Assembly: GCA_964490895.1 (NCBI GenBank)
Contig: CAZBEI010000118.1
Location: 482-64,481, forward strand
Direction: 5' to 3'
From: an uncultured Bdellovibrio sp.
Lineage (GTDB): Bacteria; Bdellovibrionota; UBA1018
Length of the DNA stretch: 64,000 bases
Part shown: in pieces, positions 1-64,000 of the stretch
How positions within the stretch are numbered: the first letter of the stretch is position 1
Layout of the letters: every line of letters begins with the position of its first letter
Program-made: the position numbers and the translations under genes
Notes under the pieces: model-generated
The model's database searches: none
Told to the model about the DNA's origin: nothing
What the model saw: the letters and a program-made list of their open reading frames with translations, nothing else

Positions 1-10
1 AAAAACCACA

Positions 11-1054
11 ATGCTACACACCACTTTTAGACAAAGAATTTCTAATCCCAGACGGCTCCGGAATATGAAAATCCGCCACCAGGTGGAAAATCTTATTCGT
101 GAGTTTTTTTTCGAGCAAAACTTTTTAGAAACTCGGACTCCTCTGTTAGTTAAAAGCCCTGGGATGGAGCCTCACATTCGTCCCTTTAAGCTTAAATCGG
201 GAGCTTATCTCCCCACTTCTCCAGAATTTGCTATGAAAAAACTTTTGGTGGGAGGTTTAGTAAAAATATTTCAAATCTGTCCTGCTTTTAGAGACGAACC
301 TCGCTCTCCTCACCATCACCCTGAATTTATGATCTTAGAATGGTATCGAGCTCAGGCCGGCTATAAAGAAATCATGGAAGATACCGAAAACTTAGTCGCT
401 TTTATGGCTCAAAAACTATTTCAGAAAGCTTCCCTAAGCTATCAAGAAAATGAAATTTCTGTAAAACCACCTTGGCCTCGTTTTAAAATAAGAGATCTAT
501 TTATGCTCCACACTGGAGTGGAGCTCACTCAAACACAAACTTTAGCTAAAATGCAAAAGTCGTGTAAAAAACTTAGACTCCCCGTGTCTCCGAAAGACAC
601 TTGGGATGACCTTTATTTTAAAATCTGGCTCAACCTCATTGAACCTAAACTCCCCAAGGATCGTGCTATTTTTGTCATAGACTATCCTACTTCGCAGGCA
701 GCTCTCTCTGTTTTAAAAAAGGAACCTGATGGAAGCACATGGGCCAAACGTTTTGAATTTTATATTGGAGGTTTAGAGTTGGGCAATGCCTTCGAAGAAC
801 TCACCGATCCCGTCGAACAAAAAAAACGTTTTATCCACGACATGGCGCTCAGAAAAAAAATCTATGGTCGCTCTTTTCCAAGCAACCCAATCGACGATGA
901 GTTTCTCGCAGCACTAACAGAAGGCCTGCCTCCCTCGGGTGGCATAGCCGTTGGAGTGGATCGGCTTGTGATGCTTTTTGCCAATGAAACAGACATTGAT
1001 TACACGGTTTGGCTACCGAGCTATACTCAGCCTTGTAGATTAAATAATTTTTAA
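11..1054 (+). CDS. epmA: EF-P (R)-beta-lysine ligase EpmA (PoxA/GenX), class II LysRS-like catalytic core without anticodon-binding domain
   Basis: 347-aa ORF with class II aaRS core motifs (LETRTPLL, FRDEP, HHHPEFMILEWY, C-terminal GGIAVGVDRLVML) and EpmA-like length. The 5' end may extend beyond the window. Confidence 0.7.
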   Translation: MLHTTFRQRISNPRRLRNMKIRHQVENLIREFFFEQNFLETRTPLLVKSPGMEPHIRPFKLKSGAYLPTSPEFAMKKLLVGGLVKIFQICPAFRDEPRSPHHHPEFMILEWYRAQAGYKEIMEDTENLVAFMAQKLFQKASLSYQENEISVKPPWPRFKIRDLFMLHTGVELTQTQTLAKMQKSCKKLRLPVSPKDTWDDLYFKIWLNLIEPKLPKDRAIFVIDYPTSQAALSVLKKEPDGSTWAKRFEFYIGGLELGNAFEELTDPVEQKKRFIHDMALRKKIYGRSFPSNPIDDEFLAALTEGLPPSGGIAVGVDRLVMLFANETDIDYTVWLPSYTQPCRLNNF

Positions 1055-1071
1055 AGCAAAACAGATACTCC

Positions 1072-1812
1072 CTAACCAAAATTTTCACGACAAATTAAGG
1101 GATCGCCTGGACTCCAAGTCAAATAGCTCCCATGAACCTTAGGGTATCCCATGTTGATGTACTGGGCATTTTTTTCGCCACTGCTTAAAACCATTTCGTC
1201 TTTATCGTGGCAATGTCCCATCACAACGAAATCAAATCCCTGCTTGATTTTTTCTGATGCAAAATTTCTAAACTCCAGTCGAATTTTTTCTGCACGATCT
1301 TGAGGCATGTCTTCGAACCTAAAAATTTTTCCTGTGCGACTGTGCCTGCTCCAGTTTTTTCCAATCCAATCGACTAAGCCATCAGGTGCACAGTAAACAA
1401 ATCCTTTCATCGCAGAGCTCCTGAGAAATGATCTGACCATCCTATATCTTAAGTCATTTGTCTTAACCAAGTCTCCATGGGCAAAGTAAAACTTTTTGCC
1501 TTCAAGTGTAAGCTCAAAGTCTCGAGCATAAAGGCGCCCATCACAGAAAATATTTTTCATGAGAAAATCATGGTTACCTTCGATGTAGTGGATCTCAACC
1601 CCCTTTTTTTTGAGTGTGCTCAGGATTTCAAAAAAGTCTTGATAGCGAGCGCGAAAAATTTTTTTACCTCCTATAAAAAGATCAAAAATATCTCCTGCAA
1701 AAACAAGAATATCTCCACCAGAAATTTTATTTTTTAACCTTTCTAGTAACTTCTGATAAATCGGGTCATTCTTATCCAAAATATGAAGATCCGAAAAAAC
1801 CAAGAGTTGCAT
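1072..1812 (-). CDS. calcineurin-like metallophosphoesterase, LpxH-like (UDP-2,3-diacylglucosamine diphosphatase family)
   Basis: 246 aa. N-terminal DLH and GD motifs (VFSDLHI...FAGDIFDLFIGG) and a GNHD motif (IEGNHDF) match the LpxH-type layout. Confidence 0.5.
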   Translation of the reverse strand: MQLLVFSDLHILDKNDPIYQKLLERLKNKISGGDILVFAGDIFDLFIGGKKIFRARYQDFFEILSTLKKKGVEIHYIEGNHDFLMKNIFCDGRLYARDFELTLEGKKFYFAHGDLVKTNDLRYRMVRSFLRSSAMKGFVYCAPDGLVDWIGKNWSRHSRTGKIFRFEDMPQDRAEKIRLEFRNFASEKIKQGFDFVVMGHCHDKDEMVLSSGEKNAQYINMGYPKVHGSYLTWSPGDPLICRENFG

Positions 1813-1832
1813 AGGGATAGTAAGTAACAGGA

Positions 1833-2258
1833 TCAGAGCTTTTGATCCAGGATTTTTCCGCGGTTAGAACTCAGTTTCTGGGCTGCCTCTCGCATTTTCA
1901 GAAATTCTTCGCCTGAGAACTGTCTTACAATGGCACCGGAGCCATCTTTAAGCACAACCTTTAGCCCCAGCTCTGAACTTGTGAGAGAGGCTTGGAGCTC
2001 TTGAGATGAAACATGGAGTTCATTTTGAAATGTCTTGAGAGCTTCTTCGACTTTTTCATCATTTGCAGTCAGTGGTACAGCCAGTGGTGCAGCCAGTGGT
2101 GCAGTCAGTGGTGCAGTCAGTGGTATATGAAGATGATCGTCTTTTTGAGGGGCCTCCTCATGCTGTTTTCGTTCTTCTCGCGCATGCCCATCGGCCTCTT
2201 GTTTCCGAGAAATTCGGGTAGGCAATTCCATGAGCCCACTAAAAGGATTAATTTTCAC
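1833..2258 (-). CDS. flaG: flagellar protein FlaG
   Basis: 141 aa located directly downstream of the flagellin genes. The C-terminal LGLKVVLKDGSGAIVRQFSGEEFLKM resembles the FlaG signature (V.D..TGEVIRQIP.EE). It contains a (TAPL)n repeat. Confidence 0.6.
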   Translation of the reverse strand: MKINPFSGLMELPTRISRKQEADGHAREERKQHEEAPQKDDHLHIPLTAPLTAPLAAPLAVPLTANDEKVEEALKTFQNELHVSSQELQASLTSSELGLKVVLKDGSGAIVRQFSGEEFLKMREAAQKLSSNRGKILDQKL

Positions 2259-2410
2259 TTTCGACCCCCTGCATTACTCTTTTCGGCATTCTATATAAAA
2301 TATTTAAATAAAAACCCCCCACGAGCTCGGCACTCCTGGGGGGTGGGCTTAAGACAATCTGTAGGAGCGTTATCGCCCTTACAGATTTAGGCGCAAGACG
2401 ATTCTGGACA

Positions 2411-3304
2411 CTAACCTAATAACTTTAATGCAAGCATAGGAGCTGTATTGGCTTGAGCCAGCACAGCAACCCCGGCGCTTTGCAAGATCTGGCCACGCAC
2501 TAGGGCCGTAGTCTCTGCAGCAATGTCCGTATCTGCAATTCGAGACCTTGCAGTGGCTAAGTTTTCTTTGCCAATTCCAATATTATTGACTGTCGCATGG
2601 AGCTTATTTTGAGTGGCTCCCAAGCGAGCTCTGGCTTCGAAAACTTTTGCAATGCCGCCATCAACCATATCCATCGCTTCGCGGGCGCTATCGATTGTTT
2701 CGTAATTTAATCCTTCGACTCCCAACGCAGAAGTTTTGACATTGTAATCTCCTGGCATAAACACAATTCGATCCGAATCATTGAGTTCTTTTCGAATGCC
2801 CACTTGAAATTGCAACTCTGCTTTTTGTGCTTCACCATTGAGTAGAGAGGTCCCATTGTAATTGGTCACATTGGCAATTCGATCTACTTCGGCAAGCAGT
2901 GTCTGGACTTCTTGATGAATAAAACCCCTTTCTTTTTCGCCCACGGTGTCCGAAGAAGCCTGGACAGCCAGTTCTCGCATGCGAATTAATATATTTCCTA
3001 TTTCTGTAATTCCGCCCTCTGCCACTTGTACAAACGAAATTCCATCATTGGCATTTCGCTCTGCCTGCGACATGGAACGAATTTGAGCACGCAAATTTTC
3101 ACTAATAGACAAACCTGCAGCGTCATCCCCTGCAGTGGTGATGCGATTTCCAGAAGAAAGTCGCATGTAAGATTTTGCTTGCTCGTCATTATTTTGAGAA
3201 AGGACCCGATTGGCTGCCATTGCAGCAATGTTTGTAGATATTCTTAAACCCATAACAAACAATCCTCCATTGCTCGGTCGCCTAAAATTTTTAATTTTAG
3301 ACAA
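2411..3304 (-). CDS. fliC: flagellin
   Basis: 297 aa with the conserved flagellin N-terminus (MGLRISTNIAAM...LSSGNRITTAGDDAAGL) and C-terminal D0 region (LQSAGVAVLAQAN...LALKLLG). Confidence 0.92.
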   Translation of the reverse strand: MSKIKNFRRPSNGGLFVMGLRISTNIAAMAANRVLSQNNDEQAKSYMRLSSGNRITTAGDDAAGLSISENLRAQIRSMSQAERNANDGISFVQVAEGGITEIGNILIRMRELAVQASSDTVGEKERGFIHQEVQTLLAEVDRIANVTNYNGTSLLNGEAQKAELQFQVGIRKELNDSDRIVFMPGDYNVKTSALGVEGLNYETIDSAREAMDMVDGGIAKVFEARARLGATQNKLHATVNNIGIGKENLATARSRIADTDIAAETTALVRGQILQSAGVAVLAQANTAPMLALKLLG

Positions 3305-3605
3305 GAGAGCCTATCTCCTGAACGCTTTGTTCAGGCCGAGTTGTTTAAAAAACGTCTGTTTGGGAAACAAGAACGAAAACTTCTACAGAATTCCGCCACA
3401 AGCAACAGCAATGTACTCCGGCAGACGTTGTCAGTTTTTTCAGGGAACCCTGTGCTCCCTGCTGACAATAACTGTATCGGAGAGAATAGCTGTTACTTGA
3501 CTAAAATACTAAACATTAACAATTCCCACTCTAAAGTTAGGGCGAGGACTAAACCTACTCCCCGCCCCTTCAAAAACGGTGGGGTTTGGCAACCTAGTTT
3601 GCGAA

Positions 3606-4439
3606 TCAACCCAGAAGCTTCAATGCCAACAAGTTGTTCTGATTAGCTTGACTGAGGACCGAAACACCAGCTGATGTGAGAATATTGTACTTTGTCAACT
3701 CTGATGCTTCAGTGGCCACATCTACATCGTAGATTCGGCTTCTGGCAGCAGTCAAATTCTCATTATAGATTTGCATGTTGTTAATACTGGATTGGAGTCT
3801 GTTTTGCAGAGCTCCAAGCTCAGATCGGTTTTCAGTCAAGAGTTTGATAGCGTCATCCACCTTTGCTAAGTTATTTTGGGCGTCTTCTTTTGTGGCCACA
3901 CTCATGCCACCAACCCCCAAATGTTCTGAAGTCACATTGGTTTTTCCCGAATCAAAAACAAGGCGATCTTGCTCAGGATTGTTATTGAGACCAATTTGAA
4001 TTTCTAAAACAGCGCCATCTCCACTCAGAAGCTTTCGACCGTTGAACTCTGTAGAAGCTGCAATTCGATCAATTTCTTGGCCCAATTGCTGGACTTCTTT
4101 GTTCACAAAGCTTCTTTCGGCATCTCCAATCGTATCCGAAGCAGACTGGATAGAAAGCTCTCGAAATCGCACTAAAATATTGGCAACTTCGTTCATTCCG
4201 CCCTCTGCTGTCTGAATCATAGAAATACCGTCATTTGCATTTCGAACATCTTGCTGGATGCCCCGGACATAGCCTCTCATCTTTTCTGAGATAGCCAGGC
4301 CAGCGGCATCATCCGCAGCTCGAGTGATTCTTGTACCAGACGCCAGTTTCTCTAGGGACGCTTTTTGAGCAGCACTATTTGTGCCCAAATTTCTTTGCGC
4401 CGCCAGAGATTGGACGTTTGTACTTACACGTAGACCCAT
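3606..4439 (-). CDS. fliC: flagellin (second tandem paralog)
   Basis: 277 aa with the same conserved N- and C-terminal flagellin segments and a divergent central region. Confidence 0.92.
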   Translation of the reverse strand: MGLRVSTNVQSLAAQRNLGTNSAAQKASLEKLASGTRITRAADDAAGLAISEKMRGYVRGIQQDVRNANDGISMIQTAEGGMNEVANILVRFRELSIQSASDTIGDAERSFVNKEVQQLGQEIDRIAASTEFNGRKLLSGDGAVLEIQIGLNNNPEQDRLVFDSGKTNVTSEHLGVGGMSVATKEDAQNNLAKVDDAIKLLTENRSELGALQNRLQSSINNMQIYNENLTAARSRIYDVDVATEASELTKYNILTSAGVSVLSQANQNNLLALKLLG

Positions 4440-4594
4440 TGTACACCTCCATCAAAGCACTCCATCAAAACACTAAAGCATAAAAATGCATTAGCTTTTA
4501 GAGCACCTCTATTGTTTTGCAGGATTTGCTGCACCCTGCTTTTTAAGCTCTCTAGCCGGCACCACACCAGCTAAAAAACTTCTTACAATTGATT

Positions 4595-4621
4595 AAATCG
4601 GTCGGAATTAATAAAACTTTA
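4595..4621 (-). promoter_or_regulatory. candidate sigma-28 (FliA) promoter for the upstream flagellin gene
   Basis: Minus-strand sequence TAAAGTTT-N11-ACCGATTT against the consensus TAAAGTTT-N11-GCCGATAA, about 155 nt upstream of the flagellin ATG at 4439. Confidence 0.35.
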
Positions 4622-4677
4622 TACTTTTTTGATCAGGTATATTTAAAAAATAAACATGGCTCATAAAACTATTTAAC

Positions 4678-5637
4678 TTATTGTATTTTATCAGAAATAA
4701 TTGAAGCAGCGCGGTATGGATCAATCTCTTGTCTTAACAGTTTGTCTAAGACCTCTTTTCCAAAAGCAGAATTAAAGACTGTTTTAACTTTTTTATTAAG
4801 CTCTTCTGTCAAGATTTCCAGAACCTCATTTTCGAGAAACTGAAGTCTCTTTTTTTCTCTATTCTCACTGTTTACTAAAAAGGTTTGATGTTCTTGAACG
4901 GCATCCAAAAGTTCTTTAATCCCACCTTCTTTCAAAGCCTCTGTTTTAAGGATTGGAACTTGCCACGTGTTTTTTTCGTCTGGCTTTAGACCCACAAAAG
5001 AAACGAGTTCTCTCACTAACTGATCAGCCTGGGGCCGATCACTTTTATTGACTACAAACAGATCTGCAATTTCCATCAGTCCCGCTTTCATCACTTGAAT
5101 CGAATCTCCGCTCTCTGGAACTAAAACAACCACAACGGTTTGTGCGAGTTTCATAATATCGAGTTCTGTCTGCCCCACCCCAGCAGTCTCGACGAGAATG
5201 ACATCAAAGTGAGCAGCGTCTAAGACCAAAACAACCTCCTGGGTAGCCTGCGAAAGCCCGCCCCTTTTTCCTCGAGTGCCCACGGAGCGAATGAAAACCT
5301 TTGGATCCAAGGCATGAGCTTGCATCCGGATTCGATCGCCCAAGAGAGCTCCGCCAGAAAATGGGCTCGAAGGATCCACGGCTACAATAGCCACTTTTTT
5401 TCCTAATTTTCTCAAAGAAGCCGTCAGACGATCAATCAGAGTCGATTTGCCTGCTCCAGGAGGACCTGTAATCCCCCAGACCTGGGCTTTTCCTGTGTTT
5501 GGAAAAATTTTTCCCATGATTTGGCTTAAATCTGAATCTCGGTTTTCGACCTTAGATAAAACTCGGGCAAGCGAAAGGAGATCTCCCGACAAGACTCCTT
5601 GCGTTAATTTTTCTATCGAATTCCTATTTGCCTGCAA
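4678..5637 (-). CDS. MeaB/ArgK-like G3E-family GTPase
   Basis: 319 aa with P-loop GITGPPGAGKSTLIDRL and G3E-family layout. No mutase gene is adjacent. Confidence 0.7.
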   Translation of the reverse strand: MQANRNSIEKLTQGVLSGDLLSLARVLSKVENRDSDLSQIMGKIFPNTGKAQVWGITGPPGAGKSTLIDRLTASLRKLGKKVAIVAVDPSSPFSGGALLGDRIRMQAHALDPKVFIRSVGTRGKRGGLSQATQEVVLVLDAAHFDVILVETAGVGQTELDIMKLAQTVVVVLVPESGDSIQVMKAGLMEIADLFVVNKSDRPQADQLVRELVSFVGLKPDEKNTWQVPILKTEALKEGGIKELLDAVQEHQTFLVNSENREKKRLQFLENEVLEILTEELNKKVKTVFNSAFGKEVLDKLLRQEIDPYRAASIISDKIQ

Positions 5638-5722
5638 AATCCGCCTACCTTGAATTAAACCTGCCTCAAAAAACCCAAAAATCCTAGTCCTATTTCAAGA
5701 AGGTGCGCTATCATTAAGACAG

Positions 5723-6670
5723 ATGGCCGAAGTCTATGTGAGTCGTGATCTATACGAGTTAATCATTGGCGAGCCGCTCCCCGTTGCTTTGTTTTTAAAT
5801 ATTCATGGCAAATACATCCACTATAAAAACAAGGGAGATGTGATTGATAAAATAATTTTTGTACGCCTAGAGCTTCAAAAAATAAAATCTATTTGTATTC
5901 TCAAAGATGATTTGGAATGTTTTTTAAGTTGGACTCTAAAAAATAATCCACCCAAAACCTTACTTGAAACCACAAACGAACCCCCTCTTTTCTCAAACGC
6001 AAAAATTGAAGCAACCCGGGCCATGCTTGATATTTTTCGAGATACTCATCCTGACAAAAAAATCGCTCAAGCCATCAAATCCAGCCAAAAACTTGTTTTA
6101 GAAATCATGAAACTTCCGTATGCGTCCCAAGGACTCAGTCTCTTACACAATTACTCAAAAGGTTGCGTGGATCACTCTGTCAATGTCAGCGTGCTGTCGG
6201 TGTATTTGGCAATGCAAATGGGCTACACTCATGCACATGTTTTACAAAACATTGCGGCCGGAAGCCTCCTCCACGATGTCGGAAAATCTAAAATCCAAAT
6301 CACTGCGGAAGACAACGGCGAAGAGATCAAAAAAAAAATGCTCAATCACCCCCTCTTTGGAGTCACGCTGCTCGAAGGAGATTTTAAGGAAAATACGACC
6401 GTCCCAAACGAAATTAAAATCATCATCGCCCAACACCATGAATGCTTTGACGGCAGTGGCTACCCCAATAAACTCAGAGGCAATACAATCAATGACCTCA
6501 CTCGCATTGTCTCCATTGCAAACCTGTTTGACGAGCTGATGTCTGAAGGGAAGGGAACTCTTATCGACCGTCAGAAAAATGCGATTCTCAATCTAGACCG
6601 AGAATATTATTATAGATTTGATCCACTCAAATTAGATAAAGCTTTAAAAATTTTAAAATTAGGGATCTAA
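5723..6670 (+). CDS. HD-GYP domain protein, probable c-di-GMP phosphodiesterase
   Basis: 315 aa with HD motif LLHDVGKSKI and GYP region HHECFDGSGYPNKLRG. The N-terminal ~100 aa is an unassigned domain. Confidence 0.8.
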   Translation: MAEVYVSRDLYELIIGEPLPVALFLNIHGKYIHYKNKGDVIDKIIFVRLELQKIKSICILKDDLECFLSWTLKNNPPKTLLETTNEPPLFSNAKIEATRAMLDIFRDTHPDKKIAQAIKSSQKLVLEIMKLPYASQGLSLLHNYSKGCVDHSVNVSVLSVYLAMQMGYTHAHVLQNIAAGSLLHDVGKSKIQITAEDNGEEIKKKMLNHPLFGVTLLEGDFKENTTVPNEIKIIIAQHHECFDGSGYPNKLRGNTINDLTRIVSIANLFDELMSEGKGTLIDRQKNAILNLDREYYYRFDPLKLDKALKILKLGI

Positions 6671-8701
6671 GTAAAATTCCCGCGTGACTCCCTCAAAAAA
6701 ATGGAGTGCCTCTCCACTCTTAGAGTATCCAAAGTGATGAATTCGATAAGTGCCAACAGGCGTATTAAAATCTGTCTCCCATAAAAATTTGACGCGTGAA
6801 CACTGAGCGCAATCCCGAGAGCGTTCTCGATTCCAAAAAAATCGAGTCTCTTTATCGCCATCAATAAACACTGGCACCCAAGTCTGATTTTCTAATCTCC
6901 GAACTTCAATAAAATGATCGAGTAATTTTAAGCTATTTCTTGGGTTTGCAGATCTAAATTTTACAACGATAGTATCCCCCTTGAGATAATGACTGTGAGG
7001 TTGAGATAATACATCTCCAAATTTTTCCCAAAATTTCTTTCCATCCGTTTGAGTTTGTGAAAGATAATCTTTGAGTGGTTTTTTCCTGGCGGGACGAGGA
7101 TCGTCGATAAAAACCTCTTTTCCCTCTTTCATGGATTTTGCCATTTTTGAAAATGTCTCCAAGTAGACACGGAGCGTTTGAGGGCCAAACAAAGTAAAGC
7201 CACCCTCATAATTTTGCTCCTGATATTCTTCGGGAGTGGTCACATATCCTGAATAGTCGTTCGAAATGGCTGAGATCATTGCCGAGTTGACCCCAAGTGG
7301 AGCCAATTCTTCGATGAGAAGTTTTTTGAGCCTTCTTCCCGCCATCGTGGTCATCTCGCCAGGAACTCCAGCAATAGCCAAGGACCCAATCACTAAAAGT
7401 TGAAAGGGAAGCGTCTCCGGCAATAGGTCTGGGTTTTTAGGATCGGTGGCCATTAAAATAATTTTAGGTCGGTGACAATCTTTTCCATGCGTCGAACCGC
7501 CCAGAAGAAGTCTCAGAAAAAGTGCGATCCCTTCTAGAGGAGGCGCTACGATTGTTTCGTCTTGCTTCATCCCTTCAAAAAGGCCTGGAATGTCGCTTGG
7601 ACCATCGTCGGCGCCTGCTGCAAAAGAATACCCCATCGCTGCATTGCAGGCTTTTAGCGGCATATGAACCCAAACTGAACGATAACGAAGCTGAGGAGAG
7701 AGCTCCAGTAAAGCGTTCTCAAAAAGCTCCTTTGCTTTCGCATATTGTTTAAAGCCATTTTCCTCAGTCAAAATAAAGTCTGCTAAAAGATCTTTTTTTC
7801 GATTCCCTTTCGAATCCACCTCAAATGGGGGAGCCGAATCTCCTTCGTTTGCATTTGCAAAAGCAGCCACAAAAGTTTTAGCATGAGTATTCATTTCTCT
7901 TTCGAAAAACTCAGCAGCCCTCCCTTTATTGTCAGCGCTCACAAGGTGGTTTCGGTTACTCATGCAGGTGGCATGAACTGCAAACCAATTAATGAGGCCG
8001 ATTTCTTGATTGGGCTCTTGAGTAAATCTCAAGACCAGGCTTGTGGGATCGATATTGTACTCAAAATTTTTCCAATCTTTGTTTGCATAATAGGCTGGAA
8101 GGGAGCGATTTTTAGAGGCCCCCAATAATCGGCCTTCATTGATTCTAATATTTCCGGACGCCCTATTATGATAAGCTTTTAAAACAGACTTTGTAATTCC
8201 ATCTACAATCACATCAAAATTTTTTTGATCAAACCCCAGGGTGGGAAAATTAAAAATATCATGGTGAGAAAATCCACCTGGGCCCGCGTGAGTATGGGTG
8301 GCAGAAATCAGAAGATTCGCTTCTTTAAATTTGCCAGGTACAGTGACTTCTAAATTCTTTAGAACAGCTGTTTTTATTTCTGCAAAGACCAGGCCCAAAT
8401 CAACAATCACGATCGCCATAAGCTGATTCGATTGAGGCAACTCGATCACAAAGGCCCGGGACCTCAAGCGAGTATGAATGCCCTTTCCAACCTCTTCTGT
8501 GTTCCCATAACCCATAAAGGGTCTCTCCACAGCGGGACCCGTGATGTCTTCTAAGGCCGATCCAATGACAAAAAGATCATGCCCTTTAGCCAAGCAAAGA
8601 GGAGTCCCAAGAGGGGTCCAAAGAGGGGTCCAAAAACAAAAAACCAAGACAAAATAAAAAATTTTAATGTGGTGCATCATAATTATGACACTTATCGTCA
8701 T
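6659..8701 (-). CDS. neutral/alkaline ceramidase, secreted
   Basis: 680 aa. After the signal region, the sequence GHDLFVIGSALEDITGPAVERPFMGYGNTEEVGKGIHTRLRSRAFV matches the neutral ceramidase N-terminal signature. The signal peptide contains a WTPL/GTPL repeat. Confidence 0.7.
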   Translation of the reverse strand: MTISVIIMMHHIKIFYFVLVFCFWTPLWTPLGTPLCLAKGHDLFVIGSALEDITGPAVERPFMGYGNTEEVGKGIHTRLRSRAFVIELPQSNQLMAIVIVDLGLVFAEIKTAVLKNLEVTVPGKFKEANLLISATHTHAGPGGFSHHDIFNFPTLGFDQKNFDVIVDGITKSVLKAYHNRASGNIRINEGRLLGASKNRSLPAYYANKDWKNFEYNIDPTSLVLRFTQEPNQEIGLINWFAVHATCMSNRNHLVSADNKGRAAEFFEREMNTHAKTFVAAFANANEGDSAPPFEVDSKGNRKKDLLADFILTEENGFKQYAKAKELFENALLELSPQLRYRSVWVHMPLKACNAAMGYSFAAGADDGPSDIPGLFEGMKQDETIVAPPLEGIALFLRLLLGGSTHGKDCHRPKIILMATDPKNPDLLPETLPFQLLVIGSLAIAGVPGEMTTMAGRRLKKLLIEELAPLGVNSAMISAISNDYSGYVTTPEEYQEQNYEGGFTLFGPQTLRVYLETFSKMAKSMKEGKEVFIDDPRPARKKPLKDYLSQTQTDGKKFWEKFGDVLSQPHSHYLKGDTIVVKFRSANPRNSLKLLDHFIEVRRLENQTWVPVFIDGDKETRFFWNRERSRDCAQCSRVKFLWETDFNTPVGTYRIHHFGYSKSGEALHFFEGVTREFYLDP

Positions 8702-8842
8702 AATTCTATTTTACTTAAGGATATTAACACTCTAATGCTTTGCAGTGGTTACGACGCAATACATTAAGAATGTGTATTGCTTTTTTGAACAATTTAGATA
8801 TTCTTTTCCAAACGTAGTTTAACTTCGAATTGGGGGAACTTT

Positions 8843-9421
8843 ATGAAATCAAAAATGATCTCGTTGTTGTTTTTAATAAGTCTTATTTCAAGCCCGTTTG
8901 CAAATGCAAATGACCTAAACGACCTTATTTTACAAAAATTAACTCTCACTTTGCAAGATGCAGAGAATCTCATCAATTGGAAAGTTGGCGACGAAATGAA
9001 TTACAATGTCTCCCTTGGAGCCTTTGGCCAGATCGGTACAATGAACAAGTCTGTAACCAAGGACGAAGGTGCAGCCCTTTGGATTAAACAAGCCCTGTCC
9101 TTGTCTGGAATGCAAGATACTTCGGAGATTTTAATTAATAAAGCTGACGGAAAAATTCTTAAAATGATCCACAATGGACAAGAACAACCCGTTCCAAACG
9201 AAGAAATCGAAATCATCTCTCAAGACTATACCAACGTCACTGTCCCAGCCGGGACTTTTGATGTGATCCATGTCGTCGCAAAAACAAAACAAGTAAAAAG
9301 AATGGAGATCTGGAGCAATCCTGTAAAAACAGTGATGGACGGAGCAGTAAAGCTGGCGGTTGCGGCCCAGTTTGGCGAAATTGTCATGGAGCTCACTGGT
9401 TTTAAACACGGGGCTTTATGA
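8843..9421 (+). CDS. secreted hypothetical protein
   Basis: 192 aa with a classic signal peptide (MKSKMISLLFLISLISSPFANA), a strong RBS-like context, and no recognisable motif. Confidence 0.5.
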   Translation: MKSKMISLLFLISLISSPFANANDLNDLILQKLTLTLQDAENLINWKVGDEMNYNVSLGAFGQIGTMNKSVTKDEGAALWIKQALSLSGMQDTSEILINKADGKILKMIHNGQEQPVPNEEIEIISQDYTNVTVPAGTFDVIHVVAKTKQVKRMEIWSNPVKTVMDGAVKLAVAAQFGEIVMELTGFKHGAL

Positions 9422-9428
9422 TTTTATT

Positions 9429-9617
9429 ATGATTTTATTTTCTTCTAAAGAAAAAAAAATCCTAGAAATTGCAAAAAAAGAAGTCCATCCAAAATTAGCC
9501 CTCGAGTTTGAACCAATCACTCGGGGGCCATTTTTTGCTCTCCTCGGGATTATAGCCATTGGGTTTTTGGGTTTGTTTTACATCATCGTCATGAGGTTTT
9601 GTGGCCGAAAACCCTGA
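9429..9617 (+). CDS. small single-TM membrane protein (hypothetical)
   Basis: 62 aa (MILFSSKEKK...FFALLGIIAIGFLGLFYIIVM) ending inside the start of the GMC oxidoreductase gene. Coding status is uncertain. Confidence 0.25.
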   Translation: MILFSSKEKKILEIAKKEVHPKLALEFEPITRGPFFALLGIIAIGFLGLFYIIVMRFCGRKP

Positions 9618-11217
9618 GTTTGATCTCCTGATTGTAGGTTCTGGCCCGAGCGGAGTTCAGGCTGCCCAAGTGGCTCTCCAAAATGGAATAAAAGTCGGCC
9701 TGATCGACATTGGTTTTACGGAAGACAAATACGAAAAGCTCATCCCTCCAATGTCTTTTTCTGAAATTAAAAAATCAGACCCCAATCAATCTTTTTATTT
9801 TTTAGGAGAAAATGAGGAAGCCGCATTTCAAAGTCAAGCCAAAGCTGGAGCCCATCTCACGCCCCCCAGACAACACATGATTCGAGACATGGAAAAAATT
9901 TTTCCAATAGAGTCCTCGACTTTCCTACCCTTGCAAAGCACTGCTCAAGGAGGATTAGGTGTGAGTTGGGGTTCTAATGTTTTTGGGCTAGAGGACTTTG
10001 AGTTAAACAAAATTGGAATAGATCCAATTGAAATCAAATCTTTTTACAAAGAGACAGCGTATGAAATTGGGGTGAGTGGGGACTCCAATGACGATTTAGC
10101 AAAGCTCATTGCAAAAGATATTCCATTACAAAGGCCGCTTTTATTGGATTCTATGGGGCAATCAATTTTAAAAATATATCAAAAAAAAAGAGCTCAGTTT
10201 TTAAAAAATGATTTTATATTAGGGCAAAGCGTCCTGGCCAATCTCTCGGAGCCCATTCAAGATCGAAGTGCAAACCCACACTGGGATATGGATTTTTGGA
10301 GTGATGCAAAAAAATCTGTTTACCGTCCACAATTTACTTTATCCCGCATACTAAAGGAGCCTTCTTTTTACCACCTCCCAGGACGTCAGGCTATTTTTTT
10401 CAAAGAAGCAGACTGTGTCTCCCTCCACTGCAAAAATGTGAGAAATAACAACTCGGAGGTTTTTAAAACAAAATGCCTTTTATTGGCTGCAGGAGCCATA
10501 GGCAGCGGCAGAATTGCTCTCAGGTCCTTCTCTGAATTCAAAACCAAAATCCCAATCCTCTGTAATCCAAATCTTTGGGTTGCAGCTCTACACTGGCCCT
10601 TATTGGGCCGCCCTGTACAAGATGCGAGGTACAGTCTTGCACAACTGACTTCGCTTTTGAGAGTCAAAGAAGACCCCCAGGATTATGTCTTAGCCCAATT
10701 TTACTCTTATCGGTCTCTTTTACTCTCGAGACTTTTACTCAATATTCCACTGCCGCCAAGCTTCGGTTTACTTTTTACAAGGCTCATTTTGAATTCTTTT
10801 ACCTGTGTGAATTTGCATTTTTCGGATCACCCCTCGCCTCTCCGATGGCTTCAGCTGAAAGAAGGGGGAGAAACTCTTTTGGCTCATTCAGAATTCTCGG
10901 TACAGGAAAAAAAAACACTTCGAACAAGAGAACACCAAATGCTAAATAAGCTTTTTAGACTTTCTTGTTTCCCCTTTGGAGTCAGCCGTCCTGCCCATGG
11001 AGCGAGTATCCATTATGCAGGAACACTGCCCTACTCTCGAGAACTAAAACCACTCACCTGTGATCCCAGTGGAAAACTGCATGGAACGAGTAGAGTTTAT
11101 GTTGGAGACGGATCCACATGGAATTACCTGCCCGCAAAAGGATTGACTTTTACTTTGATGGCCAACGCGCGGAGGATTGCCTCGCACATTGCAAAAGAAC
11201 TTATAAAAAGTAACTAG
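9601..11217 (+). CDS. GMC-family FAD-dependent oxidoreductase
   Basis: 538 aa with GTG start, N-terminal FAD fold DLLIVGSGPSGVQAA and GMC C-terminal region GTSRVYVGDGSTWNYLPAKGLTFTLMANARRIA. Confidence 0.75.
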   Translation: MAENPEFDLLIVGSGPSGVQAAQVALQNGIKVGLIDIGFTEDKYEKLIPPMSFSEIKKSDPNQSFYFLGENEEAAFQSQAKAGAHLTPPRQHMIRDMEKIFPIESSTFLPLQSTAQGGLGVSWGSNVFGLEDFELNKIGIDPIEIKSFYKETAYEIGVSGDSNDDLAKLIAKDIPLQRPLLLDSMGQSILKIYQKKRAQFLKNDFILGQSVLANLSEPIQDRSANPHWDMDFWSDAKKSVYRPQFTLSRILKEPSFYHLPGRQAIFFKEADCVSLHCKNVRNNNSEVFKTKCLLLAAGAIGSGRIALRSFSEFKTKIPILCNPNLWVAALHWPLLGRPVQDARYSLAQLTSLLRVKEDPQDYVLAQFYSYRSLLLSRLLLNIPLPPSFGLLFTRLILNSFTCVNLHFSDHPSPLRWLQLKEGGETLLAHSEFSVQEKKTLRTREHQMLNKLFRLSCFPFGVSRPAHGASIHYAGTLPYSRELKPLTCDPSGKLHGTSRVYVGDGSTWNYLPAKGLTFTLMANARRIASHIAKELIKSN

Positions 11218-11921
11218 TACTCGTACACAATATCTGCATCCAAATCTTTCCAGGTCCCATTCACATTTTGCTTGAGCAGAGTCCGTCCTTTGAGCTCTAA
11301 AAGTTTGACAGAGTCTTTTTCGAAAGTAAAAAGAAGTGGATTGACAACCGCAGCAATGATAAAACTCGTGGGTTTCATTTTTACAACGATGCAGTCTTTG
11401 CCATTTATTTTGAGTTCGCTTTCTTTGAAAAATTTAAATCCCACTGTATCTCTGCGCTCCAAAACAGCAAAACGAATGGAAATCGTCTCGCCACCAACAA
11501 TGTCTTTCCAGTTTTTTTTCAAATAATCAATTACCGTAGGGCCCACTACAAGATTGGGTGCTAAATCTTCTTGATCTGTTTTTGTTTTCCCATCGCTCAC
11601 CGTTGTAAAAATCACTTTTCCGTCTTTGACTTCTAAGGTCCTTTCGTCTCCCAGTTGTTTTTGATGGATTTGATATTTCAAAATTTTACCGTCTTTTAGC
11701 AATAGCTCTTCGATGACCGCTTCCTTTTTATTTGTGGGCTCTGTAATGGTTGTTTTTACATTGGTGTTGTCTGAAACGTTTGTCTCTTCGCGCTTCATTT
11801 GATACAAAAGTTTTTGTTTGTCTGAGTTTAATTCATAAAGCTTTGCTGTATAAGTGATGGCCCAGGCTGGCGAAGTGAAATTTAAAACACCCATAAAAAA
11901 TAAAAACTTATTCATTTTCAT
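11214..11921 (-). CDS. secreted hypothetical protein
   Basis: 235 aa with signal peptide MKMNKFLFFMGVLNFTSPAWA and Lys-rich beta-strand-like composition. Confidence 0.5.
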   Translation of the reverse strand: MKMNKFLFFMGVLNFTSPAWAITYTAKLYELNSDKQKLLYQMKREETNVSDNTNVKTTITEPTNKKEAVIEELLLKDGKILKYQIHQKQLGDERTLEVKDGKVIFTTVSDGKTKTDQEDLAPNLVVGPTVIDYLKKNWKDIVGGETISIRFAVLERRDTVGFKFFKESELKINGKDCIVVKMKPTSFIIAAVVNPLLFTFEKDSVKLLELKGRTLLKQNVNGTWKDLDADIVYEY

Positions 11922-11930
11922 ATTTTCCTT

Positions 11931-12335
11931 TTATTTTCCTTCTCGCACCAAGTTTCTGTTCCAATTGGGAACTTCTACAATGAGGTTCTTAGTCCCACGA
12001 GGGATGGTTTGGCAAGCTAATCTTGATTGAGGGGTCAGTCCTGGGGCTTTGTCTAACTGGTCTTCTTCGGCCTCAGTACTGTCATTGCAATCGCCTGCAC
12101 CTTCTTGCACAATGACATGGCAAGTGGAACAAGCACAAACACCGCCGCAGGCATGGTCAATGTCAACCCCACTCGCTAAAGCAATATCTAAAATACTTCC
12201 AGGAAGTCCGGTCTCTGAACTGGGCCTTTGCTCAGGATTTATTTGCACCTTCGAGACAACAGGCAAAACGTTTGGTTTTTCTCTGGTGCGAAACTCAATC
12301 CAAAACGGATTTTGGGGCAAACTCTGCTTCTCCAT
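11931..12335 (-). CDS. fdx: 2Fe-2S ferredoxin (adrenodoxin/Fdx type)
   Basis: 134 aa with cysteine motif HACGGVCACSTCH and a distal Cys, typical of ISC-type [2Fe-2S] ferredoxins. Confidence 0.7.
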   Translation of the reverse strand: MEKQSLPQNPFWIEFRTREKPNVLPVVSKVQINPEQRPSSETGLPGSILDIALASGVDIDHACGGVCACSTCHVIVQEGAGDCNDSTEAEEDQLDKAPGLTPQSRLACQTIPRGTKNLIVEVPNWNRNLVREGK

Positions 12336-12377
12336 GGCACAGAAGAAAATAGCACAATTTGCCCCTCAATGCAGTGA

Positions 12378-14504
12378 TCAAATACTACAATCCAGGGCTC
12401 CGGGTTCAAAGACTTTCCCCAACATCTCGCTTGTCTTTTTTCGAAGCGATTGGATATTTTCTTTCGTCTTTGCTTGAGCAGACGCGCTTGACTTTAAGCC
12501 AATTTCAGCTTCAAAGCTTGTATCACAAAGATGAGCTCTGAGAGTTGAGAGGACATATGCCTTCACACCTGCTACCGAAGACGGGCGCTCTCCACCCGTA
12601 AAGAAGCCAGTCCACTTTGCACCAGTTGCCTCGGCGCTAAGTACATAGGCCCCAACTCCGGTCAAAGAGACTTCCAGTTCTCTTTTCATATCATCCAGAT
12701 TCCAAATGGGTGCGCTTGCACTGCCTCTTTCGATCAAGAGATCTACCGCATGCGTGAGACGGCCATCAAAAAATCCAAATGGATCAGAAGTCGCATCATC
12801 TTTGGAACACTCTGCAGATTTTGAAGGACTGGCCAAATTCACAACGTCTTCGTCTGTGCAAAACCAATCGCTATGAGTGGGCAAAACACCTGTATAGCCA
12901 TAGGCCACAGCCATTTCGTCATAAAGACCGACATGATCTAAGTGCCTAAAGCTACGGCCCAAGTACTCCATGATGGAGCGAGAAACTTTGCCTAACTCAA
13001 GTTCCTTGTCAGCACCTAAGTTGCCTCTAAAATTATGACGTAACCCAATGTTATGGCCCAATTCGTGCGTGATTATGTCATGAAAATAGCCTTCCATATA
13101 GGTTTCGAACGTAAAACCCTCGGGTGGATTCTCAAAATCTGTTCTCTGCATGATGGGATCTTCTAACGAGGGATCTTGCGAACGTATGGCAAGCTCCAGC
13201 TCTGAGCCTAGTTTTAGCTGGTAAGTGACAGAGTTTTTATCCGCTTCCATTTGGTCCAATCCGTGTGGGCCACTGTGGGGGAGAACTCCGCCCTCTTGCA
13301 ATTTAAACCACTCCCTGTACATCTCTACAATGTGCGGGCCTTGAACCAATACATTTGCACTAAAATTTTCGCCTGTGTATTGATTGGCAATCGAAGGACC
13401 TAATCCCCCGTAGGGTGCTCTGTTCAATAAATCCCATTCAATAATATTGTACCGAATATCTCCTGCCACTAAAAGCGCACTCCTAGGATCTGTGGATGAA
13501 ATAAATTCGTAATTAAATATTTTCTTACCTGTAATTTTCAGGAATCTTTCGTTCCATTCTTCGAATGCACTCACAAATCCCTTTTGAAATTCTGCAGGCA
13601 CGTTTTTAACGTAATACTTAACCCCGTCCATACGAGCATCCAGATCAAATCGTTCAATGAGAGGAGTCTTATTTCGCTTCGTTAAAAAGAAACCCACTTC
13701 CGGAACTGCTTTTCGGGTGACAAAACTTGGATTAAAAATGTCCCCAAGTTTCAAATACCAACGATTGGTGATGACAGTCTCTGGAGCATTGGGATCAGTG
13801 GCTGTCAGCTCGACCAAATGGGCCTCCACATCAAAGACCAAAGTGTTTTTCGAAAAATCAAAACTTACCACTTGGCTTTTGACGGACTTAAACTTAGCTA
13901 AGATAGGATCGCCTTTCCGAATAGCCACTAAGTCTAAAAGATCTCCCAAATGCGAAAGATCTAAAACCACCGCTTTTTTGAGAGGATCAAGAGCCACCAC
14001 CGGAATCCCCATCAGTTCTTTTTTGACCGCTCCATCAGAACAATTTCCATCGCAATTTAAAACTTTAAGCAAAGTTTGGCCAAATAAAAGGGGTTTATCC
14101 ACTCGAGTACTCACTAAAAGAGAAGGGAGGTCGGCCAACTTTAATCTCCCAAGAGTTTCGTCTGTTTTATTAGAAACTTTGATGATCACTCCACCAAAAA
14201 CCATGGTTTGACCCACTAAACTTTGCGGCATACTAAACTGCAGCGAAGTCGAATCCAAAACAGGCGGCCGTCTGCGGCGGGCGCTAGGAGAACTTGGAAG
14301 CTCAAAAACTCGATTTTCAAGTTTTTCTTTGACCGCTTCACCCCCTAAAATCTGAAACTGATATTGGTCATTTCCTATAGTTTTATCGACCCTTGGATCC
14401 CCCGCTACAACCACATTTCGAGCAAGATCATTGTCAGAGTTTTTTGGTGCACAACCCGCTAAAAAGACACCTACGCCTAGCAATAATATATGACTTGTTT
14501 TCAT
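12378..14504 (-). CDS. zinc metalloprotease lipoprotein, metzincin type
   Basis: 708 aa with lipoprotein signal MKTSHILLLGVGVFLAGC and an extended zinc-binding motif HELGHNIGLRHNF (HExxHxxGxxH). Confidence 0.65.
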   Translation of the reverse strand: MKTSHILLLGVGVFLAGCAPKNSDNDLARNVVVAGDPRVDKTIGNDQYQFQILGGEAVKEKLENRVFELPSSPSARRRRPPVLDSTSLQFSMPQSLVGQTMVFGGVIIKVSNKTDETLGRLKLADLPSLLVSTRVDKPLLFGQTLLKVLNCDGNCSDGAVKKELMGIPVVALDPLKKAVVLDLSHLGDLLDLVAIRKGDPILAKFKSVKSQVVSFDFSKNTLVFDVEAHLVELTATDPNAPETVITNRWYLKLGDIFNPSFVTRKAVPEVGFFLTKRNKTPLIERFDLDARMDGVKYYVKNVPAEFQKGFVSAFEEWNERFLKITGKKIFNYEFISSTDPRSALLVAGDIRYNIIEWDLLNRAPYGGLGPSIANQYTGENFSANVLVQGPHIVEMYREWFKLQEGGVLPHSGPHGLDQMEADKNSVTYQLKLGSELELAIRSQDPSLEDPIMQRTDFENPPEGFTFETYMEGYFHDIITHELGHNIGLRHNFRGNLGADKELELGKVSRSIMEYLGRSFRHLDHVGLYDEMAVAYGYTGVLPTHSDWFCTDEDVVNLASPSKSAECSKDDATSDPFGFFDGRLTHAVDLLIERGSASAPIWNLDDMKRELEVSLTGVGAYVLSAEATGAKWTGFFTGGERPSSVAGVKAYVLSTLRAHLCDTSFEAEIGLKSSASAQAKTKENIQSLRKKTSEMLGKVFEPGALDCSI

Positions 14505-14680
14505 CTTCCCCCCCTGTTCTGATGAAACTACACCTAAATTTTAGATCCCCCACGGCCTCACTTGCCTCTCACACACTGCCTGAGACAAGCTAAGCTGATA
14601 TCACTACCCTTATTTATTTAAAAAGAAAAGCCCCCCCGAAAAATAATTTTAAATCCCTACTATTACAATAATGCGATGCG

Positions 14681-15697
14681 CTATCCTGCCAAAATTTTCA
14701 TTGCAGGAAACCGGTTTTCCAACATTTTCCGAATCACAAACTGATTTTCTTTAGGCATTAAAACATGCACATTGGGGCCTGCATCGGCTGTGACAACAAA
14801 AGACCAATCTGAATTTTTTAGAGACTCTTCTAAAAATTTTAAAATTTCGTGAGTCTCATCATTCCAATAGGTAAAAGAGGGCTTTGCCGTATGAAAAAGA
14901 GAGTGCATGTCCCACATTTCATCCCAAGTTATTTTAGAAACCGTTTTTATATCTCCGTTTTTTAAAGCTGGGATTATTTTTTTGACTCTCTTGGCAACTC
15001 GCTCTCCTCGAAGCCCCCAGTGAGGTGAGGATTTTACTCTCTCGTGTGCCTCTGTAGAAGAAATTGATTTGGCTTCTTCGCTTACCATTAAAACCAAATC
15101 AACCATTTCAGGCATATTTGTAATAAGGGGAGTGACTTCTGCTTTGTGCCAGTGCACCCAGGGACCATAAAAACTCCGACAAGAACTCCCCGAGCCTTGG
15201 CGAGAAAGACAAGCCAAAGCAGATTTAATTTTGGGGTCAGAAAAAAAAGCGTCTTCCTCAAAATTCAAAACACCCAAACATGCTTTTGCTGCAACCAGTG
15301 TCAAAGCAGCAAACCCTGAGGCACTGGAGGCAAGCCCCACCGCTACGGGGAAATTATTTGTGGAACGGATTTTAATTCTTTTTTTTAAATAAAAAGAAAT
15401 GCAGCTTCCAGAAAAACCAAACTTACCTTTGAACAAAGGATCCATACCCCGAATCACTCTCAAAACATGATCTTTTATTTTTTGAGTCGACTGAGCACTG
15501 AGAGCTGGGCTCTGATTTTCTTTGACCCAAACGACTTCGAACACAGGACTCTCAAGCACGCTGAGCTCAGTCTCAGTATAAAACGAATGGAGCGTCAGAG
15601 AAATGCTATCATTTGCTGGCAAGTTTAAAAGCGAGTCTTCTTTGCCCATGTATTTGATGAGAGCAATGTTTGAGGGGGCTTGTGCTTTAAAAATCAT
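14681..15697 (-). CDS. mvaD: diphosphomevalonate decarboxylase (mevalonate pathway, GHMP kinase family)
   Basis: 338 aa. The N-terminus APSNIALIKYMGKED matches the MVD signature (APVNIAVIKYWGKRD), and a GHMP motif GLASSASGFAAL is present. Confidence 0.75.
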   Translation of the reverse strand: MIFKAQAPSNIALIKYMGKEDSLLNLPANDSISLTLHSFYTETELSVLESPVFEVVWVKENQSPALSAQSTQKIKDHVLRVIRGMDPLFKGKFGFSGSCISFYLKKRIKIRSTNNFPVAVGLASSASGFAALTLVAAKACLGVLNFEEDAFFSDPKIKSALACLSRQGSGSSCRSFYGPWVHWHKAEVTPLITNMPEMVDLVLMVSEEAKSISSTEAHERVKSSPHWGLRGERVAKRVKKIIPALKNGDIKTVSKITWDEMWDMHSLFHTAKPSFTYWNDETHEILKFLEESLKNSDWSFVVTADAGPNVHVLMPKENQFVIRKMLENRFPAMKILAG

Positions 15698-15786
15698 GAT
15701 AAACTCAGTAATTCTAGGAAAACAGATACCACAACAACAAAAAATTTGTTATTGAGAAGCATCGACCCCACGGTGGGGCCACACAT

Positions 15787-15857
15787 GGGGCTATGGTGAA
15801 GGGGTATCACGCAGCAATCGCACTGCTGAGTCCCGAGTTCAATTCTCGGTAGCTCCA
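15787..15857 (+). tRNA. tRNA-Ala (anticodon CGC)
   Basis: Manual cloverleaf with 7-bp acceptor GGGGCTA/TAGCTCC including the G3:U70 Ala identity pair, D stem GTGA/TCAC, anticodon stem CAGCA/TGCTG with loop aTCGCac, T arm CCGAG-TTCAATT-CTCGG and discriminator A. CCA is not encoded. Confidence 0.8.
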
Positions 15858-15861
15858 AAAG

Positions 15862-17184
15862 TTAAATTTTCCAAAATGGATAGAACAATATTTTTTTGCT
15901 TTTGTTAAAATAAGGTGCACCTCCATAGAGCACCACTCCAAACGGGAGTTTCCATTTAGAAATGACACACTCGAGTAACTCTGTATTTTTTATTTCATTT
16001 AATTGATGCGTCTTCTTGACTTCTATGGGAACAAGTCGCTCCCCTAATTTAAATATAAAATCGATTTCACCGGGTAAAAAATCCAAGGAGTCATTTACAG
16101 CTTTATAGGCAAAGTTTTTGTAATAATAAATATTGGCTTTTAGAGGAAGTTTTTCCTGCAAAGCGTTGAGGCGCGAGTGCACATAGGCCTCCAGTCTATA
16201 TCCTGCTTCAGATTCCTTAAAATCCAAATGGGCTGTATAATAAGTCACTAGACTTGGGTCTATCCATGAATAAATTGCAAAATATGTTTTTTTAAGATTT
16301 TCATACTCTGCCAGGTAGGGCCTTTTTTTTATTAAGTACCCATGATTCAATAAGTGATCAATCACTTTGTCGACCCCATTGCGCTTAGAATTACGTAAAA
16401 CTTGATGGATCCCCTTATAGGTGAATTCTTTAGAATTCAAACTTGCCAAGTACTGTCTCACTTCGTCGTCTCTGGCTACTGTGGTTTCATAGTTTTCTGT
16501 AATGCCTCTTTCGGCTACCAGTTTGATCTCTTGGAGAGCGCGTTGCTCACCCTTTGCAAAAAAGGCCTTGGGCAGCCCTCCGTAGATCAAATACTGATCT
16601 AAAACAGGTACAATTTTCTGATCCCATTTTTCGGATTCAATCGATACCTCTTGCGGTGGAGTCCAGTCCGCTATGATCTTCTCAAATGGAGCCAACTCTT
16701 CTTGCAATGCTGAGGTGTTCATTATTTTCTTATGAACCAAAATTTCTTTCAAAGAAAAGGGTGTTAACGTCATGACTTCGGCTCGACGCTGAAGTCGGTT
16801 TTTTGCTTCAGTTTTTAAAAATGCAGGATGTGATCCTGAAACAATAAACGACACTTTAGCTTCGTCATAAGCAATCTTGACAGCATCAAAAATTTCCGGT
16901 TCTTTTTGGATCTCATCCACAAATAAGATCACCTTTTTTAGGCCACGAGAGTGAATTTCGTTCGAAATAAATCTGGTATTTTCTCTAATTTGTGACCTAA
17001 ACGCAACATCGTCACCTGTATATTGTAAAACATCAAAGCCTTTTTTCTCTAGTTTTTCTAAAAGTTTTGTAACGAGCGTTGTTTTTCCGCAGCCCACTAT
17101 TCCGGGTAATATAATTCCTGTAGGATGTTGGTCTAAAATCTTATTTTGAATTTGAAATAACAATTCGCGTTCTACAAAGTCCAT
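15862..17184 (-). CDS. AAA+ ATPase fused to a DUF4143 (PD-(D/E)xK-like) C-terminal domain, COG1373 family, paralog 1
   Basis: 440 aa with P-loop GIVGCGKTTLV, Walker B VILFVDEIQ and C-terminal EIDFIFKLGERLVPIEVKK (D...E-x-K). The stop codon is 4 nt downstream of the tRNA-Ala 3' end. Confidence 0.7.
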   Translation of the reverse strand: MDFVERELLFQIQNKILDQHPTGIILPGIVGCGKTTLVTKLLEKLEKKGFDVLQYTGDDVAFRSQIRENTRFISNEIHSRGLKKVILFVDEIQKEPEIFDAVKIAYDEAKVSFIVSGSHPAFLKTEAKNRLQRRAEVMTLTPFSLKEILVHKKIMNTSALQEELAPFEKIIADWTPPQEVSIESEKWDQKIVPVLDQYLIYGGLPKAFFAKGEQRALQEIKLVAERGITENYETTVARDDEVRQYLASLNSKEFTYKGIHQVLRNSKRNGVDKVIDHLLNHGYLIKKRPYLAEYENLKKTYFAIYSWIDPSLVTYYTAHLDFKESEAGYRLEAYVHSRLNALQEKLPLKANIYYYKNFAYKAVNDSLDFLPGEIDFIFKLGERLVPIEVKKTHQLNEIKNTELLECVISKWKLPFGVVLYGGAPYFNKSKKILFYPFWKI

Positions 17185-17260
17185 GCTTATCTATAAATAT
17201 CTCATTTTATTTCTAGATTTACAAGTAAATTAGATATTTAATTTTTAAATTTATACCCCT

Positions 17261-18142
17261 TTATCTAGGCACGAACCCACGCATCTTGGGGATTGTTTCG
17301 TGGCAATCCACAGGCGGGTAGTTAATAAACTCGAGGAGTTGGAGCCTCTCCTCTGCACCGGTCAAAACCAGTGGGGTTCCACCAGCTCTGGGTGCTGGGG
17401 CGTTTGCATTCACCTCAGTCTTTAACCCAGTCCAAAGGTCGATAAAATAAAGTTCAGTGTTCTGGGTATTATTTGTTTTGTCATTGATCACCCCAGCAAT
17501 TTGGACATTCATTTCCTGGATATCGTCGATGCAAATAGATTGAGTGGTTCGCGGATTTTGGTCACTATGTACAATGATAATAGAAAGACCAGGTCGGTTT
17601 GGATCTCTGCAGGGGATATCTGCCGCTCTGATCGAGTCTTGTACTGTGTTCCCAGCTACTGTATTCGCAGGGATATCAATCATTGCGTTGTTTAAGACGT
17701 TAAACTGACAACACAAAATAAAAACTTGGTCTATGGGAGGATTGGGGTTAAGTGCTGCTGGAGGCACTGTGCGTCTTTCTCTAAAAGCAAATCTGTCATT
17801 AAAGCAAACTCTCATGTCTCCTCTCAACACAATGGCTCCTTGTCCGGCAATTCGGTATGTGTTTAGATTATCTGGCGTTGCATCATTTGGTGGGTGAGGA
17901 GCTCCTGGTGGAAGTTGTGTAAACACTACTGTTTCCGCTCTCCTAAATGCATAATCAATCACTCCGTGGAGAGTGTCTTTGCCAAACTCAAAGCTCCCAA
18001 TATTTTCTGTGCTTTTGCTTAATTGCGAAACTTGCTTGAGTTGTTGAGTGGCAACAAGGGCTACAATAACTGCCAATCCCGATGCAATAATCACTTCGGC
18101 AATGGTAAATCCAGAAGTACCTAAGGCTTCTTTCTTTTTCAA
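17261..18142 (-). CDS. type IV pilin-like / pseudopilin protein with prepilin N-terminus
   Basis: 293 aa. The N-terminus GTSG|FTIAEVIIASGLAVIVALVA fits a class III signal with Gly-1, Phe+1, Glu+5 and a hydrophobic helix. Confidence 0.6.
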   Translation of the reverse strand: MKKKEALGTSGFTIAEVIIASGLAVIVALVATQQLKQVSQLSKSTENIGSFEFGKDTLHGVIDYAFRRAETVVFTQLPPGAPHPPNDATPDNLNTYRIAGQGAIVLRGDMRVCFNDRFAFRERRTVPPAALNPNPPIDQVFILCCQFNVLNNAMIDIPANTVAGNTVQDSIRAADIPCRDPNRPGLSIIIVHSDQNPRTTQSICIDDIQEMNVQIAGVINDKTNNTQNTELYFIDLWTGLKTEVNANAPAPRAGGTPLVLTGAEERLQLLEFINYPPVDCHETIPKMRGFVPR

Positions 18143-19263
18143 TGGATGACCACCTCTGAGTTATAAGCAGCTGGGACGGGATCAGGGATTGGTCTTACGT
18201 TGAGATCAGCATTTATAGGTCTATTTTGATCCCATGAATATTGAAAAGTCCTAATATTAACCGTAATAATATCCCCCAAATTATTTACTGCAGCCACAGC
18301 TGCAGCCGACTGGAAAGTAAAGCGAAGCTCACTCCGGATGGCTCGACCTGGCGGTGCGTCTGGTCCAAGTGCAGGAATATTTCCTGAACTCGGAAATAAG
18401 TTGTCGATAATGATTGTGTTTACAAAATTACCGACAGTGACTTCATCTAAAAAAATTCTGGGAATTTTCTGACCCAATCGAGATCCAAAATAAAATGGAC
18501 TTACAATCGGATAGGGGCTGGGAGCGGGGACTGGAGGCGGGTTGGGCACGCCGCTAAATAAAATTGTAAAGTTGTTAAAATCTAAGTTTCTTGCTAAATC
18601 GGAGTTAGTAAATCCAGCAAATCCTGGGTTTGCACCATTATGACAACTGATGCAATTTGCAAGTGGGTTGCCCATGATTGCTCGAATTTTTTGGTCGGGG
18701 GGAGGTTGAGGATTGGGTCCATCAAAAAAATCTTGATCCAGGTTTCCCCTCTGTCTTCCACCAGCGCGACTAGAAAGTGTCCAGGCCTGAATTCGATTTG
18801 CTAATAATCGCCACGCTCTCCTTTCAATAACATTGGGTGGCTGATGGAGATTAAAGGGTCCAACTGTAAGATTGATAGGATTAATTTCACATCGATGAGT
18901 TACAGGATTTAATCTAATATAAGGATGTAAGACTTTAATATTCCCCGGACCACCTCTGTCGGAGTCATCATTACAAGCAGTAGGAGGGTTCTGGATCGGC
19001 AGATATCCTCCCGGCAGCGGTGGGGGTAGATCTGCCTGGTGACACGGATCTTGGCACATCCAATATAGAATCGTGTCTTTAGAGGTCGCTTTTATCAGAT
19101 TCTGGATTGCAAAATTTTCACGGATGATCTCGGAGTGGCTTCGAGACATTTTCTGAAATTTTACGGTATGCGTGGTTAAAATCGAAAACGCCAGAGCTCC
19201 CACAATCAGGACAGTAGCCCCGATTAAAACCTCTACAATGGTAAACCCTCTCTTATTACTCAT
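18139..19263 (-). CDS. large type IV pilin-like / minor pilin-like protein
   Basis: 374 aa with N-terminus KRG|FTIVEVLIGATVLIVGALAF, a Pro/Asn/Gly-rich body and a CISCH (CxxCH) motif. It overlaps the downstream pilin-like gene by 4 nt. Confidence 0.6.
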   Translation of the reverse strand: MSNKRGFTIVEVLIGATVLIVGALAFSILTTHTVKFQKMSRSHSEIIRENFAIQNLIKATSKDTILYWMCQDPCHQADLPPPLPGGYLPIQNPPTACNDDSDRGGPGNIKVLHPYIRLNPVTHRCEINPINLTVGPFNLHQPPNVIERRAWRLLANRIQAWTLSSRAGGRQRGNLDQDFFDGPNPQPPPDQKIRAIMGNPLANCISCHNGANPGFAGFTNSDLARNLDFNNFTILFSGVPNPPPVPAPSPYPIVSPFYFGSRLGQKIPRIFLDEVTVGNFVNTIIIDNLFPSSGNIPALGPDAPPGRAIRSELRFTFQSAAAVAAVNNLGDIITVNIRTFQYSWDQNRPINADLNVRPIPDPVPAAYNSEVVIH

Positions 19264-19467
19264 TAAAAACCACTCACGTTTTTTTAAATTAAAATTACTT
19301 ATTAATGCCGCCCCATTTGCAGTATGGTATTATTTTAGTATAATATTATATAAAGGTTAAGTCTTTTTTTATAAGGGGTGGAATTAAATGAAATCACATC
19401 AAAAAGGCAGCGTGCTACTGATGGTCCTCGGCATCTTGGAAGTGGGCATTAGGGAGTTAAATAGGAT

Positions 19468-19893
19468 TCATGAAAGCACGTTAAACCCTTCTTTAATCGC
19501 CGCCCTTGCAAGTTGTTCATCAAATGTCACAAAATTGAGTCTGCTTGGGTGATCATCACAGGCCACTAAGGCTGCGGCGAGTTGAAGCGAATCAGAAGCC
19601 TGCAAAACATGTGCTCCTAAAAGTCGTTCAGCCTTTTTTTTAACTTGGGTGGTATGAGTGACCTCCATCCAAAGGCGGTCTAGTTTTTTTAGGTTTTTAA
19701 AACATCCCTTTAAAACCACTTCGGAAAGTTGTTTTGTCCTTTCTCTTCGATAAAGAGCAGAGAGGCATTCTACAGAAGTAAAACACCAAACCACAATTTT
19801 TTTAGTTTGTCCTAAGAGCTCAAGAGAGTGAGGGGTTCTTGTCTCTTCGACTAAAAGAGGAACAACAGCAGAGGAGTCCCAAAAGGTGATCAT
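19468..19893 (-). CDS. vapC: PIN-domain toxin (VapC-like)
   Basis: 141 aa with conserved acidic residues at FWDSSA, ASDSLQLAAA and FVTFDEQL, overlapping the upstream antitoxin by 4 nt. Confidence 0.65.
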   Translation of the reverse strand: MITFWDSSAVVPLLVEETRTPHSLELLGQTKKIVVWCFTSVECLSALYRRERTKQLSEVVLKGCFKNLKKLDRLWMEVTHTTQVKKKAERLLGAHVLQASDSLQLAAALVACDDHPSRLNFVTFDEQLARAAIKEGFNVLS

Positions 19894-20234
19894 CTCCCCT
19901 CTCTACGATCTTTTAAGAGCTGCTCTAAAACCCCAGCAGGGCCACTCCCACAGGAGATGTTTTTTTTAAGTTCATCTATCACAGCCCGATTTAACACCCC
20001 TTTTCCGCGTGAGATCATCCCCTTTGTCTCTAATTGCTGCAAATAGACTTCTTCTTCATTGTATAAAAATTTTTCGATCGGAGTAATTTCTGCAATGGGT
20101 GTGTTTCGTTCAAAAACACGTACAGTTTCGCCTTTTTTTACAAGGACAAGAAATTCGCTGAGGTGATTTTTTAGTTCTGCTATATTGGCCTTTCTCATAT
20201 AGCTATGATAGCTATATTTAGAGCTCGAAGTCAA
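19890..20234 (-). CDS. Phd/YefM-family antitoxin
   Basis: The segment ANIAELKNHLSEFLVLVKKGETVRVFERNTPIAEITPIE is Phd/YefM-like. The true start is probably the internal Met at about 20198. Confidence 0.55.
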   Translation of the reverse strand: MTSSSKYSYHSYMRKANIAELKNHLSEFLVLVKKGETVRVFERNTPIAEITPIEKFLYNEEEVYLQQLETKGMISRGKGVLNRAVIDELKKNISCGSGPAGVLEQLLKDRREGR

Positions 20235-20280
20235 TGGGAATTTCAGTCAGTCTGGCTGGAGATGCTGTTCCTTTTGGTGT

Positions 20281-20411
20281 TTAAATTAGGCAATAACATT
20301 AGCAGCTTAAAACATCATTTGACGAAAACGGTGCATTTATTTATTATATAACGATAGTTCAAGTGCTTTATTGGGGGACGTATGAAGTCAGGGGTGCTAA
20401 AAATAATAAAC
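20281..20411 (+). repeat. partial, diverged copy of the ~170-bp promoter-plus-start repeat (copy A0)
   Basis: Carries TTGACG-N17-TATTAT and ATG AAG TCA GGG GTG CTA AAA ATA ATA AAC (MKSGVLKIIN), matching the start of the 793-aa gene at 22670. The reading frame is cut after 10 codons by the MITE. Confidence 0.6.
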
Positions 20412-20988
20412 GTGACTGTTCAGCCTCATTCTTCAGGCTCGGTGTAAAAACTACGGCGGCCATTCCGGTGTGGGCCAGTTATTTTGAAATAAAATATAAA
20501 GAAACTCTTGGATGTTTTTCTGAAAGTATCTTTTAATACCCACAAGATCTCTTCCCCACTCCACAATTCGAGACCAAGCGAGATCATCCCAAAAGCGTTT
20601 TAGGGCTGGCTGCCCCTTCTTTGCTCCTGTCATCACTCGGGCAATGAGGCCTGTTCTTTTCTCTGCTTCTTAAAGAAAGGAAAATGCATCTGTTTTTCTT
20701 GTTTTTTCATTCGCCTGTCCCGGTTGTGTTGTATAGGATACGAGCAATGTTATTTCAACCCTATTTTTTTATCCAATGGTCTAATTATTTTATTTTAAAA
20801 ACATAGTAATTTTTCATTTTGTAAACTTTTGCAAACATTTATAAACTTTTTCACAGCTTTTTATGCTGTGCGAACACACATGCACTTGTAAGGCCTGAAA
20901 ATATCTTTTTTTTATAAGTCCACCCCGGGGGCCACCGGGGGTCTATCGCTTTTTAAACCAAGCCTGCAGAATGAGGCTGAACAGTCAC
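20412..20988. mobile_element. non-autonomous MITE-like element with ~40-bp imperfect terminal inverted repeats
   Basis: Left end GTGACTGTTCAGCCTCATTCTTCAGGCTCGGTGTAAAAAC, right end ...AAACCAAGCCTGCAGAATGAGGCTGAACAGTCAC as its inverted complement. Length is 577 bp, the only internal ORF is a 61-aa one without motifs, and there is a GC-rich palindromic core (CCCCGGGGGCCACCGGGGG). Confidence 0.6.
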
Positions 20989-21014
20989 GGTTTTTTTTAT
21001 TATTTTCAAGCGCT

Positions 21015-21184
21015 GGGCTCTCAATCGATACCATGAAAGAGGTCGATGAAAAATTAAAACACGTTCTTGATCTTAACTAATTAAGCAATAAAATAAACAA
21101 CCTAGGAGGATTGTTGACTGACTTAAGTTAGTTATTTATTATATATAAATATAGTTCAGATATTTTATTGGGGAACGTATGAGA
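21015..21184 (+). repeat. ~170-bp direct repeat copy A1 (flanks ATPase paralog 2 on one side)
   Basis: About 90% identical to 22511..22680, including TTGACT-N17-TATTAT and an ATG. Here the ATG opens only a 9-codon ORF. Confidence 0.7.
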
Positions 21185-21204
21185 GATGGCTATGTGGCTT
21201 TTGG

Positions 21205-22386
21205 CTAACTCCAATAACTCCACGGCAAAAGACAGACTCCCTGTTTCGGAAGATGGACGGTATTGACAGGGGCGAGAAGAACAGCCCGTTTGACTCCAAG
21301 AGCCTTCATAGCGCCTGTCAAGCTGCGCGCATGGTACTCCATTTGAGAAGGGGCAATTGTTTCGCTCATGATTTTTATCGGTATGTTTTGCCAAACAAGA
21401 TCAATCACAGGACCATGAATGCTTTTATAATAATTTTTACGCATCACAAACCTTTGGTACTCATTAAAACAAAAGATCTCGTTTAATAAATAATGCCTAG
21501 CAATAGAGAGACTGACTTCTGGTCCAGTTTTTATTGGGGAAAGATGGAATGCTAGCCCAGAATCTCCAAACATCCAATGGTCATTACCCACTCCAGGTTC
21601 CTGGACAGTAAATCTCCTGAGAAAAAAAATATTTTCAAGTGCCTGAATGTAACGTTTTGCTTTTCGCTTGTCACCTCTCACATAACTCAAGGAGGGATAA
21701 TCAGCGTTAGGAAGAGCTTTGGCTAGCATCTGAATTAACGAAAAACAATAATCAGGATCAAACCCCTTTCCGTAAGCACGCGCTGCATCGCGGACAATTG
21801 TTGTGTCAAGCCAGTTATTCCAATATTCCTTGCACATATTCTCGTCGCGAATAAAGGCAGGAACTGGGAGACCTCCTGATCTCATTTGCACAGACAAATC
21901 TTCAAACTTAAATCGTGGTGTCGAGGGAGACAGGAAGTGTGACTCATTTTTAATAGTTTTCTGAGATTGTTGATGGATTTCACCAAAACACATGGGGTAA
22001 AGATGCAACAAGCCAATTCTACCAGTTAATGATTCTCGAACACCTATTTTTTGTGAAAACGCAACTGATCCGGTCAAAAACCACTGGCCAGGGATTTTTT
22101 TTCTGTCTACCAGTGATTTAATCGAATCAAATAATAGGGGTGCTTTTTGAACTTCATCAAGTACGGTAGGGGATCCCTGGTGTCTACTTAGAAAAACGCG
22201 AGGTGCGGCTAGGGCTTCAGCTCTCATTTCTTCGTCATCAAAACTGAGATAGTTTTTAATCCCAATGCGATCTCTCAGCAAAGTAGATTTGCCAACCTGT
22301 CTCATCCCGAGTACTCCAACAATTGGCCAGAAACTAGCCATTTTTTTTATTTTTACCTCACTAAAACGAGGTCTTTGGTGTGGCAT
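21205..22386 (-). CDS. AAA+ ATPase with DUF4143-like domain, COG1373 family, paralog 2 (nuclease-like motif degenerate)
   Basis: 393 aa with P-loop GMRQVGKSTLL and Walker B TVLDEVQ. The C-terminal region VIDLVWQNIPIKIMSE lacks the E-x-K seen in the other three paralogs. Confidence 0.65.
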   Translation of the reverse strand: MPHQRPRFSEVKIKKMASFWPIVGVLGMRQVGKSTLLRDRIGIKNYLSFDDEEMRAEALAAPRVFLSRHQGSPTVLDEVQKAPLLFDSIKSLVDRKKIPGQWFLTGSVAFSQKIGVRESLTGRIGLLHLYPMCFGEIHQQSQKTIKNESHFLSPSTPRFKFEDLSVQMRSGGLPVPAFIRDENMCKEYWNNWLDTTIVRDAARAYGKGFDPDYCFSLIQMLAKALPNADYPSLSYVRGDKRKAKRYIQALENIFFLRRFTVQEPGVGNDHWMFGDSGLAFHLSPIKTGPEVSLSIARHYLLNEIFCFNEYQRFVMRKNYYKSIHGPVIDLVWQNIPIKIMSETIAPSQMEYHARSLTGAMKALGVKRAVLLAPVNTVHLPKQGVCLLPWSYWS

Positions 22387-22510
22387 AAGTAATATAAATA
22401 ATATGCACTGAGTTGAAAAAAAATGATAGCACTTTTTTAGACAATCACTCGGTTACACACCAGGGCTATTTATGCTTTAGAAAAGGCCCTTCTAAAAAAC
22501 CACATCATGC

Positions 22511-22680
22511 AGCTCTCAATCGATACCATGAAAGAGGTCGATGAAAAATTAAAACACGTTCTTGATCTTAACTAATTAGGCAATAAAATAAACAGCTTAG
22601 GAGGATTGTTGACTAATTTAAATTAGCTATTTATTATATATATAGTTCAGATATTTTATTGGGGGACGTATGAAATCAGG
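22511..22680 (+). repeat. ~170-bp direct repeat copy A2 (promoter, RBS and start of the fibrinogen-domain gene)
   Basis: Direct repeat of 21015..21184. It lies between the divergently oriented ATPase paralog 2 and the 793-aa gene. Confidence 0.7.
22609..22637 (+). promoter_or_regulatory. sigma-70-like promoter of the 793-aa gene
   Basis: TTGACT-17 nt-TATTAT about 30 nt upstream of the GGGGGA RBS and the ATG at 22670. The same architecture occurs in copies A1 (21114..21142) and A0. Confidence 0.5.
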
Positions 22681-25051
22681 GGCATTAAAAATAATAAATA
22701 TAATGACCAGAAACCACCGTGGGAATACCCTCATGCTTGCCCTCCTGTTTACGGGCGCAGCAAGCGTGATTGGCTTAGGTATATTGGCCGCTATTGAAAC
22801 AGGACGCAAGCAGCAGGGAATCCGGATTGAAGAGAGTAACCCAGCGGCATTTCTTTCCTTACTGACGGGTAAGACTATTGAGGACATTTCTAAAAATTAT
22901 TACTGCCCTCAAAAAAGCACCAATGAAACTATCACTTTTACTCAATTTTTTGATAAGCTGAGAACAGACGGAAAACTCAACTCTAGAGGCCATCTGTCTA
23001 TTCCTCTTTTAGGCAAGTCAGAATATCTCATTAAAACTCCCAATGGAGTAGTGAGATCAGAAATAGATCCAGCATCAGAGGTTGCACTAATAGGAGCTGG
23101 AACACCCAATGAGCAGCTGGTGATACAAATTACGGTATCACTCTGCAGGTATGCACAAGCTGCAGGAGTTGCATGTCCTCCTGCACTTATTCTCCCCTCA
23201 ACTGTTTATAAAGCTTATATTAATAACACGAAAATACTGGAGCCATGTGGGAGCGCATTGCCTACTCCAACTCCATTTCCTGCTTCTTTTGTATTTATTG
23301 ATTCTGCAACAAATCTGCCTGCGCAAAAAGACGGCGCAAATCATATCTTAGAAGTTGGGGAAAGATATTTTGTTTTAGCTTCGATTGGGAAACCACCAGG
23401 CACAAGTGTAAATTATATTGTGAATTTTTCTCCAAGCAGTGGACCCTACTTTCAGCTCACATCCACTGGAGCAACAGCTCTCGTAGATGCAAGCGGAAAA
23501 TTCAGAACTACAGATCTCCATTTTAATAGAAACGCAAATCCTAACCTCAATGTTCCTCCGGGTCCTTATATTGCAAGTGTTGGAATCGGGACAGACCCCG
23601 TCCTCACAACCCCTGTGGTCGTAGTTCAGCCTGCCTGTGTTAACACAAGAAAACCACAATCTTGTTTGCATCTATTAGAATTAGATCAGAGCAAAAAAAA
23701 TCAGGATGGAATTTATACTATCGACCCAAACCAAGATGGAAAAAATCTACCAGTTTATTGTGACATGACAACAGATGGAGGGGGGTGGACACTTTTTGCA
23801 AATAATAACAGTCCAGGTTTTCCTGGAGGATGTCTGAGTGGTTTAAACCCCACTTTAGCTCTTGGAACCGATAAACGGACTGTTAACGCTCTGGCCTCAA
23901 AACCACCAAACAGTGTTGCAAGAATGGTCATAAATGGAAGTGCATCTAACGGCCAACCCTTTTCCTTTGATGTAAAACAAAGTGGTCTAACAGGCGCATT
24001 TCAGCCCAATATGGGGTGCAATATACCTAGCGAAGGTAATGCTCTTTACCAAATTCCTAACTTTACTCAGGTTATTTCGCAATCAAATGCTCAGGTTAGT
24101 TCTGGAAGTAATCCACTGGGAGTGCGAGTGGACTCCGGGGGTACTGCCGATTTTCAAATTCTTGGAGGTAAAGGAATAAGAATTGGAACGGGATTTCCAC
24201 CCGTACTTCCCCCCCGAAAAGCAACGGGAATTCTTTGGATGCCACAGAGTAACCAAGCGCTTCCATATGCAAATCAAATGAATATCCGATGGTTATGTTA
24301 TAGCCCTCAAAATCTATGTCCGACACTCCATCCTGATACTGGAAATAGAGTGACTTCGATGCAGCTTTTTTACAGAGAAGATGTGGCTGATTTACCCGAG
24401 GATCCATGTATTCCTCCCGGAGCAGTTTTGTGTGAGCTAGCTCACGGAGGACCCGGCTCTCCTGGTGGGAGTGTTGCCTGTCCAGGCAGGAAGAAAATCT
24501 TAGGCGGTGGATTTAGATATTCGAGTGATGGGACTTTTCCGTATCAAAATGGTTGGGGAGCAACTGGTTACACAAGTGGAATACCCCGTGAAGCTTTTGC
24601 TATTTGCTGTAACCATGTGGGATCTCTTGATTTGAAGTCTGGACGACAGGTAAGCAATCTCTATCATAATGTAGCTTTTGCACCCATTCAGTGCGAAAGC
24701 GATGAAATCGCTGCGAGCGCAGGGGGGATTAGTTCTTCTGGTGGATCTGTGTCTTGCTCTCCTGATATGAACAATATTTCGAAATTTAATTGTAATATGG
24801 TAGCAATTCCAAACGACCTTTTTCTGTATGCGATGTGCTATAAGAAGCCTCCAATTCCGTCTAAATTTGAATGGATTAAATCTTCTGGTTCTGTTGCTAC
24901 ATGTAAATCAGGAACTAAACTTATTTCTGGCGGGTTTTCTTGCAGTACAGGAGTTTTTGGTGTTGGCTATGCTATTCCAAACTTAATCAACAACACCTAT
25001 TCCGTAAGCTGTGCTGGATCAACATATGCACTCTGTGTGGACGAAAATTAA
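22670..25051 (+). CDS. large secreted/anchored protein with a fibrinogen-related domain and duplicated Cys-rich C-terminal modules, probable adhesin/lectin
   Basis: 793 aa with a hydrophobic N-terminal anchor or signal. DGIYTIDPNQDGKNLPVYCDMTTDGGGWTLFANNN matches the fibrinogen C-terminal domain hallmark (VYCDM-TDGGGWTV). Two C-terminal repeats follow the pattern C.G.K.L.GGF...C. Confidence 0.7.
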   Translation: MKSGALKIINIMTRNHRGNTLMLALLFTGAASVIGLGILAAIETGRKQQGIRIEESNPAAFLSLLTGKTIEDISKNYYCPQKSTNETITFTQFFDKLRTDGKLNSRGHLSIPLLGKSEYLIKTPNGVVRSEIDPASEVALIGAGTPNEQLVIQITVSLCRYAQAAGVACPPALILPSTVYKAYINNTKILEPCGSALPTPTPFPASFVFIDSATNLPAQKDGANHILEVGERYFVLASIGKPPGTSVNYIVNFSPSSGPYFQLTSTGATALVDASGKFRTTDLHFNRNANPNLNVPPGPYIASVGIGTDPVLTTPVVVVQPACVNTRKPQSCLHLLELDQSKKNQDGIYTIDPNQDGKNLPVYCDMTTDGGGWTLFANNNSPGFPGGCLSGLNPTLALGTDKRTVNALASKPPNSVARMVINGSASNGQPFSFDVKQSGLTGAFQPNMGCNIPSEGNALYQIPNFTQVISQSNAQVSSGSNPLGVRVDSGGTADFQILGGKGIRIGTGFPPVLPPRKATGILWMPQSNQALPYANQMNIRWLCYSPQNLCPTLHPDTGNRVTSMQLFYREDVADLPEDPCIPPGAVLCELAHGGPGSPGGSVACPGRKKILGGGFRYSSDGTFPYQNGWGATGYTSGIPREAFAICCNHVGSLDLKSGRQVSNLYHNVAFAPIQCESDEIAASAGGISSSGGSVSCSPDMNNISKFNCNMVAIPNDLFLYAMCYKKPPIPSKFEWIKSSGSVATCKSGTKLISGGFSCSTGVFGVGYAIPNLINNTYSVSCAGSTYALCVDEN

Positions 25052-25121
25052 TCATGTTACTAGGAGTAAAAGTTTGAAAGTTGTGTAGAGCCAGGTTTTT
25101 TTTAAAATAAGGAGCTTATAA

Positions 25122-25523
25122 ATGAAAAAATATAGTTTTAATAATAGACAGCTTGTCCTAGTTTATGCCATTTTTTTGATGCTCAATCTTTTTATTAACA
25201 GTTTTTCGTACAGTGATGTTTCTCAAGTTTCTAATGTAATACCGAATAATGACATTGTGGTCCTTTGTGCAAAGGATCAAACAATGACACCAACGAAGTG
25301 TTTAGAAAGCTCTAAGCCCAGTTATACACAAGTGGGGTGTCAGGATTTAGCAAATGGTTCTTGTTCGGAAGTCGACACCAATATAAAATGTTTTCTTAAA
25401 AGCAGTAATTGCAAAGCTGTTCAAGAAAACAATAGAACTTGTCCAAATGAGTTTAGACTTGTAGATGCAATTGAAAATGTAACAAAATATTCTGTCTTTG
25501 TTGAACTCTGTATTAAAAACTAA
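25122..25523 (+). CDS. small secreted cysteine-rich protein (10 Cys)
   Basis: 133 aa with a signal peptide, a good RBS (AGGAG) and tight linkage to the fibrinogen-domain gene. Confidence 0.5.
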   Translation: MKKYSFNNRQLVLVYAIFLMLNLFINSFSYSDVSQVSNVIPNNDIVVLCAKDQTMTPTKCLESSKPSYTQVGCQDLANGSCSEVDTNIKCFLKSSNCKAVQENNRTCPNEFRLVDAIENVTKYSVFVELCIKN

Positions 25524-25527
25524 TATG

Positions 25528-25558
25528 CCTACTCCATCCTCACCAAAGGCTCCGGAAA
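25528..25558. repeat. 30-bp direct repeat, copy 1 (CCTACTCCATCCTCACCAAAGGCTCCGGAAA)
   Basis: Matches 26867..26897 at 28 of 30 positions. On the minus strand it lies in frame immediately after the ATPase paralog 3 stop and would encode SKFPEPLVRME*. Confidence 0.7.
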
Positions 25559-25564
25559 CTTGCT

Positions 25565-26782
25565 CTATATAAGAGCCTGTAAAAATTTCCAAGCTGGCAG
25601 AACCCGTATCCCTCCATTTTTATAGTCGCCATCTGAGTTGAGAACAACCTGGTAGCTTTCTTTAATTTCTAGTCGTGTATTAAAATAGATAAGTTGTGGA
25701 GAAATTGCCGTATCACTCACTTTTGCCTCAACAGTGAACCAAGGTTTGCCGTCACAGAGAACCAAAAAATCTACCTCTCTTTTTTCTTTGTCTCTTAAGT
25801 AACAAAGCTCCATTTTATAGCCGGCATAATCAGTATAGAAATGGCAAAACTTCAAAAGATGGCTTGCGACGAGATTTTCAAAACGAGCGCCTGGATTAGA
25901 AATGATGGCCCAATCCCAAAGATACATTTTGGGTTCCTTTTTAAGAGAGCGGGTTTTTTTAACTGCAAAGGGTCTCATTCGATACAAAAAATAAAGTCTC
26001 TCTAATATGTCAATCCAATGTGAAATGGCTTTGTGCGAAGTGTCCAAATCCTCTCTTAAGGAATTAATTGACAGTGGGGAACCGGCTCGAGAGGGTAAAA
26101 TATCACATAACGTTTCAATCCCAGATAAGTCAGGAAGATTTTCTAGATCTCGAATGTCTTCTTTAAAAAAACGGTCTAATCTTTCATTCTGCCAACGCCT
26201 CAACTTACGTTGACTTTTCTTTAAAAAAGGCTCTGGAAAACCGCCAAACTCTATTAAGTCTGATAAAGTAGAAATGCTTTCATTTTTTTTACTTAAATCT
26301 TTCGGAATCTGTAGTGGAGCAAATGGTACTATTTCCTTTTCGCCCGGTAGAGAGAGCCCGAGAGCCTCTGCTAAAGTAAAAGGGTGCATCCGATAGAGGT
26401 GGTATCTTCCCTGCATAGAGTCTCCTCCTTTGCGATACACGTCTAATCTTGCGCTTCCTGTCACTAAAAATTTTCTATCGTCTAGGTGTTTATCATAAAT
26501 ACCTTTGACGAAATTTTTCCATTTTTTGTATTTGTGAATTTCGTCAAAAATGATGACCTCGGCATCTGACTTCCAAAGTGACTTTAGAATTCTTTTTCGG
26601 TCTTCTCTGTTGTCCCAATTCAAATAATCCACTTGACTTGGGGAGAACAAATTTTTTGAAAAAAAGGTTTTTCCAACTTGTCTAGGACCTGCTAAAAAGA
26701 CCATCTTTTCTTTTAAATCCTCTAAAACTGGCTTTGATAAATATCTTTCCAATGGGCAATGTCCTTTCTCAAGTAAGCTCAA
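25565..26782 (-). CDS. AAA+ ATPase fused to a DUF4143 (PD-(D/E)xK-like) domain, COG1373 family, paralog 3
   Basis: 405 aa with P-loop GPRQVGKTFF, Walker B IIFDEIH and C-terminal EVDFLVLCDGKPWFTVEAKVS (D...E-x-K). Confidence 0.7.
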   Translation of the reverse strand: MSLLEKGHCPLERYLSKPVLEDLKEKMVFLAGPRQVGKTFFSKNLFSPSQVDYLNWDNREDRKRILKSLWKSDAEVIIFDEIHKYKKWKNFVKGIYDKHLDDRKFLVTGSARLDVYRKGGDSMQGRYHLYRMHPFTLAEALGLSLPGEKEIVPFAPLQIPKDLSKKNESISTLSDLIEFGGFPEPFLKKSQRKLRRWQNERLDRFFKEDIRDLENLPDLSGIETLCDILPSRAGSPLSINSLREDLDTSHKAISHWIDILERLYFLYRMRPFAVKKTRSLKKEPKMYLWDWAIISNPGARFENLVASHLLKFCHFYTDYAGYKMELCYLRDKEKREVDFLVLCDGKPWFTVEAKVSDTAISPQLIYFNTRLEIKESYQVVLNSDGDYKNGGIRVLPAWKFLQALI

Positions 26783-26823
26783 AGATAGGATACGACTTTT
26801 TTAGCCTATAGGCAAAATTATTC

Positions 26824-26858
26824 ATGACTTTTTTATCTAGTTGGATAAAAAAGTCATA
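26824..26858. terminator. perfect 14-bp stem hairpin (ATGACTTTTTTATC-tagttgg-GATAAAAAAGTCAT), probable bidirectional terminator or cassette-end structure
   Basis: Perfect inverted repeat with T/A runs, located between the peptidase stop (26868) and the ATPase paralog 3 start (26782). Confidence 0.5.
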
Positions 26859-26866
26859 GTCTGACC

Positions 26867-26897
26867 CCTACTCCATCCTCACCAAGGGCCCCGGAAA
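26867..26897. repeat. 30-bp direct repeat, copy 2 (CCTACTCCATCCTCACCAAGGGCCCCGGAAA)
   Basis: Encodes the C-terminal FPGPLVRME* of the C39-like peptidase and is a direct repeat of 25528..25558. Confidence 0.7.
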
Positions 26898-27512
26898 GGC
26901 ACCGAGCCCTTTGGCTCCCTTTATAAACACTCCCAAATGAGAATACCTCCAGAGTTTTCCGTGCCGGTCTTCGTAATCATGCCAGCGCTCTAAAAATTCG
27001 TCTTGCGGCAGATAGACGTACCCATGTGGCAACGAAGGATCCATCGTATAAATATACGTTTCGTCCATGGCGATCAAGACGACATAATGGCCCTCCTCCC
27101 AGGTTTCGCTCCAAGGCTTTTGAGGCTTCGACTCATCCCGCCAAGCTTGCAATGCTAAGATCACGGTTTCGCCTCGCAAAAGTGCTAAGCGCAAATCCGA
27201 AAGCTCCAGATTTTCTTTCATCTCTGCTTTTAGCCCATAATGCTTGGCTCCACTCAGCAGTTTTTGTGGTTCCGTGCCATCTTTTTTAGTTGTTTTGAGG
27301 AGAGAGTAGAGTTTTGTCTCAGGCCCACTGTAAACTCCCCAGTAATTCAAAACTCCAAGCAGCGCAGCAGCTCCACAGCTGTATTCGCGAGCTTGTCTAG
27401 TGATCGGTACGGGCAAGTGGTTTTTTGGCAAGAGTGGTTCTTGTGTGCCCACTTGGGCAAAACTATTTTGAATTCCAAGTAAAACACCTAGAAGCAACGC
27501 TATTTTTATCAA
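26868..27512 (-). CDS. secreted papain-like cysteine peptidase, C39-like
   Basis: 214 aa with a signal peptide, catalytic-Cys context QAREYSCGAAALLGVLNYWG and His region EEGHYVVLIAMDE. Confidence 0.6.
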   Translation of the reverse strand: MIKIALLLGVLLGIQNSFAQVGTQEPLLPKNHLPVPITRQAREYSCGAAALLGVLNYWGVYSGPETKLYSLLKTTKKDGTEPQKLLSGAKHYGLKAEMKENLELSDLRLALLRGETVILALQAWRDESKPQKPWSETWEEGHYVVLIAMDETYIYTMDPSLPHGYVYLPQDEFLERWHDYEDRHGKLWRYSHLGVFIKGAKGLGAFPGPLVRME

Positions 27513-27569
27513 GCTTTACCCCTCCCACTAAAACCATAATGGGACATTCAAAAAATCTCCACAAAAAAA

Positions 27570-28688
27570 CTACCAAAGTGCGGCTTTGAACCCTGGGATC
27601 CCAAAAGCTAGCAGAATAAAATTGGGAATCAGCATGGCTACGATAGGGTTAAAACTATAGTCAGAGGCAGCCATCGTGCCAACAGTGAGAGTGAGCCAAT
27701 AAACTAAAACGACACCCAAAGAAATCAGCACGGCTCCTGTTTTTACAGCTCGAGTACGGATAGTGCCATATCCAATTCCCAAAAAAACAAAGAAAAAAGG
27801 AGTGACCCCCACCATGTACCTTCTCCAAAGCTCTGTGAGATATTCTCGATAAACCCGAGTGTCTTTGGGGGTGTTGTGTACAAGGTGTTTCAATTCTGTA
27901 TAGGGGATCATTTTTGTTTTCCGAGTTGCAAAGCCAGAGCCCTCGTTGACTTCCAAGTAGAGTTGATATTCGTTAAAATCTATTTTTTGATAGGTGCGCT
28001 CTTCGAGATCGCTGCGATGAATGTTTCCAGAGTACAGTTTGAGGATCGCTGCAGCTCCAAGCTCAGTAGCTGGTTTCAGCAAAATAATCTCACCTTCTTT
28101 GGCGACAACGGTGACCGGAGTTTTAGGCTCTCTTTCATCATAAATAAAGACATTTTTGAGATGATTGGTGGCCGTATCAAAATGGTCTGTAAAAATAAGA
28201 AGGTCAAAAAAGCCACTCGTAAAAGCGCCTGCCCGAAGTGAGCTCACTGTTTTCGTTTCGCTCACTTTGATCAAAGTAGACTTAAATAACTGCTCCCCTC
28301 GTGGAACCCATTCTAAGTTCAGTCCCAGAGATAATAAAGAGATGATGAGTGCAAAAATAAAGACAGGGGCAGAAAGTCTTAAAACACTGATTCCAGAAGC
28401 CTTTAGCGCCACCAGTTCACTGTCAATTGAGAGTCTCCCAAAGGCGATCAAAATGCTGAGCAAGAAAGCAATGGGGAGAGCAAAGGGTAAAAAAGACAAC
28501 AGAAGCAAGGATGTCAATTTTGATAGAAGCAAAAAAGAAACCCCATGGACGATAAAAAATTCGGCCAATCTCAAAATTTGAAACATCAAAAAAATAAAGA
28601 GAAAAAAAAACACTCCCCCGAAAAAAGGCCCAATAATCTCTGAGAGGACATAAAAATCTGTGATTCTAAATCCCCACCTAGTACGCAT
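27570..28688 (-). CDS. LPS export ABC permease, LptF/LptG (YjgP/YjgQ) family
   Basis: 372 aa with six predicted TM segments and the typical N-terminus (FRITDFYVLSEIIGPFFGGV), followed by a periplasmic domain. Confidence 0.7.
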   Translation of the reverse strand: MRTRWGFRITDFYVLSEIIGPFFGGVFFFLFIFLMFQILRLAEFFIVHGVSFLLLSKLTSLLLLSFLPFALPIAFLLSILIAFGRLSIDSELVALKASGISVLRLSAPVFIFALIISLLSLGLNLEWVPRGEQLFKSTLIKVSETKTVSSLRAGAFTSGFFDLLIFTDHFDTATNHLKNVFIYDEREPKTPVTVVAKEGEIILLKPATELGAAAILKLYSGNIHRSDLEERTYQKIDFNEYQLYLEVNEGSGFATRKTKMIPYTELKHLVHNTPKDTRVYREYLTELWRRYMVGVTPFFFVFLGIGYGTIRTRAVKTGAVLISLGVVLVYWLTLTVGTMAASDYSFNPIVAMLIPNFILLAFGIPGFKAALW

Positions 28689-30078
28689 TTTTATTGATAA
28701 ACCCTTTCCAGAGGGTAGAGGCCATAATTTTGAAATCTAATCCAAAAGACCAGTTTCGAATGTAATAGAGATCGCACTCAATTCTTTCTGGAAGTGAGGT
28801 GTTGCCTCTCCATCCGTGGATCTGAGCCCAGCCTGTCATTCCAGCTTTTACTTTGTGCCTAAGCATGTAATGAGGAATGTCTTGCCGAAACTGACTCACA
28901 AAAAAAGGCCGCTCTGGCCTTGGGCCCACGAGGGACATTTCGCCTTTGAGGACATTCCAAAGCTGGGGAAATTCGTCCAAGCTGGTTGCTCTCAAAAATC
29001 TTCCAAACCCAGTTCGTCTTGGATCTTTGCACTTCGCCCAAGTTGCTCCAGACTCTAACTCGGCGTCTCTCTGCATGGTCCGAAACTTGATCATCTCAAA
29101 AGTTTGGCCATCTAAGCCCATTCTCTCTTGAAAATAAAACACAGGGCCCTTTGAGGTAAGCCTAATGACTAGGGCAATCAAAAATAGAAAAGGAGAAAAC
29201 AGAACAAGGGAAAAAGCAGAGAGTAAAAAATCAGCCCCTCTTTTGGCCACGCCTCCCCAGCCTTCCAGTGGCGAATCATTGAGATTGAGCACAGGTAGCC
29301 CTTCGAAATCTTCGACCTCACAACCGAGCGTCACATATTCATGCACATCTGGAACCAATAAAATATCGAGTGTTTCATCGTGCAAGTCTTTTAGGAGGGA
29401 GTCTAACTCTTCGGCGTGCTTTCGAGGAAGCGCAATTAAAACTTGGTCCACGGAGTTTTGATCCAGGACTTTTTTAATGTCTCGCAAATGCCCTAGAACA
29501 GGCTTATGGTTGACATGGCTCAATCCTGAGCTCTCATGGGTCAAAACCCCCACCACTTTTAGGCCCAGTTCTGGAAATTTGTCGATCTTAGAAATCAGCT
29601 TTTCGAGCAATGGGCCCTCGCCTACACCCAGGACATACCTCAGATTGTAGCCTTTTTTGCGGATGGCCCTGAGTCCGTTTCTTAAGATCAAACGAAATAC
29701 GATGAGGAAAAAGAGTCCGAGAGAGGCAAAATACACCATGACTAACCGAGAGTATTTGTATTCGCTAAAGAGGTAGGTCAGGGCAATAAAAAACAAGAGC
29801 GCTGTTCCATGGGCTTTGATCAAAAGGTGGACCTCATGGGTACGCCTCAGCATTCTCTTGGATGTATAAACCCGCAGCCCAGAAAAAACCAAAACCCACA
29901 AGATCATCACAAGAGGAGTCAGTGCAGCATATTGTGAGAATGGGGGGAGCCCTTTAGAGACTTCGATGATCGGATATTGAAATCTTAAAATATAGGACAA
30001 AAGCCATGCCGCGCCTATGACGGCGGCATCTACAACCCGAAAAATACCACCTACTATTTTATGATAACGCTTCAACAT
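28678..30078 (-). CDS. undecaprenyl-phosphate sugar phosphotransferase (WbaP/WcaJ-type bacterial sugar transferase)
   Basis: 466 aa with an N-terminal TM cluster and the C-terminal bacterial sugar transferase motif [24 protein letters not shown]. Confidence 0.75.
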   Translation of the reverse strand: [466 protein letters not shown]

Positions 30079-31632
30079 GCTTTGACCCTATGTTACACAA
30101 TTCACATGTGGCCACAACCTATTTTAAAAGTGCAATCTCAGGGTTCAGGAAATACAGATATTGTCCCTTTATTTCAAGACAAAGAGGGTAAGCCTTTGTC
30201 CGTCACCAGCAAGGAAGCGTATTCTCATTGTATTGAAAAATTAAGGAAATTACCCAAATTAAATTCCATTCAATTTATGAGATTTGGAGGAGAAGGTGGC
30301 GCCGAGAATGTTCTTTTTGTAGGACTCGGTTCGCAGGCAGATTTTAATGGCGAAAAGGCCCGTGTGGCTGGAGGCAAGGCCTACGCTAAACTCCACAGTG
30401 AAAAAGTAGAAAAATTTTCTGTGCATTTAGACTCCCTCAAGGATTTGGACTTAACCCAGTTTTCGAGAGCCTTTGCCGAAGGGCTCCTTCTGCCTTGTTA
30501 TGGATTTGAAAAGTATAAAAGTAAATTGGGAGACTCGGAAAAAAAATACTATGGACCCACGGAAATAAGTTTTGTCACACAAAATCAGGCTTTAAAAAAG
30601 AGCTTAGAAAAAGAATTAAACGAAGTCTCCTCTCTTGGAATCGCTGTAAACCTCACACGGGATTGGTCCAATGAGCCCTCTAATTTTGGAACTCCAGAAT
30701 TTTATGCCTCCGAAGCCAGTGCATTGGCAAAAAAATATGGTCTAAAATGCCGTATTTTAGATGAGAAAGACGCAGAAAAAGAAAAGATGGGGCTATTTTT
30801 AGGAGTCGGCCAAGGCTCCGAAAAAGAAGGCCGAATTGTGATTGTCGAATACTTCCCCAAAAAAACTACCCAAAAAACTATCAAAAAAAATATCAAAAAA
30901 AATATAAAGACAATTGCCCTTGTGGGCAAAGGCGTCACCTTTGACAGCGGTGGGATTTCGATCAAGCCCGCGGCTCGAATGGAAGACATGAAACATGACA
31001 TGACAGGAGCCGCGACAATGATGGGGGCTGTGCTTCTGGCCTCCCTTTGGGGTGCGCCCAACCACGTCATCGCAGTTATGGCTTTTACTGAAAACATGCC
31101 GGATGGGAACGCCATCAATCCGGGAAATGTTTTAACAGCTCGTTCCGGAAAGCGAGTTGAAATTATTAATACGGATGCCGAGGGCCGACTTATTCTAGCA
31201 GACGCACTTGACTTTGCCCATGACTACAAACCAGATGTTATTATAGACGCAGCAACACTGACTGGGGCTGTGTCTGTAGCGCTTGGAAAATACTGTTGTG
31301 CTATTTTGGGAAATGACGAGAATCTCATCCAGCAAATAAAAGCCGCAGGCGAAACTCAGGGGGAGAGAATATGGCAGCTGCCCCTCTATGACGACTATTT
31401 GGAAGACCTCAAATCCGATGTGGCCGATTTAAAAAACTCTGCAAATGACTCCAATGGCGGAACCGTCCGAGGCGCTATTTTTTTAAAGCAGTTTATACAA
31501 AAAGGAACTGCTTGGGCACATTTGGATATTGCTTCGACAGCGTATAATTTGTCCCATCTTTCTTATTACCCTAAAAAGGGTGCCAGTGGTGCCTATGTCA
31601 GAACACTGGCAAAATTTGTAACGGAGTTTTGA
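30061..31632 (+). CDS. pepA: leucyl aminopeptidase (M17)
   Basis: 523 aa with NTDAEGRL, the VGKGVTFDSGGISIKP motif and an M17 C-terminal domain. A low-complexity KKTIKKNIKKNIK insert is present. Confidence 0.85.
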   Translation: MITLQHALTLCYTIHMWPQPILKVQSQGSGNTDIVPLFQDKEGKPLSVTSKEAYSHCIEKLRKLPKLNSIQFMRFGGEGGAENVLFVGLGSQADFNGEKARVAGGKAYAKLHSEKVEKFSVHLDSLKDLDLTQFSRAFAEGLLLPCYGFEKYKSKLGDSEKKYYGPTEISFVTQNQALKKSLEKELNEVSSLGIAVNLTRDWSNEPSNFGTPEFYASEASALAKKYGLKCRILDEKDAEKEKMGLFLGVGQGSEKEGRIVIVEYFPKKTTQKTIKKNIKKNIKTIALVGKGVTFDSGGISIKPAARMEDMKHDMTGAATMMGAVLLASLWGAPNHVIAVMAFTENMPDGNAINPGNVLTARSGKRVEIINTDAEGRLILADALDFAHDYKPDVIIDAATLTGAVSVALGKYCCAILGNDENLIQQIKAAGETQGERIWQLPLYDDYLEDLKSDVADLKNSANDSNGGTVRGAIFLKQFIQKGTAWAHLDIASTAYNLSHLSYYPKKGASGAYVRTLAKFVTEF

Positions 31633-31638
31633 ATTCAA

Positions 31639-32946
31639 ATGGTTAAAAAAAAGTTTCAAATTGATCAGGCTGAAAAAAATGAAGGTCAGGTGATTACAGC
31701 TCAAGGGTGGGTTTATGGGCTTAGGAGTTCTGGAAAAATCAAATTTTTGATCCTTCGAGACGGAACAGGGCTCATGCAGTGTGTGTTTTTTAAGGGAGAG
31801 TGCCCAGGGCAGTGCAATGAAGAATCCTTTTTAGAATTTGAAAAACTCACTCAAGAGACCTCTGTCGAAATTACTGGAAAATTAAAAAAAGAACCTCGTT
31901 CGCCCGGAGGTTATGAAATGGCCGTGGAGTCCTTAAAGATTTTTCAGATTGCAGAACCCTATCCTATTTCTCCAAAAGAACATGGAACCGAATTTTTGAT
32001 GAGCCAAAGACACCTTTGGATTCGCAGTCAAAGGCAATGGGCTATTTTGAGAATTCGTGCTGAAATTATTAAGGTTATTGCTGAATTTTATGACAACCGA
32101 GGCTTTGTTCGCTTTGATGCTCCAATTTTGACTCCCAGTGCTTGCGAAGGAGCTTCGACTTTATTTAAGACTGATTATTTTGAAGAAAAGGCTTTTCTTA
32201 CCCAATCGGGTCAACTCTATGGCGAAACAGGGGCCATGGCGTTTTCGAATATCTATGTTTTTGGTCCGACCTTTCGAGCTGAAAAATCTAAAACCCGAAA
32301 ACACCTCACTGAGTTTTGGATGGTGGAGCCTGAGATGGCTTTTTATGACCTAGAGGACAATATGAAGTTAGCTGAGGAGTTTGTGGAATACGTTATCCAA
32401 ACAGTCGTTTCTCGGAAAACTCCAGAACTGAAAATTTTAGAGCGAGACTTAGGTAAACTCGAATGTGTTAGAGCACCCTTTCCAAAAATTTCGTATGACG
32501 AAGCGCTTGGGATTTTAGAAAAAAAAGGGGTGGGGGTGCCCTGGGGAGAGGATTTTGGAGCCCCCCACGAAACTGCATTGGGCGAAGAATTTAAGAAACC
32601 CGTTTTTGTGCATCACATGCCTGCTCAAATCAAATCTTTTTATTTCAAACAATCGGATTCGGGAAAGTATGCGCTCGGCTGTGATCTCATTGCTCCAGAT
32701 GGGTATGGCGAAATTATTGGAGGTGGAGAACGCGAAGCGGATTATGAGACCTTAAAGCGACGTATCATGGAACACGGATTAAAAGAGGAAGATTACAGTT
32801 GGTACTTAGACCTACGCCGTTACGGGTCAGTTCCACATGCTGGATTTGGAATGGGTCTTGAGCGCACGGTGGCCTGGATTACTGGTGTAGAACATGTCCG
32901 AGAGACGACTCCCTACCCCAGAATGCTACACGTACTGAGGCCTTAA
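31639..32946 (+). CDS. asnS: asparagine--tRNA ligase
   Basis: 435 aa class IIb aaRS with an N-terminal OB fold, PILTPSACEGASTLF, FGPTFRAE and GGGEREADYETL. Confidence 0.75.
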   Translation: MVKKKFQIDQAEKNEGQVITAQGWVYGLRSSGKIKFLILRDGTGLMQCVFFKGECPGQCNEESFLEFEKLTQETSVEITGKLKKEPRSPGGYEMAVESLKIFQIAEPYPISPKEHGTEFLMSQRHLWIRSQRQWAILRIRAEIIKVIAEFYDNRGFVRFDAPILTPSACEGASTLFKTDYFEEKAFLTQSGQLYGETGAMAFSNIYVFGPTFRAEKSKTRKHLTEFWMVEPEMAFYDLEDNMKLAEEFVEYVIQTVVSRKTPELKILERDLGKLECVRAPFPKISYDEALGILEKKGVGVPWGEDFGAPHETALGEEFKKPVFVHHMPAQIKSFYFKQSDSGKYALGCDLIAPDGYGEIIGGGEREADYETLKRRIMEHGLKEEDYSWYLDLRRYGSVPHAGFGMGLERTVAWITGVEHVRETTPYPRMLHVLRP

Positions 32947-33059
32947 AGTCTTTTAGTTTTAAAAAATCCAAGTTTTTTCCTTGTCTGGCCTTGTTGCAAG
33001 CGACAGTTTAATGACAGAATAAAATACGCTCTCTCTAAAAGCCGCTTGGGGCATGGATC

Positions 33060-33168
33060 TGGGGATAACTTTTTACTAAAGCGTAAAAAAACGTCTATAT
33101 AAGGGAAAATATTTAGCAATATCATTATGTTATCTATTGTGGATAACTATGGTAATAGGTGTGGATAA
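33060..33168 (+). promoter_or_regulatory. DnaA-box cluster: TGGGGATAA at 33060-33068 and two perfect TGTGGATAA boxes at 33138-33146 and 33160-33168
   Basis: Two perfect 9-mer DnaA boxes 22 nt apart in the same orientation plus one near-perfect box, within an AT-rich convergent intergenic region right after the rodZ stop. Confidence 0.45.
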
Positions 33169-33169
33169 C

Positions 33170-34162
33170 TTACGGATTTTGATGGGATTGTGGAACTTGT
33201 TTTGGAAGTGGTCTTTCGCCAGGAAAAGCTTCCTCAACAGTATCAATGAGTTCTGATGGAAAAAACAGGGTTGGAGTATTCTTGAGTAACCTTAGTTTCG
33301 GCTCAGTGCCCAAAACCCGATAGCCACTTTGATTTAAGTTATAGCTTATTGCGTCAGAATCAGAGGCTTGAAATCGAATTGATTTATTTGCTCTCAAAAC
33401 TAAAATCCTATCTTTCCTAAAAGGAAACATCATGATGGGCTTCTCATCTACCTGGTAACGTATCCATAGATCTGAAAGGGATTTAAAAAGAACTTTGAAT
33501 TTAACTTCTGAAGCTTTCAAATCTGAGCCAGAATGGAGCGGGTCAGGGTGCTCAGAGGCAAGAGGAGAAGGTGCTGCCGAGGGGACAGGTGTCACAGTTG
33601 GAGCCACAGATGGAATTGGGGTTGGAATTGGGGTTAGAATTAGAGACACAGCTGGAGACGCAGATGGGATTGCTTTTACATGAATGGATTTGAGCTTTTC
33701 TAAATTTGCTTTCCGATGGTGCCTAAAAGAAGGTTTCAGAACCAGAATCAAAACTCCACCCAATAAGACAAATCCTCCCATAATTGCCCAGAGCAAAGTT
33801 CGGCTTTGTTCTCCTTCGCGTTTTTCGAAAGCATAACCCATGTGGCCTTTTTCTTGTGTAGGGCGCTCGCTCGTTTTTTCGTTTAAATAGGAATTGTACT
33901 TGGTCAAAATTTCTTTGGGATCAAGTCCCACAAATCGCGCATAGGCGGTTACAAAACCTCGCACAAAAGGTTTGGCTGGCAGGTCTGAAAAGCGATCAGC
34001 TTCTAAAAGGTGAATCAGCTTTACGTTAATTTTTGTAGCAGACGCAACCTGCTCAATTGTCATTCCTCGTTTTTCTCGCTCTCCTCTTAAGAATGCGCCT
34101 AGGCTGATGCCTAAACTCGTGCCTAAACTCGTGCCTAAGTTCGTGTTTGATTCTTGCGTCAT
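33170..34162 (-). CDS. rodZ: cytoskeleton protein RodZ (XRE HTH-TM-periplasmic domain)
   Basis: 330 aa with an N-terminal HTH (MTIEQVASATKINVKLIHLLEADRFSDLPAKPFVRGFV), a single TM segment, and Pro/Thr-rich repeats before the C-terminal domain. Confidence 0.7.
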   Translation of the reverse strand: MTQESNTNLGTSLGTSLGISLGAFLRGEREKRGMTIEQVASATKINVKLIHLLEADRFSDLPAKPFVRGFVTAYARFVGLDPKEILTKYNSYLNEKTSERPTQEKGHMGYAFEKREGEQSRTLLWAIMGGFVLLGGVLILVLKPSFRHHRKANLEKLKSIHVKAIPSASPAVSLILTPIPTPIPSVAPTVTPVPSAAPSPLASEHPDPLHSGSDLKASEVKFKVLFKSLSDLWIRYQVDEKPIMMFPFRKDRILVLRANKSIRFQASDSDAISYNLNQSGYRVLGTEPKLRLLKNTPTLFFPSELIDTVEEAFPGERPLPKQVPQSHQNP

Positions 34163-34163
34163 A

Positions 34164-34934
34164 TTAAGGGATGTATTTTAGTTGATCCATAGCTTGATCT
34201 GCATATTTCGTATCCGAAAAATTGCGCTTAATTTCTATAAACTTTTTTCGTGCTTTTTCGTATTCCTTGTTTTTCTCATATATTAAACCCAATGCCAAAT
34301 GTGCTTCAGCAAATCCAGCGCAAAACTTTTTTGTGGCCAAACTGTAGTTTTTTTCAGCATCTCCATATTTATTTTCAATGAGACTAATATGCCCTAAATA
34401 GTAATAAGCCACACAGGCACCTTTTTGAAATTCCGTGACAGCATGATTCAGGCTCTCCTCTGATTTTTTGTAGTTTTCTTTTCTATAGTATAAAATTCCT
34501 AGGTTTGTATAGGCCTTATAAGCGTCCCGATAAAGAGTGTCATGAGAGGCTTGAATCAGCGGTGGCTCAGCTTCATTGTATCTTCCCAAGTCCAGATAAA
34601 TTTTTCCCAAGGTGTTATTGGCCTCAGAATACGTCGGATACAAATCCACTGCTTTTTTAGCTTCTTCGATAGCTCGTTTGAGATCTTTTTTTGCGTAATA
34701 AGCCAAAGCTCTCGTGTGGTGGAGTTCTGGAAGTTTGGGGTCATAACTTTCGGCTTGAGCTAAACTTTGAAGAGCTCCTGTAGAATCACCTTCGACCAGG
34801 CTCCCGTTGGCAACTTCAACGAGGAGTCGTGCTCTTTCGGTGGCGGAAAGGGGTTTGTGTCCACCCGAAGTACCCATCATTTGAGCACACCCTATGAAAA
34901 CAACGCAAAAAGCTAAGACTAAGAATTTTGTCAT
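34164..34934 (-). CDS. TPR-repeat lipoprotein, PilF/PilW-like (type IV pilus biogenesis or stability family)
   Basis: 256 aa with lipobox VFIGC, TPR repeats throughout, and the conserved position immediately upstream of rodZ. Confidence 0.5.
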   Translation of the reverse strand: MTKFLVLAFCVVFIGCAQMMGTSGGHKPLSATERARLLVEVANGSLVEGDSTGALQSLAQAESYDPKLPELHHTRALAYYAKKDLKRAIEEAKKAVDLYPTYSEANNTLGKIYLDLGRYNEAEPPLIQASHDTLYRDAYKAYTNLGILYYRKENYKKSEESLNHAVTEFQKGACVAYYYLGHISLIENKYGDAEKNYSLATKKFCAGFAEAHLALGLIYEKNKEYEKARKKFIEIKRNFSDTKYADQAMDQLKYIP

Positions 34935-34980
34935 GAGTAGGATTCCCCTCCTATCAAGTTAAGTTGCAATACCCATTTTG

Positions 34981-36066
34981 TCAAAGGAGCAGCAGCCCCA
35001 CAGCTTCGACATGTGGCGTTTGTGGAAAAAAGTCAAAAACTGAAATTTTTTTCAACTTCCAACCCTTTTTGACAAACCGCGAGAGATCTTTGGCCCAAGA
35101 GTCTGCATCACATCCCACCAAGACGATCTCCACAACTCCAAGCCTCTTTAAGGCATGCTCCATTTCTACAAAGTTGGGCCCGAGTCCTTCGCGAGGTGGA
35201 TCCAAAATTGCTGAGCCATCTTGTGGGAGCTTTTTCTGAGCCATCAGCCACGGCAACACTCCCGAGCGGATAAAAAAATAATTTGCAGGACTATTTTTTT
35301 GAAGGGACGCATAAGTATCAATACAATAAATGGTTTTCATTTTTGGAGAAAAAGGCATCGAAAGGTTTCCAGAACCTCCATACAAGTCCAAAAGAATGGA
35401 GCCTCGGGTGATATTTTGAGAAATCCAAGACTTTAATTTTTCATTTTGCTCGTTATTGACTTGGCTAAATCCGAGTGCCGCATGGGGAGCATTCCAGGTT
35501 GTTTTTACGCTGGGCTGGGGCTCTTGGGTGAGTTCAACCTCTACCTTATAAGGTGTTTTCAGTTCTTTCCCCTTGAGTTTGATTTCATTCCACTGGGCAT
35601 TGATTAGGGGATGTGCGATTTTGCATTCCTCAACTGAGATCACGTTATGACTTCCAGGGGCATAAAAACCCAATCTGTCACTAAAGCCTCTCAACTGTAC
35701 TCGATTGCGATATCCCCAGGCAACGGTGGCCGGAAATTCTTCGCACTCAAGTGGGATCTGAACTTGCGCTCTACCTAAGGCATGTTTTAGGCCTAAAAAT
35801 TTAGTTTTCCACTGTAATTCGTAGGGAATGTGTTGCCATTGACAACCCCCACATTTTGTAAAAACAGGGCACGGAGGGTTTACTCTCTCGGGAGAGGGCT
35901 CTAGAATTTCGACGAGTTTTCCCTGGGAGTAGTTTTTTTTCTCTTCTAATATTTCAACCTCAACGAGATCCCCTGGAGCGGTAAATGGGATAAAGATCGT
36001 TTTACCGTTTGGGCCTAGAGCCACTCCAGCCCCTCCTCGGGAGAGGTCTTTTACGCGTACTTGCAT
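34981..36066 (-). CDS. TRAM-domain RNA (uracil-5)-methyltransferase, RlmD/RumA family
   Basis: 361 aa with a TRAM N-terminus, Fe-S cluster cysteines CPVFTKCGGCQWQH and SAM motif DLYGGSGNLS. Confidence 0.65.
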   Translation of the reverse strand: MQVRVKDLSRGGAGVALGPNGKTIFIPFTAPGDLVEVEILEEKKNYSQGKLVEILEPSPERVNPPCPVFTKCGGCQWQHIPYELQWKTKFLGLKHALGRAQVQIPLECEEFPATVAWGYRNRVQLRGFSDRLGFYAPGSHNVISVEECKIAHPLINAQWNEIKLKGKELKTPYKVEVELTQEPQPSVKTTWNAPHAALGFSQVNNEQNEKLKSWISQNITRGSILLDLYGGSGNLSMPFSPKMKTIYCIDTYASLQKNSPANYFFIRSGVLPWLMAQKKLPQDGSAILDPPREGLGPNFVEMEHALKRLGVVEIVLVGCDADSWAKDLSRFVKKGWKLKKISVFDFFPQTPHVEAVGLLLL

Positions 36067-36086
36067 ACATACTGTAATAAGCTTGA

Positions 36087-37916
36087 ATGGGACGAGAAGT
36101 CATGACAAAAAAGGGTCTCATGCCCAAGAAAATTCGCAATTTCTGCATCATCGCTCACATTGATCACGGCAAATCCACTCTTGCAGATCGATTATTGGAA
36201 AAAACAGGCACTGTTTCGTCGCGAGAAATGGAAGCTCAATTCCTAGACAACATGGATATTGAACGCGAGCGAGGGATTACGATCAAAGCCCGAAGTGTAC
36301 GGCTCAAATATCGCAGTAAAAAAGGCGAAGACTATATTTTGAATTTAATCGATACGCCAGGACATGTCGATTTTACTTACGAAGTCTCTCGAAGCTTAGC
36401 CGCTTGCGAAGGGGCTATCTTAGTGGTTGATGCCTCGCAAGGAGTCGAAGCACAAACCCTGGCCAATGTTTTTATGGCTTTAGATAACAATCTCGAAGTT
36501 TTTCCAGTCATCAATAAAATCGACCTGCCTGCGGCAGATCCTGAGCGAGTATTAAAAGAGATCGAAGAGATGATTGGCCTTGTAGACATAAAAAGAGCAC
36601 TTCTCTGTAGTGCTAAGGCTGGAATTGGAATTAGCGAAGTTTTAGAGTCTGTGATCGAGCATTTTCCACCCCCCAAAGACGAAGACGCTAAGCCTCTCAA
36701 AGCCCTTATTTTCGACAGCTGGTATGACGCCTATCAAGGAGTCATTGCGCTTTGTCGGATTTTTGAGGGGAAAGTAAAAAAAGGTGCAAGGATTAAGCTT
36801 TATCATGTGGGTAAGGAATTCGAAGTTCAGCGTTTAGGAGTTTTTTCTCCCCATTTTACAGATGTAGAGGAGTTGGGCGGTGGAGAAGTTGGGGCTATCG
36901 TCTGTGGAATCAGAGATGTGAGAGACATGAAAGTGGGCGACACAATCATGGACGCACAAAACCCTGCTGCTCTGCCACTCGAGGGCTTCAAGGAAGTCAA
37001 ACCCATGGTCTTTAGCGGTGTTTACCCCATTGACGCTGATCGCTATAATGATTTAAAAGAGTCCTTAGAAAAACTGAAGCTCAATGACTCTTCTATTAGT
37101 TGGGAACCGGAGACCTCCACTGCTCTCGGCTTTGGATTTCGGTGTGGTTTTCTTGGGCTTTTGCACATGGATGTCGTCCAAGAGCGTTTGGAGAGAGAAT
37201 ATCACCTCGACCTCATCACAACAGCTCCCTCTGTTGTCTATCGAGTCATTAAAACAGATGGCAAGATTTTGCGTGTTGACAATCCCTCTAAGCTTCCAGA
37301 TCTCACTCAAATTCAAGTGATCGAAGAACCTTACATTTTGCTCACCATCCATTTGCCGGCAGAATACGTGGGCGCTGCCATGACGCTTCTCAATGACCGA
37401 CGTGGAATCCAAAAAAAAATGGATTATTTGGCACATGATCGTGTTATTTTAGTTTACGAAATGCCACTCAATGAGATGGTGTTTGATTTTTATGATCGAC
37501 TAAAAAGCATCACCAAGGGTTATGCTTCGATGGACTATGAGCTCAAAGATTATAGGCCATCAGATCTTATTAAACTCGATATTTTGATCAATGGAGACCC
37601 TGTAGATGCGCTTTCTTTGATTATCCATCGAGAAAAAGCCATTTATCGTGGAAGAGAACTCGTTAAGAAAATGAAGGAACTTATCTCAAGGCAGATGTTC
37701 GAAGTGGCAATCCAGGCTGCGATTGGCTCTAAAATAATCGCCCGAGAAACCGTGTCTGCACTACGTAAAAATGTCACCGCCAAGTGTTACGGCGGAGATA
37801 TCTCACGAAAAAGAAAGCTGCTAGAAAAGCAAAAAGAAGGTAAAAAGAGAATGAAACAAATTGGAGTTGTAGAAATTCCGCAAGAAGCTTTTTTAGCGGT
37901 TTTAAAAGTGGATTGA
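36087..37916 (+). CDS. lepA: elongation factor 4 (LepA)
   Basis: 609 aa with [22 protein letters not shown] and the LepA-specific C-terminal domain. The true start may be an internal Met near 36120. Confidence 0.9.
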
Positions 37917-37978
37917 CGTAGGCAATAAATGGATTGTCGTAGGCAATAAATGAATTGACGTAGGCAATAAATGGATAT
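37911..37978 (+). repeat. 3.2 x 21-nt tandem repeat GGATTGACGTAGGCAATAAAT in the lepA-lepB junction
   Basis: Units at 37911, 37932 and 37953 with a partial fourth. The first unit contains the lepA stop and the last overlaps the lepB ATG (37971). Each unit carries TTGACG. Confidence 0.8.
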
Positions 37979-38597
37979 TCTGAAACATTACGGATTTGCA
38001 GTTTTAATAGCTGTCTTTTTAGCACTTTTTATTCGTTTTTTTTTAATCGAAGCCTATCGCATACCGGTTGTAGCGATGAGGCCCACCCTAGAAGCAGGAG
38101 ACACTATTTTTGTATCCAAATGGGATTTTGGAATTTTTAAACGAAAGCCACGGTATGGCGAAGTCATTTTATTCTCGCCCCCAGAAGATCCAGGCGTGGA
38201 TTATATCAAACGAGTGGTCGGATTGTCGGGAGATACAGTAGAAATTAAAAACGGAAAAGTGATTCTAAATAGCCAAGTCTTGGAAGTGCCTACGAGCACA
38301 CAGTCGATATGTGGAAAAGAAAAAATTTTGGAGACGGTTTACCCCGTTTGCTGGGAACCCCCTTTGATTGAAGATCGAGAGCCACTAAAAATTCCACAAG
38401 ACTCTATTTTTGTGTTAGCCGATTTAAGGACTCAATTGCCCGGAAAGGCAAAGAGAGGATGGAGAGTGATCCCACTCTCTTCGCTCAAGGGCAAGCCCCG
38501 CTGGATTTGGTTGTCCATCACACCCTCTTTGCGCTCAGGAGAAAGTTCTTGGTTTTCTAGAATTAGGTTCGAAAGAATGTTTAGGGATATACAATGA
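37971..38597 (+). CDS. lepB: signal peptidase I
   Basis: 208 aa with Ser box GDTIFVSKWDFG and Lys box YIKRVVGLSGDTVEIKNGKVILN. Confidence 0.8.
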   Translation: MDILKHYGFAVLIAVFLALFIRFFLIEAYRIPVVAMRPTLEAGDTIFVSKWDFGIFKRKPRYGEVILFSPPEDPGVDYIKRVVGLSGDTVEIKNGKVILNSQVLEVPTSTQSICGKEKILETVYPVCWEPPLIEDREPLKIPQDSIFVLADLRTQLPGKAKRGWRVIPLSSLKGKPRWIWLSITPSLRSGESSWFSRIRFERMFRDIQ

Positions 38598-39523
38598 AAC
38601 GAGGGCTCTTAACGGCAGAGGAGTTAAGTCTAGAAGAAATTCGATTCTTACTAAAAGCCGCCAGAAAATTTTCGGCTGCAATGGATAAGGATAATGTCCC
38701 TCCTTTTTTATCAGGAAAAACAGTGGTGAATTTATTTTTCGAAAATTCGACCCGCACTCGAAGCTCATTTGAGTTGGCCACTCGAAAGTTGGGGGGGAGC
38801 ATTTTAAATTTTTCGTCAAGCACTTCGAGTGTTCAAAAGGGCGAATCACTCATTGATACAGCCAAAAATATCCAAGCCCTGCGGCCACATTGTATAGTGG
38901 TAAGACATGCTTCTGCAGGATCTCCGCAGGTTTTATCTCATTCCATTAGCATTCCAGTGATCAATGCAGGAGATGGCTTTCATGAGCACCCCACACAAGC
39001 CTTATTAGATGCCTACACAATCGAAGAAAAACTAGGGAGTATAGCTAAAAAAAGGGTTTTGATTTTAGGAGATATTGCACACAGCAGGGTCGCTCGCTCC
39101 AATATCCATTTGCTCAAAAAGCTAGGGGCTCACCTCTCGGTCTGTGGTCCTCCCACTTTACTTCCACCTGAACCCGAGTGTTTGGGAGTGGAGTATAGTT
39201 ATCATTTGGATGAACTCTTAAAAGATGCCGATGTGGTGATTGCTCTCCGAGTTCAACTCGAAAGACAAAATAAAATGCAAATTCCTACTTTGGCAGAGTA
39301 TTCGCGCTTTTGGGGCATCAGCAGTGATCGAGCAAAACTCATGAAGCCCAAAGCCATTTTACTCCATCCCGGCCCGGTCAACAGAGGAGTTGAGATCCAC
39401 TCCGAAGTTGCAGATGGGCCTTTCTCTGTCATTTTAGATCAAGTTTCTAATGGAATCGTGGTGCGCATGGCAGTTTTAGCTTCTGTCTGTGATTTCGAAG
39501 GAGTTCAAAAATGGATGAAATAA
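38594..39523 (+). CDS. pyrB: aspartate carbamoyltransferase catalytic subunit
   Basis: 309 aa with STRTRSSFE and HPGP (LLHPGPVNRG). Confidence 0.85.
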   Translation: MKRGLLTAEELSLEEIRFLLKAARKFSAAMDKDNVPPFLSGKTVVNLFFENSTRTRSSFELATRKLGGSILNFSSSTSSVQKGESLIDTAKNIQALRPHCIVVRHASAGSPQVLSHSISIPVINAGDGFHEHPTQALLDAYTIEEKLGSIAKKRVLILGDIAHSRVARSNIHLLKKLGAHLSVCGPPTLLPPEPECLGVEYSYHLDELLKDADVVIALRVQLERQNKMQIPTLAEYSRFWGISSDRAKLMKPKAILLHPGPVNRGVEIHSEVADGPFSVILDQVSNGIVVRMAVLASVCDFEGVQKWMK

Positions 39524-40821
39524 AGACTTTTCTCATCCGAGGAGGAAGGGTGATTGACCCTTCTCAAAATTTTGATTCCATTAGTGATCTTTATGTAGAG
39601 AATGGAAAAATCAAATATTTAGACAAAAAAGACCAGATCAAAGTCCCAAAAGGGATAAAAATTATAGATGCAAAAAATCATTGGGTACTTCCGGGTCTGA
39701 TAGACGTCCATGTCCACCTCAGAGAACCGGGGTTTGAATACAAAGAGACCATAGAAACCGGCACAAAGGCAGCTGTGGAGGGAGGGTTTACTTCAGTAGC
39801 GTGCATGGCAAATACACTGCCCGTCAATGACAGTCCTTCGATCACAGCTTATATTCGCGAAAAAGCAAAAGAGGTGGCTCTCTGCCGGGTGTTTCCAGTT
39901 GGAGCTTTAAGCAAAGGACTCAAAGGCGAGGAACTGGCAGAAATCGGAGGCATGATCAAAGAAGGTGCGCGTGCGATTAGTGACGATGGGATGCCTGTTA
40001 TGAACTCCTACCTCATGCGCAAGGCCTTAGACTATGTCAAAGCTTTTGGAGTTGCAGTGATCAGCCATGCAGAGGATAGCCATCTTGTTGGACAAGGAGT
40101 GATCAACGAGGGCCATTGTTCGACGAGGCTCGGTCTCCGCGGAAATCCAGCAGCTGCTGAGGAGATCATGGTAGCGCGCGAAATTGCGCTTTGCAGGCTT
40201 ACAAAATCTCGCGTGCACATTGCCCATATTTCAACTCAAATTGCGCTCGAGCATGTCAAAAGAGCTAAACAAGAAGGCCTCTTTGTCACTTGCGAAGTCT
40301 CTCCTCACCACCTCACCTTGACCGAAGATGAAGTCGGAGATTACGACACTCGTTTTAAAATGGCGCCCCCGCTTCGTTCTAAAACAGATGTCCATGCTTT
40401 GAGAGAAGCCTTGTCTCAAGGCATTATTGATATGATTGCCACCGATCATGCACCGCACGGGATCAACGACAAAGCCTTAGAGTTTGATCAAGCTGCGAAT
40501 GGAATCATTGGAGCTCAAACCGCTGTTCCAGTCACCCTCCAATTAGTCAAAGATAGAGTTTTGACCGTAAAACGCTGGGTCGAGGCCTTTACTGTTGCTC
40601 CTGCGGCGCTCCTCGGGGTTCCACACGGGAGCCTCAAAATAGGTAGGGATGCAGACATCACGATCCTCGATCCCAACGAAGAGTGGATTTTTAGTGAGGA
40701 TCAGATTTTGTCTAAGAGCAAAAACTCTCCTTTTTTAGGATGGACATTTAAAGGAAAAGTGAAAAAAACAATCGTGGGCGGGAGGATCGTCAATGAATGG
40801 CGTCTTAATACTACAAAATAA
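39511..40821 (+). CDS. pyrC: dihydroorotase (amidohydrolase, PyrC type)
   Basis: 436 aa with DVHVHLREPG and DHAPH. Confidence 0.8.
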   Translation: MDEIKTFLIRGGRVIDPSQNFDSISDLYVENGKIKYLDKKDQIKVPKGIKIIDAKNHWVLPGLIDVHVHLREPGFEYKETIETGTKAAVEGGFTSVACMANTLPVNDSPSITAYIREKAKEVALCRVFPVGALSKGLKGEELAEIGGMIKEGARAISDDGMPVMNSYLMRKALDYVKAFGVAVISHAEDSHLVGQGVINEGHCSTRLGLRGNPAAAEEIMVAREIALCRLTKSRVHIAHISTQIALEHVKRAKQEGLFVTCEVSPHHLTLTEDEVGDYDTRFKMAPPLRSKTDVHALREALSQGIIDMIATDHAPHGINDKALEFDQAANGIIGAQTAVPVTLQLVKDRVLTVKRWVEAFTVAPAALLGVPHGSLKIGRDADITILDPNEEWIFSEDQILSKSKNSPFLGWTFKGKVKKTIVGGRIVNEWRLNTTK

Positions 40822-41950
40822 TGAAGGGAAAGAAATTTTTTTTCCTGGGGTGCTCTTTGGTGCCCCGATTTCGAAAGACCTCATTTTAAGTAAAAAAGAC
40901 AAAGGCTATGGCGAAGTCGTTTTTAATACTTCTCTCTTTGGCTATCAAGAAATCCTCACTGACCCTTCTTATTATGGCCAAATCATTTCGATGACTGTGC
41001 CCCATGTAGGCAATACGGGGATTAATTTCGAAGATGAGGAGAGCGCCCGGATTTGGTGCGCAGGGTTTTTGATCCATGACTACTGCGAGGAACCCTCAAA
41101 CTGGAGATCCAAAGAAAGTTTAGATGTTTATTTAAAAAAAAATCAAATCCCAGGACTTTATGGCGTTGACACAAGAGCACTCACACGCCACTTGCGCAGC
41201 CTTGGAGTGGTGCGTGGGGTGATCTTGCCACTTGAGGAAAAACAATTTGGAAAAGAGCTTTTAGAAAAACTACCACCCTTCGAAGGCCGGGATCTGATTG
41301 CAGAAGTCACCTCTCGAGAGTCATATACTTGGCCACTCAAAAAAAGTAAGCGCCCCGCCGGAAAATATAAAGTAGTGGCTATTGATTATGGCTTGAAGTG
41401 GAATCTCTTGCGGAACCTAGAGGCCTTAGGTTGTGACATCGAAGTCGTTTCGGCAAAAGAAAGTGCACAGGCGATTTTAGCTCGAAAACCTCAGGGAGTT
41501 TTTCTATCCAACGGTCCAGGAGACCCCACTGCTGCTCCCTATGCAGTAGAGACAGTGAGAGAGCTCATTGGCAAAATCCCCATCTTTGGAGTTTGCATGG
41601 GGCACCAGATTTTAGCGCTAGCGCTGGGTGGAAAAACTTATAAGTTAAAGTTTGGACACCGTGGGAGCAATCAACCTGTTTTAGATCACTCCACAAAAAA
41701 AGTAGAAATCAGTTCTCACAACCATGGCTATTCAGTTGATGCCAGGACTTTGCCCAAAAATGTAACGCTCACTCACACCAATCTCAATGACCACACCGTA
41801 GAGGGTTTGAGTATTTTAGATCAATGGGCTTTTTCTGTGCAGTACCACCCAGAGGCTTGCCCCGGTCCCCATGATTCGGTCGGACTTTTTCGAAAGTTTA
41901 CGGAGTTGATGGAGATTCAGTCTCGATCTTCTGTTAAGGTGAGAATATGA
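40793..41950 (+). CDS. carA: carbamoyl-phosphate synthase small (glutaminase) subunit
   Basis: 385 aa with a CPSase small-chain N-domain and GATase triad motif GVCMGHQ. Confidence 0.85.
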   Translation: MNGVLILQNNEGKEIFFPGVLFGAPISKDLILSKKDKGYGEVVFNTSLFGYQEILTDPSYYGQIISMTVPHVGNTGINFEDEESARIWCAGFLIHDYCEEPSNWRSKESLDVYLKKNQIPGLYGVDTRALTRHLRSLGVVRGVILPLEEKQFGKELLEKLPPFEGRDLIAEVTSRESYTWPLKKSKRPAGKYKVVAIDYGLKWNLLRNLEALGCDIEVVSAKESAQAILARKPQGVFLSNGPGDPTAAPYAVETVRELIGKIPIFGVCMGHQILALALGGKTYKLKFGHRGSNQPVLDHSTKKVEISSHNHGYSVDARTLPKNVTLTHTNLNDHTVEGLSILDQWAFSVQYHPEACPGPHDSVGLFRKFTELMEIQSRSSVKVRI

Positions 41951-42960
41951 CCAAAAAAAAATTAAGGGTGGCTGTTTTGTTTGGCGGGAGATCCTCGGAA
42001 CACGAAATTTCGTTGCGATCGGCAGCTTTTGTGATTCGAAATTTAGACCCTACTCGCTTCGAAGTCGTTTCACTTTTGATTGATAAACAGGGAAAATGGC
42101 CAACAGCTTATCCCATAGGGTTGGATCAGAAACTCAATATTGATGTTATTTTTCCTGTTTTGCATGGTCCTATGGGAGAAGATGGAACCGTTCAGGGTTT
42201 TTTAGAGTTGGCAGAAATCCCCTATGTGGGCTCAGGAGTTTTAGCTTCTGCACTCGGAATGGACAAAGAAAAGGCAAAACGGCTGGCTCGAGATGCGGGA
42301 TTTCCGGTGGTGCCTTTTCAAGTTTTACGAAATTCTTTTTCAGAAAAAATAGAACCAGAAAAAATAGAAATGAATTTCCCTCTTTTCGTCAAACCCGCCA
42401 ACATGGGCTCAAGTGTGGGGGTGCATAAAGTTAAAAACGAAGCAGAGCTCAAAGAAGCCTTAAAAGACGCTTTTCTCTACGATTCGAAAGTTTTAGTCGA
42501 AAAAGCAATTGTAGGGAGAGAAATTGAGGTCTCTGTATTAGAGGATCAAGACACATCACACCCCCCCCTTGTGAGTATTCCTGGAGAAGTCATCCCGAGC
42601 CATGAGTTTTATTCGTACGAAGCCAAATATTTGGACGAAAATGGGGCGCAATACATTATTCCAGCTCAATTGACTCCCGATCAAGTGAAAAGAGCTCAAG
42701 AAATTGCAAGAGGAGTGTTTCTGGCTTTGGATTGCGAAGGCATGGGAAGAGTGGATTTGTTTTTAGAAAAAAGCACAGGCCAGTTTTATTTTAATGAGAT
42801 CAATACCATCCCTGGTTTTACATCCATCAGTATGTATCCCAAACTTTGGGAGTACAGTGGAATTTCGAATCATGAGCTTTTGTCTAGACTGGTGGATTTA
42901 GCGATCGTATCCCATGCCAGGAAAAAGCGACTTCGACGAGATTACGCGACTTCTGCTTGA
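41947..42960 (+). CDS. ddl: D-alanine--D-alanine ligase
   Basis: 337 aa with VAVLFGGRSSEHEISLRSA and an ATP-grasp C-terminus. carB is not adjacent. Confidence 0.85.
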   Translation: MTKKKLRVAVLFGGRSSEHEISLRSAAFVIRNLDPTRFEVVSLLIDKQGKWPTAYPIGLDQKLNIDVIFPVLHGPMGEDGTVQGFLELAEIPYVGSGVLASALGMDKEKAKRLARDAGFPVVPFQVLRNSFSEKIEPEKIEMNFPLFVKPANMGSSVGVHKVKNEAELKEALKDAFLYDSKVLVEKAIVGREIEVSVLEDQDTSHPPLVSIPGEVIPSHEFYSYEAKYLDENGAQYIIPAQLTPDQVKRAQEIARGVFLALDCEGMGRVDLFLEKSTGQFYFNEINTIPGFTSISMYPKLWEYSGISNHELLSRLVDLAIVSHARKKRLRRDYATSA

Positions 42961-45218
42961 ACCACTTCTATAAATCCACACTCCTTTTGTGGGCATTTGT
43001 GGATCAGTCCTTGTCGTTTCGTCAGTTTTTCTGTCAAAATGGGAAACTGACATTGTGGACAAGCTTTGACGAGGGGCTTGTCCCAAATGGCAAAAGCACA
43101 ATCGGGCCAACGGTTGCAACTATAAAAAACCTTTCGAAATCGGGATTGCCTTTGAGCTAGTTCTCCAATTTGACAAGTGGGACACGCAATGCCCAATGTC
43201 ACTGGCATTGTAAACTTACAGTTAGGATAGTCGCTGCAGGCTAGGAATTTTCCAAATTTTCCATTTTTAACAATCATTGCGTTTTCACATTTAGTGCATT
43301 TTTTGTCCGTATACTCTTTTGGAATAATTTGAATTTTTCCAGCTTCATCTTTTTTAAAGTCCTGAGTATTTTTACACTCAGGATAGTTGGAGCAGGCCAA
43401 AAAAGAACCCATCTTTCCCCATTTGATGAGCATGATATTTTTACATTTTTCGCATTCAATGTCTGTTTTGATCTCCTGAACTTTTAAGTTTTTCATTTGG
43501 ACTTTAGCTTTTTCTAAAGTCTTCTCGAAAGGAACCCAAAAATCCCCCAGTGTTTTTTTTAGGTTGCCCCCGCCTTCCTCGATGGCATCTAATTTATTTT
43601 CCATTTCGGCTGTGAATTCAGCATTCAAAATTTCAGGGAAAGAAGCGTTTAAGAGTTCGTCCACCACTTGCCCTAACTCTGTTGGAAAATAGCGGCTATC
43701 TCTTTTTTCGACATACTCTCGGTCCTGGATGTTGGAAAGAATGGCGGCATAAGTAGAGGGACGTCCAATGCCTTTTTCTTCGAGTTCACGAATGAGGGAT
43801 GCATCGGTATAATGTGGCGGAGGCTGAGTAAAATGTTGGGAGGGTGTGAATTTTTTTGCATTCACGAGGTCCCCTGCTTTAAGGGGCGGTAGTTTTAGAA
43901 TTTTTTCTGCATTTTCGTTAGATTTGTCGTCCTCTTGGCTTTCCGTATAAACAACAGTAAACCCAGGAAATTTCATCACTGAGCCCGTAGCGCGAAAAAT
44001 CTGTGCATTGCCAAGAGTGTCTTTGGTCTGAACATCCACTGCAGTCTGATCGTAAATGGCGGGGTTCATTTGGGAGGCTACATAACGGTTCCAAACGAGC
44101 TGGTAGAGTCTGAAGACATCTTTTTCTAGAAAACCCTGAATTTTTTCGGGATGAAATTCGAGGGAGGTGGGGCGGATGGCTTCGTGTGCATCTTGTGCCC
44201 CTTTTTTTGTTTTATAAAAATGAGGTTCCGTGGGGAGGTATTCGTTCCCGTAGTTTGACTTAATATAATCTCTCAAGCTTGTGAGCGCGCCCGGTTCCAC
44301 TCGCACAGAGTCTGTTCTCATATAAGTGATCAAGCCGTGCGTGCCAAAATCACCTAAGTCTATACCCTCGTAGAGTTGCTGAGCTAGAGCCATCGTTTTT
44401 TTTGCGCTGAACCCAAGTTTTCTTGAGGCATCTTGCTGCAGGCGGCTGGTGATAAAAGGCGGGGTTGATTTTCTTGTTCTCTCTTTTTGTTCGATGGACT
44501 TGATTTCCCAGGGACAGTTTTTGATGGCTTTCAAAAGGGTTTCGACATCCGCTTGATTTTTTAATTCAGGGTCCTTGCCATTTGTTTTAAATAGGCTGGC
44601 TTCGAGTTCAAAATCTTCCTTTGTAAAAAGTCCGTCGATCTCCCAATATTCTTCGGACTTAAATGCCTTAATTTCTTTTTCGCGATCCACGACAAATTTG
44701 ACAGCCACAGATTGCACTCTTCCGGCAGATAGGCCACGTCTTACTTTGTCCCAAAGCAATGGACTGATTTTATATCCGACAAGTCGATCCAGAATTCTTC
44801 TGGCTTGCTGGGCCTCGTACAAGTTTTCGTTGAGTTCTGTGGGGTTAGCTATGGCATGCAAGACGGAGGGTTTTGTGATGGCGTTGATTAAAACGCGATA
44901 GATTTTTTTCCCTTTCCCTTTGAGCTCTTCGCTAATATGGAAGGCGATGGCTTCCCCTTCTCTATCAGGGTCAGTGGCGATGTAGAGGTTTTGCGTCGTT
45001 TCGGCAGCCTTTTTTAATTCACTGATGATTTTTACTTTTGATGGGATAACCTGATAATCGACTTTAAAGCCTTTGTCTGGATCTACTCCCAGTTTTGATT
45101 TGGGGAGGTCTTTGATGTGTCCCACACTTGCTTTGACGGTATAATCCCTTCCTAAATATTTTTGAATGGTTTTTGCCTTGGAGGGGGATTCAACGATGAT
45201 GAGTCCTTTTTTAGCCAT
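42942..45218 (-). CDS. topA: DNA topoisomerase I with C-terminal zinc ribbons
   Basis: 758 aa with TOPRIM, active-site region YITYMRTDS and four C4 zinc-ribbon repeats. Confidence 0.9.
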   Translation of the reverse strand: MAKKGLIIVESPSKAKTIQKYLGRDYTVKASVGHIKDLPKSKLGVDPDKGFKVDYQVIPSKVKIISELKKAAETTQNLYIATDPDREGEAIAFHISEELKGKGKKIYRVLINAITKPSVLHAIANPTELNENLYEAQQARRILDRLVGYKISPLLWDKVRRGLSAGRVQSVAVKFVVDREKEIKAFKSEEYWEIDGLFTKEDFELEASLFKTNGKDPELKNQADVETLLKAIKNCPWEIKSIEQKERTRKSTPPFITSRLQQDASRKLGFSAKKTMALAQQLYEGIDLGDFGTHGLITYMRTDSVRVEPGALTSLRDYIKSNYGNEYLPTEPHFYKTKKGAQDAHEAIRPTSLEFHPEKIQGFLEKDVFRLYQLVWNRYVASQMNPAIYDQTAVDVQTKDTLGNAQIFRATGSVMKFPGFTVVYTESQEDDKSNENAEKILKLPPLKAGDLVNAKKFTPSQHFTQPPPHYTDASLIRELEEKGIGRPSTYAAILSNIQDREYVEKRDSRYFPTELGQVVDELLNASFPEILNAEFTAEMENKLDAIEEGGGNLKKTLGDFWVPFEKTLEKAKVQMKNLKVQEIKTDIECEKCKNIMLIKWGKMGSFLACSNYPECKNTQDFKKDEAGKIQIIPKEYTDKKCTKCENAMIVKNGKFGKFLACSDYPNCKFTMPVTLGIACPTCQIGELAQRQSRFRKVFYSCNRWPDCAFAIWDKPLVKACPQCQFPILTEKLTKRQGLIHKCPQKECGFIEVVQAEVA

Positions 45219-45227
45219 AGGTTAACT

Positions 45228-46148
45228 CTAATCGCAAACAGACCTATTTTTCAAGAGAAGTCCTTTGTGTTCAATCAAATAACCTCTTTTTGCTAAACTT
45301 TCTAAGAGAGCAAAGAATTTTTGAGAACTCCAATGGACAGACAGTGCCCAGTCGAGGAGGTCTTCAATTTGCGCTCCTCCAAAAAGAGTAAGGAGTGCGT
45401 CTATTTTAGACATCACTTTTTTTTCGTCTGAGGACAGTTCTAAGATGCGGAGACTGCTGCTTTTGTGTGTAGCCAGTTCAAGCCAAGTTGATCCAAAACT
45501 GTGAATTCCCCAAACTGCAGTGGCAAAACCATCGTCTAAGAGTTTTTGATTTCCAGCTAAACATGTATCATGGGGATAACACGGGGTGACGTAACAGGTG
45601 CGGCCAGACTCTTTGGCCCACTCCGCCGTGTTTAGAGCTCCAGATTTCTCTGGTGCTTCTACAACCCATGTCGCTTTCGAAAGCCCAGCAATGAGCCGGT
45701 TTCTTCTTAAAAACTGATAAGGGAGGATTTTTGTTCCCAGGGGGAGTTCACTGATGAGTAATCCGTCTTGGGCCAAAATTTTGGTTTTCAATTCCTGGTG
45801 TTCGTACGGATAGCAGACGTCAAGTCCGGATCCTAGAATCGCAATGGTGGGCAGTCCCGCCTCGAGCGCTGCTTGGTGGGCGGAGCCGTCTACCCCCCTC
45901 GCAAATCCAGATATAATAACAAGCGGAGTGCCTCTCAGTTCTAAAATGCATTGGCGTAAAAATTGAATTGAGCGAGGAGTGGGGTTCCTCGTGCCCACTA
46001 CAGAAAGTCCTCTCTCTGGCAAGTCCGCTAAGAGTCCAAGTGCTTTTTTGCTTCCTTCGACATAAAGAATTTTCGGGGGGTATTTTATCCCCCAATTGGG
46101 GTCGGGGTGGATTTCGAATTGGGGCATAGAGTCTAAAGTGAAGCACAA
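45228..46148 (-). CDS. dprA: DNA processing protein DprA (Smf)
   Basis: 306 aa with a Rossmann-like DprA core (VVSGFARGVDGSAHQAALEAG, RNRLIAGLS). Confidence 0.8.
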   Translation of the reverse strand: MCFTLDSMPQFEIHPDPNWGIKYPPKILYVEGSKKALGLLADLPERGLSVVGTRNPTPRSIQFLRQCILELRGTPLVIISGFARGVDGSAHQAALEAGLPTIAILGSGLDVCYPYEHQELKTKILAQDGLLISELPLGTKILPYQFLRRNRLIAGLSKATWVVEAPEKSGALNTAEWAKESGRTCYVTPCYPHDTCLAGNQKLLDDGFATAVWGIHSFGSTWLELATHKSSSLRILELSSDEKKVMSKIDALLTLFGGAQIEDLLDWALSVHWSSQKFFALLESLAKRGYLIEHKGLLLKNRSVCD

Positions 46149-46162
46149 AGTGTGCCATGCAT

Positions 46163-47746
46163 TTAGATTGTTGGGATGTCCTCGAGAGGAGGTGGGGGCT
46201 CTGGAGGAGGTGGTGGTTCGTCATCGAGAGATTGGATGTCATCAGATTTTGGAGCATCTTTTGGAGTATCTGGTGGAGTATCTGGCTGAATATCTGGCTG
46301 AATATCTGGTTGAATATCTGGGGTGGGTTCTTGTGGAATTTCCTCTGGGAGCTTGGTTTCCTCTAAAGGTTTGAGTTCTTCGGGTGGTTTTTCTTTCCAG
46401 TTTTCAAGTTGTTTCAGTTCCTTTTTTTCAGAGTCATTTAAGTCTTCGCCGTTGTCGAGTTGATCTAAGTCGTCTGCTTTTTCTAGTTCTTGCTCTTTGG
46501 GCTCTGTTTTACCCAATTCTTTTTCTAAAAATCCTCGGCGTTTATACACATCAGATATATCGGTGAGGAGAGTGACGGGTGTGTCTTGATAAATGGGATT
46601 CAAACTTTTGATGACCAGCCCCACAGAATATTGTTCTGAGACATACAACACTAAAATATCTGCATTGATTATAAAGTTTGCGTTTGTAATATATTTTTCA
46701 TTCGAAGGATCTTGATACTGATAGGCGCGAAAAACCATCCCGGGCAAAATACCATCCACAGACCCTCGATCCACAAAAACTTGTTTGTGTTGTGCCAGGG
46801 TGGTTGTAGAAAGGGTTTTATCGACAAGCACTGTAGCTGTGAGTGGCTCTGGAGCAGGAATAGGGGTAATGTTTTTTGCCTTTGGAGGGAGAGGGATTAA
46901 AGAATTTCCTCTTTTTACAGCGCTAATACCACTCAATAATTTTCCGATGTATAAACTGTCATTGAATCCGAGGATCTCGACTTTAGATAAAATGTGATAG
47001 GAATATCCACTTCGATCAGATTCTTTCACAGAAAGGGTAGTGGGATCTTCTGTCACAGCATAAATTTCGCCTTTAGTTAATTTTTCAGTACTTTCAATGA
47101 AAACGGTATCCATGAAACTCAGGAGTCCCCCCGGGCTAGTGGAACCGATGATGTTCCCAAGTGTCGTGAGCTTATGGATGGATGGAATAGCTATGAGCTC
47201 AAAACCGGTGTGAACGTTAAATGCAATTTTATTTCTACGATCAAACCCATCTGGATCAATTTCTTGGGGCAGTCTGACAGATACACTCTCCCAAGACTGA
47301 GGAGCAAGGTTGCGCCATTCTTCCGAAGCTCCAGAGCGAGAAATGAGGATGGGGGTGTCTTGCTCTAGGGTGGGAGAAGCCCCTTTGGGTGTTTCTTTGA
47401 GGCTCAGTGTCGGAAGTGAAGTCCCCGTGCCTCCTGTAAAAGTGATGATGTTTTTAGGTTTAATAAGGTGCGGATTCGTAATCGATCTGTTGTTTAAGGC
47501 CCAGATTTTAGGCCAGTATTTCGGATCTCCAAAGAGCATTTTGGAGATCCCCCAAAGCGTATCTCCTTTAGAAATTTCATAGTTCTGGCTCTCTTTTTCG
47601 CCCGCGATGGATTTCCATTGCTCGTCGGCAATCGGTCTAAGGCGAGCTCCAATCACCAGGCTTTCTTGTTCTGGAGATTTTCTAAGCTCTGAAGCAGTGG
47701 CGGCGAGTGAAGCGAAAAGAAGGAAAAAAGTGAAAATGATGTTCAT
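46163..47746 (-). CDS. LysM-domain protein with acidic and Pro-rich C-terminal repeats
   Basis: 527 aa with a signal peptide, LysM (ISKGDTLWGISKMLFGDPKYWPKIWALN), and a C-terminal (PDIQ)3(PDTP)2 then PPPPPEPPPP. Confidence 0.7.
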   Translation of the reverse strand: MNIIFTFFLLFASLAATASELRKSPEQESLVIGARLRPIADEQWKSIAGEKESQNYEISKGDTLWGISKMLFGDPKYWPKIWALNNRSITNPHLIKPKNIITFTGGTGTSLPTLSLKETPKGASPTLEQDTPILISRSGASEEWRNLAPQSWESVSVRLPQEIDPDGFDRRNKIAFNVHTGFELIAIPSIHKLTTLGNIIGSTSPGGLLSFMDTVFIESTEKLTKGEIYAVTEDPTTLSVKESDRSGYSYHILSKVEILGFNDSLYIGKLLSGISAVKRGNSLIPLPPKAKNITPIPAPEPLTATVLVDKTLSTTTLAQHKQVFVDRGSVDGILPGMVFRAYQYQDPSNEKYITNANFIINADILVLYVSEQYSVGLVIKSLNPIYQDTPVTLLTDISDVYKRRGFLEKELGKTEPKEQELEKADDLDQLDNGEDLNDSEKKELKQLENWKEKPPEELKPLEETKLPEEIPQEPTPDIQPDIQPDIQPDTPPDTPKDAPKSDDIQSLDDEPPPPPEPPPPLEDIPTI

Positions 47747-48405
47747 TGGGTTTCTGGTACAGTTGGGGGGGGGGTGTCCAGAGGGAGGGCTTGATCCTCA
47801 TGTTGAGGAGATGCTGGAAAAAGAGTCGAGAGCAGGTGCCGGTATTTTATAGCATCCTCTGAGTTTTGAAGGTGATCCGAAGTCACCGCCATTTGCTGTA
47901 ATGTATCTGGCAGGCTTGGACTTTGTTCGTAAGATTTGATGACTTTGGAATATTCTTGGAGCGCTAATTTGTATTCATTTTGTTTAAAATAACACTCTCC
48001 TATATAAAACTGAGCATTTCCTGAAAAAATGTGGTCCGGGTATTTTTCGATAAAAGAAGCAAATACTAAGGAGGCCTCCGGGAATTTTTTCGAATGAAAT
48101 AAAATCAAAGCAGTTCTATAATTTTGAATCGCTGTGTCTTTAATAAATCCAGCCTCAGGATCTTCCTTGGCCTCTGGCATTTCTACTGGCTTTCCGTGGT
48201 GGAGGGTGGGTTCTTCTAAAGTGGAATTGACTTGCGTGTTCACACGTTTTGTCTCCAAAGAATCAATGCGAGCTTTGAGTTTTTCGATTTCCTTATTGAG
48301 ATCTGAGACAGGCTGCTCGCTGGGTTCTGGTTTTTTTGAAGAGTGAGCACACCCAGAAAAAATTCCAAATAAAAACAAAAATAGGATATAAACACGTAGC
48401 AACAT
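47743..48405 (-). CDS. YbgF/CpoB-like coiled-coil plus TPR lipoprotein
   Basis: 220 aa with lipobox FSGC, a coiled coil (KEIEKLKARIDSLETKR) and a C-terminal TPR region. Confidence 0.5.
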   Translation of the reverse strand: MLLRVYILFLFLFGIFSGCAHSSKKPEPSEQPVSDLNKEIEKLKARIDSLETKRVNTQVNSTLEEPTLHHGKPVEMPEAKEDPEAGFIKDTAIQNYRTALILFHSKKFPEASLVFASFIEKYPDHIFSGNAQFYIGECYFKQNEYKLALQEYSKVIKSYEQSPSLPDTLQQMAVTSDHLQNSEDAIKYRHLLSTLFPASPQHEDQALPLDTPPPTVPETQ

Positions 48406-48461
48406 GAACCCCCTGACGAACCCCTGACTCTAAGGATAACAGCCCTTTGGAATAGAGCAAG

Positions 48462-48692
48462 ATGGAGTGTATGCAAGCCATAAAAAAACAGATTAGAGTT
48501 TCCAAACAGGATTCTGCATTTGTCTATGCTATTTTAGAGTCTCATGAGGGGATTTGTAGTTATTCGACGTTAGATTTTCAGTTACAAGATGCCCATCGAG
48601 ATTTGGAACTCACCATTCCTGTCTGGTTTTTGACAGAATGTGAGTGGGTTTTAGGGGAATTAGGAGACATCATTTATGAAATTAGAACTTGA
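48462..48692 (+). CDS. small hypothetical protein
   Basis: 76 aa overlapping the tldD start by 17 nt. Coding status is uncertain. Confidence 0.25.
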   Translation: MECMQAIKKQIRVSKQDSAFVYAILESHEGICSYSTLDFQLQDAHRDLELTIPVWFLTECEWVLGELGDIIYEIRT

Positions 48693-50157
48693 GCATTTTG
48701 GACTTACTCAAAAGCAGGCAGAAAAAATAATATGCACCGCATTAAAAAATGGGGGAACATTGGCTGAGCTTTTTTTTGAGGAGACGGACTCCACGCAAAT
48801 TTTTTTAGAAAATGGAAAAGTAGATCGCATTATGGATGGAATAGATAGGGGTGCTGGACTGAGGTTGCTGCATCAAAACCACACTTATTATGCTTATACG
48901 ACTGATTTGAACTATTATTCTTTGAACAAATTAGCGGATTCTTTGTCTTTAGCAATTTCATGGGCAATTTCGGGTGCTGCCTCGGGGGCTCTCTCTGGCT
49001 CAGTGAAAAAACCAATGCAGGATTTTGAATGGAAGCTCTGCCCTCAGCCGGTGTCAGAAATTTCTAACTACCGCATTCAAATAAATCCAAGACAGCTCTC
49101 TTTGGATAAAAAAATTGATTTAATAAAAAAGGCAGACTTTGGAGCAAGAGAAGTTTTTCCCGAAGCACGAGCGGTGACTGCCATGTTGGGGGATTCGTTT
49201 AGGAAAATTTTAATTTTAAATAGCGATGGATTATTTGCCCCTTGTGAGAAAACATACCTTTCTACTTATGTGCAGGTGGTGGGAGAAAAAGAAGGAAGGG
49301 TAGAGTCCGCATACAAAGTAGAGGGTGGATTTGCAGGGTTAGAGTTTTTTGACAAAATCTCTCTCGAATCAGTAGGGCGCGAAGCGGCTCGAAAGGTAAA
49401 AGTCCTTTTGAGAGCTTCGCCTGCTCCGAGCGGGACCATGCCTGTCGTGCTTTCGTCTGAGGCGGGTGGAACGATGATCCACGAAGCAGTGGGGCATGGT
49501 TTAGAAGCGGATTTAGCCTGCAATGGACTTTCAGTTTATCAAAATAAACTGGGGCAAAAGGTGGCTTCGCCTTTGGTCACTGTGGTCGACGATGGAACGA
49601 TGCAGGGACTTAGAGGCAGTTATAGTTATGACGACGAGGGCACAGCTTCCCGAAAAAATGTGCTGATAGAAAAAGGGGAACTCAAATCTTACCTTGTCGA
49701 TCGACTCTCAGGTCTCAAGTTTGATCTCATGGCTACCGGAAATGGAAGGCGCGAGTCTTTTAGACATAAACCCATAGTCCGAATGACCAATACTTATGTT
49801 GCACCAGGAAAAGATGATCCCGAGCAAATTTTGAAGGACACCCAAAAAGGAATTTTTGTCAAAGCCATGGGTGGAGGACAAGTCAATACCGTGACTGGAG
49901 ATTTTGTTTTTGCAGTGACCGAGGCTTATCTAATTGAGAATGGAAAAATGGGAGCACCGATTCGCGGGGCAACGCTTGTTGGAAATGGCCCGAAAGTTTT
50001 GTCTATTGTAGATCGAGTTGGAAGTGACTTGGGTTTTGCGGTGGGGACATGTGGAAAAGACGGCCAGGGAGCCCCCGTAACAGATGCGCAGCCTACAATG
50101 CGCATCCCGGAGCTCACTGTGGGCGGCGAAGTTCCGATGAGTACGTATTGGCCTTAA
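48676..50157 (+). CDS. tldD: metalloprotease TldD
   Basis: 493 aa with zinc motif HEAVGHGLEAD and a Gly-rich C-terminus (GGGQVNTVTGDF). Confidence 0.85.
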   Translation: MKLELEHFGLTQKQAEKIICTALKNGGTLAELFFEETDSTQIFLENGKVDRIMDGIDRGAGLRLLHQNHTYYAYTTDLNYYSLNKLADSLSLAISWAISGAASGALSGSVKKPMQDFEWKLCPQPVSEISNYRIQINPRQLSLDKKIDLIKKADFGAREVFPEARAVTAMLGDSFRKILILNSDGLFAPCEKTYLSTYVQVVGEKEGRVESAYKVEGGFAGLEFFDKISLESVGREAARKVKVLLRASPAPSGTMPVVLSSEAGGTMIHEAVGHGLEADLACNGLSVYQNKLGQKVASPLVTVVDDGTMQGLRGSYSYDDEGTASRKNVLIEKGELKSYLVDRLSGLKFDLMATGNGRRESFRHKPIVRMTNTYVAPGKDDPEQILKDTQKGIFVKAMGGGQVNTVTGDFVFAVTEAYLIENGKMGAPIRGATLVGNGPKVLSIVDRVGSDLGFAVGTCGKDGQGAPVTDAQPTMRIPELTVGGEVPMSTYWP

Positions 50158-50176
50158 TCTTGCTTGGTATGAGCGC

Positions 50177-51169
50177 ATGCTCATCTGGGCCTTGGCTATT
50201 ATTTTCTGTGGATTGGGTTTGTTTTATCTTTTTGGCGAAGTTCGCTTTTTGTCTTCGTGGAGTGGCTTAAGTTCTGAGCTAAGAGAACTCCAAAAAGCAA
50301 AATCCCTCCTCCATGAACTTGCGGATACCTTGGAGTCGGGTTTAGTCCTAAATCCAGACCACTTCTCCAAAATCCGGACTCTTGCTCTACCCTGGAATGA
50401 ATTGATTTTTGAAAGTTTGCAAGAACTAAGGCGCCAAGGCGGTGCGCTTTTGCCTACGATCAAGCGTATTCGAGTTTTAGCTGAGGAGCACGCAAGTGCC
50501 ATCAAAGAGGCACGTTCGAAATCAATGCAAGCGTATGCCCAGTCTTTAGTTTGTGCAGGATTAGTCCCAGTGTTTGGAAGTACTCTTTATTTTATTTTGC
50601 CTGCAGTAGGGGAGCATTGGCGCACTTGGCTTTGCGTCTGTTCGGGCGCGATGGTTTTGGCTTTATTTTCGGCGCTTTGGCTTCTAAAAATGGCAGAAAA
50701 AGCACGTTGGGGTGGGCTCAAAAACTCAGAAAGAAATTGGATCTTAGATTCTCAATGTGCTTTGGAGCGGTTTTTAGCGCTCGTGCGTACAGGGGTTCCT
50801 ATGGATTTGGCATGGGCAAGGAGTTGTGAGTTGCTCAAAAAAAGAGCTCCGATTTTAGCGCTAAAGTGGGGTTTTTCAGTTTGGGAGTCTGCCCAAGAAT
50901 ATCCCAACCAAGGCGGCAGCAAAATAATAATTTTAAATTTAGGCATACAAGTAAAAAAAATTCTACAGGTCAGCCTTAGAGAGGGGAGACCTTGTTTGGA
51001 TAATGTGGAAACTCTCTTGAGGGCTTTTCGCGAAGACCTGCGGGGATGTGTTGAGCGAGAGCTTGCTCTCCTGAATATTCGAGCCATGAAGCCTTTGTTT
51101 TTTTGCGTGGCTCCTGCCCTGTTTTCACTTTTATCGGTGGGGCTCTATATGAGTTATGTATGGATGTGA
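50177..51169 (+). CDS. polytopic membrane protein, unknown (TM-cytoplasmic-2TM-cytoplasmic-TM topology, faintly T2SS-F/TadB-like)
   Basis: 330 aa. Hydrophobic segments and helical soluble stretches were read by eye, and no motif was recognised. Confidence 0.4.
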   Translation: MLIWALAIIFCGLGLFYLFGEVRFLSSWSGLSSELRELQKAKSLLHELADTLESGLVLNPDHFSKIRTLALPWNELIFESLQELRRQGGALLPTIKRIRVLAEEHASAIKEARSKSMQAYAQSLVCAGLVPVFGSTLYFILPAVGEHWRTWLCVCSGAMVLALFSALWLLKMAEKARWGGLKNSERNWILDSQCALERFLALVRTGVPMDLAWARSCELLKKRAPILALKWGFSVWESAQEYPNQGGSKIIILNLGIQVKKILQVSLREGRPCLDNVETLLRAFREDLRGCVERELALLNIRAMKPLFFCVAPALFSLLSVGLYMSYVWM

Positions 51170-51305
51170 TTAAATTCGCACTCCTTGTGATTTTATTTTC
51201 TATTATTTTAGGCGGAAAAGTGTGGGTGTTTCCAGAAAAAGGACGATTTATTATGGAGGAAATGACACAACACTAGCCATGCATAGTGGGGGGAGTTTAA
51301 AAAAA

Positions 51306-51397
51306 CAGTGACTGTTCAGCCTCATTCTGTAGGCTCGGTGTAAAAACGGGAGTGGCCGCCGTAGGTTTTACACCGAGCCTGAAGAATGAGGCTTAGG
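51306..51397. mobile_element. foldback remnant of the 20412-20988 MITE (both TIRs separated by 17 nt)
   Basis: GTGACTGTTCAGCCTCATTCTGTAGGCTCGGTGTAAAAAC-gggagtggccgccgtag-GTTTTACACCGAGCCTGAAGAATGAGGCT. The spacer is the complement of CTACGGCGGCC found just inside the left end of the long copy. Confidence 0.6.
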
Positions 51398-51714
51398 CAT
51401 TTCTAAACAACATCTTTGCGATATAGAAAAAGGCAGAAAACTTGTGAGTCCAGAGCGTGCTGCAAGATATTGTGAGCCGCGATGGTTTAGCCTATCGGGT
51501 AGAGCTAAAGCTGGCGTAGATTCCTGCCCCAAATAGGCTCTAATCCCTCAGTAGATTGTGGGAGGGGCATGAGCTTTTTTGGTGGAGGTAAATCTGGTGA
51601 CAAAGTGCACTTCCGGCGCCGAAGTAGAGGCTGGCCACAAAGTGGCTGAGCCGCGGCTCCTCTTCTTCAGAATAGAGTAGACATTGCTCCGCATATATCG
51701 GATAATATCGGAGT

Positions 51715-52878
51715 ATGGTCGACCGACTCTTTCGGGGCACAGGCTCAAACAGTTTTTTTATTTTTGGACCAAGGGGTGCTGGAAAATCCTACTGGCTGAA
51801 AAATAAATTTGCAAATAGGAGTGACGTTTTTTGGCTAGACCTGTTAGACGATGCCACTGAGGAGGCCTATTCTCAAAAACCAGGGCTACTGCGAGAAAAG
51901 CTACTTAAAAAGCCGTATCCTCACGTGGTCATCGACGAAGTGCAAAAAATTCCAAAGCTGTTGGACATCGTACATCTGTGTATTGAAAATCTAGCTACAA
52001 AGAGAACCCAGTTTATCATGACAGGCTCAAGCTCTCGCAAGCTTAAGCGAGGTGGGGCAAATTTGCTGGCTGGGCGGGCATTTCTTTATTTCATGCACCC
52101 GTACTCAGCAAGAGAACTGGGAGTAGATTTTGATCTCTCATCTGCTTTGTGCTACGGCATGCTTCCCAAGGTTCATGAGCTCGGAACCCCCGAAGATAAA
52201 AAAGAGTTCCTGAAGTCGTATGTCAGAAACTACTTAAAAGAGGAGATACGGATTGAACAGCTTGTTCGAAAACTAGATCCATTTCGGAGATTTCTCGAAG
52301 TTTCAGCGCAGTGCAATGGCAAGATTATCAATTTCAGCAACATTGCCAGAGATGTGGGCGTAGACGATAAGACGGTTGAGAATTACTACTCCATCTTAGA
52401 AGATACTTTGATTGGATTTTTCTTGCCTGCTTTTCACCGATCGATTCGTAAACAGCAGCATCAAGCGCCAAAGTTTTACTATTTTGATACTGGGGTGAAA
52501 AAAACTCTTGAAAACACACAAGACGTTCTTGTTGTCCCTGGTACCTATGAGTATGGCAATGCATTCGAACATTTTATTTTGTTAGAAGTCATGAAACTTA
52601 ATGAGTACTCACGGAAAGATTATAGATTTTACTACCTGCGTACGAAAGCTGGTGTCGAAATTGATTTGGTCATCGAAAGACCAGGAATGCCCTATGCATT
52701 AGTGGAGATCAAATCCTCAAATAGAGTTCAAGATCGAGATTTAAATGCGCTGCTCAGTTTTTCGAAGAACTTTAAAAAACCAGATCTTTTTTGCTGGTGC
52801 AATGAAAAAACAGGCCGCATTTCTAAGGGTGTGACTCTACTCAATTGGGCAGAAGGCATCAAAGAAGTGGGTTTGTAG
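51715..52878 (+). CDS. AAA+ ATPase fused to a DUF4143 (PD-(D/E)xK-like) domain, COG1373 family, paralog 4
   Basis: 387 aa with P-loop GPRGAGKSYWL, Walker B VVIDEVQ and C-terminal GVEIDLVIERPGMPYALVEIKSS. Confidence 0.7.
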   Translation: MVDRLFRGTGSNSFFIFGPRGAGKSYWLKNKFANRSDVFWLDLLDDATEEAYSQKPGLLREKLLKKPYPHVVIDEVQKIPKLLDIVHLCIENLATKRTQFIMTGSSSRKLKRGGANLLAGRAFLYFMHPYSARELGVDFDLSSALCYGMLPKVHELGTPEDKKEFLKSYVRNYLKEEIRIEQLVRKLDPFRRFLEVSAQCNGKIINFSNIARDVGVDDKTVENYYSILEDTLIGFFLPAFHRSIRKQQHQAPKFYYFDTGVKKTLENTQDVLVVPGTYEYGNAFEHFILLEVMKLNEYSRKDYRFYYLRTKAGVEIDLVIERPGMPYALVEIKSSNRVQDRDLNALLSFSKNFKKPDLFCWCNEKTGRISKGVTLLNWAEGIKEVGL

Positions 52879-52986
52879 TTAGGCATCAGAAATACAATTC
52901 ATTCGATAGGGTTGAGAATCGCTATTCCTATAATGTCTTTGACATGTTTGTGATGGTAGTAATGGTAGCTGGTAGGATCCCTAGAA

Positions 52987-53994
52987 TCACAGCAGCAGGG
53001 GAACATACGGGTTTTTTTTTCGGCTGACAAACTCAAAAGCAGCGGTTTGAGGGGCGTAAAATCGGGCTTCGGGTTTTCCGTTTTTATAAACGACGAGTGT
53101 CATCTCAGAGAGTTTTGAGTTAGAGCAGTAAAGCAGTGAGCCATCGGTGTCCTCATAAGTGATGCCAGCAAAACTCTTAAGTTCAGCTTTGATTTGTCCC
53201 TTAAATGTGAAAGGAGGAGACTCGGCTTCGAAATTCCACTCGGAGAGCTCGCTTTGAGAGCGAGAACGGATCGCGCTCCACAGGGAATTGAGGTGATAGG
53301 CTTTGTCTTGATAGTTGAAATAAAAGGTAGAAAGTTTTGGAGAGGGAACCCCACAAAGCAGTTTGGCTCTCGCACTGAGTCCTTCGAACACCACTTGAGC
53401 AGGTTGGCCTTTTTCGTCTAAGAAATAATTGCAATGGGACCAGACCCAAGAGTGTCCATTTTTTGACCCAGCGAGGTGGGCTTGCATTCCTGGAGATTGT
53501 TCCCAGCTATAACTTTCTCCATTGACTAAACAGGTTCCAGAAAAAGAAAGATTTTCGTGGACTGTCAACGCTTTGTTTTTTATGACTCCCGTTTTTGAGA
53601 GTGTTTTTGGAACAAGGTCGAAACATTCTCCATTCAATGACTTTATTTCTAAATTCCACTTGAGATGTTGGCCTTTGGCCTCAATCATACCTTGGGTGTG
53701 GTGGTCGGTCAAAAAACTTTCTTGGATTTGTATTTTATTGTTTTCTCCTTTGAAGCAAGCCAGCGGGAAAGTCTGTTTTAAAGCCGTTTTAAGAATTTCT
53801 CCATTTTCTTTTTTTTGAAAAAAGATCCCCCAGACCTCCGAAATTTTTTTGTAGCCATTTTTGCTGAGGAGAAGTGTAAATCTGAGCCAAAGGGCTCTGT
53901 TTTGAGCAGGTTCGTTGAGTTTGAGATACCAAACTTCCTGAAAACTTTTTCTATTTTCTTTGAGGTAATAAGATTCATTAGTCATCGCCTGCAC
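52987..53994 (-). CDS. hypothetical protein (Trp-rich, no recognised motif)
   Basis: 335-aa ORF transcribed divergently from the wHTH-NTase pair across a palindrome-bearing 90-bp region. Confidence 0.45.
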   Translation of the reverse strand: MQAMTNESYYLKENRKSFQEVWYLKLNEPAQNRALWLRFTLLLSKNGYKKISEVWGIFFQKKENGEILKTALKQTFPLACFKGENNKIQIQESFLTDHHTQGMIEAKGQHLKWNLEIKSLNGECFDLVPKTLSKTGVIKNKALTVHENLSFSGTCLVNGESYSWEQSPGMQAHLAGSKNGHSWVWSHCNYFLDEKGQPAQVVFEGLSARAKLLCGVPSPKLSTFYFNYQDKAYHLNSLWSAIRSRSQSELSEWNFEAESPPFTFKGQIKAELKSFAGITYEDTDGSLLYCSNSKLSEMTLVVYKNGKPEARFYAPQTAAFEFVSRKKNPYVPLLL

Positions 53995-54038
53995 TGTAGC
54001 ACTAATTTTTATCTATTTTAAAGTAATTTATAGATGTT

Positions 54039-54076
54039 GACCCTAATACGAGTCTGTATTACCCTGTATTAGGGTC
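54039..54076 (+). promoter_or_regulatory. palindromic operator GACCCTAATAC-N16-GTATTAGGGTC with an internal third half-site GTATTACCCT, overlapping a TTGACC -35
   Basis: Perfect 11-bp inverted repeat ending 9 nt before the wHTH ATG (54085). Confidence 0.5.
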
Positions 54077-54084
54077 ATATTGCG

Positions 54085-54417
54085 ATGTTGCTCTCAGGTT
54101 TATTTGGAAATGAAACTGCCGAAAAAGTACTGCTCTATTTCGCAAACTATCAGTTTGGATACCCTAGAGGCATTGCCTCAACTTTTCACATTGCGGTAAG
54201 CCAGGTCCAGCGCCAACTCGAACGTCTAGAGCGCGAGGCCATTCTCTGCAGCCGGTTAATGGGGCGAATGCGCATCTATGAGTTAAACCCTCGATATCTG
54301 TTTCGGAGTGAATTAGATGCTCTATTAAAAAAAGCATTAAATAACCTACCCCCAATGATTATTAATAAGTATTTTACACAACGTCGCCGTCCCAGGCGCA
54401 GAGGCAAGCTATTATGA
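54085..54417 (+). CDS. small winged-helix DNA-binding protein (putative antitoxin/regulator)
   Basis: 110 aa with basic C-terminal tail RRRPRRRGKLL. Its stop overlaps the next gene's start (ATGA). Confidence 0.45.
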   Translation: MLLSGLFGNETAEKVLLYFANYQFGYPRGIASTFHIAVSQVQRQLERLEREAILCSRLMGRMRIYELNPRYLFRSELDALLKKALNNLPPMIINKYFTQRRRPRRRGKLL

Positions 54418-54953
54418 ATTTGCTGATTCATGAAAACACCACTATCGTTGAATTAGGTGCCACGGTTTGCGAAGCACTTCGAGAAGTTGGGATTGATGCT
54501 TTCCTCTCTGGAGGTGCAGTTGTTTCGATTTATACTGAGAACAAGTATCAAAGCTATGATCTTGATTTTGTAACCATCGCAGACCGCCGTGAGATCCACA
54601 AAATAATGAAGCAGCTTGGATTTCGTCAAACAGAGTCGCGTCTTTACACTCACCCCAGAACTCAATTTGCCGTCGAATTTCCTGGTGCAGCTTTTCTAAT
54701 CGGTGATCAACTCATCCATGAATTTGCAGAACTCAAATTACCTCAGGGCACACTCAAGCTCCTTACCCCTACTGATTGCGTCAAAGACCGCTTGGCATCT
54801 TATTTTCATTGGAGTGACAGGCAAGGACTAAATCAGGCTGTTGCAGTAGCTCTTGCTCATCCGATAAAAATCAAAGAAGTTGCACTCTGGTCAAAAAGAG
54901 AAGGGATGCAAGCAAAGTTCACAGATTTTTTGACCGCGATTAAAAAATCCTAG
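54414..54953 (+). CDS. nucleotidyltransferase-fold protein, AbiEii/AbiGii-toxin-like
   Basis: 179 aa. LSGGAVVSIYTENKYQSYDLDFV resembles the AbiEii motif GGTAL...Y...R.S.DIDF. Confidence 0.45.
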   Translation: MNLLIHENTTIVELGATVCEALREVGIDAFLSGGAVVSIYTENKYQSYDLDFVTIADRREIHKIMKQLGFRQTESRLYTHPRTQFAVEFPGAAFLIGDQLIHEFAELKLPQGTLKLLTPTDCVKDRLASYFHWSDRQGLNQAVAVALAHPIKIKEVALWSKREGMQAKFTDFLTAIKKS

Positions 54954-55077
54954 TCCATTCATCGAAAATGATAGGGATCAAAAAATCGCGGGAGGACAAG
55001 GAGTTGAAATTGGAAATCCCAAAAAAGCCTTTAGCTATGCGATGCAAAACAAATGGATACAAGCTAAAGACGAGGCT

Positions 55078-55491
55078 CTATGATTTGGCTCTTGCTGTCC
55101 GAATTAAAAACCACAAAAGAATAAGCGCAATGATGAAGTCTGACACCATCCCTACGAGGTAGGCAAAATAGCGGTGCTCATTAAAAAAGAAATAAAAAAA
55201 ACAAACTGTCGACACTGTTTTAGAGAGGAGGTGAGTGAGGGTGTATCCTCTGGTTTTTGGAGATTCTGCTCCCAAAAAGCTAATGGCTGAGAGCATGGCG
55301 AGCATCGAGAGAGTCATTGTGAGCCAAAATTTTTCAGTGGATTCTGGGATCGCCTCCGTAAATTTGAAAAAACGAGGGCCGGCATTGATCAAATAAAAAA
55401 ATTCACTCGAAAAGAAGAAATAAAACAAGGCCAAGAGGGCATAAATGAGCCCCATTCCTCTGAGAAACCAAACCATGCGTTTGAGAGCCAT
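55078..55491 (-). CDS. small 4-TM membrane protein, unknown
   Basis: 137-aa hydrophobic ORF directly downstream of the Tad-like ATPase. Confidence 0.4.
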   Translation of the reverse strand: MALKRMVWFLRGMGLIYALLALFYFFFSSEFFYLINAGPRFFKFTEAIPESTEKFWLTMTLSMLAMLSAISFLGAESPKTRGYTLTHLLSKTVSTVCFFYFFFNEHRYFAYLVGMVSDFIIALILLWFLIRTARAKS

Positions 55492-55496
55492 ACCTC

Positions 55497-56438
55497 TTAG
55501 GAAATGTCACAATTCTGAATGGGACGCAAGAGAATCGTTTCGCCCTCTTGACCTTCGATTTTACAGATTTCTGAGATTTTGCGTTTTCCATTTACGTTTT
55601 CAAGTTGGACAATCCACTGTATCCCAAAGGCCAAAAGTTCCCGAATTGCTTTGAGGGGGATATTTCCTGAGTTTGAGAGTAAGCAGAGAAGCTCAATGCG
55701 CTTGAGGGCTTCGCGAGGAGAGTTGGCATGCAAAGTGGTCATGGCTCCTTGGTGTCCTGTGTTTAAGGCCTGTAAGAGTTCTAAAATTTCAGGTCCTCTG
55801 CATTCGCCTAAAACAATCCGGTCAGGACGCATCCGAAGTGCTTGTTTGAGCAGAGTGCGCAAAGTGACTTCTCCACATCCATCTGCATTGGGAGGACGAC
55901 TCACCAAACTAATAAAATGAGGGTGAGTCGGAGCCAGTTCTGGAGTGTCCTCCAGTGCTATGACACGCTCACACGGCGGAACTTGGGATAAAAGATCATT
56001 GGCTAAAGTGGTTTTTCCGCTCCCCGTTGCTCCTGAGAGGATGATGGATTCTCCTTTCTGAATGGCTTGGCATAGGTTTTTAAAATATAAAGACTCTTTC
56101 CATCTCGAGAGGTGCTGAGAGGGCTCAGGCAGTTTTCGGAGTGAAATGAGAACTCCTTTTTTAGAAATCGGAGGAAAAGTCACATGCAACCTAAAGCCAC
56201 TTGGGAGAGAGGCGTCTATAAAAGGGTATTTGGCATCCCATGTTTTTCCAGCCAATGAGATTTGATGTAAGACCCAAGCCTTGAGTTCTTCTTCGGTCCA
56301 ATCGCACGTGAGGGTTTCGAGCTTGTTTCCTCGATCTACAAAAATTTCTTTCGATCCATTGATGAGAATGTCGGTGACTCCTTTTTGTGACATGTATTCT
56401 TCGAGCCACGGGGGGGTGTTCATTCTAAAATATTCCAA
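55497..56438 (-). CDS. compact VirB11/CpaF/TadA-type secretion ATPase
   Basis: 313 aa with P-loop GATGSGKTTLANDL, Asp box IALEDTPEL and His box region RIVLGECRGPE. It lacks the usual N-terminal extension. Confidence 0.65.
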   Translation of the reverse strand: MEYFRMNTPPWLEEYMSQKGVTDILINGSKEIFVDRGNKLETLTCDWTEEELKAWVLHQISLAGKTWDAKYPFIDASLPSGFRLHVTFPPISKKGVLISLRKLPEPSQHLSRWKESLYFKNLCQAIQKGESIILSGATGSGKTTLANDLLSQVPPCERVIALEDTPELAPTHPHFISLVSRPPNADGCGEVTLRTLLKQALRMRPDRIVLGECRGPEILELLQALNTGHQGAMTTLHANSPREALKRIELLCLLSNSGNIPLKAIRELLAFGIQWIVQLENVNGKRKISEICKIEGQEGETILLRPIQNCDIS

Positions 56439-57901
56439 GGATAATCTGACGCGCTTTTGAGGTCTCGCTCCTCTGATGGAGAAAGCCAGTCTCTGGCCAC
56501 AGGTACAGGTCCTACTGGAAAGAGTTTTTCCATTCTTTGCATCGGGGGTTTAGGTGGGGAGGGAAGTGGAAATAAAACGGCGACAAGCTCTGACCGTTCA
56601 TTTATGAAATCTTCGGATTGAAAGAGAGAGCCTAATATGGGCAGATTTCTTAGAATGGGGATCCCTTTGGCCTGTTCCTTGGTATTTTGTTGTAATAGTC
56701 CTGAGAGCATGAGGGGTTTTTGAAATTCTGCATCCACTTGCGTTTTCATTCGGTTGGACTCAATTTTAGGGAGCTCGTCATAAGTGATGTAAGGATTGAT
56801 GTGGCTGACCTCAGTCAATATTTCCAGCCTGACTTTAGTGCCAGCAATTTGTGTGACCTTAAGTTGCAGGGTGAGCCCGTATTTTTTCCAAGCAATGTTA
56901 GAAGTAAAACGAGTTTTAATCCGTATGGGGATTTCTCCACCTGCAAAAAGTTCAGCCTCTCCAGGAACTCGAACTGAAAGTTCAGGGCGTGAGAGGATTT
57001 TGAGTGAGCCCTGACCCTCCAGAGTTTGTAAAGTGACATCAAGTTTAAGTGCATCTGTAATTTCCGAAGGTGTGATACGAAAGGCGTTTGGGATTTCTTT
57101 CGGAAAATTGAATCCCAGAGTATGGAAGTCTGTTTTTTTAAGTTCCAATAAAAAGACTCTAAAAAAAACAGTGGGGGAGCGATCGGGTAGACAATCTAAT
57201 TCTAATAATGCAAGGGGGTAGATTTTTTTGATTTCTTTTTCTGCGAGTTGTTTTTCTGTCGGATTTTCGAGGAATCCACGCATTAAGAGGGTCTTTCCTT
57301 TTTGTTCTATTCGGATTTGCTCAGAGTGGTGAGAGGTTTTAATCCAGTTTTCTAAATTCCTTTTGGCTGAGTCCAAAATTTCGTTTGTGGGCTCAGTTTC
57401 GTCTCGGATTTCGTTCGGAAAGGCTCTCAGGAGAGCTCCAAGGTTATCTATTTCTGCTGGGGTGTGGAGGATCCCCCGTAAAATAACGCCAGAGCCCATG
57501 CGTAAAATTTCGACTTCTTGGAGAGCGCTCAAAGATTTTTCGAGAATTAAATTGGATTTTATTTCAGAAAGTTTTTCTATTTGAATCGTCCGATGTTCGA
57601 CCGATTGGTCCGATTTCCAGACCCAGAGGTCTGTGGTCCCAGGCAGAATGGCTTTGATGAGGAGAGAGTCTTTGCGACTTGATTTCTTTAAAGTAGGGTG
57701 AGAAAAGGGGAGGGCACGGGCAATGGGAGAGCCAATAGAATAGCGTAAAAGACCTGGAATGCTGAGAAGTCGTTGTTCTCCTTGTCCAAGAATGAGAGTA
57801 TATTTTTCGAGGGTTTCTCCCCCAGAAGACAAGGAGGCAGATTCGGCGATAAACCCAGAAAATATTAAAAATGCTAAGAAAAGCGAGATTGTCTTTTTCA
57901 T
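56420..57901 (-). CDS. secretin (CpaC/RcpA-type, type II/III secretion system family)
   Basis: 493 aa with a signal peptide and C-terminal secretin domain (GGEIPIRI...GIPILRNLPILGSLFQS...SELVAVLFPLP). It overlaps the ATPase gene by 19 nt. Confidence 0.65.
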   Translation of the reverse strand: MKKTISLFLAFLIFSGFIAESASLSSGGETLEKYTLILGQGEQRLLSIPGLLRYSIGSPIARALPFSHPTLKKSSRKDSLLIKAILPGTTDLWVWKSDQSVEHRTIQIEKLSEIKSNLILEKSLSALQEVEILRMGSGVILRGILHTPAEIDNLGALLRAFPNEIRDETEPTNEILDSAKRNLENWIKTSHHSEQIRIEQKGKTLLMRGFLENPTEKQLAEKEIKKIYPLALLELDCLPDRSPTVFFRVFLLELKKTDFHTLGFNFPKEIPNAFRITPSEITDALKLDVTLQTLEGQGSLKILSRPELSVRVPGEAELFAGGEIPIRIKTRFTSNIAWKKYGLTLQLKVTQIAGTKVRLEILTEVSHINPYITYDELPKIESNRMKTQVDAEFQKPLMLSGLLQQNTKEQAKGIPILRNLPILGSLFQSEDFINERSELVAVLFPLPSPPKPPMQRMEKLFPVGPVPVARDWLSPSEERDLKSASDYPWNILE

Positions 57902-57949
57902 CCACGGATGGCATAAGCAATTCTAAGACCAAAGACTTGGAGGTTCAAA

Positions 57950-58078
57950 ATGTCTTCTCGAATGGGAAAAACAAGGAATGCTCGGAAAATACGCAAAGCT
58001 CGAAAAGGTAAAGCGCGCAAAAGAAAAGAGCAAAACAAAGGAACGACCCCAAAGTTTCCAATTCACCTAGAAAATTAG
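57950..58078 (+). CDS. unannotated 42-aa Lys/Arg-rich ORF ([42 protein letters not shown])
   Basis: GGAGG RBS 6 nt upstream of the ATG. It lies between the secretin and metK and falls below the ORF-track length cutoff. Confidence 0.35.
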
Positions 58079-58088
58079 GATCACCAGA

Positions 58089-59258
58089 ATGTCTCAAAAC
58101 TACTTATTTACTTCTGAATCTGTCACCGAAGGACATCCTGACAAAATAGCAGATCAGATTTCTGACTCCATTTTAGATGCACTTTTAGCGCAGGATCCAA
58201 AGAGCAGAGTGGCTTGCGAAACATTGGTCGCCACAGGAATGGTGCTTATTGCCGGAGAGATTACGACCAATGCAAGAGTGGATTATCCAGAAATTGCTCG
58301 TCAAACGATAAAAAACATTGGGTATGATAGTTCAGACAAAGGGTTTGATTATAAAACCTGCAATGTCCTTGTAGCCCTCAATCGGCAGTCACCCGATATT
58401 TCGCAAGGGGTGACATTGGGGCAAGGGCTCCACAATCAAAAAGAACAAGGTGCAGGAGACCAAGGATTGATGTTTGGTTATGCCGTGAGAGAGTCAGACG
58501 AGCTCATGCCTCTTTCTATTGATTTAGCGCACAAATTGGCGCTCAGACTTTCTCAGGTGAGAAAGGAAAAAATACTTTCATGGCTTAGGCCCGATGGAAA
58601 AACTCAAGTGACCATCGAGTACGAAGACCAAAGGCCTAAGCGGGTAGACGCTGTGGTGGTGAGCTCCCAACATGACGATGAGGTAGCACACAAGCAAATT
58701 CAAGAAGCTTTGATCGAAGAAGTTATAAAAAAAACGATCCCCCAGCGCTATTTGGATTCTAAAACAAAATATTATGTCAATCCAACTGGGCGTTTTGTGG
58801 TGGGAGGACCCATGGGGGATTGCGGTCTGACGGGCCGAAAAATTATTGTAGATACTTATGGTGGGCATGGAGCACATGGAGGAGGAGCTTTTTCTGGAAA
58901 AGACCCCTCCAAAGTGGATCGTTCGGCTTGCTACATGGCTCGCTATATTGCAAAAAACTTGGTGGCCTCGGGTTTAGCCGATCGCTGCTTAGTGCAATTG
59001 GCGTACGCCATCGGTGTGGCTGAGCCTGTGAGTGTGATGGTCAATCCATTTGGAACAGAAAAGATAGCACTTAAAAAATTAGACACGGCGGTTCGCGAGA
59101 TTTTCCATTTAAGGCCTGCGGGGATCATTGAGTCCCTCCAGTTGCTTCGTCCTATCTATACTAAAACAGCAGCCTACGGACACTTTGGCCGGGCTCTACC
59201 GGAGTTTACTTGGGAGAAAGTGGATCAATCTAGCGCTCTGAAAAGCTTGCAGACTTAA
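58089..59258 (+). CDS. metK: S-adenosylmethionine synthetase
   Basis: 389 aa with [24 protein letters not shown] and DTYGG. Confidence 0.92.
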
Positions 59259-59287
59259 TTTTTACTTTTTGTTAAAATAAACTCTAT

Positions 59288-59509
59288 ATGCACATTGTTT
59301 TTGCTTTGGTGCGGTTTTTTCCGTTTTGGGGACTGATGGCGGCTCTTATTTTTTTCGAATTTGGCCGATCTTTTAGACACAAAGACTCAAAGCTTCAATA
59401 TTCTTTCTTTTTTGGATCTGTTTTATTTTTCGCTTTGGTAGTGTGTTGGTTTTATTTTCGAGGAGACGTACACTCAGATACGTGGGTGCGATTCTTTTTT
59501 AAGGTTTAA
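59288..59509 (+). CDS. small membrane protein (hypothetical)
   Basis: 73 aa with two hydrophobic segments. Coding status is uncertain. Confidence 0.25.
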   Translation: MHIVFALVRFFPFWGLMAALIFFEFGRSFRHKDSKLQYSFFFGSVLFFALVVCWFYFRGDVHSDTWVRFFFKV

Positions 59510-59546
59510 AAAAGCCCTGAAGCATTTGCCCCAGGGCTTTTTTAAA
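59508..59546. terminator. bidirectional rho-independent terminator (AAAAAAGCCCTG-loop-CAGGGCTTTTTT)
   Basis: GC stem flanked by A-run and T-run between convergent genes. Confidence 0.6.
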
Positions 59547-59557
59547 GTCCATGTAAA

Positions 59558-60103
59558 TCAGAACCAGTACTTAATAGAAGCTACTGCGTTGAGCATATGG
59601 ACAGCGTTACTTGCTGCAATGAGCATATAGCTGACATCAGCTCCTACAGAAAATTCAGGACTCAGAGCGTAATCGTAACCAAAGGCGGGTCCAAAAGAAA
59701 ATTCTGAAGCAGATGCGCTTACAGATGCCCCGGCCACTACTATTGCTGCACCCACAGAGGCCAAACCTGCTCTTGCACCTAGGTGAAATTGATTTGCACC
59801 ATCTACCATCCAATACGCTGGCTCAATCCCAAAATAAGAAAGACTCACAGATGCACTGAGGGCGGAAGTAAGGACTACTGTTTCACTCGAAGTTAAAAAA
59901 TAGGCACCCAAAGTCCACTCAGGCGAGAGGTGATACCCTGCGTTGCCTCCAAAAGTAACACGGCCCTTAGAAGTGCCTGCATTGACTGTGGGAAGAGCAA
60001 ACCCTACCAATCCGCCCACATACCCTTGAGCAGCATAAGCAGCTTGGTTCATGCTTAGTGCCAATAAAAAAGCCACAACAGACAATTTACTCATTTTTAA
60101 CAT
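59558..60103 (-). CDS. small outer-membrane beta-barrel protein (OmpW/OmpA-like beta-barrel family)
   Basis: 181 aa with a signal peptide, alternating amphipathic strands and a C-terminal aromatic residue (IKYWF). Confidence 0.55.
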   Translation of the reverse strand: MLKMSKLSVVAFLLALSMNQAAYAAQGYVGGLVGFALPTVNAGTSKGRVTFGGNAGYHLSPEWTLGAYFLTSSETVVLTSALSASVSLSYFGIEPAYWMVDGANQFHLGARAGLASVGAAIVVAGASVSASASEFSFGPAFGYDYALSPEFSVGADVSYMLIAASNAVHMLNAVASIKYWF

Positions 60104-60376
60104 ACGTTTGTACCTTTCTTTGTTTATAAAACTCTAAGTTTTTAGAGTTAAATGCGTTTATAAAAGATTAATTTAGCGACTCTAACATAATTTGTTTATA
60201 AGAAAACAAAATTTAACAGTATGCAACCATTTAATGTGATTGGTCTTTTCCAGATCTCAAAGAATCTTAGGAAATATTTTTGACAGGCCGGCAAAGTTTG
60301 CTTAGCCTTGAAAGAGGGGTTATTTTTTAACCCCTCACGGAACTCTCAAGGAAGGGTAAAGGGGGGAGCATTGATG

Positions 60377-61414
60377 CTCATTTTTCGCTCTGCGTTGGTA
60401 GGTGAAAGTCAGGCCATTAAGGAACTTTTTCTCACGATAGAGAAAGTCTCACAAACAGACAGCACAGTCCTCATCACGGGAGAAAGTGGTACGGGCAAAG
60501 AGCTTGTTGCGAAAGCCATCCACGAAAATTCGGCTAGGGCTCAAAAGCCTTGGGTGGTGGTCAATTGTGCTGCCATTCCATCCGAGTTGTTAGAAGCGGA
60601 ACTTTTTGGGCATATCAAAGGTGCTTTTACCGGGGCGACTCAGAATCGACAGGGTCGTTTTGAATTGGCTCATGGTGGCACCATCTTTTTAGATGAAGTG
60701 GGCGAAATTCCGCTGCACCTTCAAGCAAAGCTCTTGAGGGTGCTCCAGACTCGGGAGTTCGAATCCGTGGGCACATCCAAAACAACAGAGGTCGATGTCC
60801 GAATTATTGCTGCAACGAATCGTGATCTCGAAGAGGCATCACAGAAAAAGGAATTTAGAGAAGATCTCTATTATCGCCTCAATGTCATTCCAATCAAAGT
60901 TCCGGCTCTCAGGGATCGAAAGAGCGATATTCCGATTTTAATCCAGCACTTTGTAGAAAAGTTTAATAAAGTCACAGGGCGCACTGTGGAGTTGCCCACA
61001 GGACAAATTTTGGATGCACTCATGGTCTATGATTGGCCAGGCAATATTCGAGAACTGGAAAATTTAATGGAGAGAATGGTCATTCTCAAAGGGCATGGCT
61101 CTGTGGACTTGAGTGATCTGCCGCATCGTATATTTAAAAATTATGTAGATGGACGGACTCCAGGCGAGGGTGCGGTTTCGGATTGGGAGTTTCCACACAT
61201 GGCGCTTCCCACGGACGGTTTGGATTTAAAGAATATTGTAGACGCATTCGAAAATCACCTGATTGATCAAGCCCTCGCTCGAACCGGAAACAATAAAAAC
61301 CGGGCCAGCGAAATCCTAAAAATGAACCGTACGACCTTGGTAGAGAAGCTTCGTAAAAGGGGGATGATTATCCCGATTGTCAAAAAAAATGGCGGGGAAA
61401 TTATTTCGCAGTAG
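60377..61414 (+). CDS. sigma-54-dependent transcriptional activator lacking an N-terminal sensory domain
   Basis: Contains GESGTGKE, GAFTGA and a C-terminal Fis-type HTH. The track ORF starts at 60308, but a perfect hairpin at 60316-60338 and an RBS before the Met at 60377 favour the later start. Confidence 0.75.
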   Translation, partial: LIFRSALVGESQAIKELFLTIEKVSQTDSTVLITGESGTGKELVAKAIHENSARAQKPWVVVNCAAIPSELLEAELFGHIKGAFTGATQNRQGRFELAHGGTIFLDEVGEIPLHLQAKLLRVLQTREFESVGTSKTTEVDVRIIAATNRDLEEASQKKEFREDLYYRLNVIPIKVPALRDRKSDIPILIQHFVEKFNKVTGRTVELPTGQILDALMVYDWPGNIRELENLMERMVILKGHGSVDLSDLPHRIFKNYVDGRTPGEGAVSDWEFPHMALPTDGLDLKNIVDAFENHLIDQALARTGNNKNRASEILKMNRTTLVEKLRKRGMIIPIVKKNGGEIISQ

Positions 61415-62246
61415 TTTCTTCTTTGTCTTTGATCGTTTTACGCACCAAGTTTCGAATCACTCTGTTTCGATTGGCTCCACCCATCAACGCTTTGGCGTCA
61501 TAATAAAGTCCAGGGTCATTGACTAAGGCTCCGAGCGTGCCTGTGCCGTTGTTTATTTTTTCTAAAATCGAATTCAAATTTTTAAATGAATTTTTAATTT
61601 GAATTTGATCCAGTTCAGTTGCCAATTTGTGACTTGCGGTGGCGAGGTTTTTAGAAGTTGTGGCCATGCTGCTAAAAATAATTTCACTTCGGTTTTCTGA
61701 TTGAAAAGACTTTAAAAGCTTTTCTAAATTCGTGGCGATTCCATTGAGAGAAATCAAAAGCTGGTCCCCCTTCGAAAAAAACTGAGTGAGCCCAGGTGTG
61801 GGTTTTAGAGTAATTTCGGATAAATCGGGCAAAGGCTCTGAGGTTGCTGTTCCTGGATAGATCGACACATACTTGTCTCCTAAAACCCCTTGAGTTAGGA
61901 TCTCCGCCACGGAGTCTTTTCTGATCCATTCTTCGTATTTTTTCCCGATGAGGAGTTCTACTTTGATGTCTTGCCTGACATGATCAAAGTCAACGTTTCT
62001 TACCGTTCCCACGTTGAGTCCTCCGAGTACGACTTTGCTTCCATTGATCAAGCCTTCGGCCGAAGGGCTGTAGATGAGGTACTTATTCTGTTTCGAAAAA
62101 AAGCTATTGACCCCGCCCAAAAGAACGATGGCAAGCATGATCAGCAGAGCACCGGAAGCAATAAAAACTCCAACTTTGACTTCTGTTTCCCATTGTTTAA
62201 ACATAGGCGGCCTCTTGATTGTTTCCGCTGATAAACGACTGAACAA
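61401..62246 (-). CDS. mlaD: MCE-domain protein MlaD
   Basis: 281 aa with an N-terminal TM segment plus MCE domain, and the position downstream of mlaE-mlaF. Confidence 0.7.
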   Translation of the reverse strand: MFSRLSAETIKRPPMFKQWETEVKVGVFIASGALLIMLAIVLLGGVNSFFSKQNKYLIYSPSAEGLINGSKVVLGGLNVGTVRNVDFDHVRQDIKVELLIGKKYEEWIRKDSVAEILTQGVLGDKYVSIYPGTATSEPLPDLSEITLKPTPGLTQFFSKGDQLLISLNGIATNLEKLLKSFQSENRSEIIFSSMATTSKNLATASHKLATELDQIQIKNSFKNLNSILEKINNGTGTLGALVNDPGLYYDAKALMGGANRNRVIRNLVRKTIKDKEETTAK

Positions 62247-62949
62247 GCGGGTCTTTAGAGCATTTAATTTTCTCTATACTGTCAATGACGTAAATCACTC
62301 CATGGTAGAGGATTGCAATTCGATCAGAAATTTCGAAAGCGCTCGGGATGTCATGAGAGACAAAAATCCCAGTTATTTTTTTGGTCTTTAATCTTTTAAT
62401 ATTTTCTAAAAAGCGCCTCGTGTTGATGGGATCTAACCCGGCGGTGGGTTCGTCGAATAAAATAATTTTTGGGTCGATAATGATGGCACGTGCGAGCCCC
62501 GCTCGCTTTTGCATACCTCCTGAGAGCTCTGCAGGGAGCAAGGAGTTAGAGCCCTTCATATCGATGAGTTCTAGCATTTCGTTTACTTTTTGATGGATGT
62601 CTTGTGGTGACAAACGGGTGTGTTCTTTTAAGGGGTAAGAAAGATTTTCTTCGACAGTCAAGGAGTCAAAAAGAGCTCCATTTTGAAAAACAAAGGCGAT
62701 TTTTGTCCGAACGGGCATGAGTTCTCGTTCCGAGAGCTTGGATAAATTTTGTCCTTCGAAAAGAATTTCTCCACGGTCTGTTTTTTCTAGTCCAATGATT
62801 GACCTTAAAATGACGCTTTTTCCACTCCCAGAAACACCAAACAGACCTAAAATTTCTCCTTCGTAAAGTTGAAAAGACACTCCTTTATGGACTGATTTTT
62901 CTCCAAAAGATTTATAAATATTTTTTACGTCTAAGACGACTTTATTCAT
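62197..62949 (-). CDS. mlaF: ABC transporter ATP-binding protein MlaF
   Basis: Walker A GVSGSGKSV, signature LSGGMQKR and Walker B ILFDEPT. The start is set at the Met of MNKVVLDVKNIY (62949) rather than the track's 63105. Confidence 0.75.
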   Translation of the reverse strand: MNKVVLDVKNIYKSFGEKSVHKGVSFQLYEGEILGLFGVSGSGKSVILRSIIGLEKTDRGEILFEGQNLSKLSERELMPVRTKIAFVFQNGALFDSLTVEENLSYPLKEHTRLSPQDIHQKVNEMLELIDMKGSNSLLPAELSGGMQKRAGLARAIIIDPKIILFDEPTAGLDPINTRRFLENIKRLKTKKITGIFVSHDIPSAFEISDRIAILYHGVIYVIDSIEKIKCSKDPLVQSFISGNNQEAAYV

Positions 62950-62957
62950 TATAGCCC

Positions 62958-63761
62958 TTAATATTTCGGGTAAACCGTTAAAATAAACAACTTTGTTAGG
63001 AAAAAATCGCTCACCATAATAAAAATACTCGAGGTGACCACAACCCAGGTGGTAGCATTTCCGACCCCTTGGGTTCCTCCTTCTGTGTGCAGACCCTTCC
63101 AGCAAGCGGTCATGGAAATAAAAAACGCAAAGACAATCGTTTTAGCCATGCCCGTGAGCAGGTCTCTCATTTGGAGGGTTTCGAGTGATTTGATTAAAAA
63201 ATACTCCCACCCGATATTTAAGTCCTTTAGGGACACTAAGAGCGCGCCTACGAGCCCAATGTAATCTGCAAATAAAGTTAAAATAGGGAGTGCAATGAGG
63301 CTCGCTAACACTCTTGGGATGACGATTTTTTTGATCGGGCTTGTGCCCAAGGCTCGGATGGCGTCAATTTGCTGAGTGACTTTCATCGAAGCAACCTCGG
63401 AGGCAATGCCAGAGCCAATTCTGCCAGCTACTAAGAGGCTTGTAAAAACGGGACCCATTTCTCTGAGAATGCAGAGGGCCACCACTTTAGGGACATAAAG
63501 TTTTCCGCCAAACTTAGCTAGTCCATAGCCAAACTGGAGTGCGAGCACAGATCCGGTGGCAGCTCCGGTCACTAAAACAAGGAGAAAAGACTGAACTCCA
63601 ATGGCATAGACCTGTTCTAAAACAAGGCGGAAATAAAAAGGGCGACTAAAAAGTTCTTTCAAAGTTTGCTGACAGAGCAAAGCAAACCCACCTGAAAAAC
63701 GGAGAAGATTTAAGATGCGATTGCCTAGAGTGGCGCTGAGGCGGTGAAAAAGAGATTCCAT
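62958..63761 (-). CDS. mlaE: ABC transporter permease MlaE
   Basis: 267-aa multi-TM permease of the MlaE/YrbE family, positioned ahead of mlaF-mlaD. Confidence 0.7.
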   Translation of the reverse strand: MESLFHRLSATLGNRILNLLRFSGGFALLCQQTLKELFSRPFYFRLVLEQVYAIGVQSFLLVLVTGAATGSVLALQFGYGLAKFGGKLYVPKVVALCILREMGPVFTSLLVAGRIGSGIASEVASMKVTQQIDAIRALGTSPIKKIVIPRVLASLIALPILTLFADYIGLVGALLVSLKDLNIGWEYFLIKSLETLQMRDLLTGMAKTIVFAFFISMTACWKGLHTEGGTQGVGNATTWVVVTSSIFIMVSDFFLTKLFILTVYPKY

Positions 63762-64000
63762 TCTCTTTTAAGGATAGACTAAAATGTCTCAATTGAGTAG
63801 GTTTAGTTTTTAATTTTTGTTTAAAAATATAACAGGAAAAATTTGCCGGGCAAAAAAATCACTGGAGGCCACCTCTACGAATTCTAACCCATTCTCTTTT
63901 TAAGACTTCAAAATAAAGGGATTCGTCCGGGTTGATTTTATGGGAAACAAATTACTTGTCATAAAAAACAATTAACATAAATCTTGCCATTGCTAAAGTG

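Follow-up and report, generated by a model that had tools for sequence, protein, structure and literature searches.

A decayed tyrosine transposase gene between long inverted repeats, and a foldback doublet of the same arms, in an uncultured Bdellovibrio

The inverted arms and their surroundings

The window analysed here, the whole stretch of 64,000 nt, contains a 577-bp element at 20412-20988 whose ends are formed by the arm sequence GTGACTGTTCAGCCTCATTCTTCAGGCTCGGTGTAAAAAC and its imperfect complement. These 40-nt arms (20412-20451 and 20949-20988) are inverted with respect to each other and identical at 36 of 40 bases, and ungapped extension of the inverted repeat gives 53 nt at 87% identity. 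The same two arms occur back to back at 51308-51347 and 51363-51397, around a 17-nt spacer. The features of the two loci are as follows.

20284-20410, plus strand: site of the insertion, where the 793-aa gene (at 22670) has its promoter, RBS and first 28 nt duplicated in diverged form (83%); the homology ends at the element boundary
20412-20451, plus strand: left terminal inverted repeat (TIR), the arm downstream of the transposase pseudogene, beginning right after its stop codon
20451-20654, minus strand: 3' part of the transposase pseudogene, the last ~66 codons and TAG, with FWD...WSRIVEWGRD...Y-x3-N; contains the 61-aa open reading frame (ORF)
20633-20710, minus strand: 5' remnant of the transposase pseudogene, ATG at 20710-20708 and ~20 codons (MKKQEKQMHFPFFKKQRKEQ), 18/20 identical to the protein P0184, then out of frame to a stop
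20715-20855, minus strand: upstream (promoter) region of the transposase gene, conserved with the region upstream of the intact homolog P0161 in locus L030
20949-20988, minus strand: right TIR, on the upstream side of the transposase gene; the foldback shares its outer flank AAAAAAAC-N
51308-51347, plus strand: foldback arm a, orthologous to the right arm on the upstream side of the gene; 92% over 48 nt, the outer A-run included
51346-51362, plus strand: foldback spacer GGGAGTGGCCGCCGTAG, reading E-W-P-P-stop, 17/19 nt identical to 20451-20469, inverted
51363-51397, minus strand: foldback arm b, orthologous to the left (gene-downstream) arm, outer ~10 nt missing; abuts a 5'-truncated XRE-type helix-turn-helix (HTH) gene fragment

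A 33-nt arm pattern allowing up to 3 mismatches has 3 sites in the window and 0 in 100 shuffles, and a profile built from the arms recovers exactly four arms from the 64 kb (E 2e-14 to 1e-10) and nothing further. The first-pass annotation had described both an element with ~40-nt TIRs and a second locus with the TIRs back to back, 17 nt apart; both descriptions are borne out, with the refinement that the second (right) arm of the foldback lacks its outer ~10 nt (GAACAGTCAC). Compared over 48 nt, the left arm is 94% identical to the second foldback arm and the right arm 92% identical to the first, while the two arms of the 577-bp copy share 87%. Since the likeness across loci exceeds that within the copy, both loci share an ancestor whose ends were already distinct, and two independent local inverted duplications are thereby excluded.

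Each arm starts with GTGAC and holds one 5-bp stem only, AGCCT-N8-AGGCT. Folded as single-stranded DNA, the single arms do no better than shuffles (z -0.1 to -0.7), and the ends of the 577-bp element are likewise not better than shuffled sequence, so that the hairpin recognition typical of IS200, IS608 and REP is not evident. The GT[AG]G foot is absent from the arms, and the GGGGWSAS motif is absent from GTGACTGTTCAGCCTCATTCTTCAGGCTCGGTGTAAAAAC. Moreover, the arm sequence is absent from every public collection searched (genome, metagenome, viral, plasmid and phage): exact-pattern scans with the arm core GCCTCATTCTNNAGGCTNGGTNTAAAA gave 0 matches in each of the genome, metagenome and viral contig collections, a 16-nt core has 0 matches in all 111 fetched loci, and BLASTN of the element against plasmid and phage collections returned no match. 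An RNA gene was considered and rejected, as Rfam (whole window at gathering thresholds; 20200-21250 at permissive ones) gave only a tRNA-Ala and chance-level matches.

The element had been described as inserted into a duplicated gene start. This holds, the gene being the 793-aa gene at 22670 and not an ATPase; the element is placed after nucleotide 28-29 of the duplicated start. The promoter, RBS and start of this gene are present in three tandem copies, A (20284-20410), B (21017-21182) and C (22512-22698), each with a promoter-like TTGAC[GT]-17-TATTAT site. Copies B and C agree at 154/162 positions, their first 67 nt being identical, and copies A and C at 100/120. Copies A and B are separated by the Y1 element, copies B and C by an ATPase gene.

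The position of the segment between duplicated promoter copies, together with the weak extension of its inverted repeat into the A-rich flanks, would suit a local inverted duplication, the alternative that the first-pass annotation had named, or an invertible (phase-variable) promoter segment before the 793-aa gene. Either is barely credible. Both arms, with their end-specific variants, recur 31 kb away beside a gene remnant, the interior is a transposase pseudogene, and there is no neighbouring recombinase gene.

Four AAA_14(/DUF4143) ATPase genes are present in the window, with a mutual identity of only 21-31%, and the vicinity of both arm loci to such genes had been pointed out. When the four were compared by tblastn with ~90 loci holding homologs of the transposase described below, an ATPase neighbour was found in only 2 (L038 and L030). 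The adjacency is not a general property, and it is explained by how abundant such ATPase genes are, not by a functional link. Beside the 577-bp copy, the ATPase gene runs on the minus strand, within an insertion of its own flanked by a 166-nt direct repeat.

Two AAA_14/DUF4143-type ATPase genes, at 21205-22386 and 25565-26782, are both on the minus strand, and the segments that contain them (21183-22511 and 25559-26866) look like ~1.3-kb single-gene insertions between direct repeats. In the first the repeat is 166 nt long at 95% identity (copies B and C); in the second it is 31 nt long with 29/31 matches (25528-25558 and 26867-26897) and duplicates the last 9 codons and stop of a C39 peptidase gene. 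DUF4143 has been classed as a PD-(D/E)XK nuclease domain (PMC3424549), and no mobility is described in the DUF4143/COG1373 literature. Perfect palindromes stand just upstream of AAA_14-type ATPase genes in the window (26824-26857, 14-nt arms) and in L030 (1065-1123, 27-nt arms); they may be operators or terminators. Directly left of the duplicated promoter region lies a pair of PIN-domain toxin and Phd/YefM antitoxin genes (19468-20234, minus strand). Taken together with the Y1 element and the ATPase insertions, this pair shows 19.4-27 kb to be variable and rich in insertions. Elsewhere in the window, a 21-nt unit (AAATGGATTGACGTAGGCAATAAATGGAT-like) is repeated three times at 37906-37976, straddling the start of an ORF at 37971, and a 12-nt unit is repeated five times in a coding region at 2064-2136.

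A transposase pseudogene of the HUH/Y1 type

The 61-aa ORF inside the element (20451-20636, minus strand) had been said to show no transposase features, and this was wrong. Extended to the preceding stop and scored against 1.84 billion representative proteins, it has 234 relatives, the best of which (E 4e-21) is matched at 63% identity over residues 129-190 of a 199-aa protein. The ORF is the C-terminal, Tyr-bearing third of a HUH/Y1 tyrosine transposase, including the catalytic Y-x3-N. In tblastn with the close homologs P0160 and P0161, their last 66 residues align to 20651-20454 at 80-82% amino acid identity, up to the stop codon, and their first 19 residues align to 20710-20654 in a different frame. 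At the DNA level, 20758-20697 corresponds to the promoter and start of the gene in L030, and 20651-20450 to its 3' third. Between these matching blocks lie 361 nt in L030 versus 45 nt in the window, which points to an out-of-frame internal deletion of ~316 nt in the window copy, with loss of the HUH region and a junction near 20651-20655. The start codon, ~20 codons at the N-terminal end and 66 codons at the C-terminal end have been retained, and the TAG stop (20451-20453, minus strand) adjoins the left arm directly. Conservation with L030 continues for ~145 nt upstream of the start (local alignment score 68 versus 28 +/- 5.5 in shuffles). Given that its ORF is part of a HUH/Y1 transposase, the 577-bp copy is a decayed autonomous element and not a MITE. 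Its non-autonomous state was correctly recognised, in that it is now unable to move alone.

The transposase belongs to the IS200/IS605-RAYT superfamily, in a lineage found in Bdellovibrionota. Sequence models recognise it faintly: Pfam Y1_Tnp (IS200-like transposase) gives weak matches to several relatives, the NCBIfam REP_Tyr_transpos (RAYT) model gives 19-23 bits against an 80-bit cut-off, and the IS200 model is also far below its cut-off. Several members are named 'REP element-mobilizing transposase RayT' by JGI. The family profile matches the solved structures of ISDra2 TnpA (E 3e-5) and IS608 TnpA (E 0.008), and for the AlphaFold model of the intact protein P0183 (mean pLDDT 88.5) the best 30 PDB matches are all HUH/Y1 transposases, among them E. 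coli TnpA-REP (4ER8). Conserved across the family are G-N-H-L-H (the HUH motif), F-W-D and an invariant Tyr with an invariant Asn at +4 (Y-x3-N). The intact paralogs carry GNHLH and Y168-x3-N172, of which the window copy holds the Tyr half only. No Pro follows the Asn of Y-x3-N in the family, the Tyr helix lies close to the end of the 192-aa protein, which is without a C-terminal HTH domain, the family C-terminus reads ...NNWPTPE[WL]PP, and there is an N-terminal extension of ~55 aa.

The cluster formed at 90% identity around the 60-aa ORF of the window contains two full-length 192-aa proteins, P0183 and P0184, and a 53-aa fragment, P0185. P0184 is intact and is 100% identical to the window ORF over 60 aa and 18/20 identical to its N-terminal remnant. 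Further variants are P0174 (91 aa), with a different internal deletion, and P0187 (169 aa). All are encoded on separate NCBI contigs, of 28,106 nt (P0183), 21,299 nt (P0184), 7,304 nt (P0185), 33,825 nt (P0174) and 58,349 nt (P0187), so that, with the window copy, at least six variants of the gene with 86-100% identity are found on separate contigs. By exact look-up, the proteins of the window are themselves encoded on an NCBI contig of 65,202 nt. In the 90% clusters of MetK, TldD and LptG, the protein of the window is the sole member; the collection therefore seems to contain no genome of a close relative, and on this ground the five further variants can most likely be assigned to the window's own assembly. 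If the assembly is indeed shared, the gene would exist in several copies, two or three of them intact and at least three decayed, as insertion sequences do and single-copy domesticated RAYTs do not. A transposase-bearing partner had been expected outside the window, and P0183 and P0184, both intact at 192 aa, would be such relatives, to judge from their protein sequences.

On a broader scale, the nearest genome representatives are Bacteriovoracaceae MAGs, with an LptG identity of only 57%. No inverted repeats surround the homologs in 7 loci inspected by eye and with a tool, nor in 80 metagenome loci scanned with a script (~75 with intact homologs), the one exception being L081, a short contig with a 309-nt inverted repeat that is probably an assembly artefact. 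As a positive control, the same scan recovers the arms of the window at E 4e-12. The arms are a lineage-specific feature and not one of the whole family, since intact homologs elsewhere are without flanking inverted repeats. In the metagenome sample Ga0208375 (L059 2709-3579, L070 2704-3579, and L032, L034 and L035), the Y1 family occurs in units of ~0.66-0.88 kb that are 86-94% identical and stand in different contexts. These units have no terminal inverted repeats and carry GCGCAG before the left boundary; they look like an active IS200-like family.

The foldback doublet and the insertion sites

As single-stranded DNA, the doublet at 51308-51397 folds into one hairpin (-34 kcal/mol, z = -9.5). 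Its spacer is informative, as homologs without arms have the same C-terminus and the spacer bases consequently belong to the gene, not to the arm. This gene remnant indicates that the doublet arose from an arm-bounded, gene-bearing element from which nearly everything between the arms was lost. By the codons and stop that it keeps, the foldback is an internal-deletion derivative of that element, in agreement with its earlier description as a miniature or deleted derivative. The opposite course, in which the 577-bp copy was born by insertion into the hairpin, is excluded, as the foldback spacer is the 3' end of the gene.

An integron attC site was also considered for the 92-nt foldback and rejected: the R''/R' core pair is missing (the end reads GCTTAGGC instead of GTTRRRY), no cassette array is present, and the same arms bound a 0.5-kb segment. 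Beside the truncated doublet arm starts an XRE-type helix-turn-helix gene fragment without its 5' part (51399-51536, plus strand, ISKQHLCDIEKGRKLVSPERAARY...), and a possible start of this gene (MHSGGSLKKQ) is found just left of the doublet. Probably the element was inserted into the XRE-type gene, and an adjacent deletion followed.

Target-site duplications were looked for at both loci. The 577-bp copy has none, its flanks being ...ATAATAAAC / element / GGTTTTTTTT... (wider: AAAATAATAAAC / element / GGTTTTTTTTATT), and no direct repeat was found around the foldback. Before the gene-upstream arm stands AAAAAAAAC-C in one copy, AAAAAAAC-A in the other. A DDE-type MITE leaves a target-site duplication, and the lack of one fits a Y1 transposase and speaks against a classical MITE. 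The absence of a duplication combined with a conserved short sequence beside one end is a mark of Y1 transposases of the IS200/IS605 type (PMC6006769). With two loci available for target analysis, the flank evidence for a Y1 mechanism is suggestive only.

The MITE-like nature originally proposed for the element is thus not sustained, given the transposase pseudogene inside and the missing duplication. In its fullest form, the proposal would derive the arms from a DDE-type insertion sequence outside the window and make the Y1 fragment a passenger or accidental content. Long TIRs, small copies and a foldback derivative would agree with such an origin, as would the occurrence of Y1 gene homologs elsewhere without these arms. 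It is nevertheless quite improbable, because neither locus has a target-site duplication, the stop codon of the gene abuts the arm exactly and this junction is preserved in the foldback, no DDE transposase is found among the annotated genes around both loci, and Y1 genes bounded by TIRs have already been described (PMC3733652).

The best explanation, which we hold to be probable, is a dead Y1-transposase element with 40-nt TIRs accompanied by a miniature copy in the form of an arm doublet. The original element would have been ~0.9 kb long, with one HUH/Y1 transposase gene between the 40-nt TIRs. The 577-bp segment would be a dead copy in which the out-of-frame ~316-nt deletion took the catalytic HUH region, and 51308-51397 a second copy, cut down to both arms with the last ~five codons and stop, as a REPIN-like or 'TIR dimer' derivative. 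The arms would be the sites at which the Y1 enzyme acts, and movement may have proceeded by single-strand 'peel and paste', as in the IS200/IS605 and REP systems, leaving no duplication. Insertion would take place beside a short sequence that is preferred, in this case a run of A closed by C. Defective copies could still be mobilised in trans by intact paralogs of the same genome.

Relation to known Y1 systems

RAYT-like genes with long TIRs unrelated to REPs were named 'TIRtrons', and their enzymes 'TIRYT', by Di Nocera, De Gregorio and Rocco in 2013 (PMC3733652). Some of these repeats have further copies at other places in the genome, be they single, dimeric or grouped (PMC3733652; PMC6006769). 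TnpA-Y1 proteins were classified by Quentin et al. in 2018: class 1 (IS200, subclass 1.1) has Y-x3-Q, class 2 (TnpA-REP-like) has N/D-H-u-H and Y-x3-NP, and most TIRYTs fall in subclass 2.1, with a C-terminal HTH domain (PMC6006769). The present element resembles a TIRtron in having one HUH/Y1 gene between long TIRs that are not REP hairpins, and a dimer copy elsewhere (51308-51397). It differs in that it is without the GGGGWSAS motif of most described TIRs, its protein has neither the C-terminal HTH of subclass 2.1 nor the P of Y-x3-NP, the gene appears multi-copy and decaying in the manner of an insertion sequence, and the host phylum is Bdellovibrionota. By its motifs (NHLH, Y-x3-N, no Pro, no HTH), the family seems to fit none of the listed TnpA-Y1 subclasses exactly.

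With RAYT/TnpA-REP proteins, the transposase shares the catalytic fold (4ER8 being among the best matches), N-H-u-H and Y-x3-N. A system of the REPtron/REPIN type would accordingly have to be considered, in which a domesticated, non-transposing RAYT-like gene resides between cognate repeats, only the doublets multiply, and the 577-bp locus is a decayed resident gene. The layout matches, with a Y1 gene between inverted repeats and a hairpin-forming doublet of ~90-100 nt with a short spacer elsewhere (PMC3116915, PMC6006769); the doublet hairpin is very stable, and both the RayT names given by JGI and the combination of N-H-u-H with Y-x3-N, as in class 2 TnpA-Y1, point in the same direction. We consider this unlikely on several counts. 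At least six distinct gene variants with 86-100% identity, most likely of one genome, are unlike single-copy RAYTs, and the gene piece held in the doublet implies that a gene-bearing unit was copied. Furthermore, the arms are without a GT[AG]G-footed palindrome and without a significant hairpin of their own, only one doublet is found in 64 kb, and with 21-23 bits the match to the NCBIfam RAYT model does not come near the 80-bit cut-off.

IS200/IS605 elements (IS608, ISDra2 and PATEs) are similar in their HUH/Y1 transposase of ~150-190 aa, in an element length of ~0.7-0.9 kb, in the lack of a target-site duplication and in the conserved short sequence at one end. They are without TIRs, however, and have subterminal hairpins and Y-x3-Q, whereas 40-nt TIRs and Y-x3-N are found here. 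DDE-type MITEs (Correia, RUP and ERIC-like) have in common with the element a small size, TIRs, a non-autonomous state and foldback potential, but they leave target-site duplications and carry no transposase remnant, the opposite of what is seen here. The layout is that of a TIRtron, and canonical RAYT/REPIN and IS200/IS605 each fail on at least one defining feature. A Y1-transposase element with TIRs and a dimer derivative is of a known kind.

A more tentative idea, which we find possible although doubtful, is that the element stands, as a living intermediate, between IS200-like insertion sequences and the RAYT/REPIN state: a Bdellovibrionota Y1 element that moves as gene plus arms, has acquired 40-nt TIRs and yields REPIN-like doublets by internal deletion. 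Such a route to REPINs was reportedly put forward by Bertels and Rainey as a hypothesis only. If the intermediate is real, the last codons of the gene in the loop of the doublet would be direct evidence for the internal-deletion route.

For annotation, what appeared to be an orphan MITE becomes a decayed tyrosine-transposase element with intact relatives in the same lineage. To the short list of TIR-bounded Y1 genes it adds a previously unclassified TnpA-Y1 lineage of the predatory Bdellovibrionota, characterised by NHLH, FWD, Y-x3-N and an N-terminal extension of ~55 aa. The foldback with its stop codon would be a concrete example of a REPIN-type doublet arising from a transposase-bearing element and, should the source genome hold many such doublets, it would offer a convenient case for the transition from insertion sequence to REPIN.

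Follow-up and report, generated by a model that had tools for sequence, protein, structure and literature searches.

Among the phage-defence and toxin-antitoxin systems, those with nucleotidyltransferase (NTase) toxins of the AbiE/MenAT type rank with the most abundant, and the view of their control has lately been revised to antitoxin-induced auto-phosphorylation. A pair of small, overlapping genes in the window, by which we mean the whole 64-kb stretch of DNA that was analyzed, raised the question of whether it belongs to these systems. The initial annotation had read it as a candidate AbiE-like module, for abortive infection or of the 'type IV' toxin-antitoxin class. The 'type IV' label is dated, because AbiE is now itself placed in type VII (bioRxiv 10.64898/2026.01.19.700257). 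The features of the locus are the following.

51299-51393: repeated palindromic 'MITE-like' element
51715-52878: ATPase gene (AAA_14/DUF4143), upstream of the pair
52987-53994: divergent ORF read from GTG (335 aa), with an alternative ATG at 53985
53995-55077, no strand: inserted segment, its extent defined relative to syntenic relatives
54037-54077, no strand: predicted promoter-operator (inverted repeat, ACC-N9-GGT-type sites and promoter-like hexamers)
54085-54417, plus strand: winged-helix gene (110 aa, from the ORF list), proposed autorepressor and putative antitoxin
54382-54414, plus strand: codons for the winged-helix C-terminal tail, R100-L110
54414-54953, plus strand: NTase gene (179 aa, from the ORF list), proposed effector and putative toxin

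The pair is an insertion, independent of its neighbours

The 110-aa and 179-aa ORFs were as initially described, and the 4-nt ATGA overlap that would couple their translation is visible in the sequence. The divergent ORF also exists, the ATG (332 aa, as called on L082) being a more likely start than the GTG. Its product is encoded by a resident tocopherol-cyclase-like gene that is common in Bdellovibrionota and is not found beside the pair elsewhere, so that its suggested link with the system was discarded. The same applies to the ATPase (PADLOC PDC-S01), which adjoins the pair in only 3 of 82 loci and which, in the window, was inserted separately, across the resident gene from the pair. The MITE remnant said to lie beside the pair is separated from it by the ATPase gene, upstream of which it is located.

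In two relatives (L095 and L096), genes for a Secretin, a T2SSE ATPase, a 150/162-aa protein and the tocopherol-cyclase-like protein are contiguous, the last two abutting or overlapping, and the pair is absent. The inserted segment in the window spans from the start of the tocopherol-cyclase-like gene to the stop of the resident gene for a 137-aa membrane protein. Judged by this synteny, the pair has been inserted into an operon that both relatives keep intact. No terminal repeats and no compositional anomaly were found in the segment, and Rfam and tRNA scans near the module detected no RNA gene and no tRNA integration site.

The two genes travel together across phyla and on plasmids

When homologous loci were retrieved by means of the NTase alone, the winged-helix gene was found directly upstream on the same strand in 81 out of 81, and the exact 4-nt overlap was kept in 66 of 75 pairs. 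No third gene family recurred in the flanks. The pair is present in at least 204 species scattered patchily over more than ten phyla, including Bdellovibrionota, Chlamydiota, Campylobacterota, Actinomycetota, Nitrospirota, Planctomycetota and Gammaproteobacteria, and its hosts are mostly environmental predators and symbionts. The NTase family comprises 1962 clusters at 50% identity (E<=1e-3), and 263 winged-helix homologues of about 110 aa were found. Wherever the source gives a name, the proteins are labelled 'hypothetical protein'.

In other Bdellovibrionota the pair sits among unrelated housekeeping genes, in a different place each time, and one Actinomycetota assembly carries two copies (L049 and L064). 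Eighteen plasmids bear it, 15 of them from Leptospira; in plasmid pLiSL32 of L. interrogans it lies between parB and parA, and on a Sulfurospirillum plasmid it adjoins IS elements and recombinases. It is rare in viral collections (three loci in IMG/VR, none in INPHARED); PHROG families exist for both proteins, the NTase matching phrog_13263 (E 3.9e-29), which bears the annotation 'unknown function'. No recognisable defence islands surround the chromosomal loci; this and the rarity in viral collections were counted against a toxin-antitoxin reading. A coupled bicistron with a DNA-binding partner upstream, patchy mobile spread and plasmid carriage amount to the genomic behaviour of a generic toxin-antitoxin-like module, as had been proposed.

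Variant alleles were also found. In locus L029 the NTase has no catalytic segment and the repressor is intact, which was taken as decay of the NTase and counted in favour of a toxin-antitoxin reading. In five Leptospira noguchii plasmids a genuine 4-nt deletion cuts the winged-helix protein at residue 86, with loss of the tail, and the NTase ORF is intact. This allele is hard to square with a lethal toxin neutralised only via the tail; it could be accommodated if the enzyme were silenced by the loss of coupling or by continued repression. The pair is, besides, unusually well conserved in sequence for a toxin-antitoxin pair.

The 179-aa protein is a minimal NTase with a conserved catalytic site

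An NTase fold with an intact catalytic site, postulated from the sequence, was borne out by the AlphaFold2 model, Foldseek searches and residue conservation. The model (pLDDT 93.8) consists of a minimal pol-beta fold and a helical C-terminal domain, and its structural matches include ANT(2'')-Ia, 5uvd, MenT1, LnuA (in the top ten), MenT3 and CCA-adding enzymes. The initial annotation had held that a match to a housekeeping family such as the aminoglycoside NTases would speak against a toxin. This outcome was found by half, ANT(2'')-Ia being the best match (E 8e-5), essentially tied with MenT1 (E 1.1e-4, TMq 0.59), which was within the three best and, by query-normalised TM-score, stood first among the three true MenT/ANT hits. 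PDB sequence searches returned nothing significant, and a viral structure library gave no informative match.

The motif LSGGAVVSIYTENKYQSYDLDF quoted initially is present in the protein. At least 73 of 75 members retain G33, G34, D49, D51, E/D88, K124, D125, R126, D135 and S47; within the segment S32-G33-G34, 14 residues, D49-L-D51, this amounts to 75/75 for G33 and D49, 74/75 for G34 and 73/75 for D51. The family thus shows the motif I/II signature of AbiEii (hG[GS], long spacing, DhD). Position 47, two residues before D49, is Ser in 74 sequences and Thr in one, and in the model it falls in a loop (41-48) between a helix (34-40) and a strand (49-53), so that S47 would correspond to the AbiEii phospho-acceptor position, a Ser/Thr two residues before the first catalytic Asp. 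By contrast, the motif-II arginine of AbiEii and MenT is replaced by Tyr45 (Y in 71 and F in 4 of 75). K124-D125-R126-L-A-A-Y and D135 are conserved, but fit neither published motif III (KLxAaxxR) nor motif IV (+DxxD), and K124 gives way to R or M in more distant members. With its catalytic residues retained across the family, the enzyme is very probably active.

Natural fusions of the two proteins were also sought. The longer family members (including two of 298 aa) carry low-complexity Arg/Pro-rich or read-through extensions containing no Pfam domain, and most likely are mis-called ORFs rather than fusions.

The 110-aa protein is a winged-helix protein with an invariant basic tail

The winged-helix fold claimed for the 110-aa protein was corroborated by its AlphaFold2 model (pLDDT 84.7), made up of three helices, a two-stranded wing and two C-terminal helices, and by Foldseek matches to ScoC, CzrA, SmtB, ZitR and SqrR. 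It is an ArsR/SmtB/MarR-type winged-helix protein, which we propose to act as autorepressor and as partner (putative antitoxin) of the NTase. The likeness to ArsR/SmtB is at the level of the fold, since the score against the NCBIfam model NF033788 is 15.5 bits, with a cut-off of 55.

The C-terminal tail (R100-R-R-P-R-R-R-G-K-L-L110 in the window; family consensus RxRPR[RK]xGKPL) is predicted to be disordered, with pLDDT below 50 at residues 103-110. All 75 pairs, which come from more than ten phyla, nonetheless share R100, R102, P103, R104 and K108. The tail has no hydroxyl acceptor residue in the alignment of the 75 pairs, and in the wing Ser56 (71/75) and Thr62 (64/75) are conserved. Winged-helix proteins of the family are basic (median pI about 10), whereas the NTases are near-neutral (median pI 6.5), with invariant residues that are mostly acidic. 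A folded DNA-binding domain followed by a disordered, invariant tail, in a basic partner of a near-neutral enzyme, would be an antitoxin-like layout, and was counted in favour of that role.

A conserved, predicted double operator precedes the pair

The palindrome reported before the first ATG is real, and its arms, of 12 nt, are each one base longer than claimed: TGACCCTAATAC-N16-GTATTAGGGTCA (54038-54049 and 54066-54077), with 100% complementarity. The gap to the ATG is 7 nt (8 nt for the 11-nt arm initially given) instead of 9 nt, and what had been called a third half-site corresponds to a direct repeat, CTGTATTA, at 54054-61 and 54064-71. Only five perfect inverted repeats with arms of at least 12 nt and spacers of up to 30 nt exist in the whole window, and when the 126-nt upstream region was shuffled 5000 times, arms of 12 nt were attained in 2 cases; the repeat is beyond chance expectation.

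The region can also be read as two ACC-N9-GGT-type sites with ACC triplets at 54040 and 54061, 21 nt apart. Of these, site 2 (54061-54075) is intact, and site 1 has a degenerate right half, GTC at 54052-54. Upstream of the homologues, a double ACC-N8-10-GGT site was found in 37 of 79 loci, versus about 0.03% of shuffled or random windows, with a spacing of 21 nt in 35 of the 37 loci carrying the full double site, and nearly all loci have AT-rich operator spacers. From this recurrence, the four-half-site element (ACC-N9-GGT twice, 21 nt apart) is a conserved predicted operator. A -35-like TTGACC (54037-42), followed after 17 nt by a -10-like TACCCT (54060-65), coincides with half-sites; these hexamers were read by eye and are absent from the list of a consensus promoter scan. 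The double palindrome over promoter-like hexamers, in the window and in homologues, backs the autoregulatory reading made initially, and in all likelihood the winged-helix protein binds this DNA and represses its own operon.

The pair falls outside AbiE and other described families

Membership of AbiEi/AbiEii failed at the level of profiles: neither window protein matched these families at E<=1 in Pfam, NCBIfam or PADLOC, nor did either give a significant match to an HMM of toxin-antitoxin, Abi or defence systems. AbiEi families (COG5340; Pfam AbiEi_1-4) were absent from the matches of the 110-aa protein and of 18 homologues. In place of the two-domain architecture of AbiEi, the modelled 110 aa comprise one winged-helix domain with two helices and a disordered tail. 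Among 70 NTase representatives, Pfam AbiEii (PF08843) matched two weakly (best E 0.0032); the PADLOC AbiEii models matched a few family members (best E 8e-4), below the threshold for membership, and AbiEii was the only NTase family among the PADLOC models weakly matched, where unrelated models scored comparably. Both HMM and architecture tests contradict canonical AbiE membership.

The 110-aa protein matched DUF2250 and DUF7342 weakly in Pfam, the score for DUF2250 (PF10007) being 13.6 bits, below the gathering threshold of 24.4; DUF2250 was matched by 15 of 18 winged-helix homologues (best E 2.7e-5). Likewise, the 179-aa protein reached 12.9 bits against DUF2204 (PF09970; gathering threshold 20.3, E 0.085) over residues 17-57 only, and 31 of 70 NTase representatives matched this family (best E 5e-6), the nearest by count of weak matches. 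By profile comparison, the nearest Pfam relatives are thus these two archaeal families, for which, together with related COG numbers, the literature offered no functional description. Pfam Aminoglyc_resit (PF10706) matched weakly 2 of the 70, and neither it nor Lnu-type HMMs matched the window NTase.

The PADLOC candidate PDC-M05, composed of an M05A nucleotidyltransferase and a HEPN partner (PMC12988326), was considered and rejected. M05A is matched by the 110-aa protein alone (E 1e-6, at positions 14-90 only of a 201-position profile), no PADLOC model recognises the NTase, and a HEPN gene is absent next to the pair. Combined, these results define a family not yet described, which most resembles the AbiE/MenAT toxin-antitoxin systems.

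Comparison with known systems

MenAT1 of Mycobacterium tuberculosis (Rv0078B/Rv0078A), whose MenT1 is a short member of the MenT/AbiEii (DUF1814) family of NTase toxins, offers a close comparison. MenT1 is in the same size class (chains of 184-194 aa), takes one of the top three places in the structural search with the 179-aa model, has a hydroxyl residue two positions before the first Asp (T39; here S47) and is preceded, as here, by the gene for a small partner. It differs in giving no significant sequence match and in having a motif-II Arg (R37, equivalent to R63 of AbiEii and R76 of MenT3) where Tyr45 is found here. MenA1 is short, helical and non-autoregulating, whereas the partner here would be a winged-helix repressor with a conserved operator, and MenT catalytic pockets are described as electropositive whereas the NTases of this family are near-neutral to acidic (PMC11375011). 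T65 of AbiEii, T39 of MenT1 and S78 of MenT3 are phospho-acceptors (PMC11375011; bioRxiv 10.64898/2026.01.19.700257), and the first is at the position equivalent to S47.

The AbiE systems of Streptococcus agalactiae and Lactococcus share with the pair a bicistronic organization of winged-helix regulator and pol-beta NTase. AbiE is negatively autoregulated via two inverted repeats in its promoter (PMC3985639), to which the candidate double operator may correspond. The 14 residues between G-G and Asp approach the 15 of AbiEii, the classical pol-beta spacing being 9-13 (PMC3985639), and both systems are carried by mobile elements, AbiE providing plasmid stabilisation (PMC3985639; bioRxiv 10.64898/2026.01.19.700257). 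On the other hand, AbiEi, of about 200-300 aa (110 aa here), is a two-domain COG5340 protein whose antitoxic element is a loop of the C-terminal domain and not a basic tail, and AbiEii, of about 290 aa (179 aa here), has motifs III/IV in a form not kept here. DUF2204 and DUF2250 are the nearest families in sequence, with the window proteins below both gathering thresholds, and are functionally uncharacterised. ANT(2'')-Ia and LnuA provide best or near-best folds, of the same length and two-lobed architecture, but there is no membership at the sequence level and they are encoded by stand-alone resistance genes with no coupled winged-helix partner. ArsR/SmtB and MarR repressors resemble the 110-aa protein in fold, size and palindromic operators over the promoter, but do not have its invariant Arg-rich disordered tail.

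Discussion

We consider the pair to be an undescribed, autonomous, horizontally mobile and autoregulated NTase module of toxin-antitoxin-like type, with a probability of roughly 0.48. In the mechanism proposed, two winged-helix dimers, most likely on one face of the DNA, would occupy the four-half-site operator over their own promoter, and would thereby repress the bicistronic operon. The second gene would be translated by coupling through the ATGA overlap to yield a catalytically competent, minimal NTase. By analogy with AbiE/MenAT, this could be a growth-arresting toxin adding nucleotides to RNA 3' ends; that the enzyme is toxic and neutralised by its partner has slightly less than an even chance, and tRNA, though the likeliest target, is itself quite doubtful. 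The partner could restrain the NTase by docking the Arg-rich tail on the acidic active-site face, and it may also trigger auto-phosphorylation of Ser47, which is placed like the phospho-acceptor of AbiEii, MenT1 and MenT3; we regard either device as tentative and rather doubtful. The module would stabilise its carrier DNA and/or abort phage infection. A wider proposal, that the pair is the founding example of a widespread family of minimal NTase toxin-antitoxins in which, unlike AbiE/MenAT, the tail inserts in the acidic catalytic cleft and may trigger Ser47 auto-phosphorylation, is doubtful as well.

An unlikely alternative is that the NTase acts like ANT(2'')-Ia and LnuA and adenylylates an antibiotic or another xenobiotic or metabolite, under the control of a ligand-responsive ArsR/MarR-like repressor, which would leave the operator in the presence of the compound. 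The ranking of ANT(2'')-Ia and LnuA in Foldseek, the size of 179 aa, typical of antibiotic NTases, and the Aminoglyc_resit matches in 2 of 70 members agree with it; a near-neutral to acidic pI suits cationic drugs, plasmid carriage is compatible with resistance genes, and a tail-less Leptospira allele with an intact NTase poses no problem. Yet resistance NTases have no obligate regulator, whereas all 81 loci here are paired, with a 4-nt overlap conserved across phyla. The repressor shows no evident ligand-binding domain beyond a fold of about 95 residues, and conservation is highest in its disordered basic tail, for which ligand sensing gives no explanation. Moreover, the corresponding HMMs miss the window protein, the hosts are for the most part not drug-exposed lineages, and Ser at the phospho-acceptor position is not a known feature of ANT(2'') or Lnu enzymes.

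Less probable still is a non-toxic regulatory pair, in which the NTase would modify its partner (e.g. at Ser56/Thr62) or make a nucleotide signal and so tune DNA binding, the tail serving as an AT-hook-like minor-groove arm on the operator spacers. Its RPRRxGKP sequence, which we take to resemble the AT-hook core PRGRP, the AT-rich spacers, the conserved wing hydroxyls and the viability of the tail-less allele are in line with this. In HEPN/MNT systems an NTase does modify a protein partner (PMC7641770). However, such a circuit has no output: the one conserved target of the regulator is its own operon of two genes, and neither a third gene nor a regulon is conserved. Horizontal spread, plasmid carriage beside partition genes and insertion at unrelated loci are left unexplained, and the tail offers no hydroxyl acceptor. 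A canonical, merely shortened AbiE abortive-infection system (AbiEi/AbiEii, COG5340/DUF1814) would account for the bicistronic gene order, winged-helix then NTase, for an operator of two inverted repeats like that of abiE (PMC3985639), for the S-x-D-x-D-F motif with its extended G-G to D spacing and for the weak AbiEii matches. It is nevertheless highly improbable, given the failure of AbiEi/AbiEii HMMs at E<=1, the clearly nearer DUF2204 and DUF2250, the complete absence of the AbiEi C-terminal domain, and the absence of motif-II Arg and of motif IV.

The pair is a much smaller and sharply conserved unit with AbiE/MenAT-like logic, missed by every current HMM library. Its carriers include plasmids of pathogenic Leptospira and number at least 204 species, with some 2000 clusters at 50% identity. 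If the toxin-antitoxin reading is true, the NTase-toxin superfamily grows towards archaeal DUF2204 and DUF2250, and the type VII principle of auto-phosphorylation may reach beyond DUF1814 to a DUF2204-related lineage. The family would then supply a compact operator-repressor pair with a plainly legible DNA code, and a minimal, tractable system of 110 + 179 aa for studies of neutralisation and of a Ser phospho-switch. If non-toxic, the pair would still be a horizontally spreading cassette of an enzyme and its obligate regulator that calls for an explanation.

Family assignment of the gene pair

The two genes described in the initial annotation were found as claimed among the ORFs of the window, and the observation as a whole was confirmed:

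54085-54417, winged-helix gene, 110 aa
54414-54953, nucleotidyltransferase (NTase) gene, 179 aa

The stop codon of the first ORF shares bases with the start codon of the second in an ATGA overlap, also as reported. Imperfect palindromes extend across the NTase stop codon (54924-54987; GATTTTTTGACCG/CGATTAAAAAATC plus a 17-nt pair, 30-nt loop); no T-run follows them, and a terminator scan of the window called none there.

Assignment of the proteins to AbiEi and AbiEii was not upheld, as neither gave a match to these families at E ≤ 1 with the HMMs of Pfam, NCBIfam and PADLOC. The sole match of the window NTase was a sub-threshold one to DUF2204 (12.9 bits, cut-off 20.3), and the 110-aa protein gave sub-threshold matches to DUF2250 and DUF7342. 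Seventy divergent representatives of the NTase family were then scanned individually against Pfam.

Table. Pfam matches among 70 divergent NTase representatives (family; representatives matched; best E)
DUF2204; 31/70; 5e-6
NTP_transf_5; 8/70; 3.8e-4
DUF6036; 3/70; 0.016
AbiEii; 2/70; 0.0032
Aminoglyc_resit; 2/70; 0.022

PADLOC AbiEii models matched a few NTase family members weakly. DUF2250 was matched by 15 of 18 winged-helix homologues, and AbiEi families by none of the 18. The 110-aa protein also matched PADLOC PDC-M05A (E 1e-6) over the N-terminal winged helix of that model; kinship with PDC-M05, a candidate NTase+HEPN system (PMC12988326), was set aside, the match being to the shared winged-helix domain and nothing further. 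In PHROGs, the winged-helix protein and the NTase corresponded to phrog_18520 (E 1.6e-17) and phrog_13263 (E 3.9e-29), both of unknown function. Public names for the proteins, where present, are 'hypothetical protein', 'ArsR family' or 'winged helix-turn-helix domain-containing'. None of the curated family libraries searched includes the family, and no published description of it was found in the literature.

Conserved residues and predicted structures

Conservation was counted in 75 sequences. In the NTase, G33, D49, D125, D135 and Q141-A142 were present in 75/75, G34, K124 and R126 in 74/75 and D51 in 73/75; position 88 was always acidic (75/75; E 59, D 16) and T118-P-T-D121 was conserved. 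Judging by these residues, the enzyme is very probably catalytically competent. Its G-G to Asp spacing of 14 residues exceeds the classical 9-13 and is near the 15 that is a hallmark of AbiEii/DUF1814 (PMC3985639). Ser (74 sequences) or Thr (one sequence) occupies position 47, which lies two residues ahead of the first Asp, in the loop preceding strand beta-2, and corresponds to the auto-phosphorylated residues AbiEii T65, MenT1 T39 and MenT3 S78 (PMC11375011; bioRxiv 10.64898/2026.01.19.700257). Unlike AbiEii and MenT, the window NTase has Tyr45 in place of the motif-II Arg, and its sequence does not fit the published motifs III (KLxAaxxR) and IV (+DxxD).

The NTase model (pLDDT 93.8, pTM 0.88) showed an alpha-beta-alpha-beta NTase core and, after it, a C-terminal domain of four helices. 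Its top three Foldseek matches in the PDB were almost tied: ANT(2'')-Ia (E 8e-5, TMq 0.54), the fungal NTase-like protein 5uvd (E 9e-5, TMq 0.64) and the toxin MenT1 (E 1.1e-4, TMq 0.59); LnuA, MenT3/TglT, MenT4, CCA-adding enzymes and TM1012 came next. The predicted fold alone cannot tell a toxin from a drug-modifying enzyme. The 110-aa model (pLDDT 84.7) comprised a winged helix and two extra helices, with residues 103-110 forming a disordered tail (pLDDT <50), and by fold match resembled ArsR/SmtB and MarR repressors. Conservation of this protein was highest in the disordered C-terminus rather than in the recognition helix, R100, R102, P103, R104 and K108 being invariant in 75/75 sequences (consensus RxRPR[RK]xGKPL). 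Median pI values are about 10 for the winged-helix protein, which is basic, and 6.5 (range 4.4-9.6) for the near-neutral NTase.

Operator and putative promoter elements

The palindrome that had been read as a site of autorepression is real and perfect:

54038-49 / 54066-77, inverted repeat TGACCCTAATAC-N16-GTATTAGGGTCA, 12-nt arms
54037-42, -35-like TTGACC, within a half-site
54060-65, -10-like TACCCT, 17 nt after TTGACC, within a half-site

The palindrome stops 7-8 nt short of the ATG, not 9, and its supposed third half-site is an inner direct repeat, CTGTATTA (54054-61 and 54064-71). In the whole 64-kb window just five perfect inverted repeats have arms ≥12 nt and a spacer ≤30 nt, and shuffling the 126-nt upstream region yielded a 12-nt inverted repeat in 2 of 5000 trials; the repeat exceeds chance. 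TTGACC and TACCCT were identified by inspection and look like -35 and -10 elements; a consensus promoter scan gave neither.

When the 75-nt upstream regions of all homologues were aligned at the start codon, a shared design emerged: a pair of ACC-N9-GGT palindromes with a short AT-rich linker between them. This arrangement, searched for as ACC-N8-10-GGT-N4-8-ACC-N8-10-GGT, occurred in 37/79 upstream regions versus 0.03% of shuffled or random windows, with an ACC-to-ACC spacing of 21 nt, or two helical turns, in 35 of the 37. The bases flanking ACC/GGT co-vary with lineage, TGACC...GGTCA being typical of Bdellovibrionota and TACCAT...ATGGTA of Actinomycetota and Nitrospirota, with an AT-only variant in Campylobacterota. 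The window has its ACC triplets at 54040 and 54061. Site 2 (54061-54075) is complete; site 1 has a degenerate inner half, and the outer halves of the two sites together make up the perfect 12-nt palindrome. The double palindrome is strong sequence evidence that two dimers autorepress the pair, in the manner of abiE: there AbiEi binds paired inverted repeats in the operon promoter, IR1 and IR2 (PMC3985639). In Bdellovibrionota (L004-L020 and L029) the operator ends at, or a few bases from, the ATG and no Shine-Dalgarno sequence is present, which suggests a very short leader or none, i.e. a probably leaderless mRNA. In other phyla (L027-L081) an AGGAG-type ribosome-binding site lies downstream of the operator.

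Distribution and mobility

A profile search with the NTase retrieved 1962 clusters (50% identity) at E ≤ 1e-3. Counting one genome per species, the family was found in at least 204 species, a lower bound because the scan was pattern-limited. Hosts include Bdellovibrionota, Parachlamydiales and other Chlamydiota, Campylobacterota, Actinomycetota, Nitrospirota, Planctomycetota, Gammaproteobacteria and Desulfobacterota-type MAGs, among others. The winged-helix gene lay immediately upstream on the same strand in all 81 loci found via the NTase alone, and of the 75 pairs resolved in full, 66 had an overlap of exactly 4 nt. Clustering of all flanking ORFs disclosed no recurrent third gene; the pair adjoined an AAA_14 ATPase in three loci and in no case the 335-aa protein.

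The pair was found on 18 plasmids, 15 from Leptospira and the others from Bdellovibrio, Sulfurimonas and Sulfurospirillum. On L. interrogans pLiSL32 it is flanked by parB and parA, and in the Sulfurospirillum plasmid it adjoins IS elements and recombinases. On the Sulfurimonas paralvinellae plasmid (L086, 3079-4221) it is immediately downstream of reverse-transcriptase-like, gamma-glutamylcyclotransferase-family and DUF2130 genes, surroundings that may form a small defence cluster. The pair was almost absent from the viral collections searched. On other Bdellovibrionota chromosomes its neighbours are unrelated housekeeping genes, and the site differs from one chromosome to the next.

Insertion site in the window

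Two syntenic relatives without the pair (L095, L096) share the order Secretin, T2SSE ATPase, 150/162-aa protein, tocopherol-cyclase-like gene, ~310-aa protein (and TldD), with the 150/162-aa and cyclase-like genes abutting or overlapping in both. The window holds the same genes and two extra elements:

about 53995-55077, the pair, between a 137-aa gene and the cyclase-like gene
51715-52878 (+), AAA_14/DUF4143 ATPase, across the cyclase-like gene from the pair

By this comparison the pair is an insertion into conserved synteny, and the ATPase, absent from both relatives, an independent insertion beside the same resident gene. Neither terminal repeats nor a compositional shift were found at the insertion. 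The divergent ORF noted initially exists, its start being more likely ATG 53985, which gives 332 rather than 335 aa, as called on an identical contig. It is the tocopherol-cyclase-like gene: its protein is common in Bdellovibrionota, and its presence at the same place in L095 and L096 marks it as a resident. That it and the module have an intergenic region in common is due solely to where the module inserted.

The inserted ATPase scores E 7e-60 against PDC-S01, a candidate defence system in PADLOC. A second paralogue, 21% identical, lies at about 25712-26698 (-); just past its start are perfect 12-nt inverted repeats, TTTGACGAAATT-N21-AATTTCGTCAAA (26504-26548) and ATGACTTTTTTA-N10-TAAAAAAGTCAT (26824-26857), which may be operators or terminators. 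The palindromic MITE-like element of about 95 nt, noted initially as preceding the pair along with the ATPase, is at 51299-51393, a short way upstream of the ATPase; it has copies at 20398-20469 and 20950-21002 (87-94% between copies), and Rfam returned only spurious miRNA-precursor matches to its hairpin. Direct repeats of 64-131 nt at 20322-22698, spaced by about 0.8 and 1.5 kb and each ending '...GGGGACGTATGA' (two of three copies 81-95%, the third 64%), suggest gene starts duplicated in tandem.

Proposed working of the pair

In combination, five features are characteristic of a toxin-antitoxin or addiction-type module: the two genes are always paired and tightly coupled in translation; the DNA-binding partner encoded upstream has a disordered but invariant C-terminal segment; the self-operator is conserved; the module occurs sporadically over phyla and is carried on plasmids beside partition genes; and it is inserted where synteny is otherwise conserved. 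The nearest working analogues are AbiE and MenAT, whose NTase toxins extend tRNA 3' ends and block translation, and by this analogy the 179-aa enzyme is proposed as the effector. The 110-aa protein would act as operon repressor and as restraint on the NTase, its basic tail docking on the acidic catalytic face and possibly leading to auto-phosphorylation of Ser47. From an active NTase we infer the toxin, the tail as its plug and tRNA as its target. A regulated small-molecule NTase is a live alternative, kept in play by the near-equal fold matches to ANT(2'')-Ia and LnuA; conservation unusually high for a toxin-antitoxin pair and chromosomal copies outside obvious defence islands also weaken or speak against a toxin, as does the tail, which resembles an AT-hook too and could serve DNA binding.

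Decayed alleles cut both ways. In an Oligoflexia MAG (L029, 5993-6418; pair 73% identical) the NTase lacks profile positions 46-77, including S47, D49 and D51, with a change of frame, beside an intact winged-helix gene; this may reflect toxin inactivation or an assembly artefact. In L. mayottensis the locus is truncated by an IS5 element. Five L. noguchii plasmids (H4-H8) carry a genuine 4-nt deletion (TATC; L084 4880-4900 versus L093) that ends the winged-helix protein at residue 86, removing the tail and leaving the NTase ORF intact; the allele is intact in the sister plasmids H9-H13. Were a potent NTase toxin restrained solely by the tail, the tail-less allele should not persist, which lowers confidence in a toxin; lost coupling, or repression by the remaining DNA-binding domain, could explain its survival. 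The interpretation offered initially holds in part: the locus appears AbiE/MenAT-like in its working, yet lies outside those families, and the pair represents an undescribed family whose nearest relatives, DUF2204 and DUF2250, are both uncharacterised.
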